In this document: in pieces, positions 1 through 64,000 of the stretch
Layout: each line of letters starts with the position of its first letter
Position numbering within the stretch: the first letter of the stretch is position 1
Assembly (NCBI GenBank): GCA_963754195.1
Contig: CAVWFD010000017.1
Span: 18,692-82,691 of the forward strand
Length of the DNA: 64,000 bases
Reading direction: 5' to 3'
From: an uncultured Chloroflexia bacterium
Lineage (GTDB): Bacteria; Chloroflexota; Dehalococcoidia; Dehalococcoidales; Fen-1064
Position numbers and translations under genes: made by a program
Notes under the pieces: generated by a model
The model's database searches: none
The model's input: the letters and a program-made list of their open reading frames with translations, nothing else
What the model was told of the DNA's origin: nothing

Positions 1-1
1 A

Positions 2-151
2 GAAGCCAGACAATCACAAGCAGACTCTCCGGAGATTTACCTGTCGATATTGACGGCCAGGTTAGCGGACGCTGAATTGGCCGAATTAACCACTTATCTG
101 CGTTTCTCCAAGCAGACGGTCAGTGTCATCATGGGAAAACGGGCTAAATAA
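2..151 (+). CDS. 3' end of an unidentified CDS entering from outside the window (partial)
   Basis: Frame is open from the window edge to TAA at 149-151 (...LTTYLRFSKQTVSVIMGKRAK*) and is followed by a hairpin terminator. No family recognised. Confidence 0.3.
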   Translation, partial: EARQSQADSPEIYLSILTARLADAELAELTTYLRFSKQTVSVIMGKRAK

Positions 152-155
152 AAAG

Positions 156-188
156 AAAACAGGGAGGGCCGAAGCTCTCCCCTGTTTT
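156..188. terminator. Bidirectional hairpin terminator between convergent genes
   Basis: aaaacagggag / ctcccctgtttt arms. T-runs follow the stem on both strands, and it sits between the partial + CDS and rubrerythrin (-). Confidence 0.5.
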
Positions 189-208
189 ATAAAATCTGCT
201 TAACCTAT

Positions 209-712
209 CTATTCTATCTTTTTGAATTTACTGCCGGGTGTGCCGCAAATGGAACAGGTGTCAGGAGCATTGCCGGCGACAGTATTTCCGCAAACCGGAC
301 AAACGTAATAGATTTCGTCTTTGGGGGTTTGTTTGGTTTTGATTAGTTTCAGCATTTCCTGATACAGGTTGTAATGAATTTCCTCGACGGCATTTGCCCA
401 TTCAAAGGATTTCTGAGCGCGTGCATTCTCTTCTTCAACGGCTTTATCAATCATTACCGGGTACATTCTGGTAAATTCCAGGTGTTCGCCAATCACACCG
501 GCGCTGAGATTGTCGACAGAAGAGCCGACGGCGTCCATCGCATTGAAATGGTTTCGTGCGTGAACCGTTTCCGCTTCTGCGGCAGCCCGGAAAAGTCGCG
601 CGACCTGTTTTAATCCTTCTTTCTCTGCCTTTTCCGCAAAAAACGTGTAGCGGCGGTTAGCCTGACTTTCACCGGCAAAAGCCTCACGCAAATTATCATC
701 TGTTTTCGTCAT
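209..712 (-). CDS. rbr: Rubrerythrin (ferritin-like diiron domain plus C-terminal rubredoxin-like CxxC...CxxC)
   Basis: NLREAFAGESQANRRYTFFAEKAEKEG and EAETVHARNH motifs; C-terminal CPVCG...CSICG. Confidence 0.9.
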   Translation of the reverse strand: MTKTDDNLREAFAGESQANRRYTFFAEKAEKEGLKQVARLFRAAAEAETVHARNHFNAMDAVGSSVDNLSAGVIGEHLEFTRMYPVMIDKAVEEENARAQKSFEWANAVEEIHYNLYQEMLKLIKTKQTPKDEIYYVCPVCGNTVAGNAPDTCSICGTPGSKFKKIE

Positions 713-828
713 CTCAGTCCTCCGTTGTTAGTGATATTTGCCCCTATTATATAGGGATTATTTGTTTTCTACCAGTGGGCAATTAAATACGTAACACTAA
801 TATCGAAAACCTAAACAAATGCATCGAC

Positions 829-921
829 CATTGCGAGGTTAGTACCCGAAGCAATCTCGCTTGTGCGAAAGTCCGTTGGACAAAGAGATTGCCACGCCCG
901 TCTTCGACGGACTCGTAATGG
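829..921. repeat. Two family-A hairpin repeat units (GAGATTGCC...CTCGCAATGG type) in opposite orientation
   Basis: 829-859 cattgcgagg...gcaatctcg and 885-921 gagattgccacgcccgtcttcgacggactcgtaatgg. The same unit recurs at 18.1-18.7 kb and 30.36 kb. Confidence 0.6.
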
Positions 922-963
922 TTAGGCGGAAGAGTTTACAAACCAAAGGGAAACGGAGGTATA

Positions 964-1818
964 TCACGCGGAATTCCGTGTCTCCGTCAGATACGACTGC
1001 ATTCCCTGATTCTTCAACTGTATGAGCAGATTATCAGCCGGAGTCTTTTCCTCCATCAATGTAAACAGGGTTGGGCCGGAGCCAGCCAAATGGAGATTCG
1101 GAGCGCCGAGTTTAAGGATATGGTTGCGGTATTTGGTTAGTTCCTCACCAAAGGTGAAACTGATGTTTTCAAAGGTATTAAAGAGCCCCGAAGGAGAAAA
1201 CTCTCCTCTCAATTTCAAATTTATTACCAGCTTTTCTGTATACGTGCCATCGGTGTAATGAGCGGGTTGGAGCAGGTTGTAAGCCAGCTTCGTTTTTCCC
1301 GGTAAACGGGGCACGTTAGGAATAATCAGAATCACCCATTGATGCGGCATTGGGTTTAGAGGAGCTATTTTTTCTCCTTTCCCTTCCATTAGAGCCGTAC
1401 CTCCGAGAAAAAAGAAAGGCACATCGGAACCCAGTTGACTCCCTATTTCCCATAGCTTATTCTGCGATAATCCAAGCTCCCACAGTTGATTCAAGCCGCG
1501 TAAAACACCTGCAGCATCGCTACTATCACCGCCTAGCCCTGACAGGAAAGGGATACGCTTTTTGATTTCGATGGTTGCGCCTTTGGAGCAACCGGTAGTT
1601 TCCTGAATTAATCTCACCGCTTTCGCTACCAGGCTCTGTTCAGCAAGCCAGTCAGGCATATCGCATTTAAATTGAATGTCATTACCCTGAATAAATTGAA
1701 GAGAATCGCAGAAATTAACAGTCTGAATCACACTGCGAATCTCGTGGTAGCCATCGGGGCGTTTACCCAGAACTTCCAGAGTTAAATTGATTTTAGCGGG
1801 AGCTTCAATTATGAACAT
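964..1818 (-). CDS. ispE: 4-diphosphocytidyl-2-C-methyl-D-erythritol kinase
   Basis: APAKINLTLEVLGKRPDGYHEI N-terminus and GHMP-kinase motif GLGGDSSDAA. Confidence 0.9.
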   Translation of the reverse strand: MFIIEAPAKINLTLEVLGKRPDGYHEIRSVIQTVNFCDSLQFIQGNDIQFKCDMPDWLAEQSLVAKAVRLIQETTGCSKGATIEIKKRIPFLSGLGGDSSDAAGVLRGLNQLWELGLSQNKLWEIGSQLGSDVPFFFLGGTALMEGKGEKIAPLNPMPHQWVILIIPNVPRLPGKTKLAYNLLQPAHYTDGTYTEKLVINLKLRGEFSPSGLFNTFENISFTFGEELTKYRNHILKLGAPNLHLAGSGPTLFTLMEEKTPADNLLIQLKNQGMQSYLTETRNSA

Positions 1819-1861
1819 CTTATTGTGAAATCTCCGAATAGTTGGGTGATTGAATTCTATT

Positions 1862-1942
1862 CTCTCCCCTTCGCGGAGGGGAGATTAAGAGGGATTTACT
1901 TTCTTAAAATTCTCCCTTAGTCCCTCCTTAGAAAGGAGGGAG
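1862..1942. repeat. Family-C hairpin repeats (CTCCCC/GGGGAG and CTCCCTCC/GGAGGGAG stems)
   Basis: tctcccct-tcgc-ggaggggaga and ctccctcctta-gaa-aggagggag. Related CTCTCCC...GGGAGAG units lie at 38.96, 39.92 and 55.14 kb. Confidence 0.5.
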
Positions 1943-1969
1943 ACTCCTAATTCAGTTTTCTTTCGCTCA

Positions 1970-2809
1970 TTACTTTTTGAAAGCCTTATACAATATACCC
2001 CACTCGTCGATGGTCAGGGTTTCCGCCCTCCGTTGTTGGGCTATCCCAGCCTGTTCTAATATCGGAATGATTTCATCTTTCGGTATTTTCAGACCATTAG
2101 CCAGTGAATTCGGCAGTTGTTTCCGGTTAGCGCTGAAACCGGCTCTCACGATGTTAAAGAACCCTTCGATATCTCCGGTCTGAATTTTAGGTTGTGGATA
2201 GACAGCAATCTTGAGAATTGCCGAGTCCACCTTCGGTGCCGGATAGAAGCAGTGCGCCGAGACTTTACTGACAATGGTCGGCTTACCGTACAATTGAACG
2301 CTGACGCTGAGCAGGCTCATCTCCCCCGGCTGTGCGGTAATCTGTTTGGCTACTTCTTTCTGTACCATCAACACCATTAGATTCGGTTTGACCGGCGCTT
2401 CCAGGAAATGCCGAATGACAGCCGAGGTGATGTAGTAGGGTAAATTTGCGACGACTTTGTAACGGATCTCTTTACCCATCATATCCGCGGGATTCACTTT
2501 AAGGATATCTTTGTTAATCACGGTGACCTTGCCGACGTCGGTAAAACGGGTTTTTAAAATATCCGCGAGATGTATATCCAGTTCAACAGCGATGACTTTC
2601 CCGGTCTGCTCCATCAGTGTTTCCGTGAGTACTCCCAGCCCGGGTCCCACTTCAATCACTGTGTCTGCCGGTGTTAATTCCGCGGCGGCGGCAATCTTTT
2701 TCAGGATACCGCCTTCGATCAGAAAATTTTGCCCCAATCCCTTTTTGGCGTGCAGGTCATAACTCGCCAATAATCTTTTTGTTATGGTTAAAAGGGATTC
2801 AGTCTGCAT
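1970..2809 (-). CDS. rsmA: 16S rRNA (adenine1518/1519-N6)-dimethyltransferase
   Basis: GQNFL, VIEVGPGLGVLT (SAM motif) and ANLPYYITS motifs. Confidence 0.92.
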   Translation of the reverse strand: MQTESLLTITKRLLASYDLHAKKGLGQNFLIEGGILKKIAAAAELTPADTVIEVGPGLGVLTETLMEQTGKVIAVELDIHLADILKTRFTDVGKVTVINKDILKVNPADMMGKEIRYKVVANLPYYITSAVIRHFLEAPVKPNLMVLMVQKEVAKQITAQPGEMSLLSVSVQLYGKPTIVSKVSAHCFYPAPKVDSAILKIAVYPQPKIQTGDIEGFFNIVRAGFSANRKQLPNSLANGLKIPKDEIIPILEQAGIAQQRRAETLTIDEWGILYKAFKK

Positions 2810-2826
2810 AGTTGTTTTCTCGGAAA

Positions 2827-3696
2827 TCAGGACAGACTCAATTTTCGCTTGATTTCAGGGATAACCTTGCGCGCTGCCGCCGCGCCTTTTTCAATGCACT
2901 CTTCCGCCCGTTGAAAATCGGTAAACGAGATGTGAACGACATCAGGTTCGATCACGGCGTCAGCCGATTTTAGCGAGGTTTCGATAAACTTGGAGTCGAG
3001 GATATAAAAGGCTTTCATCATTATTGAGAAAATATTCGGCTCCCGCGTGTCGCTGGTGGCTCTATAAGGAAGAACATTGACCGAGATTACAAAATCGGCG
3101 CCCATATCCCGGACGGTTTTGGTGGGAACCGGGTTCATCAATCCGCCATCAACCAGATTTCTGCCGTGCCATTTTACCAAAGTAAAAATTACCGGGATGG
3201 AAGCGCTGGCTCTGACCGCTTCCCAGACCTTACCATCTTGGATAACTACTTCTTCGCCGTTATCGATGTCCACGGCAACACAGGAAAACGGGATAGGCAG
3301 ATCGTGAAATTCCGTTTCACCGCCGATGATTGTTTTCAATTCCTGTTCAATGCGGTGGCCTTTGATGATACCAGTCCACGGACTGGTCAAATCCGAAAAG
3401 GCCCCTATTTTTTGTAAGCCAATGGCGGTTGCCAGCGGTTTTACCGCTTGAACATGCGGAATCGTGAAATCCGAAAAATACCTGACTCTATGCGAGCCGA
3501 AGGCAATTGCCAGATTTTTCATCAATTTGACGTCTTGTTTTCTAGAGTAAATCGCGCCGATAATAGCACCCATACTGGTACCGGCAATCATATCGATAGT
3601 AATGCCCTCTTTCTCCAAGACCTGCAGCACCCCGATATGTGCCAACCCGCGAGCCGCGCCCCCACCCAGGGCTAACCCGATTTTTTTCCTGCTCAC
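2827..3696 (-). CDS. Patatin-like phospholipase (RssA/NTE-like)
   Basis: GLALGGGAARGLAHIGVL oxyanion motif, GTSMGA (GxSxG) and DGGLMNPVP catalytic Asp. The GTG start overlaps the upstream stop (GTGA). Confidence 0.85.
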   Translation of the reverse strand: MSRKKIGLALGGGAARGLAHIGVLQVLEKEGITIDMIAGTSMGAIIGAIYSRKQDVKLMKNLAIAFGSHRVRYFSDFTIPHVQAVKPLATAIGLQKIGAFSDLTSPWTGIIKGHRIEQELKTIIGGETEFHDLPIPFSCVAVDIDNGEEVVIQDGKVWEAVRASASIPVIFTLVKWHGRNLVDGGLMNPVPTKTVRDMGADFVISVNVLPYRATSDTREPNIFSIMMKAFYILDSKFIETSLKSADAVIEPDVVHISFTDFQRAEECIEKGAAAARKVIPEIKRKLSLS

Positions 3697-5312
3697 TCGA
3701 ATAATTCCTTGATATCTTTTTCGGCTTGTTTGGTGAAATCACCGGCGTGGGTAAATTCCTCATAGGATTTGGGTGTACCCCATTCCCTGGTTCTAATGGG
3801 CACCGGCATTGGGACGGCGTGTCCAAAAATCAGCGCCTGTTGTTTCGGCGCCAGCCTGGCCAATACGGTTTTCAACTCGTTTTTACCGCTGACACCGGCC
3901 AGCACGGCATCAATGTCCCGTTCGTTATCCAGCAGGCAGGTGATTTTGGTGCCCAGTTGCGACATGACTTCTTCGTCAATGGCGCTGGGGCGCTGGTCGA
4001 TGACGAGCAGGGTAACGTTGTATTTCCGCATCTCCCGGGCAATCGTACCGAAAATGGTGTAACCGGCAATTTCACGGTTCAGGAATTTGTGAGCTTCTTC
4101 AATGGTGATAACCAGTGGTGTCGGGGGTGATACTTTACCGGCCATAGATGCTTCCATTTTCTCCTGATAACGCTTATAAATACGGCTGGCAAGCATATTG
4201 GCGACCAGCATGTAAGCCGTTATATCACGATGCCTGCCAAATTCCAGAACTACATTCATTCCGCGTTCCAGATATTCCAGAATGCTGGCTGTGGCATTCA
4301 TCGGCGCATGTGCCACAATGAAAGGCAGTCTGCGGATAGTGGCCAACCCTCTGCGTAAATTCTGGAAAGTGCTTTCGTGGATGTTCATTTCCTGCAAGAA
4401 TTCCGTAGTTTCATCGGAATCCGGCATATCCAGAGTTTTTTGCATCCAGTCTCTACCCCAACGGCGATGTAACTGATAGACTGCTTCCACCGCAGGGTCG
4501 GTGAGATTAAGTGTTTGCCTGAGTAAAGAGATATCTTCCGGTTCAATCTCATCGTAGCCGATTCTTACCACAAAGTCCGTGCTTACACCACGGTGTCTGG
4601 AGTTCTCTTCATCCAGCGTAAATACGGCCACCTTCGAGGGGAAAAGCGGCTTTAAAGCTTTAACTGTGCGCTGACCGCCCTCACTCGTTCCCGCCCATCC
4701 GTATTCGTTTTGCATATCAAAAATGAGATTGGTAGCTTTACTTTTTTGCAGCATTCCAATCAACAAAAGTCGGGTAAGGAATGTTTTACCGGTGCCGCTC
4801 TTACCGAAAATGCCATTACTGCGTTTTACCAGTTCCTCAAGGTTCAGACAGAGCTTGGTTTCCATATCCAGCGGATTGCCAATATAAAACCGCGAACTGT
4901 CCTCTTTACCGAAGACCAGTTCCATATCAGCTTCCGATGCCAGTTTCACGCGGGAGAAATGACTGGGTACGGTTTTGACCGGTTGCGGTCCCTCGATAAC
5001 ACTGTTGACATCGCCGCCGATAGTCAGCATCGGTAGAACATGTAATGAGCCGTAAGTGGCCGTGCCTTCCAGAATTTCCGCGGTAAAAGCATCCGATGTA
5101 TCAGGCGGCGAGGTGGTGATTTCCTCATCAGTAACGCCGAGGCAGATATCCGTGACCATACCGAAGAAACGCCGTTTTTTGCCTTCGATTGTCACGTACC
5201 TCCCTACCACCATATCCTCAACCGAAGCAGAACTGTCTAAACGGACATCAGTGCCTTTCTCTACCGAACCGGTGACAACGATACCTAGATTTTGATCAGG
5301 TTGTGTTTCCAT
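3693..5312 (-). CDS. HerA/FtsK-superfamily (DUF87-type) P-loop ATPase with N-terminal HAS-barrel-like region
   Basis: Walker A GKSGTGKTFL; Walker B-like LVITIEEAHKF; N-terminal beta-rich VGRYVTIEGKKRRFFGMVTDI segment. Confidence 0.8.
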   Translation of the reverse strand: METQPDQNLGIVVTGSVEKGTDVRLDSSASVEDMVVGRYVTIEGKKRRFFGMVTDICLGVTDEEITTSPPDTSDAFTAEILEGTATYGSLHVLPMLTIGGDVNSVIEGPQPVKTVPSHFSRVKLASEADMELVFGKEDSSRFYIGNPLDMETKLCLNLEELVKRSNGIFGKSGTGKTFLTRLLLIGMLQKSKATNLIFDMQNEYGWAGTSEGGQRTVKALKPLFPSKVAVFTLDEENSRHRGVSTDFVVRIGYDEIEPEDISLLRQTLNLTDPAVEAVYQLHRRWGRDWMQKTLDMPDSDETTEFLQEMNIHESTFQNLRRGLATIRRLPFIVAHAPMNATASILEYLERGMNVVLEFGRHRDITAYMLVANMLASRIYKRYQEKMEASMAGKVSPPTPLVITIEEAHKFLNREIAGYTIFGTIAREMRKYNVTLLVIDQRPSAIDEEVMSQLGTKITCLLDNERDIDAVLAGVSGKNELKTVLARLAPKQQALIFGHAVPMPVPIRTREWGTPKSYEEFTHAGDFTKQAEKDIKELFE

Positions 5313-5899
5313 TATTGTTTCAGCCTCGCCAGAATAGTCTTCAGCCGATGATATTCGCCGCTGAGTGTTGCGGTCAAAGCTTTACCGGCTGCGATTAAGA
5401 AAGCATGCGGGTCGGTTTGCGCTTTACTCATCTCACGCAAAGTAGCGGCCACCAGTTCTTCTGTTGAAATTTGTAAGCGGTTATTAACTAACATGCTTAA
5501 AAATTCGAAGGACTGACTAAACTGTTTGATTTCCTCGGAAGTACAAAGATGCACAAATGCGTGAATGTGCGCCGGTCTGGGAGGTAGATATTGTAATATT
5601 TTACCGTCGATTTTATGCCCAACCACTAGAACCTGGAATTCACTTCGCAGCAATTTCGTGAGTTGCGGGCTGGTTTGATAGACGGCCTCTTCTGAGGTTT
5701 CATCTTTCCCGCGGGCAATCGGTCGTCTGCCCGGCTCAATACCGGCCGTCCCGGACTGATAGACAATCCCAATAATCTCCAGATTCGGCGCTGTGATTTT
5801 TACCAGACTGCCGAGTGAAGGTAAATTATGCAGTTCATAACTCTCCGCCGTAAATTCGGTGGAGCCGGACTCGATTATTTCTCCCAATTTAGTTGACAT
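5312..5899 (-). CDS. Hypothetical protein, HAS-barrel-like N-terminus; translationally coupled to the HerA-like gene
   Basis: 195-aa ORF. LGEIIESGSTEFTAESYE...LGSLVKI...IIGIVY resembles the barrel segment of HerA-type proteins. Its stop overlaps the HerA ATG (TAATG). Confidence 0.5.
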   Translation of the reverse strand: MSTKLGEIIESGSTEFTAESYELHNLPSLGSLVKITAPNLEIIGIVYQSGTAGIEPGRRPIARGKDETSEEAVYQTSPQLTKLLRSEFQVLVVGHKIDGKILQYLPPRPAHIHAFVHLCTSEEIKQFSQSFEFLSMLVNNRLQISTEELVAATLREMSKAQTDPHAFLIAAGKALTATLSGEYHRLKTILARLKQ

Positions 5900-6110
5900 A
5901 AAACACCTTCGGTGAAGCCCTAAATACTAATATCGAAACACTAAACAATTGCTAAATACTGAAAGTGTTTTTCAGTACCCTGTCAGCGTATTCTATACTA
6001 CCAGTGATTTTCGGTCAACCTGCCTGTTGGTTGCATTCAGAATGATATGATGATAATATCCTGATAATGTACCTCGATTCCGAGAGTAATTTATTGTCAG
6101 GAGGTAAATA

Positions 6111-6398
6111 TTGGTAGTTCTTACGGCAATAATAAAAGCTGCAGATGGCAAGGGTAACGATGTCGAACGGGAGTTAAAGAAGTTAGCGCCTAAAGTATTA
6201 AAGGACCCCGGAGCGATTGCTTATAATGTGCACCGTGCGGTAGATAACCCGAATACATTCCTGGTATACGAGCAATATGAGAATCAGGATGCCTTCAAAT
6301 TTCACGGACAAACGGAACATTTCAAAGCCTACCGGCAAGCGACCAGAGAAATGATTATCGGGCAGCCGGAAATTGTTTTTTATAATAAGGTTGCTTAA
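6111..6398 (+). CDS. Antibiotic-biosynthesis-monooxygenase (ABM) domain protein
   Basis: 95-aa ferredoxin-like ABM pattern (FLVYEQYENQDAFKFHGQTEHFKAY). AGGAGG RBS before the TTG start. Confidence 0.7.
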   Translation: MVVLTAIIKAADGKGNDVERELKKLAPKVLKDPGAIAYNVHRAVDNPNTFLVYEQYENQDAFKFHGQTEHFKAYRQATREMIIGQPEIVFYNKVA

Positions 6399-6424
6399 CA
6401 TTATTTGAGATCAGGAGTCAGTAA

Positions 6425-7183
6425 ATGGAACAGAAACCAACCGGTGAAAACCCGGGGAATGCACAGACAAACCCGGAGATAATTCTTTCTCCTCCGTCCA
6501 CCGGTAGCATCCCTCCAGCCCCTGACAAAATCTGTCCGAGTTGCGGTACAGCAAATGCTTCCGGGGCTGCTTATTGCTACAAATGTGGCGTAAAATTACC
6601 GGATGCTATGCCACCGGATAAGAAAATCTGTACCGGATGTGGTGCACCTAACTCCCTGTCCTCTCAGTATTGTTATAAGTGCGGTTTACAGCTTCCCGTT
6701 AAGGCTGGGGGTAACAAGGAAATGAAATTCGGCGGGTTCGGGGAAAGACTGATTGCCTTTATTATTAATGGGATATTATCGGGTATTTTAATTATTATAG
6801 TTTTCTCATTCATCATCGCGAGCAAGTATGATGTATCCACATTAAATGAAATGGCTGACAATATGAGAACAGCAGGGGTAGTCGATAGTAGAATCTGGTC
6901 AATGATGGGGATATTATTATTGACTTTCTTAATTGTGACGGTTTTATATTCCACCATCTCTATCGGCATTTGGGGTAGAACGATCGGTAAAGCGGTTTTC
7001 AAGCTCAAAGTGGTTAAGCCCGATGGTTCCCGTATCGGTATCATCCGAGCGTTCGGGCGGAGTATAGCTTACATCCTGAATTATTGCACTCTGGGTCTTA
7101 GTTTTATTATCATCGCCTTTACTCATAAAAAACGCGGTATTCATGATTATATTGCCGATACGATTGTGATAAAAACCGACTAG
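6425..7183 (+). CDS. RDD-family membrane protein with two N-terminal zinc ribbons
   Basis: CPSCG...YCYKCG and CTGCG...YCYKCG, then TM helices and WGRTIGKAVFKLKV...HDYIADT (RDD-type core). Confidence 0.75.
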   Translation: MEQKPTGENPGNAQTNPEIILSPPSTGSIPPAPDKICPSCGTANASGAAYCYKCGVKLPDAMPPDKKICTGCGAPNSLSSQYCYKCGLQLPVKAGGNKEMKFGGFGERLIAFIINGILSGILIIIVFSFIIASKYDVSTLNEMADNMRTAGVVDSRIWSMMGILLLTFLIVTVLYSTISIGIWGRTIGKAVFKLKVVKPDGSRIGIIRAFGRSIAYILNYCTLGLSFIIIAFTHKKRGIHDYIADTIVIKTD

Positions 7184-7201
7184 ACGGGCTAGGTTTGAAT
7201 C

Positions 7202-8158
7202 ATGCAGTTTTTACTGATTCCGGTTCTCGGTCTGGCACCGGGCCTTTTCTGGCTCTGGCTCATTTACAGAGGTAATAAATATCATCCGGAACCAAAAAGA
7301 CTGGTTATCCGCACGTTTCTGCTCGGTATGGCAGTCGTAATTCCTGTCGTGCTTGTTGAAACGGCGCTGATTTTACCCTATGTATTTACGCATCTTGCAG
7401 AATTCAGGAATTTTTCCGTTGCTAATATCAACAATTTATCCCTCGGGGAATCGGCATATATTTCTTTCGTGGTCGCCGGTTTTACGGAGGAGCTTTTCAA
7501 ATTCCTGGTGGTAAGAACCTCTATTTATCGGTCTCCGTATTTTGACGAACCAATCGATGGGCTGGTGTATTCTTCGGCGGCGGCATTGGGTTTTGCTTCA
7601 CTGGAGAATATTGAATACCTGCTCGAATTTGGCTGGCAAACTGCCCTTGTCAGGGCACCCATCACCACGCTGGCGCATGTTATGTTTTCAGCATTATGGG
7701 GTTATCCGTTGGCTTTGAAAAAGTTGAAGAGAAAAAACTCTACAATTTTACTCTGGCTGGGGTTGCTGGGCGCAATGGCCGGCCACGGGCTTTTCGATTT
7801 TCTGGTGTTTCAACAAGGCAGTTCATCGGTAAATATTCCGATTCTCATCGGGTTAATCGTGTTGTTTGCAGGACTGTTGGTTATTTTTATTCTATTAATA
7901 AAACGCGGCCAGAAAACATCCCCGTTTAAAGATAAGAATGCTGGATTGCTTATTGCTTGCCCGAATTGCCGGAATCACACTCCTTACTATTCTGCTTTTT
8001 GTCCGTCCTGCGGTACCAAACTGTTAGAAAATAAAGATACCTATCCATTATTCTGTGGGAAATGCGGTAGCGAAGTTAGCAGTATGACCAATTATTGCCC
8101 AACCTGCGGCAGTCGCATCGGTAAAAAACCGGGGCCTGGCAATGAAAATCATCGATGA
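7202..8158 (+). CDS. PrsW-family intramembrane protease with two C-terminal zinc ribbons
   Basis: Multi-TM protein with FTEELFKF and AGHGLFDF motifs; C-terminal CPNC...CPSCG and CGKCG...CPTCG. Confidence 0.75.
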   Translation: MQFLLIPVLGLAPGLFWLWLIYRGNKYHPEPKRLVIRTFLLGMAVVIPVVLVETALILPYVFTHLAEFRNFSVANINNLSLGESAYISFVVAGFTEELFKFLVVRTSIYRSPYFDEPIDGLVYSSAAALGFASLENIEYLLEFGWQTALVRAPITTLAHVMFSALWGYPLALKKLKRKNSTILLWLGLLGAMAGHGLFDFLVFQQGSSSVNIPILIGLIVLFAGLLVIFILLIKRGQKTSPFKDKNAGLLIACPNCRNHTPYYSAFCPSCGTKLLENKDTYPLFCGKCGSEVSSMTNYCPTCGSRIGKKPGPGNENHR

Positions 8159-8726
8159 AAAATTCAATGAATGGACTAAAGACAGAAGCCAGCTCGACGC
8201 CAAGATCAACATCTATCGGCAGATAAGAGATATACCTTATGCTATTGTTCCGGAGCTGATCGGCTTCCAAAACTATGCCGATATCTTAACTGTGGGCAAA
8301 GGATCCTGTTCTCCTAAACACTTTCTGCTGTGCGAGATGTTCCAGAGGCTTGGCTTATCAGTGCTGTTTGTTGTCTATCCCCATCGGTGGGATGAGAGCG
8401 AAGATCTATTAGGGGAATACTCGAAAAAACTAAAGAAGATGTCGCAAGATATGCCAATCAGTCATCATGTTGCCTGTAAAGTCGAAATAGACGGCAGTCT
8501 GGTTTTAGTTGACGCTACTCTTGATTTACCATTGCAGAAAGCTTGTTGGCCGGTAAATATCGCTTGGGATGGCAGAAGCGACACGGTTTTACCGATAACT
8601 CCCTGCGGCAAAGAAGAATTATATCATCCGTCGGAAGCGCCGCTGATGAGTGCCCGAATCGACGCGCAATTTTTGGATTTTTATCGGGAATTGAATAATT
8701 TCCTGGAATGGATAAGGCGGATTTAA
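8142..8726 (+). CDS. Transglutaminase-like cysteine protease fold protein
   Basis: GKGSCSPKHFLLCEMFQRLG (Cys), HHVACKV (His) and LVDATLD (Asp) in transglutaminase-core order. Confidence 0.65.
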   Translation: MKIIDEKFNEWTKDRSQLDAKINIYRQIRDIPYAIVPELIGFQNYADILTVGKGSCSPKHFLLCEMFQRLGLSVLFVVYPHRWDESEDLLGEYSKKLKKMSQDMPISHHVACKVEIDGSLVLVDATLDLPLQKACWPVNIAWDGRSDTVLPITPCGKEELYHPSEAPLMSARIDAQFLDFYRELNNFLEWIRRI

Positions 8727-9125
8727 TTACTGTGTACAATTCGTCTGGCGCTGTTTGAGTTTGGCTTGAATGCGGGCAAGAAGTTCACGCATACGGAATG
8801 GTTTGGTAATGTACCCGTTGGCATCTCTGGAGAGGAGTTCGCGAGATGCCAGCAAATCGCTTTGTCCGGAAAGTATGATGACCGGTACATCAGACTCATT
8901 ACGTATCAATTCAATAGTTTGTAGAATATTATTGCTGTACACGACCACGTCAAGCACAACAACATCCGGTTTCTTCGTGTCTAATAAATCCAAAAGAGTT
9001 TCTCTTTCGGTTGTCATGAAGACATTGTAACCTTCGACCGTAAATATCTCTTTAAGGATTTTTATTAACCCATCGGTCTCACCGTATAATAGAATGAGCG
9101 GATGCTTCTCATCTTGAGTATTCAT
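8727..9125 (-). CDS. Stand-alone response-regulator receiver domain
   Basis: 132 aa; PDVVVLDVVV acceptor-Asp region and GYITKPF; no output domain. Confidence 0.8.
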   Translation of the reverse strand: MNTQDEKHPLILLYGETDGLIKILKEIFTVEGYNVFMTTERETLLDLLDTKKPDVVVLDVVVYSNNILQTIELIRNESDVPVIILSGQSDLLASRELLSRDANGYITKPFRMRELLARIQAKLKQRQTNCTQ

Positions 9126-9297
9126 CTCATCCTCCTTTTAAAAAGGCAAAATCGATGTTTTATAGACGCGGCATTAACAATAGCCGGATACTAAGGGAAA
9201 CGGGCAAACGCTAGCGATAATAATAGCAAATATAATGCCTGATGTCAAGATAAAAAGATGATGGGTATCTTTTAGTTGCAAATTAAATAGTGTTGTT

Positions 9298-9326
9298 TTG
9301 TATTGCCTGTACTCTTGCGTTATACT
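9298..9326 (+). promoter_or_regulatory. Candidate sigma70-type promoter of relA/spoT
   Basis: TTGTAT-17 nt-TATACT, about 20 nt upstream of the GTG start. Confidence 0.35.
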
Positions 9327-9346
9327 AATTCTAGCAACCTGACAAG

Positions 9347-11545
9347 GTGGGTTCGGACGTGTCGGTAAATGAATTAATTGAGAAAGCAAAAACGTATTTA
9401 CCGCCTGAAAAAATTGCGGTAATCGAACGTGCTTATGAATTTGCGCTGAAAGCGCATGAAGGACAAACCCGAAAATCCGGCGAACCGTATATTGAGCATC
9501 CTTTACATGTTGCTTTGATACTGGTAAATCTTCAGCTTGATGCCAGTTCACTGGCAGCTGCTTTGTTGCATGATGTTGAGGAAAACTGTGATATCCCGAA
9601 TAGTGAAATTGTAGAAAAATTCGGACCGGAAATTGCCAAATTGGTTGATGCCACTACCAAACTGGGTAAACTCTCTCTCCAAACTACGGAAGAGACCACC
9701 CGGCGCGGCAGCGCCTTAAGCGGTGCCAGTCAGGCTGAGAACCTGAGAAAAATGCTGGTGGCAATGGCGGAAGACCTTAGAGTTGTTTTTATTAAATTGG
9801 CTGATCGCCTGCATAACATGCGTACACTCCAAGCTCTCACTTCGGAACAGCAGTTACGCATATCCCGTGAAACCCTGGATATTTATGCGCCGCTGGCACA
9901 TCGGCTAGGCCTTTGGGAATTAAAATGGCAATTAGAGGATCTTTCCTTCCATTATCTTGAACCCGAAAAATACCGTCTCATTGCCAGTCTCATCGCCAGC
10001 AAGCGCGCAGACCGTGAACGATTTATTGCCGATGTTACCCGTTTACTTCAACAGGAATTTGAGAAGGTCGGGATAAAAGCGGAGATATCAGGAAGAGCTA
10101 AACACATCTACAGTATTTATCAAAAAACTGAAAAATATAATACTATGGGAAAAGACTTCGACGATATTCATGACCTTCTCGCTTTGCGTGTTGTTGTCGA
10201 TACGATCCCGGATTGCTATACCGCTTTGGGTATTGTGCATAACTTGTGGCATCCTCTACCCGAGCAATTCAATGATTATGTTGCCAATCCCAAAGTGAAT
10301 GGCTACCAATCCCTGCATACTACCGTAATGTGTGAGGGTACGACACCACTTGAAATCCAGATACGTACGCGGGAGATGCACCGTATTGCTGAATACGGCG
10401 TGGCTGTGCACTGGCGCTATAAAGAGGGCGGCAAAAAGGATTTGAATTTTGAAGACGGTATCGGTTGGTTGCGCCAATTAATCGACTGGCACCGGGAATT
10501 GAGCGGCGCTGAGGAATTCCTGGAGTCTGTCAGGACTGATGTCTTCAGCGACCAGGTTTTTGTTTATACACCAAAGGGCGACGTTAAGGACTTGCCCAAA
10601 GGTTCTACTCCGCTCGATTTTGCTTATCGTGTTCATACTGATTTAGGGAACCGTTGCATTGGCGCAAAAGTAAATGGCAAACTGGTCACTCTCAGTACCG
10701 AACTGCATAACGGCGATATTGTTGAAATTCTATCAAGTAAAGCGCCCAGGGCACCTAGCCGGGATTGGCTTAATCCAAACCTGGGTTATATTAAGACGAC
10801 ACATGCCCGTTCTAAAATCAAGCAATGGTTTACGAAGCAGGAGAGAACGGAAAACGTCGAACGCGGCCGTGAAATACTCGAGAAATTTATGCGGCACCTC
10901 GGCATTAAATTCACCGAGCGTGATAAAATATCACAATTGTTCAATTATGACACTCTCGATGAGTTTTATGCGGCGTTGGGTTATGGTGGCGTCACTACCC
11001 AGCAAATTGCTGCGAAGCTGGCGCCGGAACAGGCGGAAGTGGCGAAACCCACGGAAGCAACACCTGCTAAAAAAACAGTATCATCAATCAGAGTATTGGG
11101 AGCCGGAGATATGCTGACCAGTCTGGCGCAATGTTGCAATCCGGTGCCCGGAGATGAGATAATCGGATATGTGACACGCAGTCGTGGTGTCAGTATTCAC
11201 CGGAAAGACTGCCTTAATATCATCAATGATGAGGAGAAAGAGAGACTCATCCCGGTCGATTGGGGACAAACCGGTCTTACCTATCCGGTGACAGTGATTG
11301 TGGATGCATGGAACAGGGTAGGACTGGCAAGGGATATTACGGTAGTAGTGGCTGCTGAGAAAGTTAATATCGCCAACATGAATGTATCTGAAAAACCCGA
11401 CCAGCAGGCAACGATTTCCATCACGATAGATATCGAGGATTTGGGACAGTTGAACCGCGTGCTATCGAGAATTGAAGACGTGAGGGGAGTAATTAGTGTA
11501 ACTCGTGCAGGTGACGGATCGTCCATCAAACCGGCAACATCATAA
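9347..11545 (+). CDS. relA: Bifunctional (p)ppGpp synthetase/hydrolase RelA/SpoT homologue
   Basis: HD domain (HPLHVALIL...LLHDVEE), synthetase core (RAKHIYSIYQK, YQSLHTTV), TGS and C-terminal ACT-like regions. Confidence 0.95.
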   Translation: MGSDVSVNELIEKAKTYLPPEKIAVIERAYEFALKAHEGQTRKSGEPYIEHPLHVALILVNLQLDASSLAAALLHDVEENCDIPNSEIVEKFGPEIAKLVDATTKLGKLSLQTTEETTRRGSALSGASQAENLRKMLVAMAEDLRVVFIKLADRLHNMRTLQALTSEQQLRISRETLDIYAPLAHRLGLWELKWQLEDLSFHYLEPEKYRLIASLIASKRADRERFIADVTRLLQQEFEKVGIKAEISGRAKHIYSIYQKTEKYNTMGKDFDDIHDLLALRVVVDTIPDCYTALGIVHNLWHPLPEQFNDYVANPKVNGYQSLHTTVMCEGTTPLEIQIRTREMHRIAEYGVAVHWRYKEGGKKDLNFEDGIGWLRQLIDWHRELSGAEEFLESVRTDVFSDQVFVYTPKGDVKDLPKGSTPLDFAYRVHTDLGNRCIGAKVNGKLVTLSTELHNGDIVEILSSKAPRAPSRDWLNPNLGYIKTTHARSKIKQWFTKQERTENVERGREILEKFMRHLGIKFTERDKISQLFNYDTLDEFYAALGYGGVTTQQIAAKLAPEQAEVAKPTEATPAKKTVSSIRVLGAGDMLTSLAQCCNPVPGDEIIGYVTRSRGVSIHRKDCLNIINDEEKERLIPVDWGQTGLTYPVTVIVDAWNRVGLARDITVVVAAEKVNIANMNVSEKPDQQATISITIDIEDLGQLNRVLSRIEDVRGVISVTRAGDGSSIKPATS

Positions 11546-11600
11546 CGGATTATTGGAAACTTTTCTGATATAAAAAACATACATTGTAGGGAGGTAGAAA

Positions 11601-11867
11601 TTGCCTAATATAGCATCATCAATCAGACAGTTACGTACCGATGCGAAGCGCACCACTCGGAATAAATCGATCCGCACCGGATGTAAAAGCAGTATCACCA
11701 AGGCGGAGAAGCATATTACCTCCGGTGAAGGTGACGAAGCTAAAGCAGCGGCAGTAACCGCAATCAGCACACTGGATAAAGCGGCCGCCAAGGGGATAAT
11801 TCATCCCAATAATGCCGCCCGCCGCAAAGCACGTCTGGCTAAAAAATTAAATTCCCTGAAGAAATAA
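11601..11867 (+). CDS. rpsT: 30S ribosomal protein S20
   Basis: PNIASSIRQLRTDAKRTTRNKS start and basic helical 88-aa protein; GGGAGG RBS before TTG. Confidence 0.9.
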   Translation: MPNIASSIRQLRTDAKRTTRNKSIRTGCKSSITKAEKHITSGEGDEAKAAAVTAISTLDKAAAKGIIHPNNAARRKARLAKKLNSLKK

Positions 11868-11887
11868 TAACAATGTCTTGAAACAAG

Positions 11888-11925
11888 TAGAGCCGAATTC
11901 TATTTAGAATTCGGCTCTATTTTTA
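11888..11925 (+). terminator. Rho-independent terminator after rpsT
   Basis: tagagccgaattc-tattta-gaattcggctcta followed by a T-run. Confidence 0.7.
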
Positions 11926-11957
11926 TTAATCAAATACTAAACGCGCTGAGGCATAGT

Positions 11958-12367
11958 ATGGAAAGTAAAAAGGCAATTTTCTGGTTAAAATTATCCTTTC
12001 TGGTTGGGATGATTACGGATGCTCTGGCCTTGATACCGATGCTTCTTCCACCGCTGGCAAAAATATTTTGGGGTTTTAATGATTTTACGGGGATTTACTA
12101 CTTTGCCATGGGCTATGGAGCATCTTTGATGTTGGCTGGACAATACTTCTATATTGGGCGTACCGTAAGCCTGCGGAAAGAAGATATGTGGCTTTGTTTA
12201 CTAGCTTAATCCTGATATGTTTCGTAGTCACAGAGGTTATCGCAGTCTGTAATGGTTATATTAAATTGAGTAAACTATTGCCTTCATTTGTGATGCAGGC
12301 AATATTATTAATAATTTTCAACTACAGTTTTATAATTTCAAAGAATCGGAAGACAACTAATGACTGA
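11958..12367 (+). pseudogene. Small multi-TM membrane protein split by a frame change near 12135 (pseudogene, sequencing error or recoding)
   Basis: The 11958-12209 ORF ends after an unnatural tail. A second frame, offset -1 (equivalently +2), stays open from about 12137 to TGA at 12365-12367 and encodes hydrophobic WTILLYWAYRKPAERRYVALFTSLILICFVVTEVIAV... Confidence 0.5.
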
Positions 12368-12594
12368 ATGCTGACAACCCGTCTGTTGGCCATTAAGAAA
12401 AGCTTTCACAACCTTTCAGCCTCAATAGTACTTCTTCGTTTAGTAGAGGCGGGGATTAACTAATGTATTTTGTTAATATTTGGAATAATTTCAGGTGTAG
12501 AAAATGATGGTTGCGGTTCAAGATATTTTCGCGATGGTCGCCGGAGTAAAATTGAATCTCCCAGCGACCATCGCGAATGATTGTCAATAATAAA

Positions 12595-13281
12595 TTAATC
12601 TTTCTTTTCGGACTTTTCAGCTTTGGCTGGAGCTTCTTTCTTCTCGCCTTCAGCAGCTGCACCCTCTTCACCCTCAGCCGCAGCGCCCTCTTCAGCAGCC
12701 TTCGGCTTTTCAACGACCTCGATAACCTCGACGGCGATTCTGGCTACGACGACACCCGGGTCATTGACGATAGTGACATCTTTGATAGGAGGCATGTCTT
12801 TGACGCGGATCAATTGGTCGGCCGTGACCAAGGGAGTGACATCTACTTCGACTTTGCTGGGGATGTTAGTCGGCAAACACTGGACGGTGAGTTCATTCAG
12901 TTCCTGCACCAGCGAATTGCCTTTCATCTTGGCCGCAGCTGATTCACCTATCAATATGATGGGTACATTGACCCGGATAGTCTCCGTTAAATTCACCTGG
13001 TAGAAATCGACGTGAAGCAGACCGCCCTTGAAATTGTCCATTTGGACCTCGCGGATCATGACTACCCTGGGACTGTGCTCATGCCCCAATTTCAGATTAA
13101 CCAGTTGGGTATGCCCTGCGTCTACCAGAATATTTCTCAGATTAGCAGTGTCGCATTGTATCGCTAACGATTCCACACCGGGTCCAAAAAGATGTGCCGG
13201 GGTGACGCCCTCACGGCGCAACTCCTTTACCTTCTTACCCTCGATGTGTCGTTTCGTTGCTTTTAATTCCAATGTAGCCAT
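12595..13281 (-). CDS. rplY: 50S ribosomal protein L25 / general stress protein Ctc, with acidic Ala/Glu/Lys-rich tail
   Basis: MATLELKATKR...GKKVKELRREGVTPAHLFG N-terminus and two-domain Ctc length (228 aa). Confidence 0.9.
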   Translation of the reverse strand: MATLELKATKRHIEGKKVKELRREGVTPAHLFGPGVESLAIQCDTANLRNILVDAGHTQLVNLKLGHEHSPRVVMIREVQMDNFKGGLLHVDFYQVNLTETIRVNVPIILIGESAAAKMKGNSLVQELNELTVQCLPTNIPSKVEVDVTPLVTADQLIRVKDMPPIKDVTIVNDPGVVVARIAVEVIEVVEKPKAAEEGAAAEGEEGAAAEGEKKEAPAKAEKSEKKD

Positions 13282-13560
13282 GTTTATATGTCCTCCGTAT
13301 TAGTCAACAAGTATATATTAAAGCATATTTCGGCCAAGAAGTGTACTTTTGAGGCTAAAAAGATTTTTATGGGCATGGTATAGCATTCAGCTTTCAGCAA
13401 TTAGATGGCAGCTTCTTGTTTTTTTCACGACGATATCAGCGGATAAAAACAACGGAAGTATTTACACAATGCCGCTACTCTTTAATCAACATTTGCATTC
13501 GCAAAGTACTATAGTCTTCCCGCGGGGAAAAGAACTTTTAGATATAGAGGGGCTAAATGC

Positions 13561-13679
13561 CTACATTTGCTTCGCAAAATATCTACAGCCTGGTACTTAC
13601 CTGCGACTAAAGCCTCCGGCTATAGCCTCTTGAACTTCCTCACTCATCCAACTGGATACCTACTTTCGCCGGTATTGAT
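13561..13679. repeat. Short intergenic repeat units (family D TACCTACG...GCGG type and family B GGATACC...GGTATTGA hairpin)
   Basis: 13561-13628 resembles 30508-30552 and 18229-18275. 13654-13679 ggatacctactttcgccggtattgat resembles 45258-45283. Confidence 0.45.
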
Positions 13680-13716
13680 ATTAGATCGTCTGTCGATATC
13701 AGTTATCTCCGAAATT

Positions 13717-13947
13717 TTAGGGTTTCTTCTTCACAAATACGTGAAATTCGCCGTCTTTTTCTTCCAATGCCAGACATTCATTGCCGGTGGAATTGCACCA
13801 AGCGGGCATGTCTTTTTTAATACCTTTGTCGTCGGCGACTACTTCAAGCACCTCACCGGCTTTAAGTTCCTTCATTTTTTGCGCAGTTTTAAATATCGGC
13901 ATCGGACAATAAAGTCCCACACAATCCAGTGTTTTATCGGCTTTCAT
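13717..13947 (-). CDS. TusA/SirA-family sulfur carrier
   Basis: LDCVGLYCPMPIFK active-site Cys motif; 76 aa. Confidence 0.85.
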   Translation of the reverse strand: MKADKTLDCVGLYCPMPIFKTAQKMKELKAGEVLEVVADDKGIKKDMPAWCNSTGNECLALEEKDGEFHVFVKKKP

Positions 13948-13978
13948 CGTGTTCTCCTCGCATTAGCTGTCAGTAATT

Positions 13979-14461
13979 TTAAATAAACAATGTTGTCTTG
14001 GAATTACGCGCCTCATCCAGAAAATAAGCCGCGCCTGCCAGACTCTCGACCTCGGAACGGAAAGAATCCTCCGGTAACCCCATCACGCCGCAGGAAGTAG
14101 TACAGGCAATCATCTTAACACCCATATCGTGCGCCATCGTGATGAGTTCATCCAACGTGGGATGTTTGATATCTTTCATCAGTTGTTTCATCATCCACGT
14201 GCCTGCTCCCATCATGTTGAACTTGGAGAGTGTCAGGCGTTTCGTGCCGCCCCGGTTAATGGCGTTCAGCATTTTACGCAGGATGCCTTTGCTTTTAATC
14301 TTCCCTTCGTTCTTTTTCACGATATTCAGACCCCAGAAAGTAAAGAACATCGTTACTTCCATATCCATACTGGCGGCAGTAGTGGCCAGAATAAAGGCCG
14401 CCAGTGCTTTATCGAAGTCGCCGCTAAAAACCACCAGCGTGAGTTTTTCTTTTTCTGCCAT
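13979..14461 (-). CDS. DsrE/DsrF-like family protein
   Basis: LTLVVFSGDFDKALAAFILATTAA start typical of DsrE/F-like sulfur-relay folds; adjacent to TusA. Confidence 0.7.
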   Translation of the reverse strand: MAEKEKLTLVVFSGDFDKALAAFILATTAASMDMEVTMFFTFWGLNIVKKNEGKIKSKGILRKMLNAINRGGTKRLTLSKFNMMGAGTWMMKQLMKDIKHPTLDELITMAHDMGVKMIACTTSCGVMGLPEDSFRSEVESLAGAAYFLDEARNSKTTLFI

Positions 14462-14518
14462 GTATCGGCCTCCTTTTTTATCGGACAGAAATTAATCTTA
14501 CCACAGGGAAAAGAATAA

Positions 14519-14716
14519 TCAACTGATGACCCTGGCGCCGCAAGTGGTGCAGGTTTTCTGGTTCTTAGGTAAAGGTTTGCCGCATTCAGTGCAATAGGAA
14601 ATGGTTACGTTACACGCTTGACACATCGGTGAATTCTTGGCCATCAGTTCAACATCACAATACGGACAATGAGCAACTGCTTTTGTTTTTGTAGGTCGTT
14701 TCACCGTCTTAGCCAT
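14519..14716 (-). CDS. Small zinc-ribbon protein
   Basis: 65 aa with CPYC...CQAC and CTEC...CTTCG. Its start overlaps the nifU-like stop by 8 nt. Confidence 0.5.
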   Translation of the reverse strand: MAKTVKRPTKTKAVAHCPYCDVELMAKNSPMCQACNVTISYCTECGKPLPKNQKTCTTCGARVIS

Positions 14717-15107
14717 TGGCCTTCCCTCCTGCTATTTTCTGTTTGTTTTTATAGTCTTCAATCGCTATGTGCAATGCCTGAGCGCCTAGGTTACTGCAGT
14801 GATGCTTGATTGTTGGCAAACCATCGAGTTCGGTAACGACTGATTGGGGAGTAATTTCCATGGCTTCTTCCAGTGTCTTGCCTTTCGCCAGCTCGCTGAC
14901 CATGCTGGACACAGCGATGGCGGCTCCGCAACCAAAGGTCTTGTATTTCACGTCTTCCAGTCGATTATCCTTGACCTTGATATAGAAGGTCATCATATCT
15001 CCGCACACCGGATTACCTACTTCCCCGATGCCATCGGCATTTTCAATCTCGCCGACATTGCGCGGGTTAGTAAAATGATCCATCACTTTTTCACTGTAGA
15101 TCGGCAT
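14709..15107 (-). CDS. nifU: Fe-S cluster assembly scaffold, NifU N-terminal/IscU type
   Basis: GNPVCGDMM, FGCGAAIA and HCSNLG cluster-ligand motifs. Confidence 0.9.
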   Translation of the reverse strand: MPIYSEKVMDHFTNPRNVGEIENADGIGEVGNPVCGDMMTFYIKVKDNRLEDVKYKTFGCGAAIAVSSMVSELAKGKTLEEAMEITPQSVVTELDGLPTIKHHCSNLGAQALHIAIEDYKNKQKIAGGKANG

Positions 15108-15108
15108 C

Positions 15109-16299
15109 TTAACCTCCTTTACCCTGTTTTAAAAATTTGGAATATAACGGCGACATCTGTCGTAGTCTCTCAACGATTGGAGGTAACACTTCGAGCACAT
15201 AATTGATATCTTCTTTCTTATTATCGATACCCAAACCGAAGAGCAAAGAACCTTGCGCGATCTCGTGGGGCAAGCCCATCGCCAGTAAGACATGCGATGC
15301 CTGCAAAGCCCGCGAGGTGCAGGCAGAACCGCTGGTAACACCCACGCCCTTGGCGTTCAATAGCATCAGCATCGATTCGCCTTCGATAAATTCGATACAG
15401 AAGCTGGCGTGCCCGGGCAAACGATTCCGGGGATGACCTGTTACCAGTACGTGGCTGATTTTTTTGGGCATTTCGGTAATTAAGTAGTCGCGCAGTTGAA
15501 TCAACTTTGCACTGCGCTCCGGCATCTGAATCCGCGCCAGTTCCGAGGCTTTCCCCAACCCGACAATCCCCGCCACATTCTCCGTACCAGCGCGGCGTCC
15601 GCCCTCTTGAATTCCGCCGTCGAGCAAAGGTAAAATGCGAGTGCCTTTCTTCAGCCATAATGCGGCGATACCTTTGGGGCTGTAGAACATGTTACCGGCC
15701 AGACTGAGGCTATCGACGCCCATGTCCGTCACATCGACCGGAATATTGCCGGTGGTGCCAACGGCATCGGTGTGAAAAATCACGCCTTTTTCTTTGGTCA
15801 CCTTCGCAATTTCTTTAATGGGTTCAATTGTGCCTACTTCACCGTTGGCGTGCATGATGGAAACCAGTATTGTGTCGTCGCGGATGGCTTTGCGTACGTC
15901 TGCCGGGTCGACGACCCCGTATTTATCCACCGGCACCAGGCTGTATTCAAAACCCATCTTCTCCAGTGTCTTGGCGGAGTTAAGCACGGAAAAATGCTCG
16001 ATGGCGGAAACAACGATGTGTTTGCCTTTCTTCTGTTGCGCCATTGCCAGTCCCTTAACGGCAAAGTTGTTGCTTTCGGTACCGCTGGCGGTGAAAATAA
16101 TTTCTTCAGGGCTAGCGCCGATTAATGCGGCTACCTGCTCGCGGGCGAGTGCGATGGCGTCACGGGGAATATCGCCCCATTCATGCAAACAGGAGGGGTT
16201 GCCGAAAGATTCTCCCAGAAACGGTAACATTGCGTCGCGCACTTCAGGTAAAACAGGCGTGGTCGCGGTATTATCCATATATACTTTTTTCATCGGCAT
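15109..16299 (-). CDS. nifS: NifS/IscS-family class V aminotransferase-fold protein with the PLP-lysine position substituted
   Basis: TASGTESNN, SAIEHFS, HTDAVG and SGSACTS (active-site Cys loop) are conserved. The canonical S-G-H-K-x-Y-G-P-K-G segment reads AGNMFYSPKG. Confidence 0.85.
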   Translation of the reverse strand: MPMKKVYMDNTATTPVLPEVRDAMLPFLGESFGNPSCLHEWGDIPRDAIALAREQVAALIGASPEEIIFTASGTESNNFAVKGLAMAQQKKGKHIVVSAIEHFSVLNSAKTLEKMGFEYSLVPVDKYGVVDPADVRKAIRDDTILVSIMHANGEVGTIEPIKEIAKVTKEKGVIFHTDAVGTTGNIPVDVTDMGVDSLSLAGNMFYSPKGIAALWLKKGTRILPLLDGGIQEGGRRAGTENVAGIVGLGKASELARIQMPERSAKLIQLRDYLITEMPKKISHVLVTGHPRNRLPGHASFCIEFIEGESMLMLLNAKGVGVTSGSACTSRALQASHVLLAMGLPHEIAQGSLLFGLGIDNKKEDINYVLEVLPPIVERLRQMSPLYSKFLKQGKGG

Positions 16300-16360
16300 A
16301 CCTCCATGATTCTCTGCTCACACCCGTATGAGTAGTATAACAAAAAACAAGTCAACTATT

Positions 16361-16828
16361 TCAAGCGGTTTTCTTGATGAGTTTGAAAAGCACCAAACCG
16401 ACCACGATTAATGCGATGCCCGTGGCCAGCATAAAGGCGCCGTTCGCCATGATCGACTGCGCCAGTCCGAACGCCAGCACCGCTGTGTAAATATTAGTTT
16501 GCAGATTCATTGCCTGGGCATAAGTTGCTTCTTTCACATTGGTCGGGTCAAACGGTTTGCCGCCCAATAAATCATTATACGTCGGCGCAATACTCTGGCG
16601 GTGAGTTGTTAACATTTGAGCTGCATTCTGAGCAGTTGTCAGGCTATCCACCACCTTCCCCTTAGCGATATCAGCGGCGGAAAGTCCCAGTGTCACTTTT
16701 TCCGCGCGTAAATACGTAGATATTTGATTGTTCTTGGCAAAACCCACTCCCACGAAAGCACCGCCGACCCCCAACCCCACGATACCAAGCAATAAGACAA
16801 TAATTGCCGCTGTTTTGAGAGTGTTCAT
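16361..16828 (-). CDS. Membrane protein with N- and C-terminal TM helices, function unknown
   Basis: 155-aa ORF; hydrophobic termini and a soluble middle region. Confidence 0.45.
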   Translation of the reverse strand: MNTLKTAAIIVLLLGIVGLGVGGAFVGVGFAKNNQISTYLRAEKVTLGLSAADIAKGKVVDSLTTAQNAAQMLTTHRQSIAPTYNDLLGGKPFDPTNVKEATYAQAMNLQTNIYTAVLAFGLAQSIMANGAFMLATGIALIVVGLVLFKLIKKTA

Positions 16829-17078
16829 ATTGTCCCCCTTTTCTTTATTGCCGATTTATAAGTAATGTTACGATTAATAACACTCAGGGGATATGATATT
16901 AATCACACGGTTCAGTTGATTTTTAGTCTTTCACAGTTACTGGGAAATAGATTGATTGGATCAGGGTAGAAGCTCCGGAAGAGGGAGGTGGGTCGTCGGG
17001 TAATGATAAAGCTGTATTCACACTTATTTCATAATCCGGATTTCAACCAGACTATCAACCCAATCTCGTAAAAAAACA

Positions 17079-17108
17079 TTGTAATCGGTTCGCCAGTTTC
17101 CTATAATG
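17079..17108 (+). promoter_or_regulatory. Candidate promoter giving a leaderless or near-leaderless transcript
   Basis: TTGTAA-18 nt-TATAAT, ending 7 nt before the ATG at 17116. Confidence 0.35.
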
Positions 17109-17115
17109 GAGTCTA

Positions 17116-17658
17116 ATGAAAGTTATCGCGTTGGTCGGCATGGCCGGCTCCGGAAAGTCGGAAGTCGCCCGTCAGTTTGAAAAAAGCGGCTACACCAGAA
17201 TCAGGTTCGGTGATATTACCGATATCGAAGTAAAAAAACTGGGACTGCCGTTGAACGAGGCTAACGAAAGGCAAGTGCGCGAGCAACTTCGTAAAGAGCA
17301 CGGCATGGCTGCCTACGCTAGACTGAATCTGCCCCGTATCGATGAGGCGCTGCAAAACTGTAATGTCATCGTCGACGGGCTGTATTCGTGGGAGGAATTG
17401 GTTCTGCTCAAAGACTATTACGGGGATAAATTAAGTCTTGTGGCAGTTTACTCATCACCAAAAACGCGCGCTATCAGGCTTGGCGTGAGAAAAATACGTC
17501 CGCTTACCTGTAAAGAAGCGGCAGACCGGGATAAAACGGAAATCGAAAATAGCAACAAGGGCGGCCCGATTGCGCTGGCGGATTACACCATCATTAACGA
17601 GTCGACTTTGCAGGAACTGACGGAACAGACACAACGGATTATTGAGAGGTTAAAATGA
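17116..17658 (+). CDS. P-loop nucleotide/nucleoside kinase-like protein (dephospho-CoA-kinase/adenylate-kinase fold)
   Basis: MKVIALVGMAGSGKSEVA Walker A at the N-terminus; 4-nt overlap with the dCMP deaminase gene. Confidence 0.6.
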   Translation: MKVIALVGMAGSGKSEVARQFEKSGYTRIRFGDITDIEVKKLGLPLNEANERQVREQLRKEHGMAAYARLNLPRIDEALQNCNVIVDGLYSWEELVLLKDYYGDKLSLVAVYSSPKTRAIRLGVRKIRPLTCKEAADRDKTEIENSNKGGPIALADYTIINESTLQELTEQTQRIIERLK

Positions 17659-18140
17659 CGAAAAAATCGACCAGACCCAGCGCCGATGAATATTTCCTGA
17701 AAATTGCTTCCGTGGTGGCGGAACGCAGTACCTGCCTGCGACACCATATGGGTGCGGTGGCCGTCAAGGATAAACATATCCTCACAACAGGTTATAATGG
17801 CGCCGCGGCAGGACTTAAAGACTGTCTGGAGCTGGGTTGCCTGCGGGATGAGAATAATATCCCGTCGGGGACGCGCACCGAAATCTGCCGGGCGATCCAT
17901 GCCGAACAGAATGTCATCATTCAAGCGGCACTGCACGGCATCAGTCTGGAAGGCTGCACCATCTACTGCACGCATACGCCTTGTGTCTTGTGTGCCAAGA
18001 TGATGATCAATGCCAAGGTAAAAAGGGTAGTCATTTTTACCAAATACGCCGATGATGCATTCCGGGAACTTTTCCGTGAGGCGGGCATACAGGTAGATAT
18101 TCTGGAAAAACCCTCTTCCACAATTTCGTTTCTGGAGTGA
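17655..18140 (+). CDS. Deoxycytidylate (dCMP) deaminase
   Basis: HAEQNVI and CTHTPCVLCAKMM zinc-ligand motifs; 161 aa. Confidence 0.9.
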   Translation: MTKKSTRPSADEYFLKIASVVAERSTCLRHHMGAVAVKDKHILTTGYNGAAAGLKDCLELGCLRDENNIPSGTRTEICRAIHAEQNVIIQAALHGISLEGCTIYCTHTPCVLCAKMMINAKVKRVVIFTKYADDAFRELFREAGIQVDILEKPSSTISFLE

Positions 18141-18672
18141 GGCAGTTGTCGTTCTGAGGAACGAAGTGACGAAGAAGCTCCATCAATACTGGATACCGTA
18201 CATTTACTCCATAAAGAATACGTTTATTTCGTAAAGTACCTACGCTTTAGCTGCGGCCTTCGGTCTTTCGACGGTATGGATCATGGTGGCAGGCGCATTC
18301 AACCACACACTCACACTGTCTTTGCGAGGAGTCATAAAGACGAAGCAATCGTAGACGACTCGTAATTAGTCCGCACCGCTTAAATGTAAAATACCGTGCC
18401 AGCGAATCATTATTACACTTTTGGAGTGATTTACACCAATGGTTTTAGATTGCCGCGACCTTCTCCCGAAAGTCTCGCAATGGATAAGGGAATCAGGCTG
18501 AATTAATTACTCATTACGAGGAGCAAGGCGACGTGGTAATCTCCCGGAACAATAAACTTATGAGGCTAAAATCACAAAGATCTTGTCTATAGAACAACAA
18601 CACACAACTAATACGGAAAGAGTGAGATTGCCACATCCTTCATTGGAAGGACTCGCAATGGAAGTGAGAGCG
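18141..18672. repeat. Dense cluster of short hairpin repeats (at least five family-A units in both orientations plus one family-D unit)
   Basis: Units at 18147-18180, 18320-18351, 18447-18483, 18512-18543 and 18624-18661; family D at 18229-18275. No convincing ORF. Confidence 0.7.
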
Positions 18673-19188
18673 TTATTGTAGATTCTCGTTCTGATACTTC
18701 CCTGCATAGCTTTCCGTCTCTGCCGTCAAAGTCATAAAAACCAATTGCGCCACTCTGGCATCCTTTTGTAAACGGAAACCGCGGGGATTATAGACCAGCA
18801 TCAATGATTGGGAACGCCCGGAATAACCGGCATCCCAGACCGCCGTGCCGATATTAACCCCGCACCGCAGCAGGCTCGACCGCGGTCTCGCCAGCGCCAT
18901 AATGTCGGTGGGGATGTGGACGATCTCGTTGTAAGTGATGATATAGCTGCCCGGCATTAATTCCGTAAAACCATAGGTATCAAAAACCACGGGAGCCAAA
19001 TCAGGCAATTGTCGCTGTCCGTTATCGACGCCGATTTGTCCCATGGTCTGCAGCATGGCAATATCGCGGACGGTAATATCAAAGCCATTCGGCTGGACCT
19101 GTTGTTCCAGATTAATATAGCCTTCAACCAGAGGGGGATTTTGCTGGATCAGACGCTTGATGTCTTTACGTGAAAGAACGCCGTTCAT
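18673..19188 (-). CDS. dcd: dCTP deaminase / dUTPase-superfamily protein
   Basis: MNGVLSRKDIKRLI...NLEQQVQPNGFDITV start and 171-aa length, typical of the Dcd/archaeal-type dUTPase family. Confidence 0.8.
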   Translation of the reverse strand: MNGVLSRKDIKRLIQQNPPLVEGYINLEQQVQPNGFDITVRDIAMLQTMGQIGVDNGQRQLPDLAPVVFDTYGFTELMPGSYIITYNEIVHIPTDIMALARPRSSLLRCGVNIGTAVWDAGYSGRSQSLMLVYNPRGFRLQKDARVAQLVFMTLTAETESYAGKYQNENLQ

Positions 19189-19390
19189 TTCAGCCTCGTT
19201 TAAGTGATTTAAATTGGTGAAGATACGTTATTCATTATAGCGTGAGTAAGGAGATATAACAATCAAAGATTTGTGAAGGCGGGAGTCTCTGGAGATGTTG
19301 CAAAGATATATTAAGAGTATGAACTTCAGGACAGCTTGAAGTTTTGTAAAGCATCCCTGTCATAATTGTAAAAAGTAAGAAATAAGTCTG

Positions 19391-20512
19391 CTAGTGTTCC
19401 GTAATGCTTAAAAATTCGCATAGTTTCTCAAGACCATGTTCGACAGAAGACAAAGTCTTGGAGTAAAGCTGTGCCCACTCTACGGGATATTTGCCAGTAA
19501 CCTTAATAACAACTTCTACAAAAAGAGAGTCGGTAGAATGTATGGGAAACTTCTTGCTTCGCAAAGTCATTACATCTCGGAACGCCTGAATAGTTTCATC
19601 TGGGCATTTACCTAATCGCGATTTCATGAATTCTTCCAAGCAATTGATTGAGCCGTCTTTCTCTGCGGTTAGTTTCATTTCTTTTATATTAATCTGAGTA
19701 ATAAGAAGCGCCAATGCCGATATATTGTTTGTAAATTCCTCCTCGTTTCTACAAGGTTTCATTATTTGGAAAATAGCTTTTTCGTTAGGGTTAAACAACT
19801 TGAATCTAAAACGTGAGTCAAAGAATTCATTGATAGTTTGTCTCACATTAACTAAATGCTCGACTACTCGTATCTGCTCTTCAACTCCCGTCCGGGAAAG
19901 TGGAGCGAGTCGAGCCCTAATATTTTCTATTTCGGTTTGGTTAATAAAGGTACATCCACTTTCTTTCCGACATACAGCAATGTCCATGTCATTTCCAACG
20001 TTAGGGTCAATCTTTGATGTCTCTGATATTGCATATACTGCTAGTTCTTTGGCTTCTTGTTCGCTAAGATCAACTCGGTAAGAGTTGCGTAAGATATACT
20101 CGGCGTAAGGCTTCCCAGTACCATCACAATCGTATACGCTAACTTCTTCTGTGTAACCTCTTCCCATAGTTTTACGTATTCTCTCTAAACCCCCGACTAA
20201 AAAAATTGTCATATCTTCTTCGTCATCTTCCAATTTCTCCTTGTTCTTTTTGTAATAGTCAAGTGTGGTATCGGAAACACACGACGATATACTATCAAAT
20301 GAGGTAGCATTATTTGAACTACAGAACGCCTTAACCGCGCGAAGAATGTCATCGCATGCCCCGGTCAACCCCGCTGTTGCAACGGCGATATCCGACGAGA
20401 GACGTTCAACCTTTGCCTCTCCCTCCCTCATTAAAAGGTCTCCAATCATTGTTCTACGGTCACTGGCAATAAGTGAACCCCCTTTGAACTTAAGTCCTAA
20501 AATTAGAGTCAT
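19391..20512 (-). CDS. Proteasome-beta/HslV-like (T1 Ntn-hydrolase) domain fused to an unassigned ~170-aa helical C-terminal domain
   Basis: MTLILGLKFKGGSLIASDRRTMIGDLLMREGEAKV...ATAG: after Met removal Thr1, Asp17, Lys33 and Gly47 fall at canonical positions. DGTGKPYAEY lies near residue 130. The C-terminal half is not recognised. Confidence 0.7.
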   Translation of the reverse strand: MTLILGLKFKGGSLIASDRRTMIGDLLMREGEAKVERLSSDIAVATAGLTGACDDILRAVKAFCSSNNATSFDSISSCVSDTTLDYYKKNKEKLEDDEEDMTIFLVGGLERIRKTMGRGYTEEVSVYDCDGTGKPYAEYILRNSYRVDLSEQEAKELAVYAISETSKIDPNVGNDMDIAVCRKESGCTFINQTEIENIRARLAPLSRTGVEEQIRVVEHLVNVRQTINEFFDSRFRFKLFNPNEKAIFQIMKPCRNEEEFTNNISALALLITQINIKEMKLTAEKDGSINCLEEFMKSRLGKCPDETIQAFRDVMTLRSKKFPIHSTDSLFVEVVIKVTGKYPVEWAQLYSKTLSSVEHGLEKLCEFLSITEH

Positions 20513-20555
20513 CTATCTTCCTCCATTTATCCCAAACAATAATCTTAGATGTTAC

Positions 20556-20987
20556 TTACCACCAAGAATCATCGACTTTTTTCGCCTTCTTTCTCTTAGT
20601 GGGCTTTCTGGCAGTCGCCTTCTTATACCCAACTTTTAGTTTGATTGTTCTATGCCCAACTACGTTACCCCAATAATCTTTTTCTTTTATTACCTTCAGT
20701 TTGGTATGTTTACCATGACACACTTTACAGACCAAATAGCAGTTACTCTGTGTATTATTTGCTGAATTGTTGTCCTTGTGGTCAAAATCATAGCTTCTAT
20801 CACCCCAAGTTAAGAGTCTCTTACATTTTCGGCATTTAGATTTGGGTATATTTTTCGGTACCTTGCTATCCGCTAGGTATTTAAGAAGTGGTTTATTGCC
20901 GCTTTCACCTGCTGCCTTGAGCCACTCAACCCTTTTTGTTTTTAAGCCGAAAGCCTTCCTTTTGTTTTCAGTCCCCCATAGATACAT
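20556..20987 (-). CDS. HNH endonuclease (zinc-finger type) with Lys-rich C-terminal tail
   Basis: CRKCKRLL...DFDHKDNNSANNTQSNCYLVCKVCHGKH: CxxC...DH...N...CxxCH pattern. Confidence 0.75.
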   Translation of the reverse strand: MYLWGTENKRKAFGLKTKRVEWLKAAGESGNKPLLKYLADSKVPKNIPKSKCRKCKRLLTWGDRSYDFDHKDNNSANNTQSNCYLVCKVCHGKHTKLKVIKEKDYWGNVVGHRTIKLKVGYKKATARKPTKRKKAKKVDDSWW

Positions 20988-21132
20988 TTCTCACCTCTAA
21001 ATTATCAGGCTAATAGCTTTGCTCGTTATGTTATACCTAGGTATGCTAGTTGTCAACTGATGCGAGAAAGATGTGCTAGAATAGTTTTACTCTTTTTGAA
21101 ACAGGAAATAAAAACCGCCATTGAGGTGTAAA

Positions 21133-22053
21133 ATGACTAACGGGAAGGACATTGTTAAACTTTTTCATGAATTAGATATGATGCCAGAAAAACAGCTAGA
21201 GGTAAAAATACGAGCTTTGGATAGGTCCCGTTACGTTTTTAATCAGAATTATTCACAATTAAGGAATTTATTACTTGTGGAAAAAGATACGGAACAAGCA
21301 TTAAAACTATGGGATGGTAAAAATCAAGATGCCCATGATGCTTATCGTCTTGAAGCGACTAGATTGTTTCATAATTTTGTTGTGTCAGTGAAATCATTGA
21401 TAGATCATAGCAGAATTCTATACAACGATCTTTATAAAGAAAACAATAAATTTCCTGATTATCAAAAGGAAATAACGACACGGTTTATAGAGAATCCTTT
21501 TGCTCAATTCGTAGAAGATTTACGAGATTATTCCTTACATTTCAAACTTCCTCCAATATTTTCAGAAATAACTTACAAATCAGACCCCCCTCGGATGGAA
21601 TGTGGGACTAGACTCGATATTAGGGCACTAGAAAACGGGTTTAATTGGTCTTCACCTGCAAAAAAATATCTAGAGGAGCAGAAAATTAAGATTAAATCAT
21701 CCTCGCAAATCGGTGACAATATGAGCCTAAACCTTCTTGTTCTAATTGAAGAATATTACTCTATCGTAGTAGATTTCCATAAATGGTTATTAACACGACA
21801 AAACGAAATACATTCAGAAGAGTTTGGAAGACTAGGTGCCAAAACGCAAACACTTAGGGAACTTATAATTCCTGAAGAGATTGCCACAGCCTTAACCGAT
21901 ATGAAAATGAGTAAAAATCCTGATGAAGCTTTTTACCGACTATTAAACCATGAGCAACGAATTCAACCTAATCAAATTCCGATTAAATCCATTAGTCACG
22001 TTGAGAAACTACTTGAATTTATTAAACAACAAGCTTTTTTAGCCAAGAGTTAG
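21133..22053 (+). CDS. Hypothetical protein (island orphan)
   Basis: 306-aa ORF from ATG 21133 (the track TTG at 21121 is less likely); AT-rich; no family recognised. Confidence 0.5.
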   Translation: MTNGKDIVKLFHELDMMPEKQLEVKIRALDRSRYVFNQNYSQLRNLLLVEKDTEQALKLWDGKNQDAHDAYRLEATRLFHNFVVSVKSLIDHSRILYNDLYKENNKFPDYQKEITTRFIENPFAQFVEDLRDYSLHFKLPPIFSEITYKSDPPRMECGTRLDIRALENGFNWSSPAKKYLEEQKIKIKSSSQIGDNMSLNLLVLIEEYYSIVVDFHKWLLTRQNEIHSEEFGRLGAKTQTLRELIIPEEIATALTDMKMSKNPDEAFYRLLNHEQRIQPNQIPIKSISHVEKLLEFIKQQAFLAKS

Positions 22054-22202
22054 AGAATAAGGTTATGAATGCATATCAACAATATTCAACTAATTCCGAA
22101 TAATAGGCAATGGAACCGTTGTTAATAACAAAAGGGGTGGAGATTATGAAACCTCTGTCTATTGCGGTATGTCTTGGAGTCTTTTTGTTGTAAGATATGA
22201 AT

Positions 22203-22259
22203 TGGTGGTAGCGGGTGGAATCAAACCGCCGACCAAAGGCTTATGAGTCCTAACCACCA
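22203..22259 (-). other. 3' portion of a tRNA-Met(CAU)-like gene (anticodon arm to encoded CCA); putative att relic, not a functional tRNA
   Basis: The minus strand reads ...TAGGACTCATAAGCCTT-TGGTC-GGCGGTTTGATTCCACC-CGCTACC-A-CCA. The T-arm, 7-nt acceptor strand, discriminator and CCA are correctly juxtaposed. There is no D-arm or 5' acceptor strand upstream, and the stems contain mismatches. Confidence 0.4.
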
Positions 22260-23199
22260 TCTCAAATTGCTTAACAAATTTAGTGTATCAGAGCTCGCAG
22301 AGTTAAGCAAATTAAGCAAAGCCTACATCTCTCAGGTCAAACATGGTAAACGTCCGCCGTCTGTAAAATTACTTGAATGTCTAAGCCAAATTCAATGCGG
22401 TCAAAACAAACTTGAAATAGATTATTTACCCATATTTATTCAGTCCAGACGAGCTATTGAAGTATCACCAACAACTATTAAATACTACAATTCTAAACTT
22501 GGAAAATTTATCGCTTCGGTCAATCCTGATAAGGCTAGCCAACAACAAATAGAACGCTTCCTTCTCCAATTCAGTAACACGGGCAATCGCCATATATATT
22601 ATCGTGTTTTAAAAACCTTTTATTGCTGGAGAGAGCAAACCTTCAATTTACCGAACCCCATGAAATTATTGAAAGCACCACGATTAGGAAAATTAATAAT
22701 GCCCAGTTTAAACAGAGAGGATGTTATGGTTCTACTTGAAAGGGCAAATTGTGACAGAGACAAAGCTATCATTGCCCTATTTACTGAGAGCGGTCTTAGG
22801 CTAGCTGAATTAACGCATATAAAGCCTGTAGACATCGACTGGCTAGCAGGGACTATAAGAGTATTAGGTAAGGGTAGGAAAGAGGCACTAGCGCCATTTG
22901 GTGACCTTTCAAGGCAGTACCTTATACAGTGGCTAGCGGAATATCAGCCTAAAGAAAACATCTGGGGATTGAATGAATGGGGTATAGTTTCAATGCTTAG
23001 AAGATTAGAGAAAGTTACAGGGATAACTTGTAATCCTCATACATTCAGACGGACATTTGCTTGCTTACTTCGTAAAGCTGGGGTAGATACTATGACCATT
23101 AAAGACTTGGGTAGATGGGAAAGTCTAGAGATGGTACAAAGATATACTAGGAGTGTCAATTTTCAGGATAGTTTGAAGTTTTATAAAACACCATTGTGA
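22243..23199 (+). CDS. Tyrosine recombinase/integrase with N-terminal HTH
   Basis: FSVSELAELSKLSKAYISQVKHG HTH; catalytic signature SGLRLAEL ... HTFRRTFA ... LEMVQRYT. The stop codon is supplied by the IS3 terminus. Confidence 0.85.
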   Translation: MSPNHHLKLLNKFSVSELAELSKLSKAYISQVKHGKRPPSVKLLECLSQIQCGQNKLEIDYLPIFIQSRRAIEVSPTTIKYYNSKLGKFIASVNPDKASQQQIERFLLQFSNTGNRHIYYRVLKTFYCWREQTFNLPNPMKLLKAPRLGKLIMPSLNREDVMVLLERANCDRDKAIIALFTESGLRLAELTHIKPVDIDWLAGTIRVLGKGRKEALAPFGDLSRQYLIQWLAEYQPKENIWGLNEWGIVSMLRRLEKVTGITCNPHTFRRTFACLLRKAGVDTMTIKDLGRWESLEMVQRYTRSVNFQDSLKFYKTPL

Positions 23200-23213
23200 G
23201 GTGGACCCCATTG

Positions 23214-24140
23214 TTAGGACAGCAATGGGGCTAAATTAAGATAGTGTCCTGCTGTATCAATGGTACCTTGTGTTAACGATTCTATCACACCTTTCTCAGG
23301 CTCTTCAAAGGGGGTGGGGGCAAATAACTCGCCCGGTGTCCGATACCAGAGTGCCTGGTGGGGACGTGCATTGTTGTAGAAACGGAAATAGTCCCCAATC
23401 CCGATTCGGGCATCTTTCCCATTCTGATATGCTTTTAAGTACACCTCCTCATATTTCACTGTTCTCCATAACCTCTCGATAAACAGGTTGTCTCTGTAAC
23501 TTCCTTTCCCATCCATGCTAATCTTGATTCCATGTTGCTCTAAAAGCCCGGTGAAAGCCTTGCCTGTGAATTGTGATCCCTGGTCAGTATTAAAAACATC
23601 CGGGGTGCCTTTCTTGAGCGCCTCTTCGAGTGCCCACACACAGAAGTCAGCGTCCAAGGTGTTTGATAACCTCCACGCCAATACATACCGGCTGTACCAG
23701 TCCATGATGACTACCAGATACATGAAACCGTGTGCCATAGGTATGTAAGTGATGTCAGCACACCACACTTGATTTGGCCGTGTTATTTCCATACCAGTTA
23801 AAAGATACGGGTAGATTTTATTACCCGGTCCCGGCGGGCTAGTCCGAGGACGGCGGTAGATGGCCTTCAAACCCATTAATTGCATCAGCCGCCGTACGTG
23901 TTTCCGGTTAACATTGTGGTGTTTACTCTTTAGCCAAGCTGCCATCTTGCGGGTTCCATAGAACGGTGTGACCATGTATTGGCAGTCAATCAGCTTCATT
24001 AGATTAAGGTCATTGTCAGAGACTCCTATCGGCTGATAATACAACCCAGAGCGACTGATATCCAACAATTTACACTGACTGGTCACGGAGAGTGATGGAC
24101 GGCGGCGATCAACAGCAGCACGCCTTTGGCTTACTTCCAC
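23214..24140 (-). CDS. IS3-family transposase OrfB (DDE integrase core), normally expressed as an OrfAB fusion
   Basis: WCADITYI (D), NTDQGSQFT (D) and ERLWRTVKYEE (E) DDE triad. Confidence 0.9.
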   Translation of the reverse strand: MEVSQRRAAVDRRRPSLSVTSQCKLLDISRSGLYYQPIGVSDNDLNLMKLIDCQYMVTPFYGTRKMAAWLKSKHHNVNRKHVRRLMQLMGLKAIYRRPRTSPPGPGNKIYPYLLTGMEITRPNQVWCADITYIPMAHGFMYLVVIMDWYSRYVLAWRLSNTLDADFCVWALEEALKKGTPDVFNTDQGSQFTGKAFTGLLEQHGIKISMDGKGSYRDNLFIERLWRTVKYEEVYLKAYQNGKDARIGIGDYFRFYNNARPHQALWYRTPGELFAPTPFEEPEKGVIESLTQGTIDTAGHYLNLAPLLS

Positions 24141-24421
24141 CGCTCCAACCCTTTCTCTAAAAAATCCTTCTCTACTTTCAGCTGTCCAATCTGCTGGTAA
24201 AGCTGATTTATCAGTCCTTTCTCATCCTTGATCTTCTTGTTGGGATCAGCGCCAAAGATATTGGCAGCTCCTGCTACCAGTTCTCTCTTCCATTTATTGA
24301 TTTGGGTCGGGTGGACCTCAAAACGGATGGCTAATTCCGCGATGGTCTCTTCGCCCTTTAGTGCTTCCATGGCAACCCGGGCTTTAAAGTCCGGATTATA
24401 CTGTTTGCGGCTCTTTTTCAA
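24131..24421 (-). CDS. IS3-family transposase OrfA (HTH)
   Basis: MKKSRKQYNPDFKARVAMEALKGEETIAELA...HPTQINKWK, typical IS3/IS911 OrfA. Confidence 0.85.
   Translation of the reverse strand: MKKSRKQYNPDFKARVAMEALKGEETIAELAIRFEVHPTQINKWKRELVAGAANIFGADPNKKIKDEKGLINQLYQQIGQLKVEKDFLEKGLERWK
24158..24164 (-). promoter_or_regulatory. Programmed -1 ribosomal frameshift heptamer T_TTT_TTA of the IS3 transposase
   Basis: In the orfA frame gaT TTT TTA gag. A -1 slip continues into ...RERVGAVEVSQRRAAVD, the orfB frame. Confidence 0.5.
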
Positions 24422-24667
24422 TTTCCTGCTCCTTCGTATTCTCTTATTTTAGGAGCAGAACTCTATCTTAACAACCTGTCCAGTTTTTGGGGACCACCTC
24501 ATTGAGCTGAGTCGAATTAAGCTCGAATTGCTTCTGTTTGGGGTTTTGTGATTGACTTGGCAAGTTTATTATCTCGTTTTCAATTCTAGCGGTAAAATTC
24601 GAAATCCATTTATAATCATAATTGGTCTTAGAAATGGTATAATACCTGAATCAAAAAACTTAACCAG

Positions 24668-25222
24668 ATGAAATATAAAAATGTACAAACCAGTAGAGAG
24701 AGAGAAGCTCAAAAACTTCGCCGTTACGATGAGAATCAACTATTAGAAATGATTTCGGCTTTCAGTTTGATGAGGCGAGATAAATCTAGCTTTGAATCCT
24801 TACTGAGAAAATATGGGGCTAGCCCACAAGCAAAATTGAGAGATTGCCAATTGGCTTTTGTGACGAAATTAGTTCTTCATTTTTGGGGGAAACCAAGACT
24901 TTCTCAACGTAATCTAAAAACCGAAGATTTAATTGACGCCTCAGATAGCCTAATTAGAAACCAAGGAACTTCCTCATACCCTTTAACAACCATAGAAGAT
25001 ATTGATAAAAATTTCTTGCGAATGGCATATCAACAATTCCCCGATTTTTATGGTGACAGGGAAACGTTTGCGAGGACACAATTGCTCTTCCGAACTTGCA
25101 CAAAAGAAGTCGAAAATGAGATGGGATTTAATGTTGATGATGCATTTCAGGAAGCTACTGGCTTAACGCTTGACAAATGCTGGGATATAACTCTTGCGAT
25201 ATGCGGATTATTATTGATGTAG
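24668..25222 (+). pseudogene. Hypothetical gene truncated at its 3' end by the IS21-family element
   Basis: 184-aa ORF whose last codons and TAG stop (25220-25222) lie inside the IS21 left terminus; extended -10 TGGTATAAT at about 24635. No family recognised. Confidence 0.4.
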
Positions 25223-25388
25223 TTTCTCAAGTGAATTGACCGCTTTCCGGAGAAAATTCTCAAGCTAATTTACCAGGTAAATTCTCAAGGTAATTGACCA
25301 CCCTCTGGTGCACCAAGACCATAGATATTGCATCATTGGCTCAGCTAGTTATAAGGAGGTTGAGCCATTGGCAAGAAGGAGGTTTCTG

Positions 25389-26918
25389 GTGCGAGATATC
25401 GCAGAAATTCTGGAGCACTGGCAAGTGGGAAGGAGCATTGGTGCCATTTCCCGCAGTCTTGATGTCTCTCGGGCTACTATTCGTAAATATGTTTATGCCG
25501 CCGAAGCCAGGGGGTACCGGCAGGGTGATCCAACGCCACCGCAGGGCTGGAATGCTTTTATCGCTGATGTTATTCCACGGCCGCCAGACGCGGCTACCCG
25601 GTCACCGGTATTTGCCGCGCTGCTTCCCTACCAGGATGAAATCATATCTGCTTTGGTCACCACAAAAGCCTCGACGATCTGGCAGAGGCTGCGGGACGAA
25701 AAGAAAGTAAACGTCTCTCAGCCCAGTTTCTACCGGTACCTGAGCTGTTTTCTTGGGGATGCCTGGAAAAAGCCGCTGATTACGGTTAGACGCGATGACC
25801 CGCCTCCTGGCGAGGAAGCCCAGGTAGATTTTGGTTACCTCGGCACATGGCAAGACCCAAAGACGGGTAAAAAGTGCCGATTGTGGGCCTTCGCCCTGAT
25901 ACTGTCTTATAGCCGGCACATGTTTGTCTGCGTGGTTACCCGGATGGGCCAACGGGAGTGGTTAAACTGTCATATTTCCGCCTTCCAGTTTTTCGGTGGA
26001 ACTCCGCTCCGAATTATCCCGGATAATTTAAAGACCGGGGTAATCAAGCCCGATCTCTATGACCCGAAGTTTAACCTTGGTTACGATGAGCTGGCACACC
26101 ACTACGGGATTATCATCGACCCCGCCAGAAGCGGAAAACCGAAAGATAAGGCCAGGGTAGAGCGGGTGGTCCCTTATATCCGGGACAGCTTCTGGTCGGG
26201 CAGAAACTTCACCAGCCTGGATGAAATCAACCGGCAAGCCAGGGAGTGGTGCCTTCGAGTCGCCGGAATGCATGAGCATGGCACCACGCATCAGCCGCCG
26301 TTAAATCTCTTTCGCTTAGCCGAAGAAAAAACACTCCGGCCACTGCCGGGGGCGCCGTTTGAAATTGTTACCTGGCATCAGTCTAAAGTGGCTCTCGATT
26401 GCCATATCCAGGTGAGCACTACTCTCTATTCAGTACCTTACCAGTATGTGGGGAAAAGGGTGGACGTTAAACTGGGCGGTAGAACGGTAGAGATATACCT
26501 CGATTCCAATCTGATTAAGACCCACCCCAGAGGTGATAAAGGGCGGAGGGTGACCGACTGGAATGACTATCCTCCGGAGAAGGCGGCCTTTTTCCAGCGT
26601 ACTCCGGAGTGGTACCGGCAGAAAGCCAGCGCGATAGGTCTCGCCACCAGGGAGACCATTGATAGCTTGCTGAAACTGCATGCTTTCCATTACCTGCGCC
26701 AGTGCCAGGGTATTTTAAGGCTGGAAGAAAAGTATGGGCAGGTGAGACTGGAACAAGCCTGCTCCCGGGCCAATGCCTTTGGCGACCCCTGCTACCGGAC
26801 GGTGAAGACCATCCTGGAAAGGGAACTGGACAAACAAACGCTTCTCTTCGAGCCGGTCAGGGAAGCCGGGGCTTTCTTACGCGGAGCCGAGGAATTATGC
26901 GGCTCAATTAAAAATTAA
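25389..26918 (+). CDS. istA: IS21-family transposase IstA
   Basis: HTH (VSRATIRKYV) and DDE core (QVDFGYLG, IIPDNLKTGV, KDKARVERVV). The GTG at 25389 follows AAGGAGG; the track start at 25308 is an alternative. Confidence 0.9.
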   Translation: MRDIAEILEHWQVGRSIGAISRSLDVSRATIRKYVYAAEARGYRQGDPTPPQGWNAFIADVIPRPPDAATRSPVFAALLPYQDEIISALVTTKASTIWQRLRDEKKVNVSQPSFYRYLSCFLGDAWKKPLITVRRDDPPPGEEAQVDFGYLGTWQDPKTGKKCRLWAFALILSYSRHMFVCVVTRMGQREWLNCHISAFQFFGGTPLRIIPDNLKTGVIKPDLYDPKFNLGYDELAHHYGIIIDPARSGKPKDKARVERVVPYIRDSFWSGRNFTSLDEINRQAREWCLRVAGMHEHGTTHQPPLNLFRLAEEKTLRPLPGAPFEIVTWHQSKVALDCHIQVSTTLYSVPYQYVGKRVDVKLGGRTVEIYLDSNLIKTHPRGDKGRRVTDWNDYPPEKAAFFQRTPEWYRQKASAIGLATRETIDSLLKLHAFHYLRQCQGILRLEEKYGQVRLEQACSRANAFGDPCYRTVKTILERELDKQTLLFEPVREAGAFLRGAEELCGSIKN

Positions 26919-26930
26919 AGGAGAGATTAT

Positions 26931-27698
26931 ATGACTGATAAGCACCAGATAGAAAACAAAATGAGGGCACTCAAGCTCAGTGGGATGATGGAAACCCTGG
27001 ATATGAGATTAGACCAGGCACAAAAAGACGGGGTAAATTTTACCCAGTTCCTTGAAGTACTACTGGAAGATGAGGTACAGCACCGGACAAACAAGAGACT
27101 CTCTACCCGGATTATCCGGGCTCACTTCGAGGAAGAGAAGAGTCTGGAAGGCTTTGATTTTAACTTCAATCCTAAACTACCTGCCCAGTATATCCGTGAG
27201 TTGGCCACCTGCCAGTTTATGGAACGTAAAGAATCAGTGATCCTCTGTGGTCCGGTGGGAGTGGGTAAGACACATCTTGCTCAGGCGCTGGGACACCAGG
27301 CTTGCCGCTCTGGATACAATGTCCTCTTTATGAAGACCAGCCGTCTCCTTGCCGACCTGGGCGGCGGTCGTGCTGATGAAACCTGGGAGAAGAGGATACA
27401 ACACTACCTGAAACCCAACTTACTGATAGTGGATGACTTCGCAATGAGGGAGTTTACCAAGACTCAGGCCGAGGACCTCTATGAGCTTATCGACCGGCGC
27501 CATCACACCGGCTCCCTGATAGTCACCGCCAACCGGGCACCCAAAGACTGGTACCCCCTCTTCCCCAACCCCGTCATCGCTGAAAGTGCACTCGACCGTC
27601 TCATCAGCGGCGCTCACATGATTACTCTTACCGGTAAAAGCTACCGGTCAATGCTTCGTCCTAATAAAGACCTTGATAAGGAGGAGGTAACTATGTAA
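26931..27698 (+). CDS. istB: IS21-family helper ATPase IstB
   Basis: Walker A GPVGVGKTHLA; Walker B LLIVDDF; 255 aa. Confidence 0.92.
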   Translation: MTDKHQIENKMRALKLSGMMETLDMRLDQAQKDGVNFTQFLEVLLEDEVQHRTNKRLSTRIIRAHFEEEKSLEGFDFNFNPKLPAQYIRELATCQFMERKESVILCGPVGVGKTHLAQALGHQACRSGYNVLFMKTSRLLADLGGGRADETWEKRIQHYLKPNLLIVDDFAMREFTKTQAEDLYELIDRRHHTGSLIVTANRAPKDWYPLFPNPVIAESALDRLISGAHMITLTGKSYRSMLRPNKDLDKEEVTM

Positions 27699-27800
27699 TA
27701 CTGCTTCTTACAGTGCACCAGGGGTGGTCAATTAACCTGAGAATCCGGGTGGAACATTAACTTGAGAATGGGTGGTCAATTAACCTGAGAAACGACACCA

Positions 27801-30210
27801 GTCGGTAATATTTTCTTGCCGAGTGATACCATCTTTAGAGTAAATATAAAATGGGAAACATTGAGTTTTTTCAAATCCTAAGTCCAGGGATACTATTTGA
27901 TTCGAAATTAAACATCCAAAATCAGTTCGATTCCCAATACCTGGTGTACAAATAGTTTGGTTATCTAGTTCACGATTAGATGAGGGGAAAATTATTCCGA
28001 AAAGAGCACGCATATCGATTAAAATATTATCAAAATAAAGATATTTATAAGTATATGGCCGATAAAGACAGATACGTATTTGGGTCTTATTAAAGGTGGC
28101 AAGGTGTCCATATTTTAAATGATTTTTTAGAGTACTACTCCATTTAATTTTCTCGTAATTTACAAAATTGTCTATGTCTTGTGGTTTTCCCTTATTTTCA
28201 TAGCGTTTTAATTCGGCATTATAATCATCGCAAAATTGCTCGACCCGTTCCTGTAATTTAAATTTGTTAAAATCATAGACTATTATATCTCGATTAGTTG
28301 AAATCCCTAATGAAAACTTTTTAAAAAATACTTTAGAATTTTGTTCTTTAGATACTTTTATTTGTCTTGTCCCGATAGGAAGAAATGTTTTAAAATTTGC
28401 ATTCAGTCCTTTTGTCATCCAATTATGATCGATATCTGGATGTATTTCCTCCCATTGAATGTTATATATATCTTTATAATTTGTAAGAAAATCAAATTTT
28501 TGTTCTTTATGCCAAGTATCTTTCGTTTCTTGATTAGAATATTAATGCTTACTCCTGGACGAATACCAAAACATTAGAATTTGATATGGGTTGTCCTTTG
28601 CGGCTATTCCCTCCCAAATCTAAAATATATAATGTATTGAAATCTTCTTCCAGACATCTTCTCATGGCATCAAAAGTTATGTCATGAATAAAACTATTAT
28701 TTGTCACAAATGCTACGATTCCTTCTTCCCCTATCCTATCGGATGCCCAGCGGATAGCTTTGACATATGGATCTCTTAATTTTCTTAACAGAACAGCTTT
28801 TGAACCTTTCCCGTAAGTTTGAAATACTTTTTTATCGTTTTCATTAACCTGTCCGGCATTATAAGGCGGGTTACCTATCACCACAAAGATCGGGGAAGCC
28901 TGCTGGCGCCTCACCCTGGCTGTATTAGCCCGTACAAACATAGAAGCCTGATGCTTGGAAGTCTCGAAAGTATCTACCAGACAGATACCTTCAAACGCCT
29001 TATATTCACCTGTAGCCTCATAGTACTCGTGTTCGATGTTCATGGAGGCAATGTAATACGGTAATAACATGACCTCGTTGCAGTGCAGTTCATTATCGTA
29101 TTTATAGGGCAATTTTGAGCGCTGGATTTCACGCATAATCGAGAGGATAAAATTACCAGTGCCAACAAATGGGTCGATAATGTGCACGCCTTCATCTGAT
29201 AAAGACCGTCCGAACTCTTTCTGCAGAATCTTCTCTACGGACTTGACCATAAATTTCACGATCGGCTGCGGGGTGTAGACGATCCCATGTGTATCTGCTA
29301 CCTTATTCTCAAATCCTTGAAAAAACTTTTCATAAACAGTATTTAAGAACTTTTGTTTCTGGGTAAAATCATCAATCGTAGAGGCAGCATCCTCAATAGC
29401 GGCGTAAAAACGATCCAACGGTTTCATAAATTCAGTGCGGCTGAAAGAATGTGAAGTTAAGGCAATAATAACTTTTTCGACCTCGTGAGCAATGACATTT
29501 CGTTCCGCAAAATCAGGATTATTGAAGACCTTACGGAAGATACGCTCGGTCAAGAGATGCTGAATTAACATTTCCTCTACTGCTTGAATGGCAATATTAG
29601 GATTTATTGTTTCTTTACATAACTGTACGAAATCATCGAATGCTTGAACAAATACGGTATTGGTAAGTCGTTCTTTCTCTATTAATTCTTGTAAAACGTT
29701 GGCTGCTTCTTTGACTTTATCTTTGAATTCGTCAGCTGCTTTTTCCCACTCTTCATAGGCTGGAGCTTCGTATTCAAAGAAGACTCGTAAGGCTTCTATT
29801 AATAAATCTGGACTAGAAATATTGGCATCGAAAACGCTTTTACCATCGTGATAGATGACGATGCGATTTGGAGCTTGAAACAGAATATTGTTTTTGGGAT
29901 AGCCGACAGCGAACTTTTTCTTGATTTCTTTATCGAGGTCATCGCTGCTATCCTTCGCTTCCCAATAGCCGTGGATAAGATTGAAGCTATCAGCCAGCGC
30001 GCCATCAATAATTAGATTATGACCGTTGTGTTTATAGGGAGATTTTTCAATCAAGGTATGTCCGAATTGGCTAGCGCAATGGCGCAGTAGAGAGGCAAAA
30101 GCAGGCGAGACCGCGCCTTCGTGGATAATGCCGCGGTCAGTGAGGTTGCTCAATGCCTCATAGTAGTCTTTGACTGGTTTATGGCTGGCTTTCAGATTGA
30201 GTGATTTCAC
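27801..30210 (-). pseudogene. Degraded type IIG/IIL-like (MmeI/YeeA-type) restriction-modification fusion: PD-ExK-like N-terminus, N6-adenine methyltransferase and target-recognition region
   Basis: IIDGAL...GYWEAKD (D...ExK), IIDPFVGTGNF (motif I) and VIGNPPYNAGQ (motif IV). The reading frame breaks at least twice between 28575 and 28520, and the 3' end is cut at 27800/27801 by IS21 (the last residues CRFSG* are IS-encoded). Confidence 0.75.
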
Positions 30211-30354
30211 GAATGATCCCTTTAATTATTAATGAGAAGCATAGTAAAATCAAAGGAATATGTCAAATGGGAAAGAAAAAAGGTAAGGCACCTGGATTCC
30301 ATGTGGTGGCACAAAATGGAGGGTATACAATATGTGGGGAGATTGGCCCACTCT

Positions 30355-30552
30355 GAGATTGCCACGAATGCCTATGGCAGTTTCGCAATGACAATAGAGA
30401 GGTTTTGGGACTGGATTCCTGCTTTCGCAGGAATGACAAGGGGTGGGAATGGCAATCGGGGGATAGTGGGATTGTCGGGAATTGTACACCCATCCTCGCC
30501 TTCTCTACATTCGCTTCGCTAAGTACCTACGACTGCGGTCTACGGCCATCAA
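30355..30552. repeat. Cluster of hairpin repeats: family A (30355-30392), family B GGATTCC...GGAATGAC (30413-30437), family D (30508-30552)
   Basis: Same units as at 885-921, 37280-37305 and 18229-18275. The ORFs predicted here are translations of repeats. Confidence 0.6.
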
Positions 30553-30639
30553 GGGAGAAGGGACTAACATTGGTGGATGGACGAAATATTCAGGAAAAAT
30601 AAATATGGAAACCATGCGATTGAAGCTTAAAATTTAATG

Positions 30640-30668
30640 TTGACACCCATAAATGGATATGCTATAGT
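30640..30668 (+). promoter_or_regulatory. Candidate rRNA promoter
   Basis: TTGACA-17 nt-TATAGT, about 165 nt upstream of the mature 23S 5' end. Confidence 0.55.
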
Positions 30669-30830
30669 CTATTTTGCATAGGAATAAGCTTATGATGAAA
30701 AAGGACAAAATGATCTAAAGCGATTTGGTGAAAAAGACCAGCCAGGCGGCTTGGTGCAAATCACCAAGCCGCCTTAAATTTGTCCGGCACATTAAAAATA
30801 AAATAGCGAGTTAGTATCAAGTCTGAAACA

Positions 30831-33797
<2,967 letters not shown>

Positions 33798-34035
33798 TGT
33801 TTCAGACTTGATATTAGCTTTTTATAACAGACTGACGCTGTATTGCTCAGTCTGTGTCATGACATGACCCGATTTTAGACTCTTTTTCTTTGATTTAAGA
33901 TTGAATTCATGCTACAATAATCATATAGAAATCCGGTGAGAAACCGGATTCCAAGAGACAGCCGGATAAGTATCTTGCAACAAAACGTAACCTGCTCTAT
34001 GATAGAGATGAGGCTGTCAGTAACAAGTGAATAGG

Positions 34036-34158
34036 CTTCCTGGTGGTTTGGGCGAAGTGGTACCACCCGTTCCCATCCCGAACACGGTAGTGAAACGCTT
34101 CAGCGCAGACGATACTGAGAGGACAACCTTTTGTGGAAAATATGCCATCGCCAGGAAG
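34036..34158 (+). rRNA. rrf: 5S ribosomal RNA
   Basis: CTTCCTGGTGG...CCCGTTCCCATCCCGAACACGG...GCCAGGAAG with complementary ends. Confidence 0.9.
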
Positions 34159-34227
34159 TTTATACTTTACCCAGCTTTTCAATATCTGACGGCGGTTGCT
34201 GTGCGGAGGTAGTTGCGGGAGGGAGAT

Positions 34228-36705
34228 ATGGCGAGCCGATTTGAGAAATTTTCAGAAAGAGCCCGTAGGGTGCTCACGCTGGCGCAAGAAGAAGCGCAGC
34301 ATCTGAATCATAGTTATATTGGCACAGAACACATTTTACTCGGTCTACTGAGAGAAGAAGACGGCGTGGCCGCCAAGGTGCTTACCAGTCTGGGAGCCAA
34401 TCTCGGTAAAGTCCGTTCCGGCGTGGAATTCATCATCGGACGGGGCGAAAAGCCCAATACCGGTGAAATCGGTCTGACTCCCCGAGCCAAGCGAGTTATT
34501 GAATTAGCAATCGATGAAGCCCGTCATCTCGGGCATAATTATATCGGCACCGAGCATTTATTACTCGGTCTTTTACATGAAGGCGGCGGCGTGGCCGCCG
34601 GTGTGCTGGACAGTTTCGGTATCACACTGGAACAGGTCCGTAACGAGACCATCAAGATTCTCAGTCAGAATGCCAACAAACAACCTCGTGGTACAGCACC
34701 GCGTACTGCCAGCAAAACACCCACACTCGACCAACTCAGCGTTGATTTAACGGCGATGGCGCACGCGGAAAAGCTCGATCCCGTCGTAGGGCGCGACAAG
34801 GAAATTCAACGTGTGATTCAGATTCTCAGCCGACGCACTAAGAACAACCCCGCTTTAATCGGCGAACCCGGCGTCGGTAAAACAGCAATTGTCGAAGGAC
34901 TGGCGCACCGCATCGCCTCCGGTAATGTACCTGATACTCTGGAAGACAAGCGTCTGGTAACATTGGATATGGCGGGCGTGGTCGCCGGTACCAAATACCG
35001 CGGCGAATTCGAAGAACGACTTAAGAAAATCGTCGATGAAATTAAAGCGGCAGGCAATATTATCCTGTTTGTCGATGAATTCCATACTATTGTCGGCGCT
35101 GGCGCTGCCGAAGGCGCAGTCGATGCCGCCAGTATTTTAAAACCGTCGCTGGCGCGGGGAACATTACAAATTATCGGCGCTACTACGCTTGATGATTTTC
35201 GCAAACACGTCGAGCGCGACCCGGCGCTGGAAAGACGTTTCCAACCTGTGCTCGTAGAAGAACCGACGGTTGAGCAGACTCTGGATATTTTACACGGCGT
35301 CCGTGTACGTTACGAAGAACACCACAAGCTGAAAATCAGCGATGAAGCCCTGCAAGCGGCGTCAACGTTAGCTTCACGTTATATTCCCGACCGTTTCCTG
35401 CCGGATAAAGCCATCGATTTAATCGATGAAGCTTCTTCCCGTGTCAGAATTCAGCGCGGCAGCGCTTCCACAACATTGAAAGAAGCCAAACGTCTGGCGG
35501 ATATTATACGTAAAGAAAAAGAAACTGCCCTGGCAGCACAGCAATATGATGATGCCGCTGCCAAACGCCAGAAAGAAATAGAAATGGAAGAGAAGATCAA
35601 AGTCCTGGAGAAAGAGCGGCAGGAAAAAGACAGCCAGGAACAATCTGTCGTCACAGCTGAAGATATTGCCGTCGTCGTCAGTATGTGGACCGGAATCCCG
35701 GTAACGCAGCTTGGCGGTGATGAGACTACCCGTTTGCTTCATATGGAAGAGGCTTTACATAAGCGTATTATCGGACAAGATGAAGCAATCGACACGATTT
35801 CTAAAGCTGTCCGCAGAGCACGTGCCGGACTCAAAGACCCCAGACACCCCATTGGAAACTTTATCTTCCTTGGTCCGACCGGTGTCGGTAAAACCGAATT
35901 GGCACGGGCATTGGCGGAGTTTATGTTCGGCAGCGAAGATGCGCTTATCCGCCTGGATATGTCCGAATTTATGGAAAAACACACCGTGTCACGGTTGGTG
36001 GGCGCGCCTCCCGGCTATGTCGGATATGATGAGGGCGGACAATTAACCGAAGCGGTCAGACGTAAATCATATTGTTGTATCCTGCTGGATGAAATTGAAA
36101 AGGCGCATCCGGATGTCTTCAATATATTGCTCCAGATATTCGATGACGGGCATCTGACCGATGCTAAGGGACGTCGGGTTGATTTCCGTAACAGTATCAT
36201 CATCATGACCAGCAACATCGGGGCTGATTTAATCAGGAAGGGTTCTGCCATTGGCTTCATGTCTCGCACTGATGAAACCAAAGTCAAGGAAGTCGAATAC
36301 GATAAAATGAAAGAAAAACTGCTGGGCGAAGTCAAGAAAGTCTTCCGGCCGGAATTCCTGAATCGTATCGACGGCGTAGTGGTCTTCCATGCTCTCAATA
36401 AACAAAATATACGCGCGATTGTTGACCTGTTACTCAAGACGGTCACAACGCAATTAACGGAAAAGGGCGTCAAGCTCGATGTTACCGAAGCCGCCAAAGA
36501 CCTGCTGGGCGAAAAGGGTTATGATGAAGCGTTCGGCGCACGGCCGCTGCGCCGTACTATTCAGGATATGGTGGTGGATAAACTTTCCGAAGCCATCCTG
36601 CGCAGTGAATTCCGCTCAGGCGATACCGCCTTGATCGATGCTGTGGACGGGCAAATCGTCCTGCGTCCGGCGCAGGTAGCCGCAATGGCTAACGCGGATA
36701 AATAA
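34228..36705 (+). CDS. clpC: ATP-dependent Clp protease ATP-binding subunit ClpC
   Basis: Duplicated Clp-N repeats, two AAA+ modules ([24 protein letters not shown]) and a UVR-like linker. ATG 34228 is preferred over the track TTG at 34213. Confidence 0.95.
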
Positions 36706-36732
36706 AAGTAATTAAGTCTAAATAGAAAATCC

Positions 36733-36764
36733 AGAAGAGGGAGTGCTTACGCACTCCCTCTTCT
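36733..36764 (+). terminator. Hairpin after clpC
   Basis: agaagagggagtgc-ttac-gcactccctcttct, a 14-bp stem with a weak T-tract. Confidence 0.45.
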
Positions 36765-36936
36765 CATTGCGCTGTCGTTTCCGCAAAAGCGGGAATCCAT
36801 CAAACCGCACAGCTCTAAAAATGGCGATTTATTCTTGTCCAAATTTATAGAAAAATTCAATCGTAAGGGCGTTAGGTGACAACACCCTTCTTTTTTGGTA
36901 AGATAAGTAAATAAGTCTGCTGAAAGGAGTATAGAA

Positions 36937-37158
36937 TTGGCGCAAGAAATTGTTGAAGCCCCAATCACCGGTACGATAATTAGCATTGAGGTTAAGGTTG
37001 GCGATAAAGTTGAAGAGGGAGATACCCTTCTTTTTATTGAATCGATGAAAATGGAAAATCCCATTATGGCGCCCGTGGCCGGTAAAATAGCAGAAGTGAA
37101 GGTTGCCGCCAAGCAGGTAGTAGAAACGGGCAAACCTCTGGTCATCATCGATAAATAG
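36937..37158 (+). CDS. Biotin/lipoyl-attachment domain protein (biotin carboxyl carrier-like)
   Basis: EAPITGTI...GDTLLFIESMKMENPIMAPVAG with the biotinyl-Lys MKM motif; TTG start after AAGGAG. Confidence 0.8.
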   Translation: MAQEIVEAPITGTIISIEVKVGDKVEEGDTLLFIESMKMENPIMAPVAGKIAEVKVAAKQVVETGKPLVIIDK

Positions 37159-37187
37159 ATTAGAGCTACTTCAACTGAATAAAATAT

Positions 37188-37222
37188 AAAAAGAGTGTGG
37201 ATTATTCTACGCTCTTTTTTTA
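37188..37222 (+). terminator. Rho-independent terminator after the biotin-carrier gene
   Basis: aaagagtg...cgctcttt stem followed by TTTTTTT. Confidence 0.55.
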
Positions 37223-37279
37223 TTATGCTAAAGCGGTGACGGACGCTGTCCGAAAATAGTCATCGGAAATTATTTATGT

Positions 37280-37447
37280 GGATTCCCGATCAGGTCGGGA
37301 ATGACAAACCGAGAATAATAGCTTCAAGCGAAGCTTGAAGCTATTATTTTATCATTGTCATTGTCGGGCTTGACCCGACAATCCAGAATTTTCAGACAGC
37401 CACCATGTACTATGCGGCTGAGTGGATTCTGGCCTGCACCAGAATGG
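37280..37447. repeat. Hairpin-repeat cluster: family B units (37280-37305, 37357-37384 reversed, 37424-37447) and a 16-bp-stem perfect palindrome (37314-37348)
   Basis: ggattcccgatcaggtcgggaatgac; gtcattgtcgggcttgacccgacaatcc; aataatagcttcaagc-gaa-gcttgaagctattatt. Confidence 0.6.
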
Positions 37448-37526
37448 AAGTTAGGGGGATGGATTCCTGTTCATTAGCTTCGCCGACTCCCTTGCTAAAT
37501 TCCGTCAAATCAAGTAAAGTCATTTC

Positions 37527-38888
37527 ATGGAAAAAACAAGAACGGTTTACATCTGTCAGCAATGCGGTAAAGAAAGTCTGAAGTGGTTGGGGAAGTGTCC
37601 CAATTGCCAGGCGTGGAATAGTTTTTTAGAGCAAGTGGTGGCAGAAGCGCCCGTCCATGCCCGTCCGGTGAAAAGTAACGCCAAGCCCAGGGAATTATCG
37701 CAGCTAGCGGACGAAATATTTGAGCGATTTCCTGTCCCTATCAGCGAGTTAAATCGCGTGCTGGGTGGCGGGATTGTCCCCGGTTCTCTGATTCTGATCG
37801 GCGGCGAACCCGGTATCGGTAAATCGACATTGTTACTGCAGGCGTCCGCGCTGATTGCCAAAGTGCACGGCCGCGTGGTTTACGTTTCCGGAGAGGAAAC
37901 ACCCAATCAAATCAAACTCAGAGCCAAACGGTTGGGTATCAACGGAGATGGACTTTTTCTGCTGGCCGAGACAGATATCGATACGATTCTAAGCCATGTC
38001 GAAGAATTACAGCCGTCTTTACTCATCATCGACTCGATTCAAACTGTGCACACCCAGGAAGACGACGGCATTCCGGGCAGTATCACTCAAGTTCGGCAAT
38101 CTGCGCAAAGACTGATGGGTTGGGCGAAATCCAGCGGTGTACCCGTCTTTGTGACAGGTCATGTCACCAAGGAAGGCGCTATCGCCGGTCCGCGTGTATT
38201 GGAACACATCGTTGATGTGGTTTTATATCTGGAAGGCGAACAATTCAGCGCTTATCGTTTATTGAGATGCGTAAAAAACCGGTTCGGAAGCACCAATGAG
38301 ATTGGCGTATTCGAGATGAAGGAAAAAGGTCTGATTGAAGTGGAGAATCCTTCGCTGGCATTTCTCTCCCAGCGACAGGATGAGGCGGTTGGTTCGGTAG
38401 TGGTGCCTGTCATCGAGGGTTCCCGTCCGTTACTTGTGGAAATTCAGGCCTTGACTAATGCCACCAGTTTTGGCATGCCGCGGCGTACCGCCAACGGTGT
38501 GGATTTTAATCGGTTATTAATGGTTACAGCGGTGCTTAGTCGCAGGCTTGGTTTGCATCTGGGCAATCAGGATATTATGGTCAATGTGACCGGCGGGTTG
38601 AAAATCGATGAGCCGGCGGCGGATTTGGGAATTGCCTTGGCGATTGCCTCCAGTTTCCGTGATACCAGTGTCGACCGCGGATTGGCGGTTATCGGAGAAA
38701 TCGGTTTAAGCGGGGAACTGCGTGCTGTTCCCCAGTTAGATAGACGCGTTACCGAAGCGGCGCGGTTAGGCTTTAAACGCATTCTAACACCAAAAGCGGG
38801 CGGTAAAATCAGTCCCTTGCCCAAAGATATCGAAATTCTGGCGTTCAGCAGCCTGAGAGAGGCAGTGGAGAGAGGGTTGGGGAATTAG
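37527..38888 (+). CDS. radA: DNA repair protein RadA/Sms
   Basis: N-terminal CQQCG...CPNC zinc finger, Walker A GGEPGIGKSTL, KNRFG motif and a Lon-like C-terminal domain. Confidence 0.95.
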   Translation: MEKTRTVYICQQCGKESLKWLGKCPNCQAWNSFLEQVVAEAPVHARPVKSNAKPRELSQLADEIFERFPVPISELNRVLGGGIVPGSLILIGGEPGIGKSTLLLQASALIAKVHGRVVYVSGEETPNQIKLRAKRLGINGDGLFLLAETDIDTILSHVEELQPSLLIIDSIQTVHTQEDDGIPGSITQVRQSAQRLMGWAKSSGVPVFVTGHVTKEGAIAGPRVLEHIVDVVLYLEGEQFSAYRLLRCVKNRFGSTNEIGVFEMKEKGLIEVENPSLAFLSQRQDEAVGSVVVPVIEGSRPLLVEIQALTNATSFGMPRRTANGVDFNRLLMVTAVLSRRLGLHLGNQDIMVNVTGGLKIDEPAADLGIALAIASSFRDTSVDRGLAVIGEIGLSGELRAVPQLDRRVTEAARLGFKRILTPKAGGKISPLPKDIEILAFSSLREAVERGLGN

Positions 38889-38940
38889 GATAACGAGACG
38901 GGTAACAATTAACTCACAATTATAATAAAAAGCCGCAAGA

Positions 38941-38985
38941 TTTCACCCTCACCTTAATCCTCTCCCATCGAGGGAGAGGAAACTA
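38941..38985. repeat. Family-C hairpin repeat
   Basis: caccctcaccttaatcctctcccatcgagggagagg; compare 55118-55190. Confidence 0.5.
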
Positions 38986-38995
38986 AGCAACGGTA

Positions 38996-39334
38996 TTACT
39001 TTCCGCCGATATATTTAATAACGCGTACTTTTTCCATCGTTATTAAACCACCATGTACGGCTTGCTCTATTTGGGGCAATACCCGCTCAATGGTCTCTTG
39101 AGAATCTACTACCTCAATGATAATCGGCAGATCCTGACTCAGACGGAGAATATTGGCGGTGTGTGGATGACTATGCGCGCCATATCCGGTGATGCCACGG
39201 AGAACGGTTACCCCACTGATTTTCTCATGGCGTAACATTTCAACGATTGCCTGATAAGTCGGTTTGCCATCCTGCCTGTCCGATTCCCCGAGTAAGATAC
39301 GCAGCAGGACTTGTTCGCCACTCCGTTCCTTCAT
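38996..39334 (-). CDS. DUF190-family protein (commonly co-encoded with CrcB)
   Basis: 112-aa PII-like pattern LLRILLGESDR...GVTVLRGITGYG; 4-nt overlap with crcB. Confidence 0.75.
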   Translation of the reverse strand: MKERSGEQVLLRILLGESDRQDGKPTYQAIVEMLRHEKISGVTVLRGITGYGAHSHPHTANILRLSQDLPIIIEVVDSQETIERVLPQIEQAVHGGLITMEKVRVIKYIGGK

Positions 39335-39720
39335 GAGACACCTCCGAGATTAATTCTACCGAGCAATATCCCGAAAAATGTTGCAAGCAGACCGAGCCCT
39401 ACATTTGATACAACATTCATCAGCGCTGAAATCAATGCACCGTCTTCTAAAAACTTAACCGTTTCATAGCTAAACGTTGAGAAAGTCGTGAACGCTCCCA
39501 AAAATCCGATAGTGATAACGACACGAATATTAGCTGGTATTAAGTCCGTAGTTAATGCTATCTGCATAATGAACCCAATGATAAGACAACCTAGGACATT
39601 TATCAATAATGTTCCATAGGGAAAATTTGTTCCGGTGATTTGCTGCATTAATCCGCCTAAAGCATAACGGCTTAGTGTACCGAGCGCTCCGGCAATTGCA
39701 AGAAACAGTAGTTGCTGCAA
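39331..39720 (-). CDS. crcB: Fluoride ion channel CrcB/Fluc
   Basis: 129 aa, four TM helices, GALGTLSRY and GFLGAFTTFSTF motifs. Confidence 0.9.
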   Translation of the reverse strand: MQQLLFLAIAGALGTLSRYALGGLMQQITGTNFPYGTLLINVLGCLIIGFIMQIALTTDLIPANIRVVITIGFLGAFTTFSTFSYETVKFLEDGALISALMNVVSNVGLGLLATFFGILLGRINLGGVS

Positions 39721-39740
39721 GAAAAACCTCCATAAAAATA

Positions 39741-39828
39741 GCTTCTACCAGATCATTCTGGTAGAAGCTATCAGTCGTTTTAAGACGGTTTCAGTATGTT
39801 AGACTAAGAGGACGAGCTTCATCACCTT
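39741..39828 (-). promoter_or_regulatory. Fluoride (crcB-motif) riboswitch with terminator expression platform
   Basis: The minus strand reads AGGUGAUGAAGCUCGUCCU...AAACCGUCUUAAAACGACUGAUAGCUUCUACC. The pseudoknot pair GAAGCU/AGCUUC is intact, and the 3' strand is shared with the hairpin GCUUCUACCAG-AAUGAU-CUGGUAGAAGC plus a U-run. Confidence 0.6.
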
Positions 39829-39901
39829 AAATTAACTCTATCATGTGGGCGTCAATGGGTGCAATAATTGTTAGTTGATTTCCGTTTTATACCTTTAAAG
39901 G

Positions 39902-40345
39902 TTAACTCTCTCTCAATCTCTCCCTGGGAGGGAGAGAGGAATGCATTTTCTTCTCCCAACTGGCGGTGGCATAACTTTTAATTCCGCCGCGTTCCCGATA
40001 CTCCGCATCAACGGTAATGGAGAGTGGTTTCACCAGTTTTACTAAATCTTTGAGAATCCGGTTGACGGCGTGTTCCTGAATAATACCCACATTACGGTAA
40101 GAAGTCAGGTAGTATTTTAGTGATTTTAACTCAATCAGCGATTTATTGGGGACATAGCTGATGATCAGCAATCCGAAGTCGGGCAGGCCGGTCCAGGGGC
40201 AGACACAGGTGAATTCCTCCGTCTCATATACCACTTCGGTATCGGAGCCGGCGTAGTCGAAAGGAATTGTCTCCAGCACTGACACGTCAATATCGCTTTC
40301 TTTCTGAATATCAAATCTTTTTTCCGAATATTTATCTTTTTCCAT
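39902..40345 (-). CDS. queF: NADPH-dependent 7-cyano-7-deazaguanine reductase (type I QueF)
   Basis: EFTCVCPWTGLPDFG active-site Cys segment and QEHAVNRI. Start taken at MEKDKY (40345). The last ~14 codons run through a family-C repeat. Confidence 0.85.
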   Translation of the reverse strand: MEKDKYSEKRFDIQKESDIDVSVLETIPFDYAGSDTEVVYETEEFTCVCPWTGLPDFGLLIISYVPNKSLIELKSLKYYLTSYRNVGIIQEHAVNRILKDLVKLVKPLSITVDAEYRERGGIKSYATASWEKKMHSSLPPRERLRES

Positions 40346-40432
40346 AGCAACAGCATACCTCAAGAAATATTCAGGAATCAAGTAACACTGCATTAGCTAA
40401 AGCTAAGTACCCTGTAATCAATATAATAGTGC

Positions 40433-40476
40433 TTGCTTAAAAATAGCAGCTATGCCATAATTAAGTTAGCTTAATA
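40433..40476 (+). promoter_or_regulatory. Candidate promoter plus DtxR/MntR-type palindromic operator upstream of dtxR-feoA-feoB
   Basis: TTGCTT-17 nt-CATAAT overlapping TAATTAAG-TTAG-CTTAATAC. A 30-nt block is near-identical to 43480-43509. Confidence 0.45.
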
Positions 40477-40488
40477 CAGGAGGTTGAG

Positions 40489-41400
40489 ATGGATAGCGAA
40501 AGAACCGAAGAATACCTGGAAGCGATATATAAAGAGCAAAGCAAGGGAGATTCAGCCTCGACTTCTTTTTTAGCACGAGATCTGGGAGTATCACAACCCG
40601 CCGTTACCGATATGCTGAAAAATCTTGGAAGCAGGGGGTTGATTGACTATGCATCAAATAAAGGCGCTACACTCACCGATATCGGCGTGGAGAAAGCATT
40701 GGGAGTAATACGACGCCATCGTTTATGGGAGAGATTTCTAACCGATGTCCTCGGTATGAAATGGGACAAGGTACATGAGGTTGCCTGTAAGCTGGAACAC
40801 CTCGATGTCCCGGAAGTTGAAGAAAGATTAGCGGTTATTCTCGGCGATACTAATACCTGTCCTCACGGGCATTCTATTCCCGACAAACAAGGCAATATTA
40901 AGCAGGAAAAAGCCGTGCCGCTGTCAAGATTCCATGCGTTGCAGCGGGTGAATATTGTGGCTATTGAAGAGGGCGATTCCAGATTACTCGGGGCGATAGA
41001 ACGAAAAGGTCTAAAGCCACAAGTTGTAGTGAAAATACTAAAGAAGTATGAGGATGGTTCTCTGGAATTAGAAGCAGGTAAGAAAAAACTACGGATAAAC
41101 GCCGATCTAGCCACCGTACTTCTGGCAGAGCCAGCTTCTTTACATAAACCAGATGCTGTTAAAGAGGGAACACCTCTAAGTAAACTTGTTGCCGGAAAAT
41201 CTGGAATATTACAAGAATATACGGGAGAGCGGAGTCTACTGGGGCGCTGTCTTTCTCTGGGTTTTACACCCGGCAGCGTGGTGAAAATGCTGGAGAACTA
41301 CAACAGTGGTCCAGTTTTAGTCAGGGTGCATGATACGGAAATAGCTTTGGGGAGGGATCTGGCTGACCACATTACCGTTACCCCGAATGGATCGGTATGA
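40489..41400 (+). CDS. DtxR/MntR-family metal-dependent repressor fused to an extra C-terminal FeoA domain
   Basis: N-terminal wHTH (YLEAIYK...ARDLGVSQPAVTDMLKNL), metal-binding/dimerisation region (HRLWERFL...CPHG), then two SH3/FeoA-like segments. ATGA overlap with feoB. Confidence 0.85.
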   Translation: MDSERTEEYLEAIYKEQSKGDSASTSFLARDLGVSQPAVTDMLKNLGSRGLIDYASNKGATLTDIGVEKALGVIRRHRLWERFLTDVLGMKWDKVHEVACKLEHLDVPEVEERLAVILGDTNTCPHGHSIPDKQGNIKQEKAVPLSRFHALQRVNIVAIEEGDSRLLGAIERKGLKPQVVVKILKKYEDGSLELEAGKKKLRINADLATVLLAEPASLHKPDAVKEGTPLSKLVAGKSGILQEYTGERSLLGRCLSLGFTPGSVVKMLENYNSGPVLVRVHDTEIALGRDLADHITVTPNGSV

Positions 41401-43394
41401 TCGAAAAAGTCAACGGAAAGAAAATCACAGTAGCTCTCGCCGGAGCTCCTAATGTAGGTAAAAGCACCGTATTCAATCTTTTAACCGGGCTTTCACAGCA
41501 CGTGGGTAACTGGCCGGGGAAAACAGTTGAGCAAAAGACCGGAGTAGTGCGTCGCGGTAATTTAACAATGAATATTGTTGATTTGCCCGGCACCTACAGT
41601 CTCACGGCTAATTCCGCTGAAGAGCAAATTGCCCGTGACTATCTGGTGAAGGAAAATCCGGACATCGTAGTGGCCGTGCTTAACGCCGCCAGTTTGGAAC
41701 GGAATTTGTATCTTGTCGCAGAATTGATCGAGCTCTCGCCGCGTCTCATCATCGCGCTCAATATGATGGATGTTGCCCAACAACAGGGTAAAAAGATCGA
41801 CGATAAATCATTGGCAAAAGGTTTAAACATTCCTGTAATCCCTATCGCCGCCAGTAAGAACCAGGGAATCGATGAACTATTAAACGTAATCGAACGGGAA
41901 TATAAACAGCCGCTCGGTTCACGTGAAGTAAAACATATCGAGTACGGCAGCGAGATATTAAAAGTAATAGACCATGTAGAGCAACTGCTAGATGAATCAA
42001 TGACGGCGCCTTATCCGAAACATTGGACCGCTATGAAATTACTCGAAGGCGATACGCAGATTCATAAAATGGTCATGGAACGGGCGACCGCCAGTCAAGC
42101 ATCTGAACTCGATACTTATCTCAGAGTGAATGAATCCGCGGCGGTGACCATCGCTACTCTCCGCTACGGATGGGTCGAGAGAATGATGGCCACGACACAG
42201 GAAAAGCCGCCACTGGGCAGAGTGTCACTGACAGAAAGAATCGACCGGGCGGCAACTCATCCTATAACAGGTTTATTAGTTCTTTTATTGGTTTTCGGTC
42301 TCATTTTTGGAATTGTTTACAGCATCGGCATTCCAATACAAAAGTTTCTGGAAGTGCATTTAGTCGAGAGCGGTAAAACGTTTGTGAATTCGAGTCTCCC
42401 TAATGTACCATCCTGGGTGAGAAGTCTGTTAGGGAACGGAATATTAAGTGGTGTGGGTACTGTCTTGACGTTTATCCCAATATTGATATTGTTTTTTGCG
42501 GCGTGGGCATTTATGGAGGACGTCGGCTATACTGCCCGGGCCGCTTTTGTCACTGACCGGTTTATGCACGCACTCGGTCTGCACGGTAAATCAGTTTTAC
42601 CGCTGGTATTAGGATTCGGTTGCAATGTCCCGGCAATTCTGGGCACACGCATCATAGATTCGCCGAGGTCACGCCTTTTAACTATCATCGTTGCCCCGTT
42701 GGTGCCCTGCACCGGCAGGATGGCGGTCATCACCCTGATTGCAGCAGCTTTCTTCGGCAGTGCGGCAATATTCGTATCGATTGGGATAGTAATATTCAGC
42801 CTGATTATGCTGATTATCACAGGATTGATTATGAACCGGTTTGTCGTTGGCGGGGAAGACAGTGCCTTGCTCATGGAGTTACCGTTGTATCATTTACCGA
42901 ATCCGCGAATCATCGGACTGGTCACCTGGCAAAACACAATGGCATTCATCAAGCGCGCCGGGACGATTATTCTGGCGGTTTCTCTGGTTATCTGGCTATT
43001 AGCGACGGTTCCTCATGGGGACATCAACACCAGTATCCTGGCAGATATCGGGAGATTTTTAGAGCCTATAGGCAAATTGATGGGATTCAACTGGCAGGTG
43101 ATGGTAGCACTTTTATCCAGCTTCATTGCCAAGGAGAACACTATTGCTACTCTGGGGACGCTTTTAGGCGGGCAGGGGGCAGGACTCGCAGCTCAATTAA
43201 AGACTGTGTTGCTACCTGCCTCGGCGCTGGCTTTTTTGGTAGTCCAGGTTCTTTTTATTCCCTGTATCGCTACGGTGGCGGCAATCCGTCAGGAAACCAA
43301 GTCCTGGCGCTGGCCTGTTTTTACCATAGTCTATCAATTAATACTTTCTTTCTCAATCGGAATACTGGTATTTCAGATAGGACGTTTGTTATGA
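41397..43394 (+). CDS. feoB: Ferrous iron transporter FeoB
   Basis: G-domain GAPNVGKSTVFN, DLPGTYS and NMMD, followed by a polytopic membrane domain. Confidence 0.95.
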   Translation: MIEKVNGKKITVALAGAPNVGKSTVFNLLTGLSQHVGNWPGKTVEQKTGVVRRGNLTMNIVDLPGTYSLTANSAEEQIARDYLVKENPDIVVAVLNAASLERNLYLVAELIELSPRLIIALNMMDVAQQQGKKIDDKSLAKGLNIPVIPIAASKNQGIDELLNVIEREYKQPLGSREVKHIEYGSEILKVIDHVEQLLDESMTAPYPKHWTAMKLLEGDTQIHKMVMERATASQASELDTYLRVNESAAVTIATLRYGWVERMMATTQEKPPLGRVSLTERIDRAATHPITGLLVLLLVFGLIFGIVYSIGIPIQKFLEVHLVESGKTFVNSSLPNVPSWVRSLLGNGILSGVGTVLTFIPILILFFAAWAFMEDVGYTARAAFVTDRFMHALGLHGKSVLPLVLGFGCNVPAILGTRIIDSPRSRLLTIIVAPLVPCTGRMAVITLIAAAFFGSAAIFVSIGIVIFSLIMLIITGLIMNRFVVGGEDSALLMELPLYHLPNPRIIGLVTWQNTMAFIKRAGTIILAVSLVIWLLATVPHGDINTSILADIGRFLEPIGKLMGFNWQVMVALLSSFIAKENTIATLGTLLGGQGAGLAAQLKTVLLPASALAFLVVQVLFIPCIATVAAIRQETKSWRWPVFTIVYQLILSFSIGILVFQIGRLL

Positions 43395-43463
43395 ATTGTG
43401 ATGGAGATCAAAAAACCGGCAATCAAGATAGAGAAGCTATAAGGAAGTTGGTAAAAATATCTC

Positions 43464-43509
43464 TTGACAAAGAAATTGTAGCTATGCAATAATTAAGTCA
43501 GCTTAATTA
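43464..43509 (+). promoter_or_regulatory. Second copy of the promoter/operator block, upstream of the MFS transporter
   Basis: TTGACA-17/18 nt-(C)AATAAT overlapping TAATTAAG-TCAG-CTTAATTA. agctatgcaataattaagtcagcttaatta matches 40448-40476. Confidence 0.45.
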
Positions 43510-43634
43510 AACTGACTTAATTATTATCAGCTCTATAGCATGCAATCCAAGATTTTAAATAAATTTATTGGCATTCAAAAATCGTAGTATAGTGTAAATA
43601 AGAATCAGAATTTGACACAACCAAGGAGGATTTC

Positions 43635-45206
43635 GTGATCGAACAAACTACATCGCTATACAAGAGACGTTGGTTCGCGCTGGGCTTTATCGCATTTTCC
43701 CTGATAGTCATTGCACTGGACAACACTGTTTTGAACCTGGCGCTACCTTCCATCTCGCGAGACTTGGGAGCAACCTTGAACGGTCTGCAGTGGATTGTCG
43801 ATGCCTATACACTGGTATTTGCGGCGTTATTGTTAACCATGGGTTCGATTGGCGACCGGTTCGGCAGGAAAAAGATTCTGCAGGGCGGTTTAATTGTCTT
43901 CGGTCTTTTTTCTCTCGGAGCAGCTTTGTCTAGGAATACAGAGACGTTAATTACGATGCGCGCTTTAATGGGTATCGGCGGGGCGACAATCATGCCTTGT
44001 ACATTATCGATTATAACAGCTACCTTCCGCGATCCAAAAGAACGTGCACAAGCTATTGCCGTCTGGGCAGCTACTTTTTCGCTGGGTATGGGAATCGGAC
44101 CGCTGGTGGGAGGTTGGCTATTGACACACTTCACTTGGAGTTCTGTTTTCTACATCAACCTGCCGGTCGTAGTCATCGCCGTAGTGGGCGGGTATTTCTT
44201 TATTCAAGACTCGAAGGCTGAGCATCCGCGCCGGATAGATATCCCGGGATGCATACTATCCTTAACCGGTTTCTTTGCCCTGGTTTATGGAATTATCCAG
44301 GCGGGGATCAGCGGTTGGACAGCGCATAATGTTTTATACGCTTTCGCCGCGGCTGTGGTTTTACTTGCAGCTTTTATTTACTGGGAACTTCATACCACCC
44401 ACGCCATGCTACCGTTAAGATTTTTCAAGAACATGTCTTTTACCGGGGCAAATGTGGCATTAACGCTGGTGACATTCTCCATGTTCGGTTGTTTCTTCTT
44501 CCTGAGCCAGTATCTGCAGTCTGTTCATGGCTATAGCCCGCTCCAAGCAGGCGTCCGCTTATTACCGATGGCATTTGCGGCGTTTATCGGAGCTATATCC
44601 TCGGCATGGATCGCCCAGAAAATCGGCACTAAAATCACGGTGGCATTAGGTATTCTTATCGCTGCCGGCGGTATGTATTATTTCTATCGTATAGCAGCCG
44701 TCGATACAAAATATCTCAATATTGCGATTGGTATGATTATTACAGCACTGGGAATGGGCGTCACGATGAGCCCGGCGACAAACTCTATAATGGGGTCGAT
44801 CCCGGTTGACGAAGCGGGAGTCGGTTTAGCCATGAACGATACTAACCGTCAGATAGGAGGCGCATTGGGAGTGGCGGTATTAGGTACTCTTTTAAATTCT
44901 GCCTATGCCTTACAAATTGATAAAATCACCTGGCCGATTCCGCTTCCATCACAAGCATTGACGACAATTCGAGGCAGTATACAGGGGGCCCAAATCGTCG
45001 CCGCTACTGCGCAGAAACAGAGCCCCGCGCTGGCGCAATTCATCGCGGGGAAAGCTGATGAAGCGTTTACTTACGGCATGGCCCATGCACTACTGGTGGC
45101 GGCCATCATCATGGCGGTTACGGGTGTTTTGGCATTGATTATTGTACCGACGAAAGTGCGTCCTTATAGTGAGCCAATTAAAGTTCCGCCATCAGGAAAG
45201 AAATAA
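43635..45206 (+). CDS. MFS transporter, 14-TM drug:H+ antiporter (DHA2/EmrB-QacA-like)
   Basis: LDNTVLNLALPSI, GSIGDRFGRKK (motif A) and 14 predicted helices; GTG start after AAGGAGG. Confidence 0.85.
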   Translation: MIEQTTSLYKRRWFALGFIAFSLIVIALDNTVLNLALPSISRDLGATLNGLQWIVDAYTLVFAALLLTMGSIGDRFGRKKILQGGLIVFGLFSLGAALSRNTETLITMRALMGIGGATIMPCTLSIITATFRDPKERAQAIAVWAATFSLGMGIGPLVGGWLLTHFTWSSVFYINLPVVVIAVVGGYFFIQDSKAEHPRRIDIPGCILSLTGFFALVYGIIQAGISGWTAHNVLYAFAAAVVLLAAFIYWELHTTHAMLPLRFFKNMSFTGANVALTLVTFSMFGCFFFLSQYLQSVHGYSPLQAGVRLLPMAFAAFIGAISSAWIAQKIGTKITVALGILIAAGGMYYFYRIAAVDTKYLNIAIGMIITALGMGVTMSPATNSIMGSIPVDEAGVGLAMNDTNRQIGGALGVAVLGTLLNSAYALQIDKITWPIPLPSQALTTIRGSIQGAQIVAATAQKQSPALAQFIAGKADEAFTYGMAHALLVAAIIMAVTGVLALIIVPTKVRPYSEPIKVPPSGKK

Positions 45207-45219
45207 AGACCTTTTTACA

Positions 45220-45249
45220 AAAGAGGGAGGGTGAAAACCCTCCCTCTTT
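45220..45249 (+). terminator. Hairpin terminator after the MFS gene
   Basis: aaagagggagggt-gaaa-accctccctcttt followed by ATTT. Confidence 0.5.
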
Positions 45250-45300
45250 ATTTGATTGGATACCGGCTTTCGCCGGTATCGACTGGCAGTTTACGATTCA

Positions 45301-46050
45301 TTATTCCCAACGGAAGAACTTGATCGACACGACCAGACAGGCTACAATCCACCCCGCCATAATCAGTAGTTTCAGCCAGATGTCTCCTATACCGGCCCCG
45401 TTATACACTACAGCACGCAGGGCATCACCCATTTGGGTGGACGGTAAAACCTTGGCGGCATTCCCCAGCCAGTGGGGTAACAGGCTATTAGGAAAGAAGA
45501 TGCCGCCTAAAAACATCAAAGAGAAATATGCTATCTGGTTTATTGGCGTAGCGCTGCGTACTGTTTTAATCAAACCACTGAGGGCAAAGCCGATACTCAT
45601 AAAACAGAGTGCGCCGATTGATAGAGTCAGCCAGAACAGGAACAGGTTGCCCGTGAGGTGAGTTTTAAAAGCTATCCCGCCGATAGCTACCAACAGCAGC
45701 GTTTGCACAATAATGACAATATAGTGCTGTAAAATCTGACTGCCAAGTAGTGTTGTTCTCTTTAATGGCGTCAGGGCAAGGCGACGGTATACTCCCTGCT
45801 CGCGCTCCTGTACAAAACCGGTGGATGTGCGCATAATGCCGGTGACCATGGCTCCCATGACGATAATACCGGGCAAAAGATAATCGATGGCGCGTATATC
45901 TATACCGGTGATGGTCCATTTGGTATTACCGTAAATAGCGCCAAAAAGCAATATGAACAGAATGGGGAAAGCCAGCGTCCAGAAAAGTTCATCTTTTCTT
46001 CTCAGAAATAGCCTCATTTGTATAGTAGTTTGTTTGATCAACGTATTCAT
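45301..46050 (-). CDS. ABC-2 type exporter permease
   Basis: Six-TM ABC-2 pattern. Start taken at MNTLIKQ (46050), after AAAGGA and the ATPase stop. Confidence 0.8.
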   Translation of the reverse strand: MNTLIKQTTIQMRLFLRRKDELFWTLAFPILFILLFGAIYGNTKWTITGIDIRAIDYLLPGIIVMGAMVTGIMRTSTGFVQEREQGVYRRLALTPLKRTTLLGSQILQHYIVIIVQTLLLVAIGGIAFKTHLTGNLFLFWLTLSIGALCFMSIGFALSGLIKTVRSATPINQIAYFSLMFLGGIFFPNSLLPHWLGNAAKVLPSTQMGDALRAVVYNGAGIGDIWLKLLIMAGWIVACLVVSIKFFRWE

Positions 46051-46063
46051 TATTATTCCTTTT

Positions 46064-46981
46064 TTATTCCCGTAATTTACGGCCGGTCTTTGCCAGAAAG
46101 ACATCTTCCAGTGGCGCTTTTCTAACCGAGATGTTTTCCAGTTCGATGTGATTGTCGTAACAAAGGTTGGTCAGGTCTTTTAATATCAGCGCGACAGCCT
46201 TGGTACTGACTGAATATTTATTGATGCTGCCATTATTCAATTTGTGGATACCGGGGATATTTTTTGCCAAGCCGTCTAAAGATTTTGATGTGGAAAATTC
46301 TATGGAGGTTGCCAGCCCGGCGTTATTAATCAGATTGTCCGGGGTATCCATGGCGATGATTTTACCCTGATCGATAATGGCCAAACGATGGCATAACTGC
46401 TCCGCTTCTTCCATATAATGCGTCGTCATCACAATCGTTTTACCACGGTCTCTCAGTTTCTCGACGATACTCCAGACATTGTGCCTGGCCTGCGGGTCGA
46501 GACCGGTGGTGGGTTCATCCAGGAAAATGACTTCCGGATCGTTAACCAAAGCTAATCCCACGCTGAGACGCTGTTTCTGTCCGCCGGAGAGCTGACTGAC
46601 CACGCTATTCTTTTTCTCCGTCAGCGAAACCTCTTCCATGATTTGCGTTGCGGGAATTGATTTTCTATAATAACCGCCAAAAAGTTCGATGACTTCATTG
46701 ACGCGAATGTTATCGTAAAGGCTGGTCGCCTGTAGCTGCACGCCGATTTTTTGCTTGATACTCTCCGGTTCTTTTAAGGCATCGATACCGCAAACGGTGA
46801 TACTACCGCTGTTTGGTTTCCGCAGTCCCTCTATCATTTCCACAGTGGTCGTTTTCCCCGCACCGTTCGGACCCAGTATGCCGAACACCTCGCCGTTATC
46901 CACGTTAAAACTGACCCCATCGACGGCATTCACGTCGCTGTACTTTTTCTCCAAATTAATGACTTCGATAATGTTGCCCAT
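46064..46981 (-). CDS. ABC transporter ATP-binding protein (ABC-2/DrrA-like)
   Basis: GPNGAGKTT, LSGGQKQRL and IFLDEPTTGLD. Start taken at MGNIIEV (46981), after AAGGAG. Confidence 0.9.
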   Translation of the reverse strand: MGNIIEVINLEKKYSDVNAVDGVSFNVDNGEVFGILGPNGAGKTTTVEMIEGLRKPNSGSITVCGIDALKEPESIKQKIGVQLQATSLYDNIRVNEVIELFGGYYRKSIPATQIMEEVSLTEKKNSVVSQLSGGQKQRLSVGLALVNDPEVIFLDEPTTGLDPQARHNVWSIVEKLRDRGKTIVMTTHYMEEAEQLCHRLAIIDQGKIIAMDTPDNLINNAGLATSIEFSTSKSLDGLAKNIPGIHKLNNGSINKYSVSTKAVALILKDLTNLCYDNHIELENISVRKAPLEDVFLAKTGRKLRE

Positions 46982-47158
46982 CTTTCTCCTTTTGCATCGA
47001 ATAAAATTTGGATTAGCAGAAATTTTTGTTACCGTAGTACCGTCCTCCTTTATATACTTCAAGTGCATTGTTTATTTAAGTATAAAAAGAAATCCCCCCA
47101 TATACGCCGTGCGTTCGGGGGGATTCGGTACTGGTGAGCTAACCAGATTAGATACTGG

Positions 47159-47800
47159 TCACTTGACCAAGTGGTGTTTCACTGCCAGGGCTACGGCTTC
47201 GGTCCGGCCGGTAACTCCCATCTTGGACAGGATGTTACTGACATGAAATTTGACCGTCGACTGGCTCACAAACAGACGTTCTGCAATTTCGTTATTGGAT
47301 AGCCCTTCTACCATTAAAGCCAGTATTTCCTTCTCGCGGCCGGTCATATCCTGATATGTCGGGGAAGGTTCGTTAACATTTTTAATCAGAACCTGTGCGG
47401 CTTCCGGCGAAAGACTCGGCTGTCCGGCAACGGCTCTGCGCACCGCATTCACCAGTTCTTCCGCCGAGACATCTTTAAGGAGATAACCGTTGGCGCCAGC
47501 TTTGAGTGCCCCTTCCACATATTCCTTTTCTTTGAAACTGGTCAAGGCGATAATCTGGATTTGCGGCCAGCGCACTTTGATGGCCTTAATCGCAGTGACC
47601 CCGTCCATCTTAGGCATCAGCAAATCCATTAATATCACATCGGGTTGCAGACGTTCGCAGAGCCGGATAGCTTCTTCTCCATCTCCTGCCTCACCGACCA
47701 GCTTCAAATCATCATATACCGATAATACGGTACCCAGTCCGCTCCGTACAACCATGTGGTCGTCCACGAGTAAAACTCTAATTGGATTTGATTGTGTCAT
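47159..47800 (-). CDS. NarL/FixJ-family response regulator (REC plus LuxR HTH)
   Basis: VLLVDDH, PDVILMDLLMP and C-terminal LTGREKEILALMVEGLSNNEIAERLFVSQSTVKFH. Confidence 0.9.
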   Translation of the reverse strand: MTQSNPIRVLLVDDHMVVRSGLGTVLSVYDDLKLVGEAGDGEEAIRLCERLQPDVILMDLLMPKMDGVTAIKAIKVRWPQIQIIALTSFKEKEYVEGALKAGANGYLLKDVSAEELVNAVRRAVAGQPSLSPEAAQVLIKNVNEPSPTYQDMTGREKEILALMVEGLSNNEIAERLFVSQSTVKFHVSNILSKMGVTGRTEAVALAVKHHLVK

Positions 47801-49326
47801 TTTGACACCTCCTCGGCATTCTCCTTCCAGGTAACGGTTATTTCGGTACCTTCCCCAACCTTACTATCAATTTTCAATAACGCGCCGATTTTATTTGCCC
47901 GTTCGTTCATATTACCTAATCCGAAACTACCCGGCGCTACCTGCGTTGTATCGAAACCATGACCGTTATCGATAATTTGCATCGAAATCTGATGCAGCTC
48001 GCAATGCAAAGTGATTTGCGCGCGGTTGGCTCCTGAGTGTTTGGCAATATTGTTTAATGCTTCCTGAGCAATACGGTAGAAGGCGATTTTCACATCAGTG
48101 GGAATGACACAAGTTCCCTCGACTTCCAGTGCCACGGGTACGCGTGCCCGACCGATAACCGATTCCGAAAGTTGCCGTAATAAGTCACTTAATTCGGCAT
48201 CGGCCAAGGCGGCAGGACGTAACTCGAAGAGCAGTGTCCGCATCTCTGCCAGAGCGCCGCGTGTTAACTGCCGGACTTCTTCTAATTTTTTTAAACCTTC
48301 GTCTTTATTACGCTCCCACAATCGTGGTAATACCTCAGCAATCAGGCTGGTGGAAAAAAGCGTCTGGCTGACCGCATCATGCAGGTCACGGGCAAGACGG
48401 GTACGTTCTTCCTCGGCTGTTTTTTCCTTCAGCTGCTGGGCAGCCTGGTCCTCGGCCTTCTTTTGCTGGGTGCTGTCAATCCCGATACATAAAACTTCTT
48501 TCAAATTGTTTGCCTCGTCAAATATGGGCTTGTACGTCCAGGTAATCCAGACTTTCTCTCCGTTTTTCCGCAGGTTCTCCTGTTCGTAATGCAGATATTT
48601 CCCGGGGGATGCGGCGATATCTTGAACCATTTTATCAGGGATTTGACCGGCTGATGGGAAATAAGGCAAAATCGTCCCGGACATGTTGTGTCCCATGATT
48701 TCCTTTTCGTCGAATCCGAAAAACTCCAATGCAAATTTATTCGCGAATGTAATATCACCCTTAGTATCGACTTCCAAAATCACACTGTTTGCGTTATCGA
48801 TAATATGACGGTATTTTACTTCACTTTCGTACAGATTTTCCTGGGTGGTTTTCCGTTTCTCAGATTCACGTTGGGCGAACCAGGAGAAGAAAAGTACGGC
48901 AACACCGGCAATAACCAGTCCTACCGGCCAGGCAGCACTGAAGTTTAACAGAAATCCGAGACCGATAAACAGGAGAACTAATCCCGGAATAAGCCGGCTG
49001 ACGGTAAACGTACGGGGTAAAGAGCTAAAGTAATTTACGATCGATTGGATGATGAAAATTGACCCCAGCCCGATGAGAAAATACTTCCAGATGTCGGCGG
49101 TCTCTATCCATTGTTGCTTAGCGACAATGATGAGCACCGCCCAAAGTATGAGCATCAATCCCCAGAAAACGGAACGGTTAGGGCGGGGTTTCTTCTTCCT
49201 TTTTAGTCTTCTTTCTTTTCGTAAACGCCAAAGTTCTTCATGCAGATCCTTTATTTTTTGGTCTGTATGTGACGAATCACTTTCGATTTCATATTCATTA
49301 TCATCCGTGGTTTTTGTGTCCGGCAT
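47797..49326 (-). CDS. Sensor histidine kinase (membrane N-terminal module, PAS, HisKA_3, HATPase_c)
   Basis: H-box LARDLHDAVSQTLF, N-box QEALNNIAKHS and G-box DNGHGF...GLGNMNERA; 4-nt overlap with the regulator gene. Confidence 0.88.
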   Translation of the reverse strand: MPDTKTTDDNEYEIESDSSHTDQKIKDLHEELWRLRKERRLKRKKKPRPNRSVFWGLMLILWAVLIIVAKQQWIETADIWKYFLIGLGSIFIIQSIVNYFSSLPRTFTVSRLIPGLVLLFIGLGFLLNFSAAWPVGLVIAGVAVLFFSWFAQRESEKRKTTQENLYESEVKYRHIIDNANSVILEVDTKGDITFANKFALEFFGFDEKEIMGHNMSGTILPYFPSAGQIPDKMVQDIAASPGKYLHYEQENLRKNGEKVWITWTYKPIFDEANNLKEVLCIGIDSTQQKKAEDQAAQQLKEKTAEEERTRLARDLHDAVSQTLFSTSLIAEVLPRLWERNKDEGLKKLEEVRQLTRGALAEMRTLLFELRPAALADAELSDLLRQLSESVIGRARVPVALEVEGTCVIPTDVKIAFYRIAQEALNNIAKHSGANRAQITLHCELHQISMQIIDNGHGFDTTQVAPGSFGLGNMNERANKIGALLKIDSKVGEGTEITVTWKENAEEVSK

Positions 49327-49413
49327 TTCTCTTCACCACACTCAATTAAGTAGGGTAATTATAGCATGTAAATAATTCGTTTTTACATAAGCTATAATTA
49401 CCCTCTTTCCCAG

Positions 49414-49869
49414 TCACCAGCAAAACCGGAATAAGCAGGCAACTCCGACTCCGATAATCACGATGGGCCACCACTGGCTGAAACCTACCAGAAATAAAAT
49501 GCCGAGAACTACCAGGGCCATACCCCAAATGAATCGGACGCGTCTCCAATGGCGGTATTCCGGCATGGCTTGACGTTCAACCAGCCAACTGACCATCATA
49601 ATCGCGCCCAGACCGATAAGCAGCCATTTCCACCAGTTATCGCCGGATATCCAGCTCATTTGATTCGCCAGGAACAAGGCGCCAACGAGAATCAAGGCAA
49701 GACCCGGGAATAAACCGCGGAAAGGATTTTTCTGCATCGCTTCCCGTCTTTTCTTACGCCACTCCCAACGCTCTTTCCAACGTTGTTCCCGCCAGTCTTG
49801 ATAGGCAGGTTCCTCAGTTCCGGGATTGGAGCTTGTCTGTGACTTGTTTTCCGAATTATTGTCTACCAT
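49414..49869 (-). CDS. Membrane protein paralogous to the N-terminal membrane module of the adjacent kinase
   Basis: WRKKRREAMQKNPFRGLFPGLALILVGALFLANQMSWISGDNWWKWLLIGLG parallels kinase residues RLKRKKKPRPNRSVFWGLMLILWAVLIIVAKQQWIETADIWKYFLIGLG. Confidence 0.5.
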   Translation of the reverse strand: MVDNNSENKSQTSSNPGTEEPAYQDWREQRWKERWEWRKKRREAMQKNPFRGLFPGLALILVGALFLANQMSWISGDNWWKWLLIGLGAIMMVSWLVERQAMPEYRHWRRVRFIWGMALVVLGILFLVGFSQWWPIVIIGVGVACLFRFCW

Positions 49870-50125
49870 TTTCTACCTCCGTTATTATATATTCGAAAAA
49901 TGATTTACTCTGAGCTTGATACTTCAGGAAGAAGTAAAACCAATCCTGATGTCGGTCTTTCCGGTCTTGATTGTCAGCATCTCTAACCCTGGAGTTAGAA
50001 TCTACTTTTAATTGGTTTTCCAGATTACTATCCGGCATCTTTAGCCTTCCCTTCTCCGATACTTTCAGTGTACGCAAAGTACTAAGAAATAACGCTGTTC
50101 CTGTAACGGGATTATCGATAGACAA
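49856..50125 (-). CDS. Hypothetical small protein
   Basis: 89-aa ORF overlapping the downstream gene start; no recognisable motifs. Confidence 0.25.
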   Translation of the reverse strand: MSIDNPVTGTALFLSTLRTLKVSEKGRLKMPDSNLENQLKVDSNSRVRDADNQDRKDRHQDWFYFFLKYQAQSKSFFEYIITEVENGRQ

Positions 50126-50310
50126 GAGGCCAGTCTTTTACTGGTCACATGGGGAGGGAAACCGAATAAACCCTATTATCAAATGAAGGACGCAGAACAT
50201 ATTACTAGAGCGTAGCGGAGAGTAACTCCTTATGGTTCACACGGAGACCCTTCATCTGCTTGGGGCAGATTCAGGGCGATAAATTGGGGCGAATTCGTTT
50301 CTATTCTCGT

Positions 50311-50340
50311 TTGACAAATTCCGCTTCAGAAAAATATACT
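50311..50340 (+). promoter_or_regulatory. Candidate promoter giving a leaderless or near-leaderless methyltransferase mRNA
   Basis: TTGACA-18 nt-TATACT, ending 3 nt before ATG 50344 and 9 nt before ATG 50350. Confidence 0.4.
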
Positions 50341-50343
50341 TAT

Positions 50344-51045
50344 ATGCAAATGACGGACTCTGGTAATGCCACGCCTTTTATCCCGGAAGTATACGATGCT
50401 GCAGTCCGGCAGGTGATGCCGTTTTATGACACAATTCATTCGGAAGCAATAGACCTTGTCAGAACGGTAAAACCGGATGTCAAACAATGGCTGGATACCG
50501 GTTGCGGGACCGGGAATTTGGTGGAAAAGGCATTACCGTTTTTTTCGGAAACAACTTTCATCCTGGCGGACCCTAATGTACCCATGCTAAGACAGGCAGA
50601 AGACCGTTTGAAAACTTTACCACAGAACCGCCTCAGATTCCTGCCGCCGACATCCAGCGATGGCTTGTTGGCTTATGAGGACACATTAAAACCGCAAGTA
50701 ATTACTGCCATTTTATGCCACCACTATTACAATCGAGAACAGCGGCGGGCGGCCACTGCTGTCTGTTATCAATTGCTGGATGCAGGTGGGGTGTTCATCA
50801 CATTTGAAAACATCATGCCGGATTCTCAACAGGGTACACAAATCGGGCTCGAACGCTGGAAACGGTTTCAGATTGAGCACGGTCGGGAAAGAATTATGGC
50901 GGAGAAACACACGAAACGCTACGGCTCTGAGTTTTTTCCGATTAAAATAAACGAGCATATCGAATTACTCAGGGAAACCGGATTTAAGACGGTAGAGCTC
51001 TTCTGGCGGTCTCATGTACAGGCCGGCTTTTATGCCATCAAATAA
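50344..51045 (+). CDS. Class I SAM-dependent methyltransferase
   Basis: WLDTGCGTGNLVE motif I. Start taken at ATG 50344 or 50350 rather than the track TTG at 50260. Confidence 0.75.
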   Translation: MQMTDSGNATPFIPEVYDAAVRQVMPFYDTIHSEAIDLVRTVKPDVKQWLDTGCGTGNLVEKALPFFSETTFILADPNVPMLRQAEDRLKTLPQNRLRFLPPTSSDGLLAYEDTLKPQVITAILCHHYYNREQRRAATAVCYQLLDAGGVFITFENIMPDSQQGTQIGLERWKRFQIEHGRERIMAEKHTKRYGSEFFPIKINEHIELLRETGFKTVELFWRSHVQAGFYAIK

Positions 51046-51238
51046 TTTAGTGTCCCTGATGTTTTTCCTTCATCTTTTCTCTTTAAGTCTGATTTTCTTT
51101 TTGCTTTGTTTAATCGATTGTTTAGTTAAATATGTTATAAAGCTTTAGTGAACTACCGACAATAAGAATATAGGCAACACGGCCTCAAATATTATAGAAT
51201 CTTAGAATATTCGATTGTATTGTGAATAGTGCAAGGAG

Positions 51239-51457
51239 ATGAAATTAGTGAAGAAGCAAATACTCCCAACGACCTTCGGTTCAATCCCCAGTCTGGTTGT
51301 GGGAATAGTAGTCAGCGCACTGGGAATTGTCGGATTGATAATCAATTTCCCTTACATCAGGATTTTCTGTGCGGTGATATTACTCGTGCTGCTGGTACAC
51401 TGCATTGATATGATATTGATTATCATAAGAAAAAATAAACAAAAGAAAACCGATTGA
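51239..51457 (+). CDS. Small two-TM membrane protein (hypothetical)
   Basis: 72-aa hydrophobic ORF after AAGGAG. Confidence 0.3.
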   Translation: MKLVKKQILPTTFGSIPSLVVGIVVSALGIVGLIINFPYIRIFCAVILLVLLVHCIDMILIIIRKNKQKKTD

Positions 51458-51462
51458 AGGCT

Positions 51463-52425
51463 CTATACCCATTTTTTCAGCCATTCCAGCATCTTTTCCG
51501 GTTTGGCAGCAAAATAGTTGTAAGATTCAAATCGGCGCGCAGTGTTTTCTATCCAAAAGAATTCCTTGGGATTATCTGGGGTGTTTTTGTAGAAACCTTC
51601 GATATCGCTCAACTCCGTCCAGGGGTCATTTCTAGCCTGGACATACATCGTCGGCACCTTGATATCCCTTGCGTACTCCCGGGGAGACATTTGGGCCAGA
51701 GGATAGGCGCCCTGCCAGACAACCCATTTTTTTACCATTGGCATGAATAGTTTGGAGCCGAAAGAAGTGATAAATTTGCCGATATAAGTGCGAATAAAAA
51801 CTTCCATAGAAATCGGTTGTACTGCGAAAAGACACTTAACATTTTTAAACGCTTCGGGGTTCTTACTCATGGCGATAATAGTAGAATTGGCACCCATGCA
51901 GAAACTGACAAATCCGATAGTCGCATTCTTCAAATCGTCTCTGCTGCTAATAAAATCCAGTGCTGCTACGACATCCTGATATTCTTTCAATCCGATGCTG
52001 GCGATACCTTTATTCGGATTAGGCCCGCTTTCGCCGTGATTACGAAAATCAAACATCAGCACCCAATATCCTGCTTTGTGTAAATGTTCCGCTGTTTTCA
52101 GGAATTCGATTTCTTTGTTGTAGAGTTTGGTCAGATTTTTATATGACGCCACAGAACCATATTTTGTCAGACCGGCGACATGAGTCATTATTATCAGTTT
52201 GTTTGTATTACCGGGGATCAGCCAGCCTTTAATATTGACACCATCGGTTGCCTTGAACTCAATATTTTCAAAATTCATCCCGTAGTCACTGGGATTTTTA
52301 GATATCGGCTGGCGGTTCTGATGAATAGCGAAATAGGCGATAATACAAACAAGAATAAAATAAATCAGTGCTAAAACTACGATACCAATGACAGCTATGA
52401 GGAACATCATCATGCCCATCTCCAC
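51463..52425 (-). CDS. Alpha/beta-hydrolase fold protein with N-terminal TM anchor and a Cys at the nucleophile-elbow position
   Basis: N-terminal hydrophobic helix, HGESG-type segment FRNHGESG, and an elbow reading VSFCMGAN (S-x-C-x-G). Confidence 0.7.
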   Translation of the reverse strand: MEMGMMMFLIAVIGIVVLALIYFILVCIIAYFAIHQNRQPISKNPSDYGMNFENIEFKATDGVNIKGWLIPGNTNKLIIMTHVAGLTKYGSVASYKNLTKLYNKEIEFLKTAEHLHKAGYWVLMFDFRNHGESGPNPNKGIASIGLKEYQDVVAALDFISSRDDLKNATIGFVSFCMGANSTIIAMSKNPEAFKNVKCLFAVQPISMEVFIRTYIGKFITSFGSKLFMPMVKKWVVWQGAYPLAQMSPREYARDIKVPTMYVQARNDPWTELSDIEGFYKNTPDNPKEFFWIENTARRFESYNYFAAKPEKMLEWLKKWV

Positions 52426-52495
52426 TATGAGTCATCATTTTTCACCATATTGTAGCATATTAAAATAGGTGAGTCAGGAAGGAATCAGTTGATAC

Positions 52496-53758
52496 TCAAC
52501 TTCGTTCCGGATAAGGCAACTTGCCCGGTGCGGTTTCTTTCTCTACGACATGACGGCGCATTGCTGCATCGGCGAGTGAGTATCCCCAGTTGATTAATCG
52601 TTCCTGTTCATCGGCACTAAAGCGGTTTAGGCGTGTGCGAATTCGGGCTAAAGAGTGCGTTGCTTTATTATCATCAAGAAGCGGTGGCGGGCAGCCGTAC
52701 ATTTCAAGATGATAATCGCGGATATGGGTGCTGATACCCCAATAAGTGCCTCTTACCAGTCCATTCTTCATATCGTTAATCAACCATCGCTTGCGCAGAG
52801 CGCGAGCTTGCTCCGTCAGAATACTTACAGCTCTCAACGAGCGTGCCAGTTCGCTCAATTTAAATCCTAATGAATTTTCAGAGATACGGAATGGTGCACC
52901 GGCATCACTGACCAGCACCGTGGCATAACGGTCCCAGACCCTTTCCAGCCCGAGATTATCATAAACTCCTCCGTCAGTCAGGTAAAGTGATTTTCGTAAC
53001 CGAGATTTATTGAAAACACGTTTGTCTTTATAGTTCTCATCATTTTCCCAATCTTTCCAATCGTAAGGATCGAGTTTAATTATCAAAGGGGACAGGATTG
53101 GCGGTAAAGCGCAGGAAGCCGCGACAATAGTAGCCAATTCAATCTGCGGCGACTCTATCCTACCCAAATGATAATCAGCCAGATAGAGGCGGGCGAAACG
53201 GACACTGGCGCCGGTTTGCAGGTTTGTGGCGTAAATCGTAAAACGTGGTCCTAGATCATCTGAAGGGAGGTCTTGCAGTGTCTTTTCCCCAAATAATTCT
53301 TTTCGGTAATGAGAAGCGATGTAATCTATCGGGCGGTGAAAAGGGTCGAGGAATCCTGCAATAACACTGCCGATATCGATTGTCCTTGAGCAAAGGGATC
53401 TTATAGGCGGAACAATTTCATCAACAAAATTAGAGGCTACCCCATTATCCTCGAAGTGGAGATGGTTCCAGCAAAGCCCCAGATAGCCGGCGGTGATCGA
53501 ACCCCCGGATACGCTCGTTATTTCGGCAATACGTTTCAGCCAACCAAGTTCGTTAAGCCTCCACAGACTGCCTAAATGGAATAATGCAGCCCTGAAACCG
53601 CCGCCGGATAAAGCAAGCCCGGTATATTTATTTCTGAGCTTTGCGCCGCAATTCGAACAATTTGTTATTTCCCCGATTTCCTTTATTTGCGTATAATCGA
53701 TCTCACAATTTACACAATAATTCAGTCGGGTATCACCTTGATAAAAACTCTCGTTCAT
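52496..53758 (-). CDS. Patatin-like phospholipase with N-terminal zinc ribbon
   Basis: CVNC...CSNCG ribbon, GLALSGGGFRAA oxyanion motif, SVSGGS nucleophile elbow and LTDGGVYDNLG catalytic Asp. Confidence 0.8.
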   Translation of the reverse strand: MNESFYQGDTRLNYCVNCEIDYTQIKEIGEITNCSNCGAKLRNKYTGLALSGGGFRAALFHLGSLWRLNELGWLKRIAEITSVSGGSITAGYLGLCWNHLHFEDNGVASNFVDEIVPPIRSLCSRTIDIGSVIAGFLDPFHRPIDYIASHYRKELFGEKTLQDLPSDDLGPRFTIYATNLQTGASVRFARLYLADYHLGRIESPQIELATIVAASCALPPILSPLIIKLDPYDWKDWENDENYKDKRVFNKSRLRKSLYLTDGGVYDNLGLERVWDRYATVLVSDAGAPFRISENSLGFKLSELARSLRAVSILTEQARALRKRWLINDMKNGLVRGTYWGISTHIRDYHLEMYGCPPPLLDDNKATHSLARIRTRLNRFSADEQERLINWGYSLADAAMRRHVVEKETAPGKLPYPERS

Positions 53759-53957
53759 GCAAATTCACTTCATCCCTAAAACCAGTTTCGAAACAAAGTA
53801 ATATTACGTCAGTAATATTTATCCCTCAATAATGTTTTGTCATGGTTTTGGGAAAAGCCGGAAGTAGCGTCGTATTTTTCTGTAAATAAATCTATTTCGC
53901 AAGCATAGTTTATTATTTGCAAGTTAAATTGTTTTGTGTTAACATGGTAAAACAATA

Positions 53958-54148
53958 GAATATTGCAGGAGACTCAGAGTGCAAGCCCGGTGTAAATCCG
54001 GCGCAGTACCGCCTGCTGTAATCCCGGTTTATTCGGGAAAGCCAGAACGCTGAGTACACCAATTCCTCCGCGGGAAAGGAGGTGGGATACAAATCAAGCT
54101 GATCGTAAATCCCCCTCTATCGTATTTTGAGGGGGATTTTCTTTTTTA
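53958..54148 (+). promoter_or_regulatory. Cobalamin (B12) riboswitch with intrinsic terminator
   Basis: GCCCGGTGTAAATCCGGCGCAGTACCGCCTGCTGTAA core, an AGCCAGAAC B12-box-like element, and the terminator aatccccctc...gagggggatt plus a T-run at 54108-54148. Confidence 0.7.
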
Positions 54149-54186
54149 GACCAATAGCGGAATCAGTTGATAAAAAGGTAGCTGTG

Positions 54187-55104
54187 ATGAAACTCTTTCG
54201 AGTGATTATGGTTTTAGCGGTTTTCTGTCTTTTGGTCCTGGCCGGTTGTTCCCGGTCAATTCAAAAAACTCCGCCGTCGAATACATATACGGACGATATC
54301 GGCAGAACGGTACAAATTACCGGTATTCCGCAGCGTATTATTTCCCTCTCTCCAAGTAACACAGAAATGGTCTATACTTTGGGGCTTCAAGACAGACTGG
54401 TCGGGGTGACAAGGTACGATGATTACCCGCCTGATGCTAAAAACAAACCCATCGTCTCCGATTATAGCACCGTTGATTTGGAAAAAATCGTCGCCGCCAA
54501 ACCTGACCTGGTACTAGCCGATAGCATTCAGAAAAATGACACGATTCCCGCATTGGAAAAACTGGGTATCACTGTTTATACAATGAGCCCGAATAACATG
54601 GCTGGGATTCTCAATGATTTAACCATATTAGGTCAGATTACCGATAAAACAAAAGAAGCTGATGTTCTGGTTTTCAACCTGAAAAACAGAATTCAGGCAG
54701 TGACTGATAAAACCGCCAAATTTACGGATTCTCAGAAACCGCGTGTCCTTTTTGTTACCTGGTATGACCCAATCTGGACAGCCGGCAGCGATACCATGAT
54801 TCAATACCTGATTGATACGGCCGGAGGTGTTAATATTGCTGCCGACCTCAAGGGCTATACCACTATTACGTTGGAGTCTGCCATTCAACGAAACCCGCAG
54901 GTGATTATAGTTATGAGCAGTATGGGCACCGATAATACGTCTCTAGATTACATTAAATCGAACGACCAGTTTAAGGCGACTGATGCTGTGAAGAACGGTC
55001 AGGTTTATGAAATCGATGCCGATATTTTCGGACGTACTACACCGAGAATCGTCGACGGTCTGGAAACGCTGGCGAAATTATTGCATCCGGAACTTTTTAA
55101 ATAG
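54187..55104 (+). CDS. btuF: ABC transporter periplasmic cobalamin/corrinoid-binding lipoprotein (BtuF-like)
   Basis: Lipoprotein signal MKLFRVIMVLAVFCLLVLAGC and a class-III binding protein (RIISLSPSNTEMVY...). The track TTG at 54127 lies inside the riboswitch terminator. Confidence 0.85.
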   Translation: MKLFRVIMVLAVFCLLVLAGCSRSIQKTPPSNTYTDDIGRTVQITGIPQRIISLSPSNTEMVYTLGLQDRLVGVTRYDDYPPDAKNKPIVSDYSTVDLEKIVAAKPDLVLADSIQKNDTIPALEKLGITVYTMSPNNMAGILNDLTILGQITDKTKEADVLVFNLKNRIQAVTDKTAKFTDSQKPRVLFVTWYDPIWTAGSDTMIQYLIDTAGGVNIAADLKGYTTITLESAIQRNPQVIIVMSSMGTDNTSLDYIKSNDQFKATDAVKNGQVYEIDADIFGRTTPRIVDGLETLAKLLHPELFK

Positions 55105-55117
55105 AGGAGAGAAATGG

Positions 55118-55190
55118 TTGAGTTTTCTCCCTCACCCTAACCCTCTCCCTCGTCGGGAGAGGGCACTAGGCTTAGAGAGGGATAGTAATT
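55118..55190. repeat. Family-C hairpin repeat element
   Basis: ttctccctcaccctaaccctctccctcgtcgggagagggcactagg... Confidence 0.5.
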
Positions 55191-55204
55191 AATAAGGAAG
55201 AAGT

Positions 55205-56320
55205 TTGAACGATCAGAAGTCGGACATAGAATCGATGAAAAAGGGCAACGAATCCGGGACGCAAAAAATAGATCAGCAATTCGCCCTTTTCTCTTCACGC
55301 CGGTTGCTGCTTATTATTTCTGTTATCGGATTACTGGCTGCTTGTGCAATTATCGCGCTCCTGGCTTTAACCGTAGGCAGCGTCGCTATCCCCTTTAAAA
55401 CAGTCTGGCAAGTCCTGATTTCTCATTTGCCTTTTGTACATTTGCAGGGCAATTGGTCGTCTACTACCGATATGATTATTACCGGTATCCGCCTGCCGCG
55501 AATACTACTAGCGGGTGCGGTCGGCACAGCCTTAAGCACCGCCGGGGCGACCTACCAGGGACTTTTCCGTAATCCTTTAGCCGATCCCTACCTTATCGGC
55601 GTAGCGCAGGGAGCAGCTTTAGGCGCCGTGGCCGGTTTCGTTTTACCATGGACTTTTGGCGGTAATTACCTCATTCCGATTATGGCCTTCGCCGGGGCGG
55701 TGATTGCGGTCACTATAGTCTATTTAATCGCGCGGGTTGGGAAAACCCTACCGATGACAACGTTGATTCTAGCGGGAGTGGCTATCGGCTCATTAATGAT
55801 GTCCGTCACCGCCTACCTCACTATGATTTCCGCAGATAAGGTGCAAGGTATTCTTTCCTGGCTTATGGGCAATTTCGCTAACAGCAACTGGGACCAGCTC
55901 AAGATAATATCTCCGTATATTGTTATTGGAGTGGCGGTAATCTTCATTTTCGCCAGACCTCTAAACGTAATGCAGCTGGATGAGGAACAGGCGCAACAAC
56001 TGGGTATTAACGTAGAACGTACTAAAATAATCCTGCTCGCGGCGGCAACATTAATTACGGCGGTGGCGGTCTGTTTTGTCGGCACGATCGGTTTTGTTGG
56101 GATAATCGTTCCTCATATCGTACGTCTCATCTGGGGCCCCGACCATCGTTTATTACTCCCGTTGTCTGCGATTACCGGGGCTATTTTATTAATATTGGCG
56201 GATACTGCCAGCCGGACGTTGATGTCTCCTTCGGAGATTCCGGTAGGGGTCATCACGGCTTTTATCGGCGCTCCCTTTTTCCTCTTCCTGCTGAGACGTA
56301 CTAAAAAAGCTGTTTTTTAA
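55205..56320 (+). CDS. btuC: FecCD/BtuC-family ABC permease
   Basis: IRLPRILLAGAVG, polytopic, C-terminal EIPVGVITAFIGAPFFLFLL. The start may be ATG 55235. Confidence 0.88.
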   Translation: MNDQKSDIESMKKGNESGTQKIDQQFALFSSRRLLLIISVIGLLAACAIIALLALTVGSVAIPFKTVWQVLISHLPFVHLQGNWSSTTDMIITGIRLPRILLAGAVGTALSTAGATYQGLFRNPLADPYLIGVAQGAALGAVAGFVLPWTFGGNYLIPIMAFAGAVIAVTIVYLIARVGKTLPMTTLILAGVAIGSLMMSVTAYLTMISADKVQGILSWLMGNFANSNWDQLKIISPYIVIGVAVIFIFARPLNVMQLDEEQAQQLGINVERTKIILLAAATLITAVAVCFVGTIGFVGIIVPHIVRLIWGPDHRLLLPLSAITGAILLILADTASRTLMSPSEIPVGVITAFIGAPFFLFLLRRTKKAVF

Positions 56321-56331
56321 GGTGGCTAAGT

Positions 56332-57126
56332 ATGGCTAAATTAGAAATAGAAAATATCAATTTGGATTACGGCCAACGCTCTGTAATAAGAAACCTAAGC
56401 TTTCGGTTAAGCCCCGGCGAGCTTTTAGGCCTTGTCGGCCCTAACGGATGCGGTAAAACCAGTGTTATCAAATCTCTCAGTCGGGTCCTGATACCCAGCT
56501 CCGGTAGAATATTACTCGATGGAAAGGAAGTAACTGGGATTCCCCGTAATGAATTGGCTCGTATCATCGGTGTGGTGCCTCAAAACCCGTCTTTACCGGA
56601 AACTTTTACAGTTTTCGAAGTGGTCATTCTCGGCAGAAATCCCCACCTCGGACTTCTAAGCGCAGAAACCGCGCGTGACATGGCCATCGTCTGGCAGGTT
56701 ATGGAACGAACCGGCATTACCCATCTGGCTAAGCGAAGAATCGGAGAACTTTCCGGTGGCGAGCGGCAACGGGTCACCATTGCCCGGGTACTGGCACAGG
56801 AGCCATATGTTATTCTGATGGATGAACCTACTGCCAATCTCGATATCGCCCAGCAGATGGATATACTTGATCTGATTACAGGCATGTGTCGCGAAAAAAA
56901 CATTGCGGCTCTGATAGCCATTCATGATTTAAATATTGCGGCGCAGTATTGTACCCGTATCATCATGTTGAAAAACGGGCAAATCTATACCGAAGGTATT
57001 CCTACGGAAATTATCACGACAAAAAATGTCCGCGAGGTATTCGGTGCTGAAACTACTATTTACCCGCATCCTGAAAACAATCTCCCGATGGTGGTGCCGA
57101 ATGGAAATCACTGTCAGGTAAAATAG
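56332..57126 (+). CDS. btuD: ABC transporter ATP-binding protein (BtuD/FepC-like)
   Basis: [18 protein letters not shown] and [11 protein letters not shown]. Confidence 0.9.
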
Positions 57127-57145
57127 TTAATTAAGGAAGGGAAAA

Positions 57146-58207
57146 TTGTCGGACATTTTATCGAAAACAATTGCAAATATTAGACCGCTGGATATAGCTG
57201 CGATGGCAAAAGCTAAAGCCAGACAGGACACACTCACCAAACCTACCGGCAGCCTGGGTCGGCTGGAGGAATTATCTATCCAAATAGCCGGTATTCAGGG
57301 GAAGGCTCTACCACAAATCAAACAGAAAGCCGTGATTGTCATGGCAGCGGACCACGGCGTGGCGGTGCGCGGTACTAGCGCTTACCCGCAGGAAGTGACC
57401 GCCGAGATGGTATTGAACTTTTTACATGGCGGTGCGGGAATCAATGTTATCAGCCGTCAGGTGGGCGCCAGGGTAATCATCGTCGATGTCGGTGTTGCCG
57501 TAAAGCTGGAAGCTAATCCCAGTCTGATTTCAAAAAGAATCGCCGCCGGTACGCAGGATATGAGCCAGTGCTCCGCTATGACGGTAGCACAGGCCAAACA
57601 AGCTCTAGAAGCCGGCATCGAGATCGTCACTGCGGAAGTTAAAAAAGGGCTGGACATCGTAGCGACGGGTGACATGGGCATCGGTAATACCACCGCCAGT
57701 TCAGCGATTTGTGCAGTAATGACCGGCAAGATTGTGGCCGAGGTTACCGGCAGGGGCACCGGCTTGGATGACAAGCAATTACAGCAAAAAATCAGGATTA
57801 TCAGTGAAGCAATTGCCTTAAATAAGCCGGATTCCTCCAAACCATTGGAAGTGCTGGCGAAAGTCGGTGGTTTTGAAATCGGTGGGCTGGCTGGCGTGAT
57901 TCTGGGAGCAGCTGCTAATAGAGTGCCGGTAGTTATTGATGGCTTTATTTCCGGCGCTGCGGCTCTGATTGCCGCCGGTTTATGCCCGCAATCCAAAGAT
58001 TATATGATTGCCGGTCATCGTTCCGTCGAACCCGGACATCAAATAATACTGCAGCATCTCGGTCTCAGACCTCTGTTAGATTTGGAGATGCGGTTGGGAG
58101 AAGGCACCGGCGCAACGCTGGCAATGTCATTAGCGGAAACTGCTGTCCGCATTTTGTCGGAAATGGCTACTTTCGCTGAAGCCGGTGTGGCAGAAAAAGG
58201 AGAATAA
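57146..58207 (+). CDS. cobT: Nicotinate-nucleotide--dimethylbenzimidazole phosphoribosyltransferase
   Basis: LTKPTGSLGRLEEL, GDMGIGNTT and LEMRLGEGTGA motifs. Confidence 0.92.
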   Translation: MSDILSKTIANIRPLDIAAMAKAKARQDTLTKPTGSLGRLEELSIQIAGIQGKALPQIKQKAVIVMAADHGVAVRGTSAYPQEVTAEMVLNFLHGGAGINVISRQVGARVIIVDVGVAVKLEANPSLISKRIAAGTQDMSQCSAMTVAQAKQALEAGIEIVTAEVKKGLDIVATGDMGIGNTTASSAICAVMTGKIVAEVTGRGTGLDDKQLQQKIRIISEAIALNKPDSSKPLEVLAKVGGFEIGGLAGVILGAAANRVPVVIDGFISGAAALIAAGLCPQSKDYMIAGHRSVEPGHQIILQHLGLRPLLDLEMRLGEGTGATLAMSLAETAVRILSEMATFAEAGVAEKGE

Positions 58208-58210
58208 TCA

Positions 58211-58954
58211 TTGGGACTACTGGCGGCTCTGCAGTTTCTCACAATTTTACCCGTAAAGCGTAACTTCACCTCCGAGCAAATCGGGCGTGCGACGGCCTGG
58301 TTTCCGGTGGTCGGCGTCATTATCGGAACTATTTTATTAGGCTTGCATTATCTTCTCGATTTAATTATGCCTGCCACTCTTGTCAACGGCTTGTTATTAA
58401 CGTTGCTCGTGGTGTTGAGCGGAGGACTGCATTTGGACGGTCTGGCGGATACTATAGACGGTCTGGCCGGACATCGTACACCGGAAGAGCGGTTAGAAAT
58501 CATGCGTGACAGCCGCATCGGGGCAATCGGGGCGGTCGGGCTGTTCCTGTTCCTGATTATTGAGTTTGTGGCTTTGAACAGTATTCCCGATAGATGGATA
58601 CCTTTTACTTTGTTATTGGCGCCGACGGTGAGCCGGTGGGCAATGGTTTTTTCGATATTTTCCTACCCTTATGCCCGGCCTGAGGGATTGGGGAAAACTT
58701 TCAAACAGGGAGTTCGCTGGCAGGAGTTTTTCATCGCGACTATCATAGCCGTGGTTTTAGCTGTTATACTATTTCAAATAGCCGGGCTGGTGATATTAAC
58801 AATTACATTGCTGATAGTTACTCTTGCTGCTCTTTATTTTAAACGTCAGTTGCGCGGCCTGACCGGCGACACGTACGGGGCGATTAATGAAATCGCGTTG
58901 ATCGGTGTGTTGCTGACAATAAACGCTTTGGCATTTAAGCACTGGTTACTATAA
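58211..58954 (+). CDS. cobS: Adenosylcobinamide-GDP ribazoletransferase (cobalamin synthase)
   Basis: LQFLTILPV start, GGLHLDGLADTIDG motif and polytopic topology. Confidence 0.9.
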   Translation: MGLLAALQFLTILPVKRNFTSEQIGRATAWFPVVGVIIGTILLGLHYLLDLIMPATLVNGLLLTLLVVLSGGLHLDGLADTIDGLAGHRTPEERLEIMRDSRIGAIGAVGLFLFLIIEFVALNSIPDRWIPFTLLLAPTVSRWAMVFSIFSYPYARPEGLGKTFKQGVRWQEFFIATIIAVVLAVILFQIAGLVILTITLLIVTLAALYFKRQLRGLTGDTYGAINEIALIGVLLTINALAFKHWLL

Positions 58955-58965
58955 AGAGGAACGAT

Positions 58966-59586
58966 ATGACGCGCTTACTTTTAGTGAGACATGGCGAGAC
59001 CGAATTACAAAGCTCTTTGAGATACTGGGGTAGGACCGATGTGGCATTAGGAGCTGTTGGGCTGCACCAGGCAGAACAATTGCGGGACAGGTTGGCTATG
59101 GAGCATATCGACGCTATTTACTCCAGCGAACTGAAAAGAGCGGCAGATACAGCCGGCATTATTGCGGCCAGGCATAATTTAAAAGTTACCATTTGCCCGG
59201 AATTGAGAGAAGTCGACTTCGGGAGACTGGAAGGGCTCGAATTTAATGAAATCCACAGCCAATTCCCGGACGTAGAGCAAATGTGGATTACCAGAAATCC
59301 CGCTTTGGTCTATCCTGATGGCGAAAGTCTGCTTGATTTTGAAAGCCGGGTCGCTGCCTTCGATACCCGAATCAAAAATCATCGTGCAGAGGAGACGGTT
59401 CTCATCGTAGCACATGCCGGAGTACTGCGCACCCTGATTTGCCGTTTGCTGGAATTGGAGATGAAAAATCGCTGGAACATCAAGGTCGATCTGGCTTCTT
59501 TAAGTATTATCGAAACTTATCCGGAAGTTAATATTCTTTGCCTGCTGAATGACGTTTCTCATTTGATGACTGAACGCAATTCCTGA
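58966..59586 (+). CDS. cobC: Histidine-phosphatase family protein, alpha-ribazole phosphatase by context
   Basis: LLLVRHGET (RHG motif) and VAHAGVLR; located between cobS and cobU. Confidence 0.8.
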   Translation: MTRLLLVRHGETELQSSLRYWGRTDVALGAVGLHQAEQLRDRLAMEHIDAIYSSELKRAADTAGIIAARHNLKVTICPELREVDFGRLEGLEFNEIHSQFPDVEQMWITRNPALVYPDGESLLDFESRVAAFDTRIKNHRAEETVLIVAHAGVLRTLICRLLELEMKNRWNIKVDLASLSIIETYPEVNILCLLNDVSHLMTERNS

Positions 59587-59602
59587 AAACGGAGATATCG
59601 GA

Positions 59603-60292
59603 GTGGAAAAAGCTTTTATTTCCTGGAGCGGCGGCAAAGACTGCTGTATGGCGACCTATCAGGCCAAACAACAAGGCTTGGAAATAGCTTATCTCTTGAA
59701 TATGGTAACTCAGGATAAAAAGCGTTCCTGCAGCCATGGCATTGCAACACAATGGATTCGTAAGCAAGCGGAAGCGATAGGTATACCATTGCTTCAATTC
59801 CCCACCGCCGACGATAATTATCAGAGTATCTTTATAGATGCTTTACATAATCTGTTTAATCAGAACGTAAGCAAAGGAGTTTTCGGCGATATCGATTTTG
59901 AACCGCATCGGGAATGGATTGAAAAAGTTTGTGTGACGTCCGGAATTACCCCTATTTTACCGCTCTGGGGTCGGGATCAGACTAAAATTATGACGGATTT
60001 TATAGAGCTAAGATTCCAGGCTACAGTTATTGCCACCCGGGCCGACCTGCTGGGGGAAGAATGGTTGGGAAGGCGGGTAGACAAGGGATTTCTGAATAAT
60101 ATCGGAGAATTAGATAAAAGCATCACGCCTTGCGGTGAAGCCGGGGAATTTCATACTCGGGTGGTGGACGGCCCCATTTTCAAAAAACGTCTGGAAATTC
60201 GTGAAGCTACACCGGAGAAAAGAGGCGAACACTGGTTTTGGGATATAAAGCAAATCGAACTGGTAGAGAAGGGACATGGAGGTTCTGTTTGA
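59603..60292 (+). CDS. Dph6/MJ0570-like ATP pyrophosphatase (adenine-nucleotide alpha-hydrolase fold)
   Basis: AFISWSGGKDCCMA PP-loop (SGGKD) at the N-terminus and GEAGEFHT near the C-terminus. Confidence 0.7.
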   Translation: MEKAFISWSGGKDCCMATYQAKQQGLEIAYLLNMVTQDKKRSCSHGIATQWIRKQAEAIGIPLLQFPTADDNYQSIFIDALHNLFNQNVSKGVFGDIDFEPHREWIEKVCVTSGITPILPLWGRDQTKIMTDFIELRFQATVIATRADLLGEEWLGRRVDKGFLNNIGELDKSITPCGEAGEFHTRVVDGPIFKKRLEIREATPEKRGEHWFWDIKQIELVEKGHGGSV

Positions 60293-60300
60293 AAAGAGTT

Positions 60301-60855
60301 ATGCTGGTTTTAGGCGGGGCGCGCAGTGGTAAGAGTCATTTCGCCCAGGAATACGCATGGCGAAGTAAAGAGAAAGTCCTGTTCGTAGCGACTGCCACTG
60401 CCGGTGATGAGGACATGCGGCGGCGTATCGAAAAACACAAGCAGGGAAGGCCATCAAACTGGCGAACTCTCGAAGCGGTCGTCGATATCGGAAAACAGAT
60501 TGAAGCAAATGCCGGTGATGCCCGGCTGATTGTCATAGATTGCATTACGTTGTTAGTTAATAATATATTTAGCCGTTACGACGTCCCACAATTTGATACT
60601 ATAGATGATGCTGTACTTGAGAAAGAGGTTGTAGCTGAGATTGAACAACTGCAGATGTGCTTGAAGAAGGTGGATGCTTCTTTCCTGATAATCAGCAACG
60701 AAGTCGGTCTGGGGCTGGTGCCGGATAATCGCATGGGGCGGCTTTATCGTGATATTCTGGGTCGCGTAAATCAAATGATGGCGCAGACCGCCGATGAAGT
60801 AACTCTGATGGTAGCAGGAATTCCCTTGCGGATTAAGCCCAACGAGATAGGTTGA
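60301..60855 (+). CDS. cobU: Adenosylcobinamide kinase / adenosylcobinamide-phosphate guanylyltransferase
   Basis: MLVLGGARSGKSHFAQ P-loop at the N-terminus and about 185 aa. TTG 60289 is an alternative start. Confidence 0.88.
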   Translation: MLVLGGARSGKSHFAQEYAWRSKEKVLFVATATAGDEDMRRRIEKHKQGRPSNWRTLEAVVDIGKQIEANAGDARLIVIDCITLLVNNIFSRYDVPQFDTIDDAVLEKEVVAEIEQLQMCLKKVDASFLIISNEVGLGLVPDNRMGRLYRDILGRVNQMMAQTADEVTLMVAGIPLRIKPNEIG

Positions 60856-60861
60856 TTGGGG

Positions 60862-61422
60862 TTACAGTTCTGCGATTATCTCGTTTCTGCGGAAAGGACC
60901 GGGAATCCAGGGCGGATTATATTGCGCTAACTTAAAACCCGATTTGGCTTGTAAATTGTTTTTCATTAACCATGCTGCCAACTCCTGAGTTTTTCGCAAG
61001 GTTAATTTTTCGCTCATGTAACCGTAGAACTTCAACGCCACCGCTTTGTGCGGTTCGACTTTGTGAATCGATATCGCTTTGTTCAACGGTTCGGGTAAAC
61101 TTTCCAAATCGTATTTTGCCGGCATGGTAAAATAAACAAGGAACTTCTTACCTTCCCCGACTTTTACTGAGGTGACCGGCGCGGTCATTTCTATCTTTTT
61201 GCTCGTTACCGTTTGCTCTGTTACCGGCGCGGTCATTTTAATATAGGTTTTCGCCCGGTTATTCCCGAAAATATAGTCGGCCAGAATTCTAAATCCTTCA
61301 TTCAGAGCGCTCTTAAAGTCGGATTCGACTTCCACGGAAGCGTTTACATAAGCTTGATAACTCCTGACTTCAAATTTACCGTCTTTTTGTAAAACATCGT
61401 ATTTAGGAGTTTCAATAGGCAT
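60862..61422 (-). CDS. SOUL/HEBP-family haem-binding-like protein
   Basis: IETPKYDVLQKDGKFEVRSYQAY start and a duplicated MTAPVT segment, typical of SOUL proteins. Confidence 0.75.
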   Translation of the reverse strand: MPIETPKYDVLQKDGKFEVRSYQAYVNASVEVESDFKSALNEGFRILADYIFGNNRAKTYIKMTAPVTEQTVTSKKIEMTAPVTSVKVGEGKKFLVYFTMPAKYDLESLPEPLNKAISIHKVEPHKAVALKFYGYMSEKLTLRKTQELAAWLMKNNLQAKSGFKLAQYNPPWIPGPFRRNEIIAEL

Positions 61423-61503
61423 GCATTCACCTCCGTCTCGAAAAAGAATTCCAGACCATGCTCAAATGCCTAATCTTTGACGTTAATTGTCACGATACTG
61501 TTG

Positions 61504-62271
61504 TTATTTTAAAGTCAATACAGGGAAGAACACCTGCCAGGCAAGTAGCGCTTTCGCTGTTAGACTGAGGATGATGTAGACCTTCTCTCCGTACAGGTAG
61601 TCCCGCCAAGGGCCCACTTTCTTGTATTGCAATATCATATTGACCGCAAAGCAATTGAAGAAGACAAATAGCGAGACAATGATGCCGTAAACGAACCCGG
61701 GAGGCGATACTTTCACGCCCGGAGCGATGACGTAAATCATGATGGCAATCCACGGAATAATCCCCGCAAAGCTACCGAACCAGAACGGCAACCAGCCTGG
61801 TTTACCCGGTTTTTCGTACTTTTCCTGTAACACTCCGAAAAGTATCATACTGGCATTAGCACCAAAGATTGCCAGGAGGGCGGCGATATCGCTGATACCG
61901 GTGATTTGTGCTATTAAAACAATCATTATCGAAGAACTGAAGAAATACTCTATCCAGCGTCCGTAGTTGCGGTTTTGGAGAAGATTGCGTTTATACCAGG
62001 GGAAAATGGCCGGTGAGGCGATGACTAACAAAGAAACGGCCGAAATAGCAAGGAACGCAAACACACCCCAACCGGTGCGGATATTAAACAGGTGGTAAAG
62101 CAAAGGCGCAGTGCCGGGCGGACCTCCTAAAAACGTAGCATTTACCGGAAGGGAGAAACTATTGGTGAGTACCGCGATGAGGATTGCCTGGGCTGCCAGA
62201 ATTAACCCGACGACGATGTTCCATGTACGCAGTTGCCGAAGTTGCCGTTCTATAGATTGGTCATTGGCCAT
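61504..62271 (-). CDS. Heliorhodopsin
   Basis: Seven predicted TM helices, a long TM1-TM2 loop, RWIEYFFSSSIMIVLIAQ (Glu108 in TM3), FGANASMILFG, LPFWFG, PGFVYGII, and Lys240 in TM7 (LSLTAKALLAWQ). Matches the family as I recall it. Confidence 0.8.
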   Translation of the reverse strand: MANDQSIERQLRQLRTWNIVVGLILAAQAILIAVLTNSFSLPVNATFLGGPPGTAPLLYHLFNIRTGWGVFAFLAISAVSLLVIASPAIFPWYKRNLLQNRNYGRWIEYFFSSSIMIVLIAQITGISDIAALLAIFGANASMILFGVLQEKYEKPGKPGWLPFWFGSFAGIIPWIAIMIYVIAPGVKVSPPGFVYGIIVSLFVFFNCFAVNMILQYKKVGPWRDYLYGEKVYIILSLTAKALLAWQVFFPVLTLK

Positions 62272-62349
62272 ACTATGCCTCCTTGCCGTTCATTATAAGT
62301 AATTTTACCAATATACTAATTAGTTGAATTGTCCAAAGTCAAGGAGGAT

Positions 62350-62979
62350 TTACCTGGTGTAGCGGCCGCGATATTCCGGCGGTACAAGGTCGGCGATGTG
62401 CATCATGATTTCGCGGGTGTTACGGGCAGTTTCTTCTTTGCTGAATTTTTCGGGAGAAGAAGCGGAAAGTGTAAACGGCTGCCCGATATTGAGCGTAATT
62501 TTAGGTCGCTTTAAAAACCACCATTTACCTTTCAGCTGTGAAGTGCCGATGATACCTACCGGCACGATGGGGACGCCGCTCTTCATGGCCAATAACGCCG
62601 CCCCTGTGTAGGCTGGCCCGAGCTTACCGTCCTCAGTACGTTTACCCTCAGGGTAAATCATGAGTACTTGACCGCTGGCTAAAAGCTCTAATGCTGTCCT
62701 TCCGGCGCGGCGGTTGATCCTGCCTTTGATCACCGGAAAAGCGCCGAATTGTTCTGCCAACCAACCGATAATGCGCGGGTAAAACATCTCTTCTTTGGCC
62801 ATAAAGTAGACCTTACGTCCTAATCTCGCGCCGAGTATCGGCGAGTCCAGCAGGTTAACATGATTGGCTACGACAATGCAGGCGCTATGCTGCGGTAAAT
62901 TATTCTTACCTGTTACCTTGCAGCGTAATGTCAGTCCGGCAACGGTTGAAAAGCTGGTGCGTAAAATGTGATAGAACAT
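62350..62979 (-). CDS. plsC: 1-acyl-sn-glycerol-3-phosphate acyltransferase
   Basis: VANHVNLLDSP (HxxxxD) and IYPEGKRT motifs. Confidence 0.85.
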   Translation of the reverse strand: MFYHILRTSFSTVAGLTLRCKVTGKNNLPQHSACIVVANHVNLLDSPILGARLGRKVYFMAKEEMFYPRIIGWLAEQFGAFPVIKGRINRRAGRTALELLASGQVLMIYPEGKRTEDGKLGPAYTGAALLAMKSGVPIVPVGIIGTSQLKGKWWFLKRPKITLNIGQPFTLSASSPEKFSKEETARNTREIMMHIADLVPPEYRGRYTR

Positions 62980-63024
62980 CGACCGTAATTATAACATATG
63001 AAGCCGGACATTTGGTTAATAACG

Positions 63025-63690
63025 TCATTTCGTAACCATAAAATGAACGATAACCAATGTGCCCCACTCATCCCCGCCGGTGATAGTATAAGTTCCGGGG
63101 TTAAAGTAGGTTAAATGTGAATGAGAGGAAAAGATATCATCAGGCCAATATCCATTTACAATGAGTTCAAAATTCACCTTTGTGATGTTATCATCTTGAA
63201 CGGGATTAGAGTCTTCGTGTACACTGGCGATGTCACTCGATGGTTGAAAAGAGAAGGAAGTGACGGGTACATTTGTCATGCATGATCGCTCGACATGCGG
63301 GTCATAAAGTGTGAGAGCCGTCGTTGTGGAAAAGTTAGAAGCATTGTAATCTCCATGGAAGACAGCTATTCCGAAAGGAGAGATGTAGTCACATGGACCT
63401 AAATGTAATTGATTATACGGCCAATTGTCAGACACGAGGACATTATTCTTGGTTGAAAGCGTATTTTTTTCATCAACAACAATCGAAACTTTCTGACCAC
63501 GCCGATAGGTTGTTTTGTCTGTTGAAAGTGACAGGTTCAGACCGTTTACAGATTGAAATGAGGCAGAGTTGATGCCTATAATGCCTGTAGTCGTGAGAGG
63601 CATAGTTTGATTATCAGCATTCCCACAGCCTGCTGATAATATACCGAAAAATAATACTACTGCCGTAATACTAATAATTCGATGTTTCAT
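63025..63690 (-). CDS. Lipoprotein of unknown function
   Basis: Signal MKHRIISITAVVLFFGILSAGC (lipobox). The C-terminal TYTITGGDEWGTLVIVHFMVTK is shared with the next ORF. Confidence 0.5.
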   Translation of the reverse strand: MKHRIISITAVVLFFGILSAGCGNADNQTMPLTTTGIIGINSASFQSVNGLNLSLSTDKTTYRRGQKVSIVVDEKNTLSTKNNVLVSDNWPYNQLHLGPCDYISPFGIAVFHGDYNASNFSTTTALTLYDPHVERSCMTNVPVTSFSFQPSSDIASVHEDSNPVQDDNITKVNFELIVNGYWPDDIFSSHSHLTYFNPGTYTITGGDEWGTLVIVHFMVTK

Positions 63691-63723
63691 ATTTACCCAC
63701 CCTTTTCTCGTAAGTTATAGCGG

Positions 63724-64000
63724 CTATTTCGAAACCCTGAAATGAACCAATACTAAATTACCCCATTCATCCCCGGCAACCACGGTATAAGTAGCAGAGC
63801 CAAACGGGATTAATTGGGCACCCCAATCCTGATTTGGCCAATATCCCTGTAACGTAAGGTCGCGGCTTATCAGATTGTAATTGTTATTCAATTGGTAATC
63901 GCCGCCTTCAAGGTTGGCAGTATCGCTTGACGGGTGAAAAGAGTAAGATGTTGGCCCAATAACTTGGGTGCCTGCATACACGTCATTTGGGTTAAAAACT
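63724..64000 (-). CDS. Paralogue of the 63025-63690 lipoprotein (partial; 5' end beyond the window)
   Basis: The frame stays open to the window edge. SYSFHPSSD...GYWPN...TYTVVAGDEWGNLVLVHFRVSK aligns with the neighbour. Confidence 0.45.
   Translation of the reverse strand, partial: VFNPNDVYAGTQVIGPTSYSFHPSSDTANLEGGDYQLNNNYNLISRDLTLQGYWPNQDWGAQLIPFGSATYTVVAGDEWGNLVLVHFRVSK

Follow-up and report, generated by a model that had tools for sequence, protein, structure and literature searches.

PBH, a stand-alone gene that fuses a proteasome-type threonine protease with a helical domain lacking earlier annotation, on an integrative mini-island of a Dehalococcoidales chromosome

The β subunit of the archaeal 20S proteasome (PF00227; MEROPS family T1) is, by sequence, the nearest described family to the protein analyzed here, with which it has in common the fold and the residues Thr1, Asp17, Lys33, Gly47, Ser129 and Asp166. 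The orphan proteasome homologues comprise HslV, BPH, Anbu, connectase and the 22 families of Fuchs, Alva and Lupas (2021; PMC8665760). [quoted passage not shown] In the text of that survey, none of the families is described with a helical domain bearing an Rx4-6H motif, a comparison of descriptions in the case of WPH, PHI and ACC. An Rx4-6H motif whose Arg is followed by a polar residue belongs to the definition of the HEPN superfamily (PMC3710099). Other hallmarks of the superfamily are a four-helix up-down core, a conserved acidic residue further upstream (Ex3[KR]) and metal-independent RNase activity. Like the C-domain family described below, AbiJ-like HEPN effectors of abortive infection combine a variable N-terminal domain with an all-helical C-terminal domain that contains this motif, use many unrelated N-modules, one of which is found alternatively on TIR, and are encoded by stand-alone genes in variable and partly defence-rich neighbourhoods (PMC3710099). 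The HEPN survey lists no T1 peptidase among the N-modules and never uses the word "proteasome". Minimal HEPN toxins, such as HepT of HepT/MntA and AF0298, form a further group for comparison.

We analyzed a 64,000-nt stretch of a Dehalococcoidales chromosome (hereafter, the window). The two minus-strand ORFs on which an earlier note on this DNA had focused, a 373-aa ORF that we name PBH and a small HNH ORF, are both present and separated by 43 nt, and each is preceded by a Shine-Dalgarno-like sequence (Table 1). The same note placed them in an AT-rich mobile island, in agreement with a G+C content of 0.36–0.40 at 19–23 kb versus 0.45–0.50 on both flanks. The island is flanked by a degenerate, att-like direct repeat that corresponds to the integrase 3´ end (74–81% identity in a repeat search, with the two copies 3836 bp apart). 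The left copy, which contains stop codons, shares 59% identity with integrase residues 284–317 (tblastn) and, as read from the sequence, bounds a ~3.8-kb mini-island on the left. The XerA/XerC-like recombinase matches NF040815 (XerA) with an E-value of 6e-38, which is under the model cutoff, and is presumably the integrase of the mini-element. The XerA-like and archaeal-β matches had first pointed to an archaeal host, which is ruled out by the bacterial 23S rRNA and by a RadA that clusters with a Dehalococcoidales protein at 90% identity. The window contains no tRNA, which rules out tRNA-linked integration. IS elements adjoin the mini-island. The best explanation for the HNH protein, the 310-aa Rx4H protein and the integrase is that they are independent cargo or machinery on one 3.8-kb integrative mini-island.

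Table 1. Positions in the window of PBH, its domains and the surrounding features
Feature	Position	Strand	Basis or remark
PBH (name used here), 373 aa	19391..20512	-	ORF; proteasome-β-like Thr peptidase + HEPN-like C-domain
T1 (proteasome β-type) peptidase domain of PBH, residues 1-203	19904..20512	-	Thr1 codon 20507-20509
C-terminal all-helical domain of PBH, residues 207-373	19394..19894	-	AF2 model; candidate HEPN-like RNase
RSKKFPIH motif of the PBH C-domain (R318-x6-H325)	19538..19561	-	translation
HNH protein, small zinc-finger, 143 aa, Lys-rich tail	20556..20987	-	ORF + motif
TTGACA-17-TAACAT, match to a sigma-70-like promoter, ahead of the HNH gene	21028..21056	-	consensus scan alone
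310-aa gene, family without name, divergent from HNH/PBH	21121..22053	+	invariant R135-[D/N]-x3-H140
XerA/XerC-like tyrosine recombinase with N-terminal HTH	22243..23199	+	PF00589 E=5e-21, HTH_3
Integrase 3´-end remnant, degenerate	19255..19360	+	direct repeat with 23091-23197

Both profile and structure searches place the N-terminal domain of PBH in the T1/Ntn fold, as had been proposed. PF00227 covers residues 4–180 (E = 1.2e-17) and scores 64.6 bits where the curated cutoff is 22.4. The AF2 model of full-length PBH (pLDDT 86.6), in which residues 204–206 form a flexible linker, contains the α-β-β-α sandwich of proteasome subunits in the N-domain. The model can be superimposed on the β chains of 1pma, 1j2q and 8f66 with TM values of 0.86–0.87, rmsd values of 1.9–2.3 Å and E-values of about 2e-12 (Foldseek); the T. 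acidophilum and A. fulgidus β subunits give a TM of 0.87, normalised to the target, with an rmsd of about 2 Å. PBH begins with MTLILGLKFKGGSLIASDRRTMIGDLLMREGEAKVE, and the T1 register that had been read from this sequence (Thr1/Asp17/Lys33/Gly47) was found in full, corresponding to T2, D18, K34 and G48 in precursor numbering. T132 and D169 are equivalent to Ser129 and Asp166, respectively, and the Ser169 position is a Val. These positions are retained in most of the 71 full-length relatives (T2 in 70, D18 in 71, K34 in 69 and G48 in 71), with Ser or Thr at the Ser129 position in 65/71 and the Asp166 equivalent in 67/71, a degree of conservation that is far beyond chance. PBH has no propeptide. 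An exact Met-Thr start is present in 65 of the 71, and removal of the initiator Met from PBH, which starts in this way, would expose Thr1 without autoprocessing. The N-domain is a proteasome-β-type threonine peptidase with the full catalytic set and is predicted to be active.

PBH is distinct from the canonical members of the fold. Its best NCBIfam match is the archaeal β subunit, far under the equivalog cutoff: the 20S β models TIGR03634 and TIGR03690 score 61.8 bits against a cutoff of 224 and 33.6 against 191.9, and the HslV models score 14.4 against 137 and 12.1 against 157.75. Compared with the archaeal 20S β subunit, PBH has neither a propeptide nor an α partner nor a nearby unfoldase gene, and it has an additional C-terminal domain of 170 aa, a bacterial host and a location on a mobile island. 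The earlier reader had seen no α subunit, second β subunit or AAA+ gene nearby, and we likewise detected none within about 8 kb, which also separates PBH from HslV with its AAA+ partner (HslU). An acidic loop (LEDDEEDM, residues 94–101) after helix H2 recalls BPH.

The C-terminal domain had been described as helix-rich and unassigned. The lack of an assignment holds, since the domain has no Pfam, NCBIfam or PADLOC model, whereas "helix-rich" understates what is a discrete and widespread domain. In the AF2 model it is all-helical, with eight helices in about 170 aa (pLDDT 90.3). Pfam searches of 24 and of 92 members gave scattered single-member matches, none of which is consistent or belongs to a HEPN family; HMMs of the domain found no credible match among PDB sequences, and a fold search of BFVD returned only noise. 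A profile search at E ≤ 1e-3 collected 661 cluster representatives (clustered at 50% identity), which we treat as a lower bound. At least 30 classes of unrelated N-terminal regions are fused to the domain, and an enzymatic signature is absent from most of them. In a sister family, one N-terminal domain ("ND") precedes the C-domain in some members and TIR in others, a swap in the effector slot that parallels the alternative fusions of the AbiJ-NTD module (PMC3710099). PADLOC models matched only the TIR regions of superfamily members, and the PDC-S66 matches were rejected on this ground. We conclude that the C-domain is an all-helical module that is autonomous and present in hundreds of protein clusters.

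The universally conserved polar residues of this module include an Rx4-6H motif. All 113 diverse members compared have the His, 105 have the Arg and 108 have Pro323. The Arg is followed by Ser or Asn, and gaps at positions 319 and 320 make the Arg-His distance variable, from RNALIH (Rx4H) up to Rx7H. In helix 1, Asn228 is retained in 106/113 and Arg224 in 78/113; Glu244 is retained in 73/113, but not as part of an Ex3[KR] element, and this HEPN element is not evident. The HEPN signature, including the polar residue after the Arg, is present in PBH (RSKKFPIH) and conserved across the superfamily. Of the 20 best PDB entries retrieved by Foldseek with the C-domain model, 11 belong to the HEPN superfamily (ranks 1, 2, 3, 4, 6, 7, 9, 13, 14, 19 and 20; all with E ≥ 0.59). 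They come from three families, AF0298 (2hsb), HepT (7bxo, 5yep, 6m6w, 7ae6, 7ae9) and MtlR/YggD (3c8g), as assigned in PMC3710099. None of the Foldseek matches is significant, the best having an E-value of 0.59 and a probability of 0.35 (TM 0.28–0.40), and Pfam HEPN models match no member of the C-domain family. The minimal toxins at the top of this list (7bxo, 5yep, 2hsb) have E-values of 0.6–1.6 and TM values of 0.28–0.40 and, in contrast to HepT/MntA, PBH has no adjacent MNT antitoxin or other conserved partner. Compared with AbiJ-like HEPN domains, the PBH C-domain is larger (~170 aa, 8 helices), matches no Pfam HEPN model and resembles HEPN structures below threshold. Its motif geometry, in which the Arg ends a helix and the His lies in the Pro-containing loop after it, also counts against HEPN, as does the missing Ex3[KR] element. 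The motif and the ranking of the predicted fold suggest that the C-domain may be a divergent member of the HEPN superfamily.

The 89 homologues of PBH include about 70 full-length proteins. Members of the family are about 370–380 aa long and share 35–70% identity across domains of life. This fairly high conservation is unlike that of many fast-evolving defence genes and counts against a role in defence. Their distribution is patchy (Dehalococcoidales, ANME-1, Bathyarchaeia and Thermoplasmata, and outside Dehalococcoidales mostly archaeal MAGs), a pattern-limited scan of 185,579 representative genomes gave 6 matches, and one archaeal genome encodes both PBH and a canonical β subunit. No neighbour recurs among 520 ORFs in 58 PBH loci (all-vs-all clustering), nor does any small flanking ORF, and tblastx of the 800-bp flanks detected conserved sequence only in duplicate, near-identical or bL25-syntenic loci. 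Three short matches of 17–30 aa are the exception in these flanks. On neighbour clustering and flank tblastx, we reject a conserved third partner or antitoxin. The commonest neighbour families are restriction-modification (types I, II and IIG), GmrSD, SIR2, Pbe (PbeA/C) and integrases, and pP_pnuc_1, patatin and transposase were also found. One copy lies within an integrated primase/integrase element with SIR2, and others are located beside a transposase or beside pP_pnuc_1 and patatin. Four of eight Pfam-annotated contexts are ordinary housekeeping or metabolic ones: bL25/amidohydrolase/LigT, metallophosphoesterase/CPSase, NUDIX/RadA and benzoyl-CoA-type metabolism; bL25 is near PBH in four related loci. 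Searches of GenBank phages and of PLSDB plasmids gave no relative of PBH or of three other C-domain architectures, and no PBH relative was found in IMG/VR. An origin in phage morphogenesis or plasmids was rejected on this basis; the lack of such relatives, like that of a PADLOC match, also counts against a conflict protein. The defence or addiction role suggested earlier has moderate support, with restriction-modification, GmrSD, SIR2, Pbe and integrase neighbours in its favor and the four housekeeping contexts against it. The earlier note could name no described defence system built on a T1 peptidase, and none was found in PADLOC or the literature searched; PBH itself has no match among the PADLOC-DB v2 models, which were searched together with the NCBIfam antiphage models.

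PBH is a rare stand-alone gene whose product couples an apparently active proteasome-type threonine protease with a helical domain that had not been annotated before and that bears the signature motif of HEPN RNase toxins. We propose, with a probability of roughly 45%, that PBH is an accessory protein spread by horizontal transfer, of the conflict or abortive-infection type, whose effector is a HEPN-like RNase, and not one half of a cassette with HNH. The C-domain, as a candidate metal-independent RNase, would be the toxic effector. The T1 domain would oligomerise, as proteasome homologues usually do, with the C-termini outward. Because HEPN active sites normally lie at dimer interfaces, such an oligomer would bring the HEPN-like domains together and thereby gate the RNase. 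The Thr1 protease may sense or cleave an invader or host protein, or may be a second effector. Oligomerisation, RNase activity and a phage trigger are predicted features, and the defence role itself is inferred. Neither the neighbours nor the flanks hold a conserved immunity or antitoxin partner, which counts against a toxic RNase in need of restraint.

The pairing with HNH, which the earlier note had interpreted as a two-gene defence or addiction cassette, did not survive comparison with other genomes. Its description of the partner is accurate: the ORF encodes a zinc-finger HNH protein (CxxC...DFDHKDNNSANN...CxxCH) with a Lys-rich tail, weakly recognised by Pfam HNH (E = 0.13) and by the HNH region of PADLOC ZorE (E = 2e-5), and with at least 150 close homologues of 47–76% identity. 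HNH and PBH are co-directional and, in the window genome, probably co-transcribed, since one promoter-like site lies upstream of HNH and a scan detected no promoter-like or terminator-like site between the two genes. The promoter match is weak evidence, because the HNH/PBH region contains fewer promoter-like sites than its own shuffles. However, tblastn over 74 loci detected HNH only in two copies of the window locus (L007 and L008) and in none of about 60 other PBH loci, PBH is absent from 7/7 HNH-homologue loci examined, and no other neighbour recurs beside PBH either. Relatives of HNH elsewhere have their own partner, a conserved 62-aa downstream ORF that the window does not contain. The co-occurrence in other genomes on which the earlier note had made the pairing depend is thus missing, and these searches in both directions contradict the cassette, leaving it a very slight chance. 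HNH is a local passenger and not a conserved partner of PBH.

A different division of labor would make the protease the effector and turn the C-domain into a sensor or regulator that controls it, with an Arg/His pocket that engages a ligand (nucleic acid, nucleotide or protein) non-catalytically; we consider this unlikely. In ligand-gated defence proteases such as SAVED-Lon, the protease is the output. The T1 catalytic set of PBH is as strictly kept as the C-domain motif, the HEPN homology has no statistical support, and a C-domain that stays constant behind variable N-domains would also fit a fixed sensor serving different effectors. Non-catalytic HEPN domains do serve as binding domains (PMC3710099). 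Against a sensor, the C-domain fills the slot of TIR, a recognised effector, in the sister family, most of its partner regions are devoid of enzymatic signatures, and its invariant His (100%) and near-invariant Arg form the catalytic pattern known from HEPN RNases. Still more doubtful is a housekeeping or stress enzyme of some anaerobic archaea and Chloroflexota that couples protein and RNA turnover (e.g. in quality control), is moved occasionally by mobile elements and serves neither immunity nor addiction. The four ordinary contexts, the bL25 loci, the lack of a partner antitoxin and the relatively high sequence conservation are consistent with such an enzyme. In contrast, its rarity in the pattern-limited scan (6 of 185,579 genomes), the patchy spread across domains of life and the coexistence with a canonical β subunit are not what it would predict; here PBH is cargo of a low-GC integrative mini-island beside IS elements, other copies are associated with a transposase, with the primase/integrase element carrying SIR2 or with pP_pnuc_1 and patatin, and the commonest neighbour families are restriction-modification and defence. 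We retain the conflict-type accessory protein with an RNase effector as the leading interpretation.

In its broadest form, this interpretation would have a T1 protease recruited to prokaryotic immunity within a single-polypeptide effector, in which a new family of HEPN-like RNases is gated either by assembly into a ring or oligomer or by the proteolytic detection of a protein from the invader; the RNase domain, which exchanges with TIR and counts at least 661 clusters and at least 30 architectures, would then define a large, unannotated and mainly archaeal defence set. We regard this full version as tentative and rather improbable. If true, it would be the first link of the T1 fold to a conflict or immune effector, as none is found in PADLOC, the NCBIfam antiphage models or the literature searched. 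It would also expose a sizeable unannotated domain superfamily, modular, with an Arg/His signature and a TIR swap, from which candidate defence genes of archaea and bacteria could readily be drawn, and a β-type subunit without propeptide or partner but with an appended catalytic domain would be a tractable model for the repurposing of proteasome-like proteins. If the conflict reading is wrong, the HNH pairing is still incidental and PBH is still an orphan proteasome homologue with a novel C-domain.

The 310-aa gene, which is divergent from HNH and PBH, is a separate cargo gene. Its product shows no kinship with the PBH C-domain in profile-profile comparison, despite the Rx4H motif, or with the pP_pnuc_1 protein beside the closest PBH homologue, and its homologues are never found beside PBH or HNH. 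The R135-[D/N]-x3-H140 motif, of the canonical HEPN type, is invariant in the alignment of its 13 homologues, which adjoin a PemK toxin-antitoxin pair or CD-NTase with Cap15.

PBH, a 373-aa protein with a proteasome β-like T1 domain and a helical C-terminal domain (residues 207–373), is putatively a single-protein effector, in which a variable N-terminal module, here a proteasome-type protease, is joined to a HEPN-type C-domain. Pfam PF00227 (Proteasome) covers residues 4–180 (E=1.2e-17; 64.6 bits, with a cutoff of 22.4 bits). The top NCBIfam model is the archaeal β subunit at 61.8 bits, far under its equivalog cutoff of 224 bits, and the HslV models score 12–14 bits. The full-length AlphaFold model (pLDDT 86.6, with a flexible linker at residues 204–206) can be superimposed on the Thermoplasma and Archaeoglobus β subunits with a TM-score of 0.87 (normalised to the target), an rmsd of about 2 Å and an E of about 2e-12, and the assignment of the N-domain to the T1 fold made in the earlier note is thus confirmed. 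The Thr1/Asp17/Lys33/Gly47 register read from the sequence is also correct and under selection, being near-invariant in 71 full-length relatives (70, 71, 69 and 71 of 71, respectively). The Ser129 position is Ser or Thr in 65 of these relatives and the Asp166 position is Asp in 67. PBH has no propeptide, and an exact Met-Thr start is found in 65/71. Removal of the Met to leave a free Thr1 is expected from the specificity of methionine aminopeptidase and is predicted for PBH. The N-domain is most closely related to the archaeal β subunits and to the orphan homologues in the catalogue of Fuchs, Alva and Lupas (PMC8665760).

The main information lies in the C-domain. Residues 195–373 modelled alone from an 80-sequence alignment form an all-helical structure (pLDDT 90.3). 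The novelty claimed for this module holds: neither Pfam HEPN nor any other family matched 24 close or 92 diverse members consistently, and nothing credible came from NCBIfam, PADLOC or HMMs run against PDB sequences. When 1.84 billion cluster representatives were searched with a profile, 661 proteins matched at E≤1e-3 (359 at E≤1e-10). Among the best 150 of the 661 matches, the domain is nearly always C-terminal and comes after N-terminal regions of at least 30 kinds, unrelated to one another; a proteasome-like domain accounts for only 18 of the 99 that are long enough to classify. Across 113 diverse copies (precursor numbering of PBH), His325 is invariant, Arg318 is present in 105, Asn228 in 106, Ser/Thr288 in 108 and Arg/Lys312 in 101, and Pro323 and Pro343 are also strictly conserved. 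Gaps in the alignment make the distance from Arg to His variable, and the residue after the Arg is Ser or Asn. Individual variants include RNALIH (Rx4H), RKKYPIH (Rx5H) and RSKKFPIH (Rx6H), up to Rx7H. HEPN RNases are defined by Rx4-6H with a polar residue after the Arg (PMC3710099), and, as read from the alignment, the Arg/His motif of the C-domain is this signature.

Foldseek found no significant PDB match for the C-domain model (best E=0.59), and 11 of the top 20 matches, all sub-threshold, are HEPN-superfamily structures from three families, namely AF0298 (2hsb), HepT (7bxo, 5yep, 6m6w, 7ae6 and 7ae9) and MtlR/YggD (3c8g). In a sister family, an unannotated N-terminal domain of ~200 aa (ND; motif GSNKYPDWTMPPEI) is joined to a PBH-type C-domain. 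In three proteins (P0166, P0176 and P0184) ND is followed by TIR in place of the C-domain, and in some proteins further modules, a Ras-like GTPase among them, stand N-terminal to ND. The ND proteins (P0079–P0094, P0166, P0176 and P0184), one of which comes from Candidatus Syntrophoarchaeum, make up a modular family and are likely conflict proteins. Because the exchange of HEPN for TIR behind a common N-terminal module has been described for AbiJ-type proteins (PMC3710099), the alternation of C-domain and TIR behind ND independently favours the HEPN reading. Taken together, the motif, fold class, match enrichment and architecture suggest, with a probability of about 0.6, that the C-domain represents a new HEPN-like effector family, a likeness rather than a demonstrated homology.

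The two minus-strand ORFs, PBH and the zinc-finger protein HNH, exist as described, 43 nt apart. HNH has one promoter-like site upstream, and the stretch between the two genes holds no terminator-like site; in the window genome they are probably co-transcribed. The pairing, however, is local to the window locus. When ~60 loci encoding PBH relatives were searched by tblastn, HNH was found only at L007 and L008, both copies of the window locus. Clustering of 520 neighbouring ORFs gave no recurrent neighbour, and tblastx of 800-bp flanks gave no small ORF that is conserved beyond near-duplicate loci. Since HNH and PBH co-occur at none of the other loci searched, the nuclease-peptidase cassette, which the earlier note had staked on such co-occurrence, is refuted. 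Close HNH homologues form at least 150 clusters (47–76% identical). Directly downstream of them, a 62-aa ORF (MLGRMKKGEYVVGLRAIGVGEW...) is a conserved partner in two independent contexts, 92% identical between unrelated contexts (HNH homologue loci L068–L074); this ORF is absent from the window, as PBH is from the loci that carry it. HNH and the 62-aa ORF may be a two-gene module of their own.

Features of the mini-island and its surroundings (window positions unless a locus is named)
Feature	Position	Strand	Remarks
Direct repeat, degenerate	19255–19360 and 23091–23197		74–81% identity
PBH ORF	19391–20512	minus	373 aa; Shine-Dalgarno-like sequence ahead of start
HNH ORF	20556–20987	minus	143 aa; Shine-Dalgarno-like sequence ahead of start
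Hypothetical protein gene	21121–22053	plus	310 aa
Integrase gene	22243–23199		XerA/XerC-like
IS3-family element	23214–24471		orfA + orfB; adjoins island directly
IS3 inverted repeats	23236–23253 and 24454–24471		18 nt
ORF	24668–25222		184 aa; between IS3 and IS21 elements
IS21-family element	25308–27698		istA + istB; after IS3 element
23S rRNA + 5S rRNA	30830–34156		bacterial type
bL25 proximity, window	12595–13281
bL25 proximity, L061	8001–10598
bL25 proximity, L009
bL25 proximity, L012

The mobile island is borne out by low G+C (0.36–0.40 at 19–23 kb vs 0.45–0.50 in both flanks), an integrase gene and a direct repeat that brackets a mini-element of ~3.8 kb carrying PBH, HNH, the divergent 310-aa gene and the integrase. 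The repeat is a copy of the 3´ end of the integrase gene. The copy at the far island edge is degenerate and contains stop codons; it suggests that an integrase-bearing element took the place of an older relative or inserted beside it. The 310-aa protein is one of a family of 13 with an invariant R135-[D/N]-x-x-x-H140, a canonical HEPN-type Rx4H, and further invariant R81, H84, N85 and H96. Its homologues have either a PemK/RHH toxin-antitoxin pair beside them or CD-NTase and Cap15 genes close by. The gene is apparently a further conflict-type cargo gene, independent of the others, and may be a second HEPN-like one, unrelated to PBH. Several best matches have an archaeal flavour, but an archaeal host is excluded by the bacterial 23S and 5S rRNA and by RadA, which shares a 90%-identity cluster with a Dehalococcoidales bacterium protein; the host is a Chloroflexota bacterium. 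No 16S gene lies upstream of the 23S/5S genes in the window, where protein ORFs fill 27.8–30.2 kb; the rRNA operon is thus an unlinked one.

The PBH family is rare and patchy, with 6 loci in 185,579 representative genomes, from MAGs of ANME-1, Bathyarchaeia and Thermoplasmata, and 47 more in metagenomes; a bacterial branch includes the window protein and a 69%-identical relative. The archaeal genome GCA_054773095.1 encodes the fusion 7.7 kb from an ordinary 207-aa β subunit (L010, 18826–19449), so the fusion is no substitute for the canonical one. A role in phage morphogenesis is ruled out by the absence of relatives from GenBank phages, PLSDB plasmids and IMG/VR. Among 113 de-duplicated neighbours within 5 kb of PBH, the commonest Pfam families are Phage_integrase (4), Eco57I, ResIII, N6_N4_Mtase and N6_Mtase (3 each), and SWI2_SNF2, GmrSD, HSDR_N, SIR2_2 and MmeI_Mtase (2 each); PADLOC matches comprise restriction-modification types I, II and IIG, PglX, PbeA/C and mad2. 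These raw counts, uncontrolled for enrichment, are suggestive of defence islands. Annotated contexts divide roughly in half: mobile or defence-like ones (the window mini-island; a pP_pnuc_1 nuclease with patatin nearby; a DDE transposase; an integrated primase/D5/integrase element followed by SIR2) and ordinary ones (bL25, amidohydrolase and LigT; CPSase; NUDIX and RadA; anaerobic aromatic metabolism). The defence role put forward earlier is plausible given the restriction-modification and defence families and integrases, and unproven given the ordinary half.

PBH most likely acts alone, and its closest functional analogues are the AbiJ-like single-protein HEPN effectors. The C-domain would serve as the effector, a metal-independent RNase, while the T1 domain would bring about oligomerisation and might also sense by proteolysis or contribute a second activity. 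A HEPN active site is normally made where two domains meet. For this reason, and because proteasome homologues have C-termini that point outward from the ring (Fuchs et al., PMC8665760), assembly of PBH could gate the RNase. Oligomerisation, RNase and protease activities and the trigger are all putative, and we place the whole scheme below an even chance, chiefly because no conserved antitoxin accompanies PBH, the structural match of its C-domain is sub-threshold and some of its contexts are housekeeping ones. Proteasome-like partners go unmentioned in the HEPN survey (PMC3710099), and a literature search linking proteasome homologues or PF00227 to HEPN, phage or defence found nothing relevant; what is new in PBH is the proteasome-type protease as N-terminal module and the previously unannotated C-domain superfamily.

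In several bacterial relatives, a bL25 gene adjoins the peptidase gene or lies within ~6 kb of it. At L061, a gene for a LigT-type 2´,3´-cyclic phosphodiesterase/RNA ligase lies ~0.9 kb downstream, past an amidohydrolase gene. The proximity could mark a hot spot for insertion, or there could be a functional tie to 2´,3´-cyclic phosphate RNA ends.

What the first reader, a model, noticed from the sequence alone, without database searches (positions are those of the whole stretch)
61504..62271. Heliorhodopsin in a plsC - heliorhodopsin - SOUL haem-binding gene string, next to the cobalamin operon
Seen: the 255-aa protein has seven TM helices, Glu108 in RWIEYFFSSS (TM3), Lys240 in LSLTAKALLAWQ (TM7), a long TM1-TM2 loop, and several blocks I recognise as heliorhodopsin-typical (FGANASMILFG, LPFWFG, PGFVYGII). 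It is co-directional with plsC (upstream) and a SOUL/HEBP protein (81 nt downstream). The string converges on cobU. No carotenoid or retinal biosynthesis gene (crt, blh) is in the window.

Established: heliorhodopsins are non-pumping, inverted-topology retinal proteins with unresolved physiological roles.

Inference: a photoreceptor in a presumably anaerobic, corrinoid-salvaging organism, next to a tetrapyrrole-binding protein, hints at light-linked control of tetrapyrrole or lipid metabolism. The retinal source is unclear.
Basis: partly seen in the sequence, partly recalled or inferred. Interest (0 to 1): 0.6.

Follow-up and report, generated by a model that had tools for sequence, protein, structure and literature searches.

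The report
Heliorhodopsin paired with SOUL-family protein
This is a genuine heliorhodopsin (a light-sensing retinal membrane protein) of a subtype others have already measured, in an uncultured Dehalococcoidales bacterium. Its pairing with a small SOUL "haem-binding" protein is real and conserved in a few lineages but was already noted in print, and the plsC and cobalamin neighbours are local accidents.

Summary
ORF 61504-62271 (-) is a full-length heliorhodopsin (Pfam 320 bits, NCBIfam equivalog 314 bits). It has seven TM helices and an N-in charge bias. Glu108 and Lys240 align to the counterion and Schiff-base lysine of HeR-48C12.

It belongs to the histidine-less (Leu25/Leu81) Dehalococcoidia subtype already expressed and measured as HeR HULAa30F3 (562 nm, low M).

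The genome lacks crtB, RPE65-type cleavage enzymes, HemB and ferrochelatase, so retinal and any tetrapyrrole must be imported.

Seen from HeR, SOUL is a minority neighbour: 4 of 80 close loci, against 23 of 76 for DegV. Seen from SOUL, the link is tight. SOUL occurs in only 3 of 401 genomes of the class, yet 8 of 9 informative relatives at 63% identity or more sit within one gene of a HeR, while everything else around them is reshuffled.

The plsC adjacency is unique to this genome, though PlsY and DegV recur in sister loci. The cob adjacency is not conserved.

The SOUL-HeR association was published as a neighbourhood motif by Chazan et al. (2021/22) and remains untested.

Verdict: new member of a known kind, with modest interest.

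The parts
61504..62271 (-). Heliorhodopsin gene, 255 aa, Leu25/Leu81 (histidine-less) subtype. Counterion Glu108, Schiff-base Lys240.
   Evidence: PF18761 319.7 bits. NF038020 314 bits. 53.8% identical to 48C12 with key residues aligned. N-in charge bias 14:3. dN/dS 0.02-0.05 against orthologues.
60862..61422 (-). SOUL/HEBP-family protein, 186 aa, with no signal peptide or TM segment, so predicted cytoplasmic. Conserved partner of this HeR clade.
   Evidence: PF04832 163.9 bits over 1-171 of 173 positions. Closest solved structures are HEBP2 and HEBP1. 8 of 9 informative relatives at >=63% identity lie within one gene of a HeR. dN/dS 0.07-0.11.
61423..61503 (-). 81-nt HeR-SOUL spacer with a Shine-Dalgarno GGAGGTG before the SOUL ATG and no convincing terminator. 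Probably co-transcribed.
   Evidence: Sequence read. The terminator scan found only a weak 5-bp stem inside the HeR 3' end, no more than the shuffles give.
62272..62349 (-). 78-nt plsC-HeR spacer with a perfect TATAAT (62297..62292), a TTGACT/TAGTAT promoter-like site and a strong SD AAGGAGG. HeR may have its own promoter.
   Evidence: These are consensus matches only, and no expression data were available.
62350..62979 (-). PlsC-like 1-acylglycerol-3-phosphate acyltransferase, 209 aa, with the NHx4D motif (NHVNLLD) and PEGKRT. It is the only detectable copy in the genome. The adjacency is unique to this genome, and its membership of the unit is doubtful.
   Evidence: PF01553 99 bits; TIGR00530 89 bits, below its cut-off of 103. 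The orthologues in G001 and G006 (69% identical) are on other contigs and 0 of 80 HeR loci carry it.

Best explanation
SHOWN:
- The ORF is an intact heliorhodopsin under strong purifying selection, with N-in/C-out topology. It belongs to the Leu25/Leu81 Dehalococcoidia subtype whose type member, HeR HULAa30F3, binds all-trans retinal, absorbs at 562 nm, accumulates little M and has a long-lived O state. That is a slow-cycling sensor, not a pump.
- The host is an uncultured Dehalococcoidales bacterium of 2.57 Mb. It has no phytoene synthase, no carotenoid-cleavage oxygenase, no HemB and no ferrochelatase. Retinal, and any tetrapyrrole, must therefore be scavenged.
- HeR and the downstream 186-aa cytoplasmic SOUL-family gene form a conserved two-gene unit. 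In some relatives a 177-aa five-helix membrane protein lies between them. The unit has stayed together through saturated synonymous divergence and complete reshuffling of the flanks.
- plsC upstream and the convergent cobalamin-salvage operon are local juxtapositions.

INFERRED (my odds about 0.35): three HeRs have been shown to bind and light-modulate the product of an adjacent gene (glutamine synthetase, photolyase, an ABC transporter). By analogy, light-activated HeR contacts the SOUL protein through its basic cytoplasmic loops and changes how SOUL holds or releases a hydrophobic planar ligand.

The most likely ligand is an imported, photosensitising tetrapyrrole: haem, a porphyrin or a chlorophyll catabolite. 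The effect would be protection of a light-sensitive monoderm anaerobe when it is exposed at a peat or sediment surface.
For: Identity.

Subtype: Chazan et al. describe the Dehalococcoidia HeR HULAa30F3 with 'H25 and H81 replaced by leucine', 562 nm and low M. This protein has L25 and L81, as do 85 of 95 HeRs of the order, including all 10 SOUL-linked ones.

Scavenging: crtB 0 of 8 in the genus and RPE65 absent. HemB is absent in G000, G001, G005 and G006, with controls ringing in 11 of 14. Ferrochelatase is absent in 0 of 13, with controls ringing in 8 of 14. A btuFCD-cobTSCU salvage string is present.

Pairing:
- SOUL occurs in 4 of 41 relatives, all in one genus, and in 3 of 401 class genomes.
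- It is adjacent to HeR in G000, G005 and G006. It sits inside the DegV/m178/HeR cluster in G188 and beside DegV/m178 in G001.
- Metagenomic relatives at 63-73% identity: 8 of 9 informative loci have a HeR within one gene.
- The flanking genes differ in every lineage, and there is no synteny between sister species except HeR-SOUL.
- The SOUL label is clustered on the HeR tree: 5 changes against 9.6 when shuffled, 0 of 500 shuffles as low.
- dN/dS is 0.02-0.11 with dS at or above 1.8.

Precedents for HeR regulating an operon neighbour: PMC9529153, PMC9769723 and PMC11109279.

Tetrapyrrole theme: Staygreen (Mg-dechelatase family) and PNPOx-like genes occupy the same downstream slot in other loci. 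A bacterial Staygreen homologue is an active dechelatase (PMC8531759).
Against:
- From the HeR side SOUL is rare (4 of 80), so it cannot be the general HeR effector.
- One SOUL locus (G304) and the second SOUL paralogues have no HeR-module genes nearby.
- At about 60% identity, SOUL instead heads a SOUL-267aa-PNPOx-Rieske cassette that can lack a HeR.
- The proposed axial haem ligand of human SOUL aligns to Ser21 here, so the ligand is unknown.
- The SOUL-linked HeRs may descend from one ancestral arrangement, so the number of independent events is small.
Confidence: 0.65

Rival explanations
1. Lipid-remodelling module. HeR is the light input to a set of enzymes that incorporate exogenous fatty acids into phospholipids: DegV/FakB, then PlsY, then PlsC. 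On this reading plsC is a genuine part of the unit here, and SOUL is an accessory lipid or hydrophobic-ligand carrier.
For: DegV is the commonest neighbour of this HeR clade, in 23 of 76 loci and immediately downstream and co-directional in 15. A PlsY paralogue lies directly beside SOUL in three other species of the same genus: L110/111, G006 and G001. PlsC lies 78 nt upstream here. Chazan et al. proposed membrane-lipid remodelling from the DegV/DUF2177 association. The genome carries 5 DegV and 7 PlsY-like paralogues.
Against: PlsC is next to HeR only in this genome, in 0 of 80 loci, and the orthologues in sister species are elsewhere. It is the only detectable PlsC and is therefore probably housekeeping. 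The spacer carries a promoter-like -10 site, so HeR need not be co-transcribed with it. This genome has no DegV or m178 near HeR.
Confidence: 0.15
2. Chromophore-supply reading. The SOUL-fold protein is a cytoplasmic carrier for scavenged retinal, or for a carotenoid antenna. It loads or stabilises the HeR chromophore in an organism that cannot make retinal, and does not handle tetrapyrroles.
For: There is no retinal or carotenoid pathway in the genome. SOUL lacks the axial His expected for haem ligation. Carotenoid-glycoside-ester-type genes (CrtO PF18927, GT2, amino oxidase) lie beside HeR-SOUL in three related loci. A 2025 preprint argues that HeRs recruit exogenous xanthophylls.
Against: HeRs reconstitute with free retinal in E. 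coli without helpers. Most HeR-bearing Dehalococcoidales lack SOUL. HeR's retinal fenestration faces the membrane, not the cytoplasm (my recollection of the literature). No SOUL-family member is known to bind retinoids.
Confidence: 0.1
3. Shared regulon only. HeR and SOUL are co-located because both belong to a light or oxidative-stress response set that also includes photolyase, Msr, PNPOx-like proteins and Fur. There is no physical interaction, and HeR signals through something else.
For: The slot downstream of HeR is variably filled by SOUL, Staygreen, PNPOx-like, isochorismatase or lipoprotein genes. SOUL also occurs next to MsrA/MsrB without a HeR. Photolyase and PNPOx lie beside one HeR/SOUL pair. 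Bulzu et al. and Chazan et al. both propose an oxidative-stress theme.
Against: The pair is tight and co-directional, with gaps of 45-157 nt, and it has been retained through complete reshuffling of the flanks. That is stronger linkage than loose regulon membership would usually produce.
Confidence: 0.2

Closest known systems
HeR HULAa30F3 (Dehalococcoidia fosmid, Lake Ha'Hula peat lake; Chazan et al., bioRxiv 10.1101/2021.02.16.431466, published Environ Microbiol 2022)
   Same: Same class of organism and a similar peat or freshwater habitat. It has the same replacement of both conserved histidines by leucine at the same numbering (25 and 81), and it belongs to branch-A HeRs. Its measured properties (562 nm, low M, long-lived O) are therefore the best prediction for this protein.
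   Different: Its neighbour is DegV, whereas here the neighbour is SOUL and no DegV or m178 lies nearby. I could not obtain the HULAa30F3 sequence, so identity to it was not computed.
HeR-48C12 (PDB 6su3/6uh3) and TaHeR (6is6)
   Same: Same fold and family. It is 53.8% identical to 48C12. The conserved residues are E108, K240, S236, N102, W106, Y109, S113, N139, M142, W174 and E229.
   Different: H23 becomes L25, H80 becomes L81 and Q213 becomes M212. The histidine pair implicated in proton acceptance is therefore missing.
Published SOUL-HeR neighbourhood motif (Chazan et al.; example next to the archaeal HeR HULAa36F11)
   Same: The SOUL haem-binding domain is listed there among recurrent HeR neighbours and interpreted as linked to oxidative stress.
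   Different: Here the view is from the SOUL side, within the Dehalococcoidales. A rare SOUL clade is almost always HeR-linked, in genomes that can make neither retinal nor tetrapyrroles. No experiment exists for this pair, and it is not among the ten neighbour groups of PMC11109279.
HeR-partner regulation: AbHeR-glutamine synthetase (PMC9529153), TfHeR-photolyase (PMC9769723), OcHeR-OmrDE ABC transporter (PMC11109279)
   Same: A HeR encoded in the same operon as a protein that it binds and modulates in light. This is the working model adopted here.
   Different: The partner would be a small ligand-binding protein rather than an enzyme or transporter, and no interaction data exist.
Human HEBP2 (SOUL, 3r8j/4ayz) and HEBP1 (p22HBP, 2gov)
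   Same: Same Pfam family, with a full-length match.
   Different: Only distant similarity (E 1e-6 and 5e-3). The His of 'EIRHY' is Ser21 here. The protein is bacterial, cytoplasmic and 186 aa long.

Membership tests
Heliorhodopsin (Pfam PF18761 / NCBIfam NF038020) | Full-length HMM match above the curated cut-off | tested here: met
   319.7 bits against 26.7, and 314.2 bits against 100.
Heliorhodopsin (Pfam PF18761 / NCBIfam NF038020) | Schiff-base lysine in TM7 and Glu counterion in TM3, aligned to K241 and E107 of 48C12 | tested here: met
   K240 and E108. Both are invariant in 94-95 of 95 relatives.
Heliorhodopsin (Pfam PF18761 / NCBIfam NF038020) | Seven TM helices with inverted (N-terminus cytoplasmic) topology | tested here: met
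   Seven hydrophobic segments. K+R counts are 14 inside and 3 outside for N-in. This is a prediction only.
Heliorhodopsin (Pfam PF18761 / NCBIfam NF038020) | Binds all-trans retinal, absorbs visible light, and has a slow photocycle without net ion transport | not testable with these tools
   Inferred from the measured subtype member HULAa30F3.
Histidine-less (Leu/Leu) Dehalococcoidia HeR subtype (HULAa30F3-like) | Leu at the positions of 48C12 H23 and H80 | tested here: met
   L25 and L81. The numbering is the same as in Chazan et al..
Histidine-less (Leu/Leu) Dehalococcoidia HeR subtype (HULAa30F3-like) | Direct sequence identity to HULAa30F3 | not tested
SOUL/HEBP (Pfam PF04832) | Full-length HMM match above the cut-off | tested here: met
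   163.9 bits against 27, covering 1-171 of 173 positions.
SOUL/HEBP (Pfam PF04832) | Haem or tetrapyrrole binding (axial His as proposed for human SOUL) | tested here: not met
   The His of 'EIRHY' aligns to Ser21 in 'EVRSY'. The only His residues are at 120 and 125. HEBP1-type binding needs no axial ligand, so tetrapyrrole binding is neither shown nor excluded.
PlsC / LPAAT (PF01553, TIGR00530) | Acyltransferase domain with the HX4D and EGTR-like motifs | tested here: met
   PF01553 99 bits. NHVNLLD and PEGKRT are visible in the translation.
PlsC / LPAAT (PF01553, TIGR00530) | Score above the TIGR00530 subfamily cut-off | tested here: not met
   89.3 bits against 102.95. It is an LPAAT-like protein of the family, but the exact substrate is not established.
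HeR-DegV-DUF2177 module (Chazan et al.) | DegV and/or DUF2177 next to HeR | tested here: not met
   None of the five DegV paralogues is near HeR, and there is no m178 homologue in G000. The m178 family is not DUF2177 by Pfam.

The most novel reading that the evidence does not exclude
A rare clade of the SOUL family (186-188 aa, cytoplasmic, without an axial His) is a dedicated soluble partner of Leu/Leu heliorhodopsins. Light-activated HeR would gate the binding or release of a scavenged pigment by SOUL, either a tetrapyrrole or possibly retinal or a carotenoid. The hosts can make neither retinal nor tetrapyrroles. This would be the first ligand-carrier effector for a heliorhodopsin. It would also offer a simple in-vitro route to HeR function in Chloroflexota.
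Probability: 0.25. Interest if true: 0.6.

Novelty: new member of a known kind. Interest (0 to 1): 0.33.

Why it matters
The physiological role of heliorhodopsins is still largely open, and only three partner proteins have been shown experimentally. This locus adds no new kind of protein. It does sharpen a published hint: a small soluble SOUL protein stays glued to this HeR subtype while everything around it is reshuffled, in bacteria that must import both retinal and tetrapyrroles. That makes HeR plus SOUL a cheap two-protein system to test by co-expression, dark/light binding and ligand screening. It also shows that the plsC and cobalamin neighbours should not be over-interpreted.

Tried and rejected
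1. A conserved plsC-HeR-SOUL string. Rejected: PlsC is adjacent only in this genome.
2. A link to the cobalamin operon. Rejected: CobU lies within 6 kb of HeR in only 2 of 80 loci, and neither of those is adjacent.
3. An earlier scan note called the 177-aa five-helix partner 'TSPO-like', which would have supported a tetrapyrrole theme. Rejected here. There is no Pfam hit at E<=10, including TspO and DUF2177, and no PDB sequence hit. The AF2 model is confident (pLDDT 90), yet Foldseek against the PDB gives no match at E<=0.001 and no TSPO among the top hits.
5. blh (PF15461) and type-1 rhodopsin (PF01036) searches returned nothing, but their controls were silent. These absences are weak. The absence of retinal synthesis rests on crtB and RPE65, whose controls worked.
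6. Synteny comparison with the sister genomes to reconstruct how plsC came to lie beside HeR. No shared flanks were found, so the history cannot be resolved.
7. Terminator and promoter scans. Counts were no higher than in shuffles for terminators, so operon structure remains inferred from spacing and SD sites.

Full report
**1. Observation**

- It matches Pfam Heliorhodopsin end to end: 319.7 bits, E 1.4e-95, 1-242 of 242 positions.
- It matches the NCBIfam HeR equivalog at 314 bits against a cut-off of 100.
- Against solved structures the best hits are HeR-48C12 entries (E about 5e-75), then TaHeR.
- A pairwise alignment gives 53.8% identity to 48C12. E108 aligns to E107 (the counterion) and K240 to K241 (the Schiff base). 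S77, N102, R105, W106, Y109, S113, N139, M142, E150, W174, F205, Y225, E229 and S236 are also conserved.
- Hydropathy gives seven segments. With the N-terminus inside, the loops carry 14 K+R inside against 3 outside, which is the inverted topology expected of a heliorhodopsin.
- The gene has a strong Shine-Dalgarno (AAGGAGG) and a perfect TATAAT in the 78-nt spacer after plsC.
- dN/dS against orthologues is 0.02-0.05.

**2. Which heliorhodopsin**

Three positions differ from 48C12: H23 becomes L25, H80 becomes L81 and Q213 becomes M212.

Chazan et al. (bioRxiv 10.1101/2021.02.16.431466) expressed a HeR from a Dehalococcoidia fosmid of a peat lake, HULAa30F3. Its features:
- an absorption maximum at 562 nm, the most red-shifted HeR then known;
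- little M and a long-lived O state.

The numbering is identical to this protein. Among 95 HeRs I collected from this order, 85 are Leu/Leu and 10 are His/His, the latter forming a second, roughly 45-52% identical type. The protein is therefore a member of a subtype that has already been characterised. I could not obtain the HULAa30F3 sequence for a direct identity figure.

**3. Organism and pigments**

The window is C17:18692-82691 of a 2.57-Mb, 21-contig MAG. The closest HeR loci are all titled Dehalococcoidales or Dehalococcoidia MAGs from fens, peat, groundwater and sediments. HeR is common there: 23 of 41 relatives, and more than 560 loci in the genome collection.

What the genome lacks:
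- phytoene/squalene synthase, absent in 0 of 8 genomes of the genus (controls ring in 8 of 14);
- RPE65-type carotenoid oxygenase;
- blh gave no hit, but its control was silent;
- HemB, absent in G000, G001, G005 and G006 (controls ring in 11 of 14);
- ferrochelatase, absent in 0 of 13 genomes (controls ring in 8 of 14).

The window carries btuFCD-like transport genes plus cobT, cobS, a cobC-like phosphatase and cobU, behind a sub-threshold AdoCbl riboswitch. The organism therefore scavenges corrinoids and can make neither retinal nor any tetrapyrrole. This agrees with the published observation that HeR genomes rarely carry blh.

**4. Is the neighbourhood conserved? The view from HeR**

In the 80 closest HeR loci (69-88% identity, plus or minus 6 kb):
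- SOUL is present in 4;
- PlsC is present in none;
- CobU is present in 2, each about 3.6 kb away.

De novo clustering of neighbouring ORFs gave the following:
- DegV in 23 of 76 loci, 15 of them immediately downstream and co-directional;
- an unannotated 177-178-aa membrane protein ('m178') in 21 loci;
- ABC transporter parts, two-component genes, Fur, a PNPOx-like protein, Staygreen and an isochorismatase at lower frequency.

This reproduces the published DegV pattern. In this genome none of the five DegV paralogues is near HeR, and m178 and Staygreen are absent.

**5. The view from SOUL**

SOUL is very rare in this lineage: 4 of 41 relatives, all in one genus, and 3 of 401 genomes sampled across the class. 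Where it occurs, it is almost always in HeR company.

In genomes:
- G000: HeR-SOUL.
- G005: HeR-m178-SOUL, with 51-nt and 14-nt gaps.
- G006: HeR-SOUL-PlsY.
- G188: DegV-SOUL...m178-HeR.
- G001: m178, DegV and SOUL together, with HeR on another contig.
- Only G304 and the second, 47%-identical paralogues stand alone.

Of 807 metagenomic relatives I examined twelve on longer contigs. Ten of these are at or above 63% identity, and nine of the ten are informative. A HeR lies within one gene in eight of those nine:
- P0016 and P0024: HeR then SOUL.
- P0036: HeR, a 36-aa ORF, SOUL, then PlsY.
- P0058: divergent HeR/SOUL, with photolyase and a second HeR nearby.
- P0048, P0056, P0057 and P0031: HeR, m178, then SOUL.
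- P0055, the exception, sits beside DegV and DUF2177 at a contig start.
- P0053 is cut 370 nt upstream and is uninformative.

At about 60% identity SOUL heads a SOUL-267aa-PNPOx-Rieske cassette. One such cassette is followed by a HeR, and others lie next to MsrA/MsrB with no HeR in view.

Further points on the pairing:
- The genes flanking the pair differ in every lineage.
- Sister species of this genus share no synteny here except HeR-SOUL.
- Synonymous sites are saturated while dN/dS stays at 0.07-0.11 for SOUL.
- On a HeR tree the SOUL-linked members are clustered: 5 changes against 9.6 under shuffling, with 0 of 500 shuffles as low. One origin is not excluded.

The pair is therefore a retained, lineage-limited unit. 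It is not a universal HeR feature.

**6. plsC and the lipid thread**

The upstream gene is an LPAAT-like acyltransferase.
- PF01553 scores 99 bits, and the NHVNLLD and PEGKRT motifs are present.
- It scores below the TIGR00530 cut-off.
- It is the only detectable copy in the genome.
- Its 69%-identical orthologues in G001 and G006 are on other contigs, in unrelated contexts.

The adjacency is therefore unique to this genome. However, a PlsY paralogue lies directly beside SOUL in three other species of the genus, and DegV/FakB is the main neighbour of this HeR clade. All three belong to the route that puts exogenous fatty acids into phosphatidic acid. This keeps the lipid-remodelling hypothesis of Chazan et al. 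alive as a rival. My odds that plsC itself is functionally coupled are about 0.25.

**7. What SOUL might do**

The protein has no signal peptide or TM segment, so it should meet HeR's basic cytoplasmic loops.
- It is a full-length PF04832 member.
- It is only distantly related to human HEBP2 and HEBP1 (E 1e-6 and 5e-3).
- The His of human SOUL's 'EIRHY' aligns to Ser21 here.

Haem ligation therefore cannot be assumed. HEBP1-type, ligand-free tetrapyrrole binding remains possible (this point is from my own knowledge).

Three experimental precedents show HeRs binding and light-modulating the product of an adjacent gene: glutamine synthetase (PMC9529153), photolyase (PMC9769723) and an ABC transporter (PMC11109279). 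SOUL is not among the ten neighbour groups of the last paper.

My best mechanistic guess, at about 0.35, is light-dependent HeR-SOUL contact that alters the sequestration of an imported photosensitising tetrapyrrole. Supporting context:
- The photo-oxidative-stress framework of Bulzu et al..
- Staygreen and PNPOx-like genes in the same slot in other loci.
- The proven Mg-dechelatase activity of a Chloroflexi Staygreen homologue.

An earlier scan note suggested that m178 is TSPO-like, which would have strengthened this reading. I tested it and found no support: no Pfam or PDB sequence hit, and no Foldseek match for a pLDDT-90 model.

**8. Comparison, novelty and verdict**

- The HeR is a new member of a measured subtype.
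- The SOUL association was listed by Chazan et al. as a recurrent motif, with an archaeal example.
- The absence of retinal genes is a known property of HeR genomes.
- The increment here has two parts. First, the linkage is asymmetric: a rare SOUL clade is almost always HeR-linked. Second, these hosts can make neither retinal nor tetrapyrroles.

That is useful for designing an experiment but is not a new kind of system. Interest is about 0.33.

Noticed in passing
L021:6817-7350; L112:4453-4986; L115:3157-3690; L122:3404-3937; L123:3449-3982; 21 of 76 HeR loci: An unannotated 177-178-aa five-helix membrane protein family ('m178') follows HeR or DegV and often sits between HeR and SOUL. It has no Pfam hit (it is not DUF2177 or TspO). 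The AF2 model has pLDDT 90. Foldseek finds no PDB match at E<=0.001. It is absent from the window's own genome.
   Followed up: partly
L032, L035, L036, L045, L091 (downstream of HeR): Staygreen (PF12638, chlorophyll Mg-dechelatase family, 172 bits) genes lie 2-7 genes downstream of HeR in 5 of 76 Dehalococcoidales loci, often after DegV-m178 and next to a PNPOx-like gene. I found no mention of a HeR-Staygreen link in the papers I read.
   Followed up: partly
L108:2171-3964; L117:2438-4062; contig of P0053: CrtO-like acyltransferase (PF18927) plus GT2 glycosyltransferase genes lie beside HeR/SOUL in three related loci, once with an amino-oxidase (CrtN/CrtI-like) gene as well. These are carotenoid-glycoside-ester-type genes, in a lineage whose sampled genomes lack phytoene synthase.
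   Followed up: no
L117:5001-7322; L118:2747-5053; L119; L120: At about 60% identity, SOUL heads a conserved cassette of SOUL, a 267-aa protein with no Pfam hit, a PNPOx-like protein and a 116-aa Rieske protein. The cassette occurs once upstream of a HeR and otherwise after MsrB-MsrA.
   Followed up: no
L002-L014 versus L012-L100: Two heliorhodopsin types coexist in the order. One is the Leu/Leu type (85 sequences). The other is a His/His type (10 sequences, 42-52% identical to the window's HeR) that forms a separate, well-supported clade.
   Followed up: partly
L084, L087, L089, L097, L100: Leu/Leu HeRs that are 69-76% identical to this one occur on long contigs of MAGs labelled Actinomycetes, Actinomycetota or 'delta proteobacterium'. 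This reflects either mislabelled bins or horizontal transfer. A diderm host would contradict the rule that HeRs occur only in monoderms.
   Followed up: no
window 30830-34156 (+): 23S rRNA (30830-33800) and 5S rRNA (34039-34156) are present, with no 16S gene in the window.
   Followed up: no
window 53954-54091 (+): A full-length but sub-threshold AdoCbl riboswitch match (34.3 bits against a gathering score of 50, E 1.2e-4) lies just upstream of the btuF-like gene. Nothing reached the gathering threshold here.
   Followed up: partly
window 59603-60292 (+): A Dph6/PP-loop ATP pyrophosphatase (PF01902, 189 bits) is embedded between the cobC-like gene and cobU in the salvage operon. The real cobU start is probably ATG 60301, because the Pfam match begins at residue 22 of the TTG-started ORF.
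   Followed up: no
genome C11:258471-259972; C9:13875-15180; C18:254762-256436: This 2.57-Mb genome has 5 DegV and 7 PlsY-like paralogues, including adjacent DegV-PlsY pairs and a DegV tandem. This suggests heavy reliance on exogenous fatty acids.
   Followed up: no
window 63025-63690 (-) and 63724-64000 (-): Tandem paralogous lipoprotein-like genes (44% identical, with a third copy on C15) have no Pfam or NCBIfam match. They lie immediately upstream of plsC.
   Followed up: no
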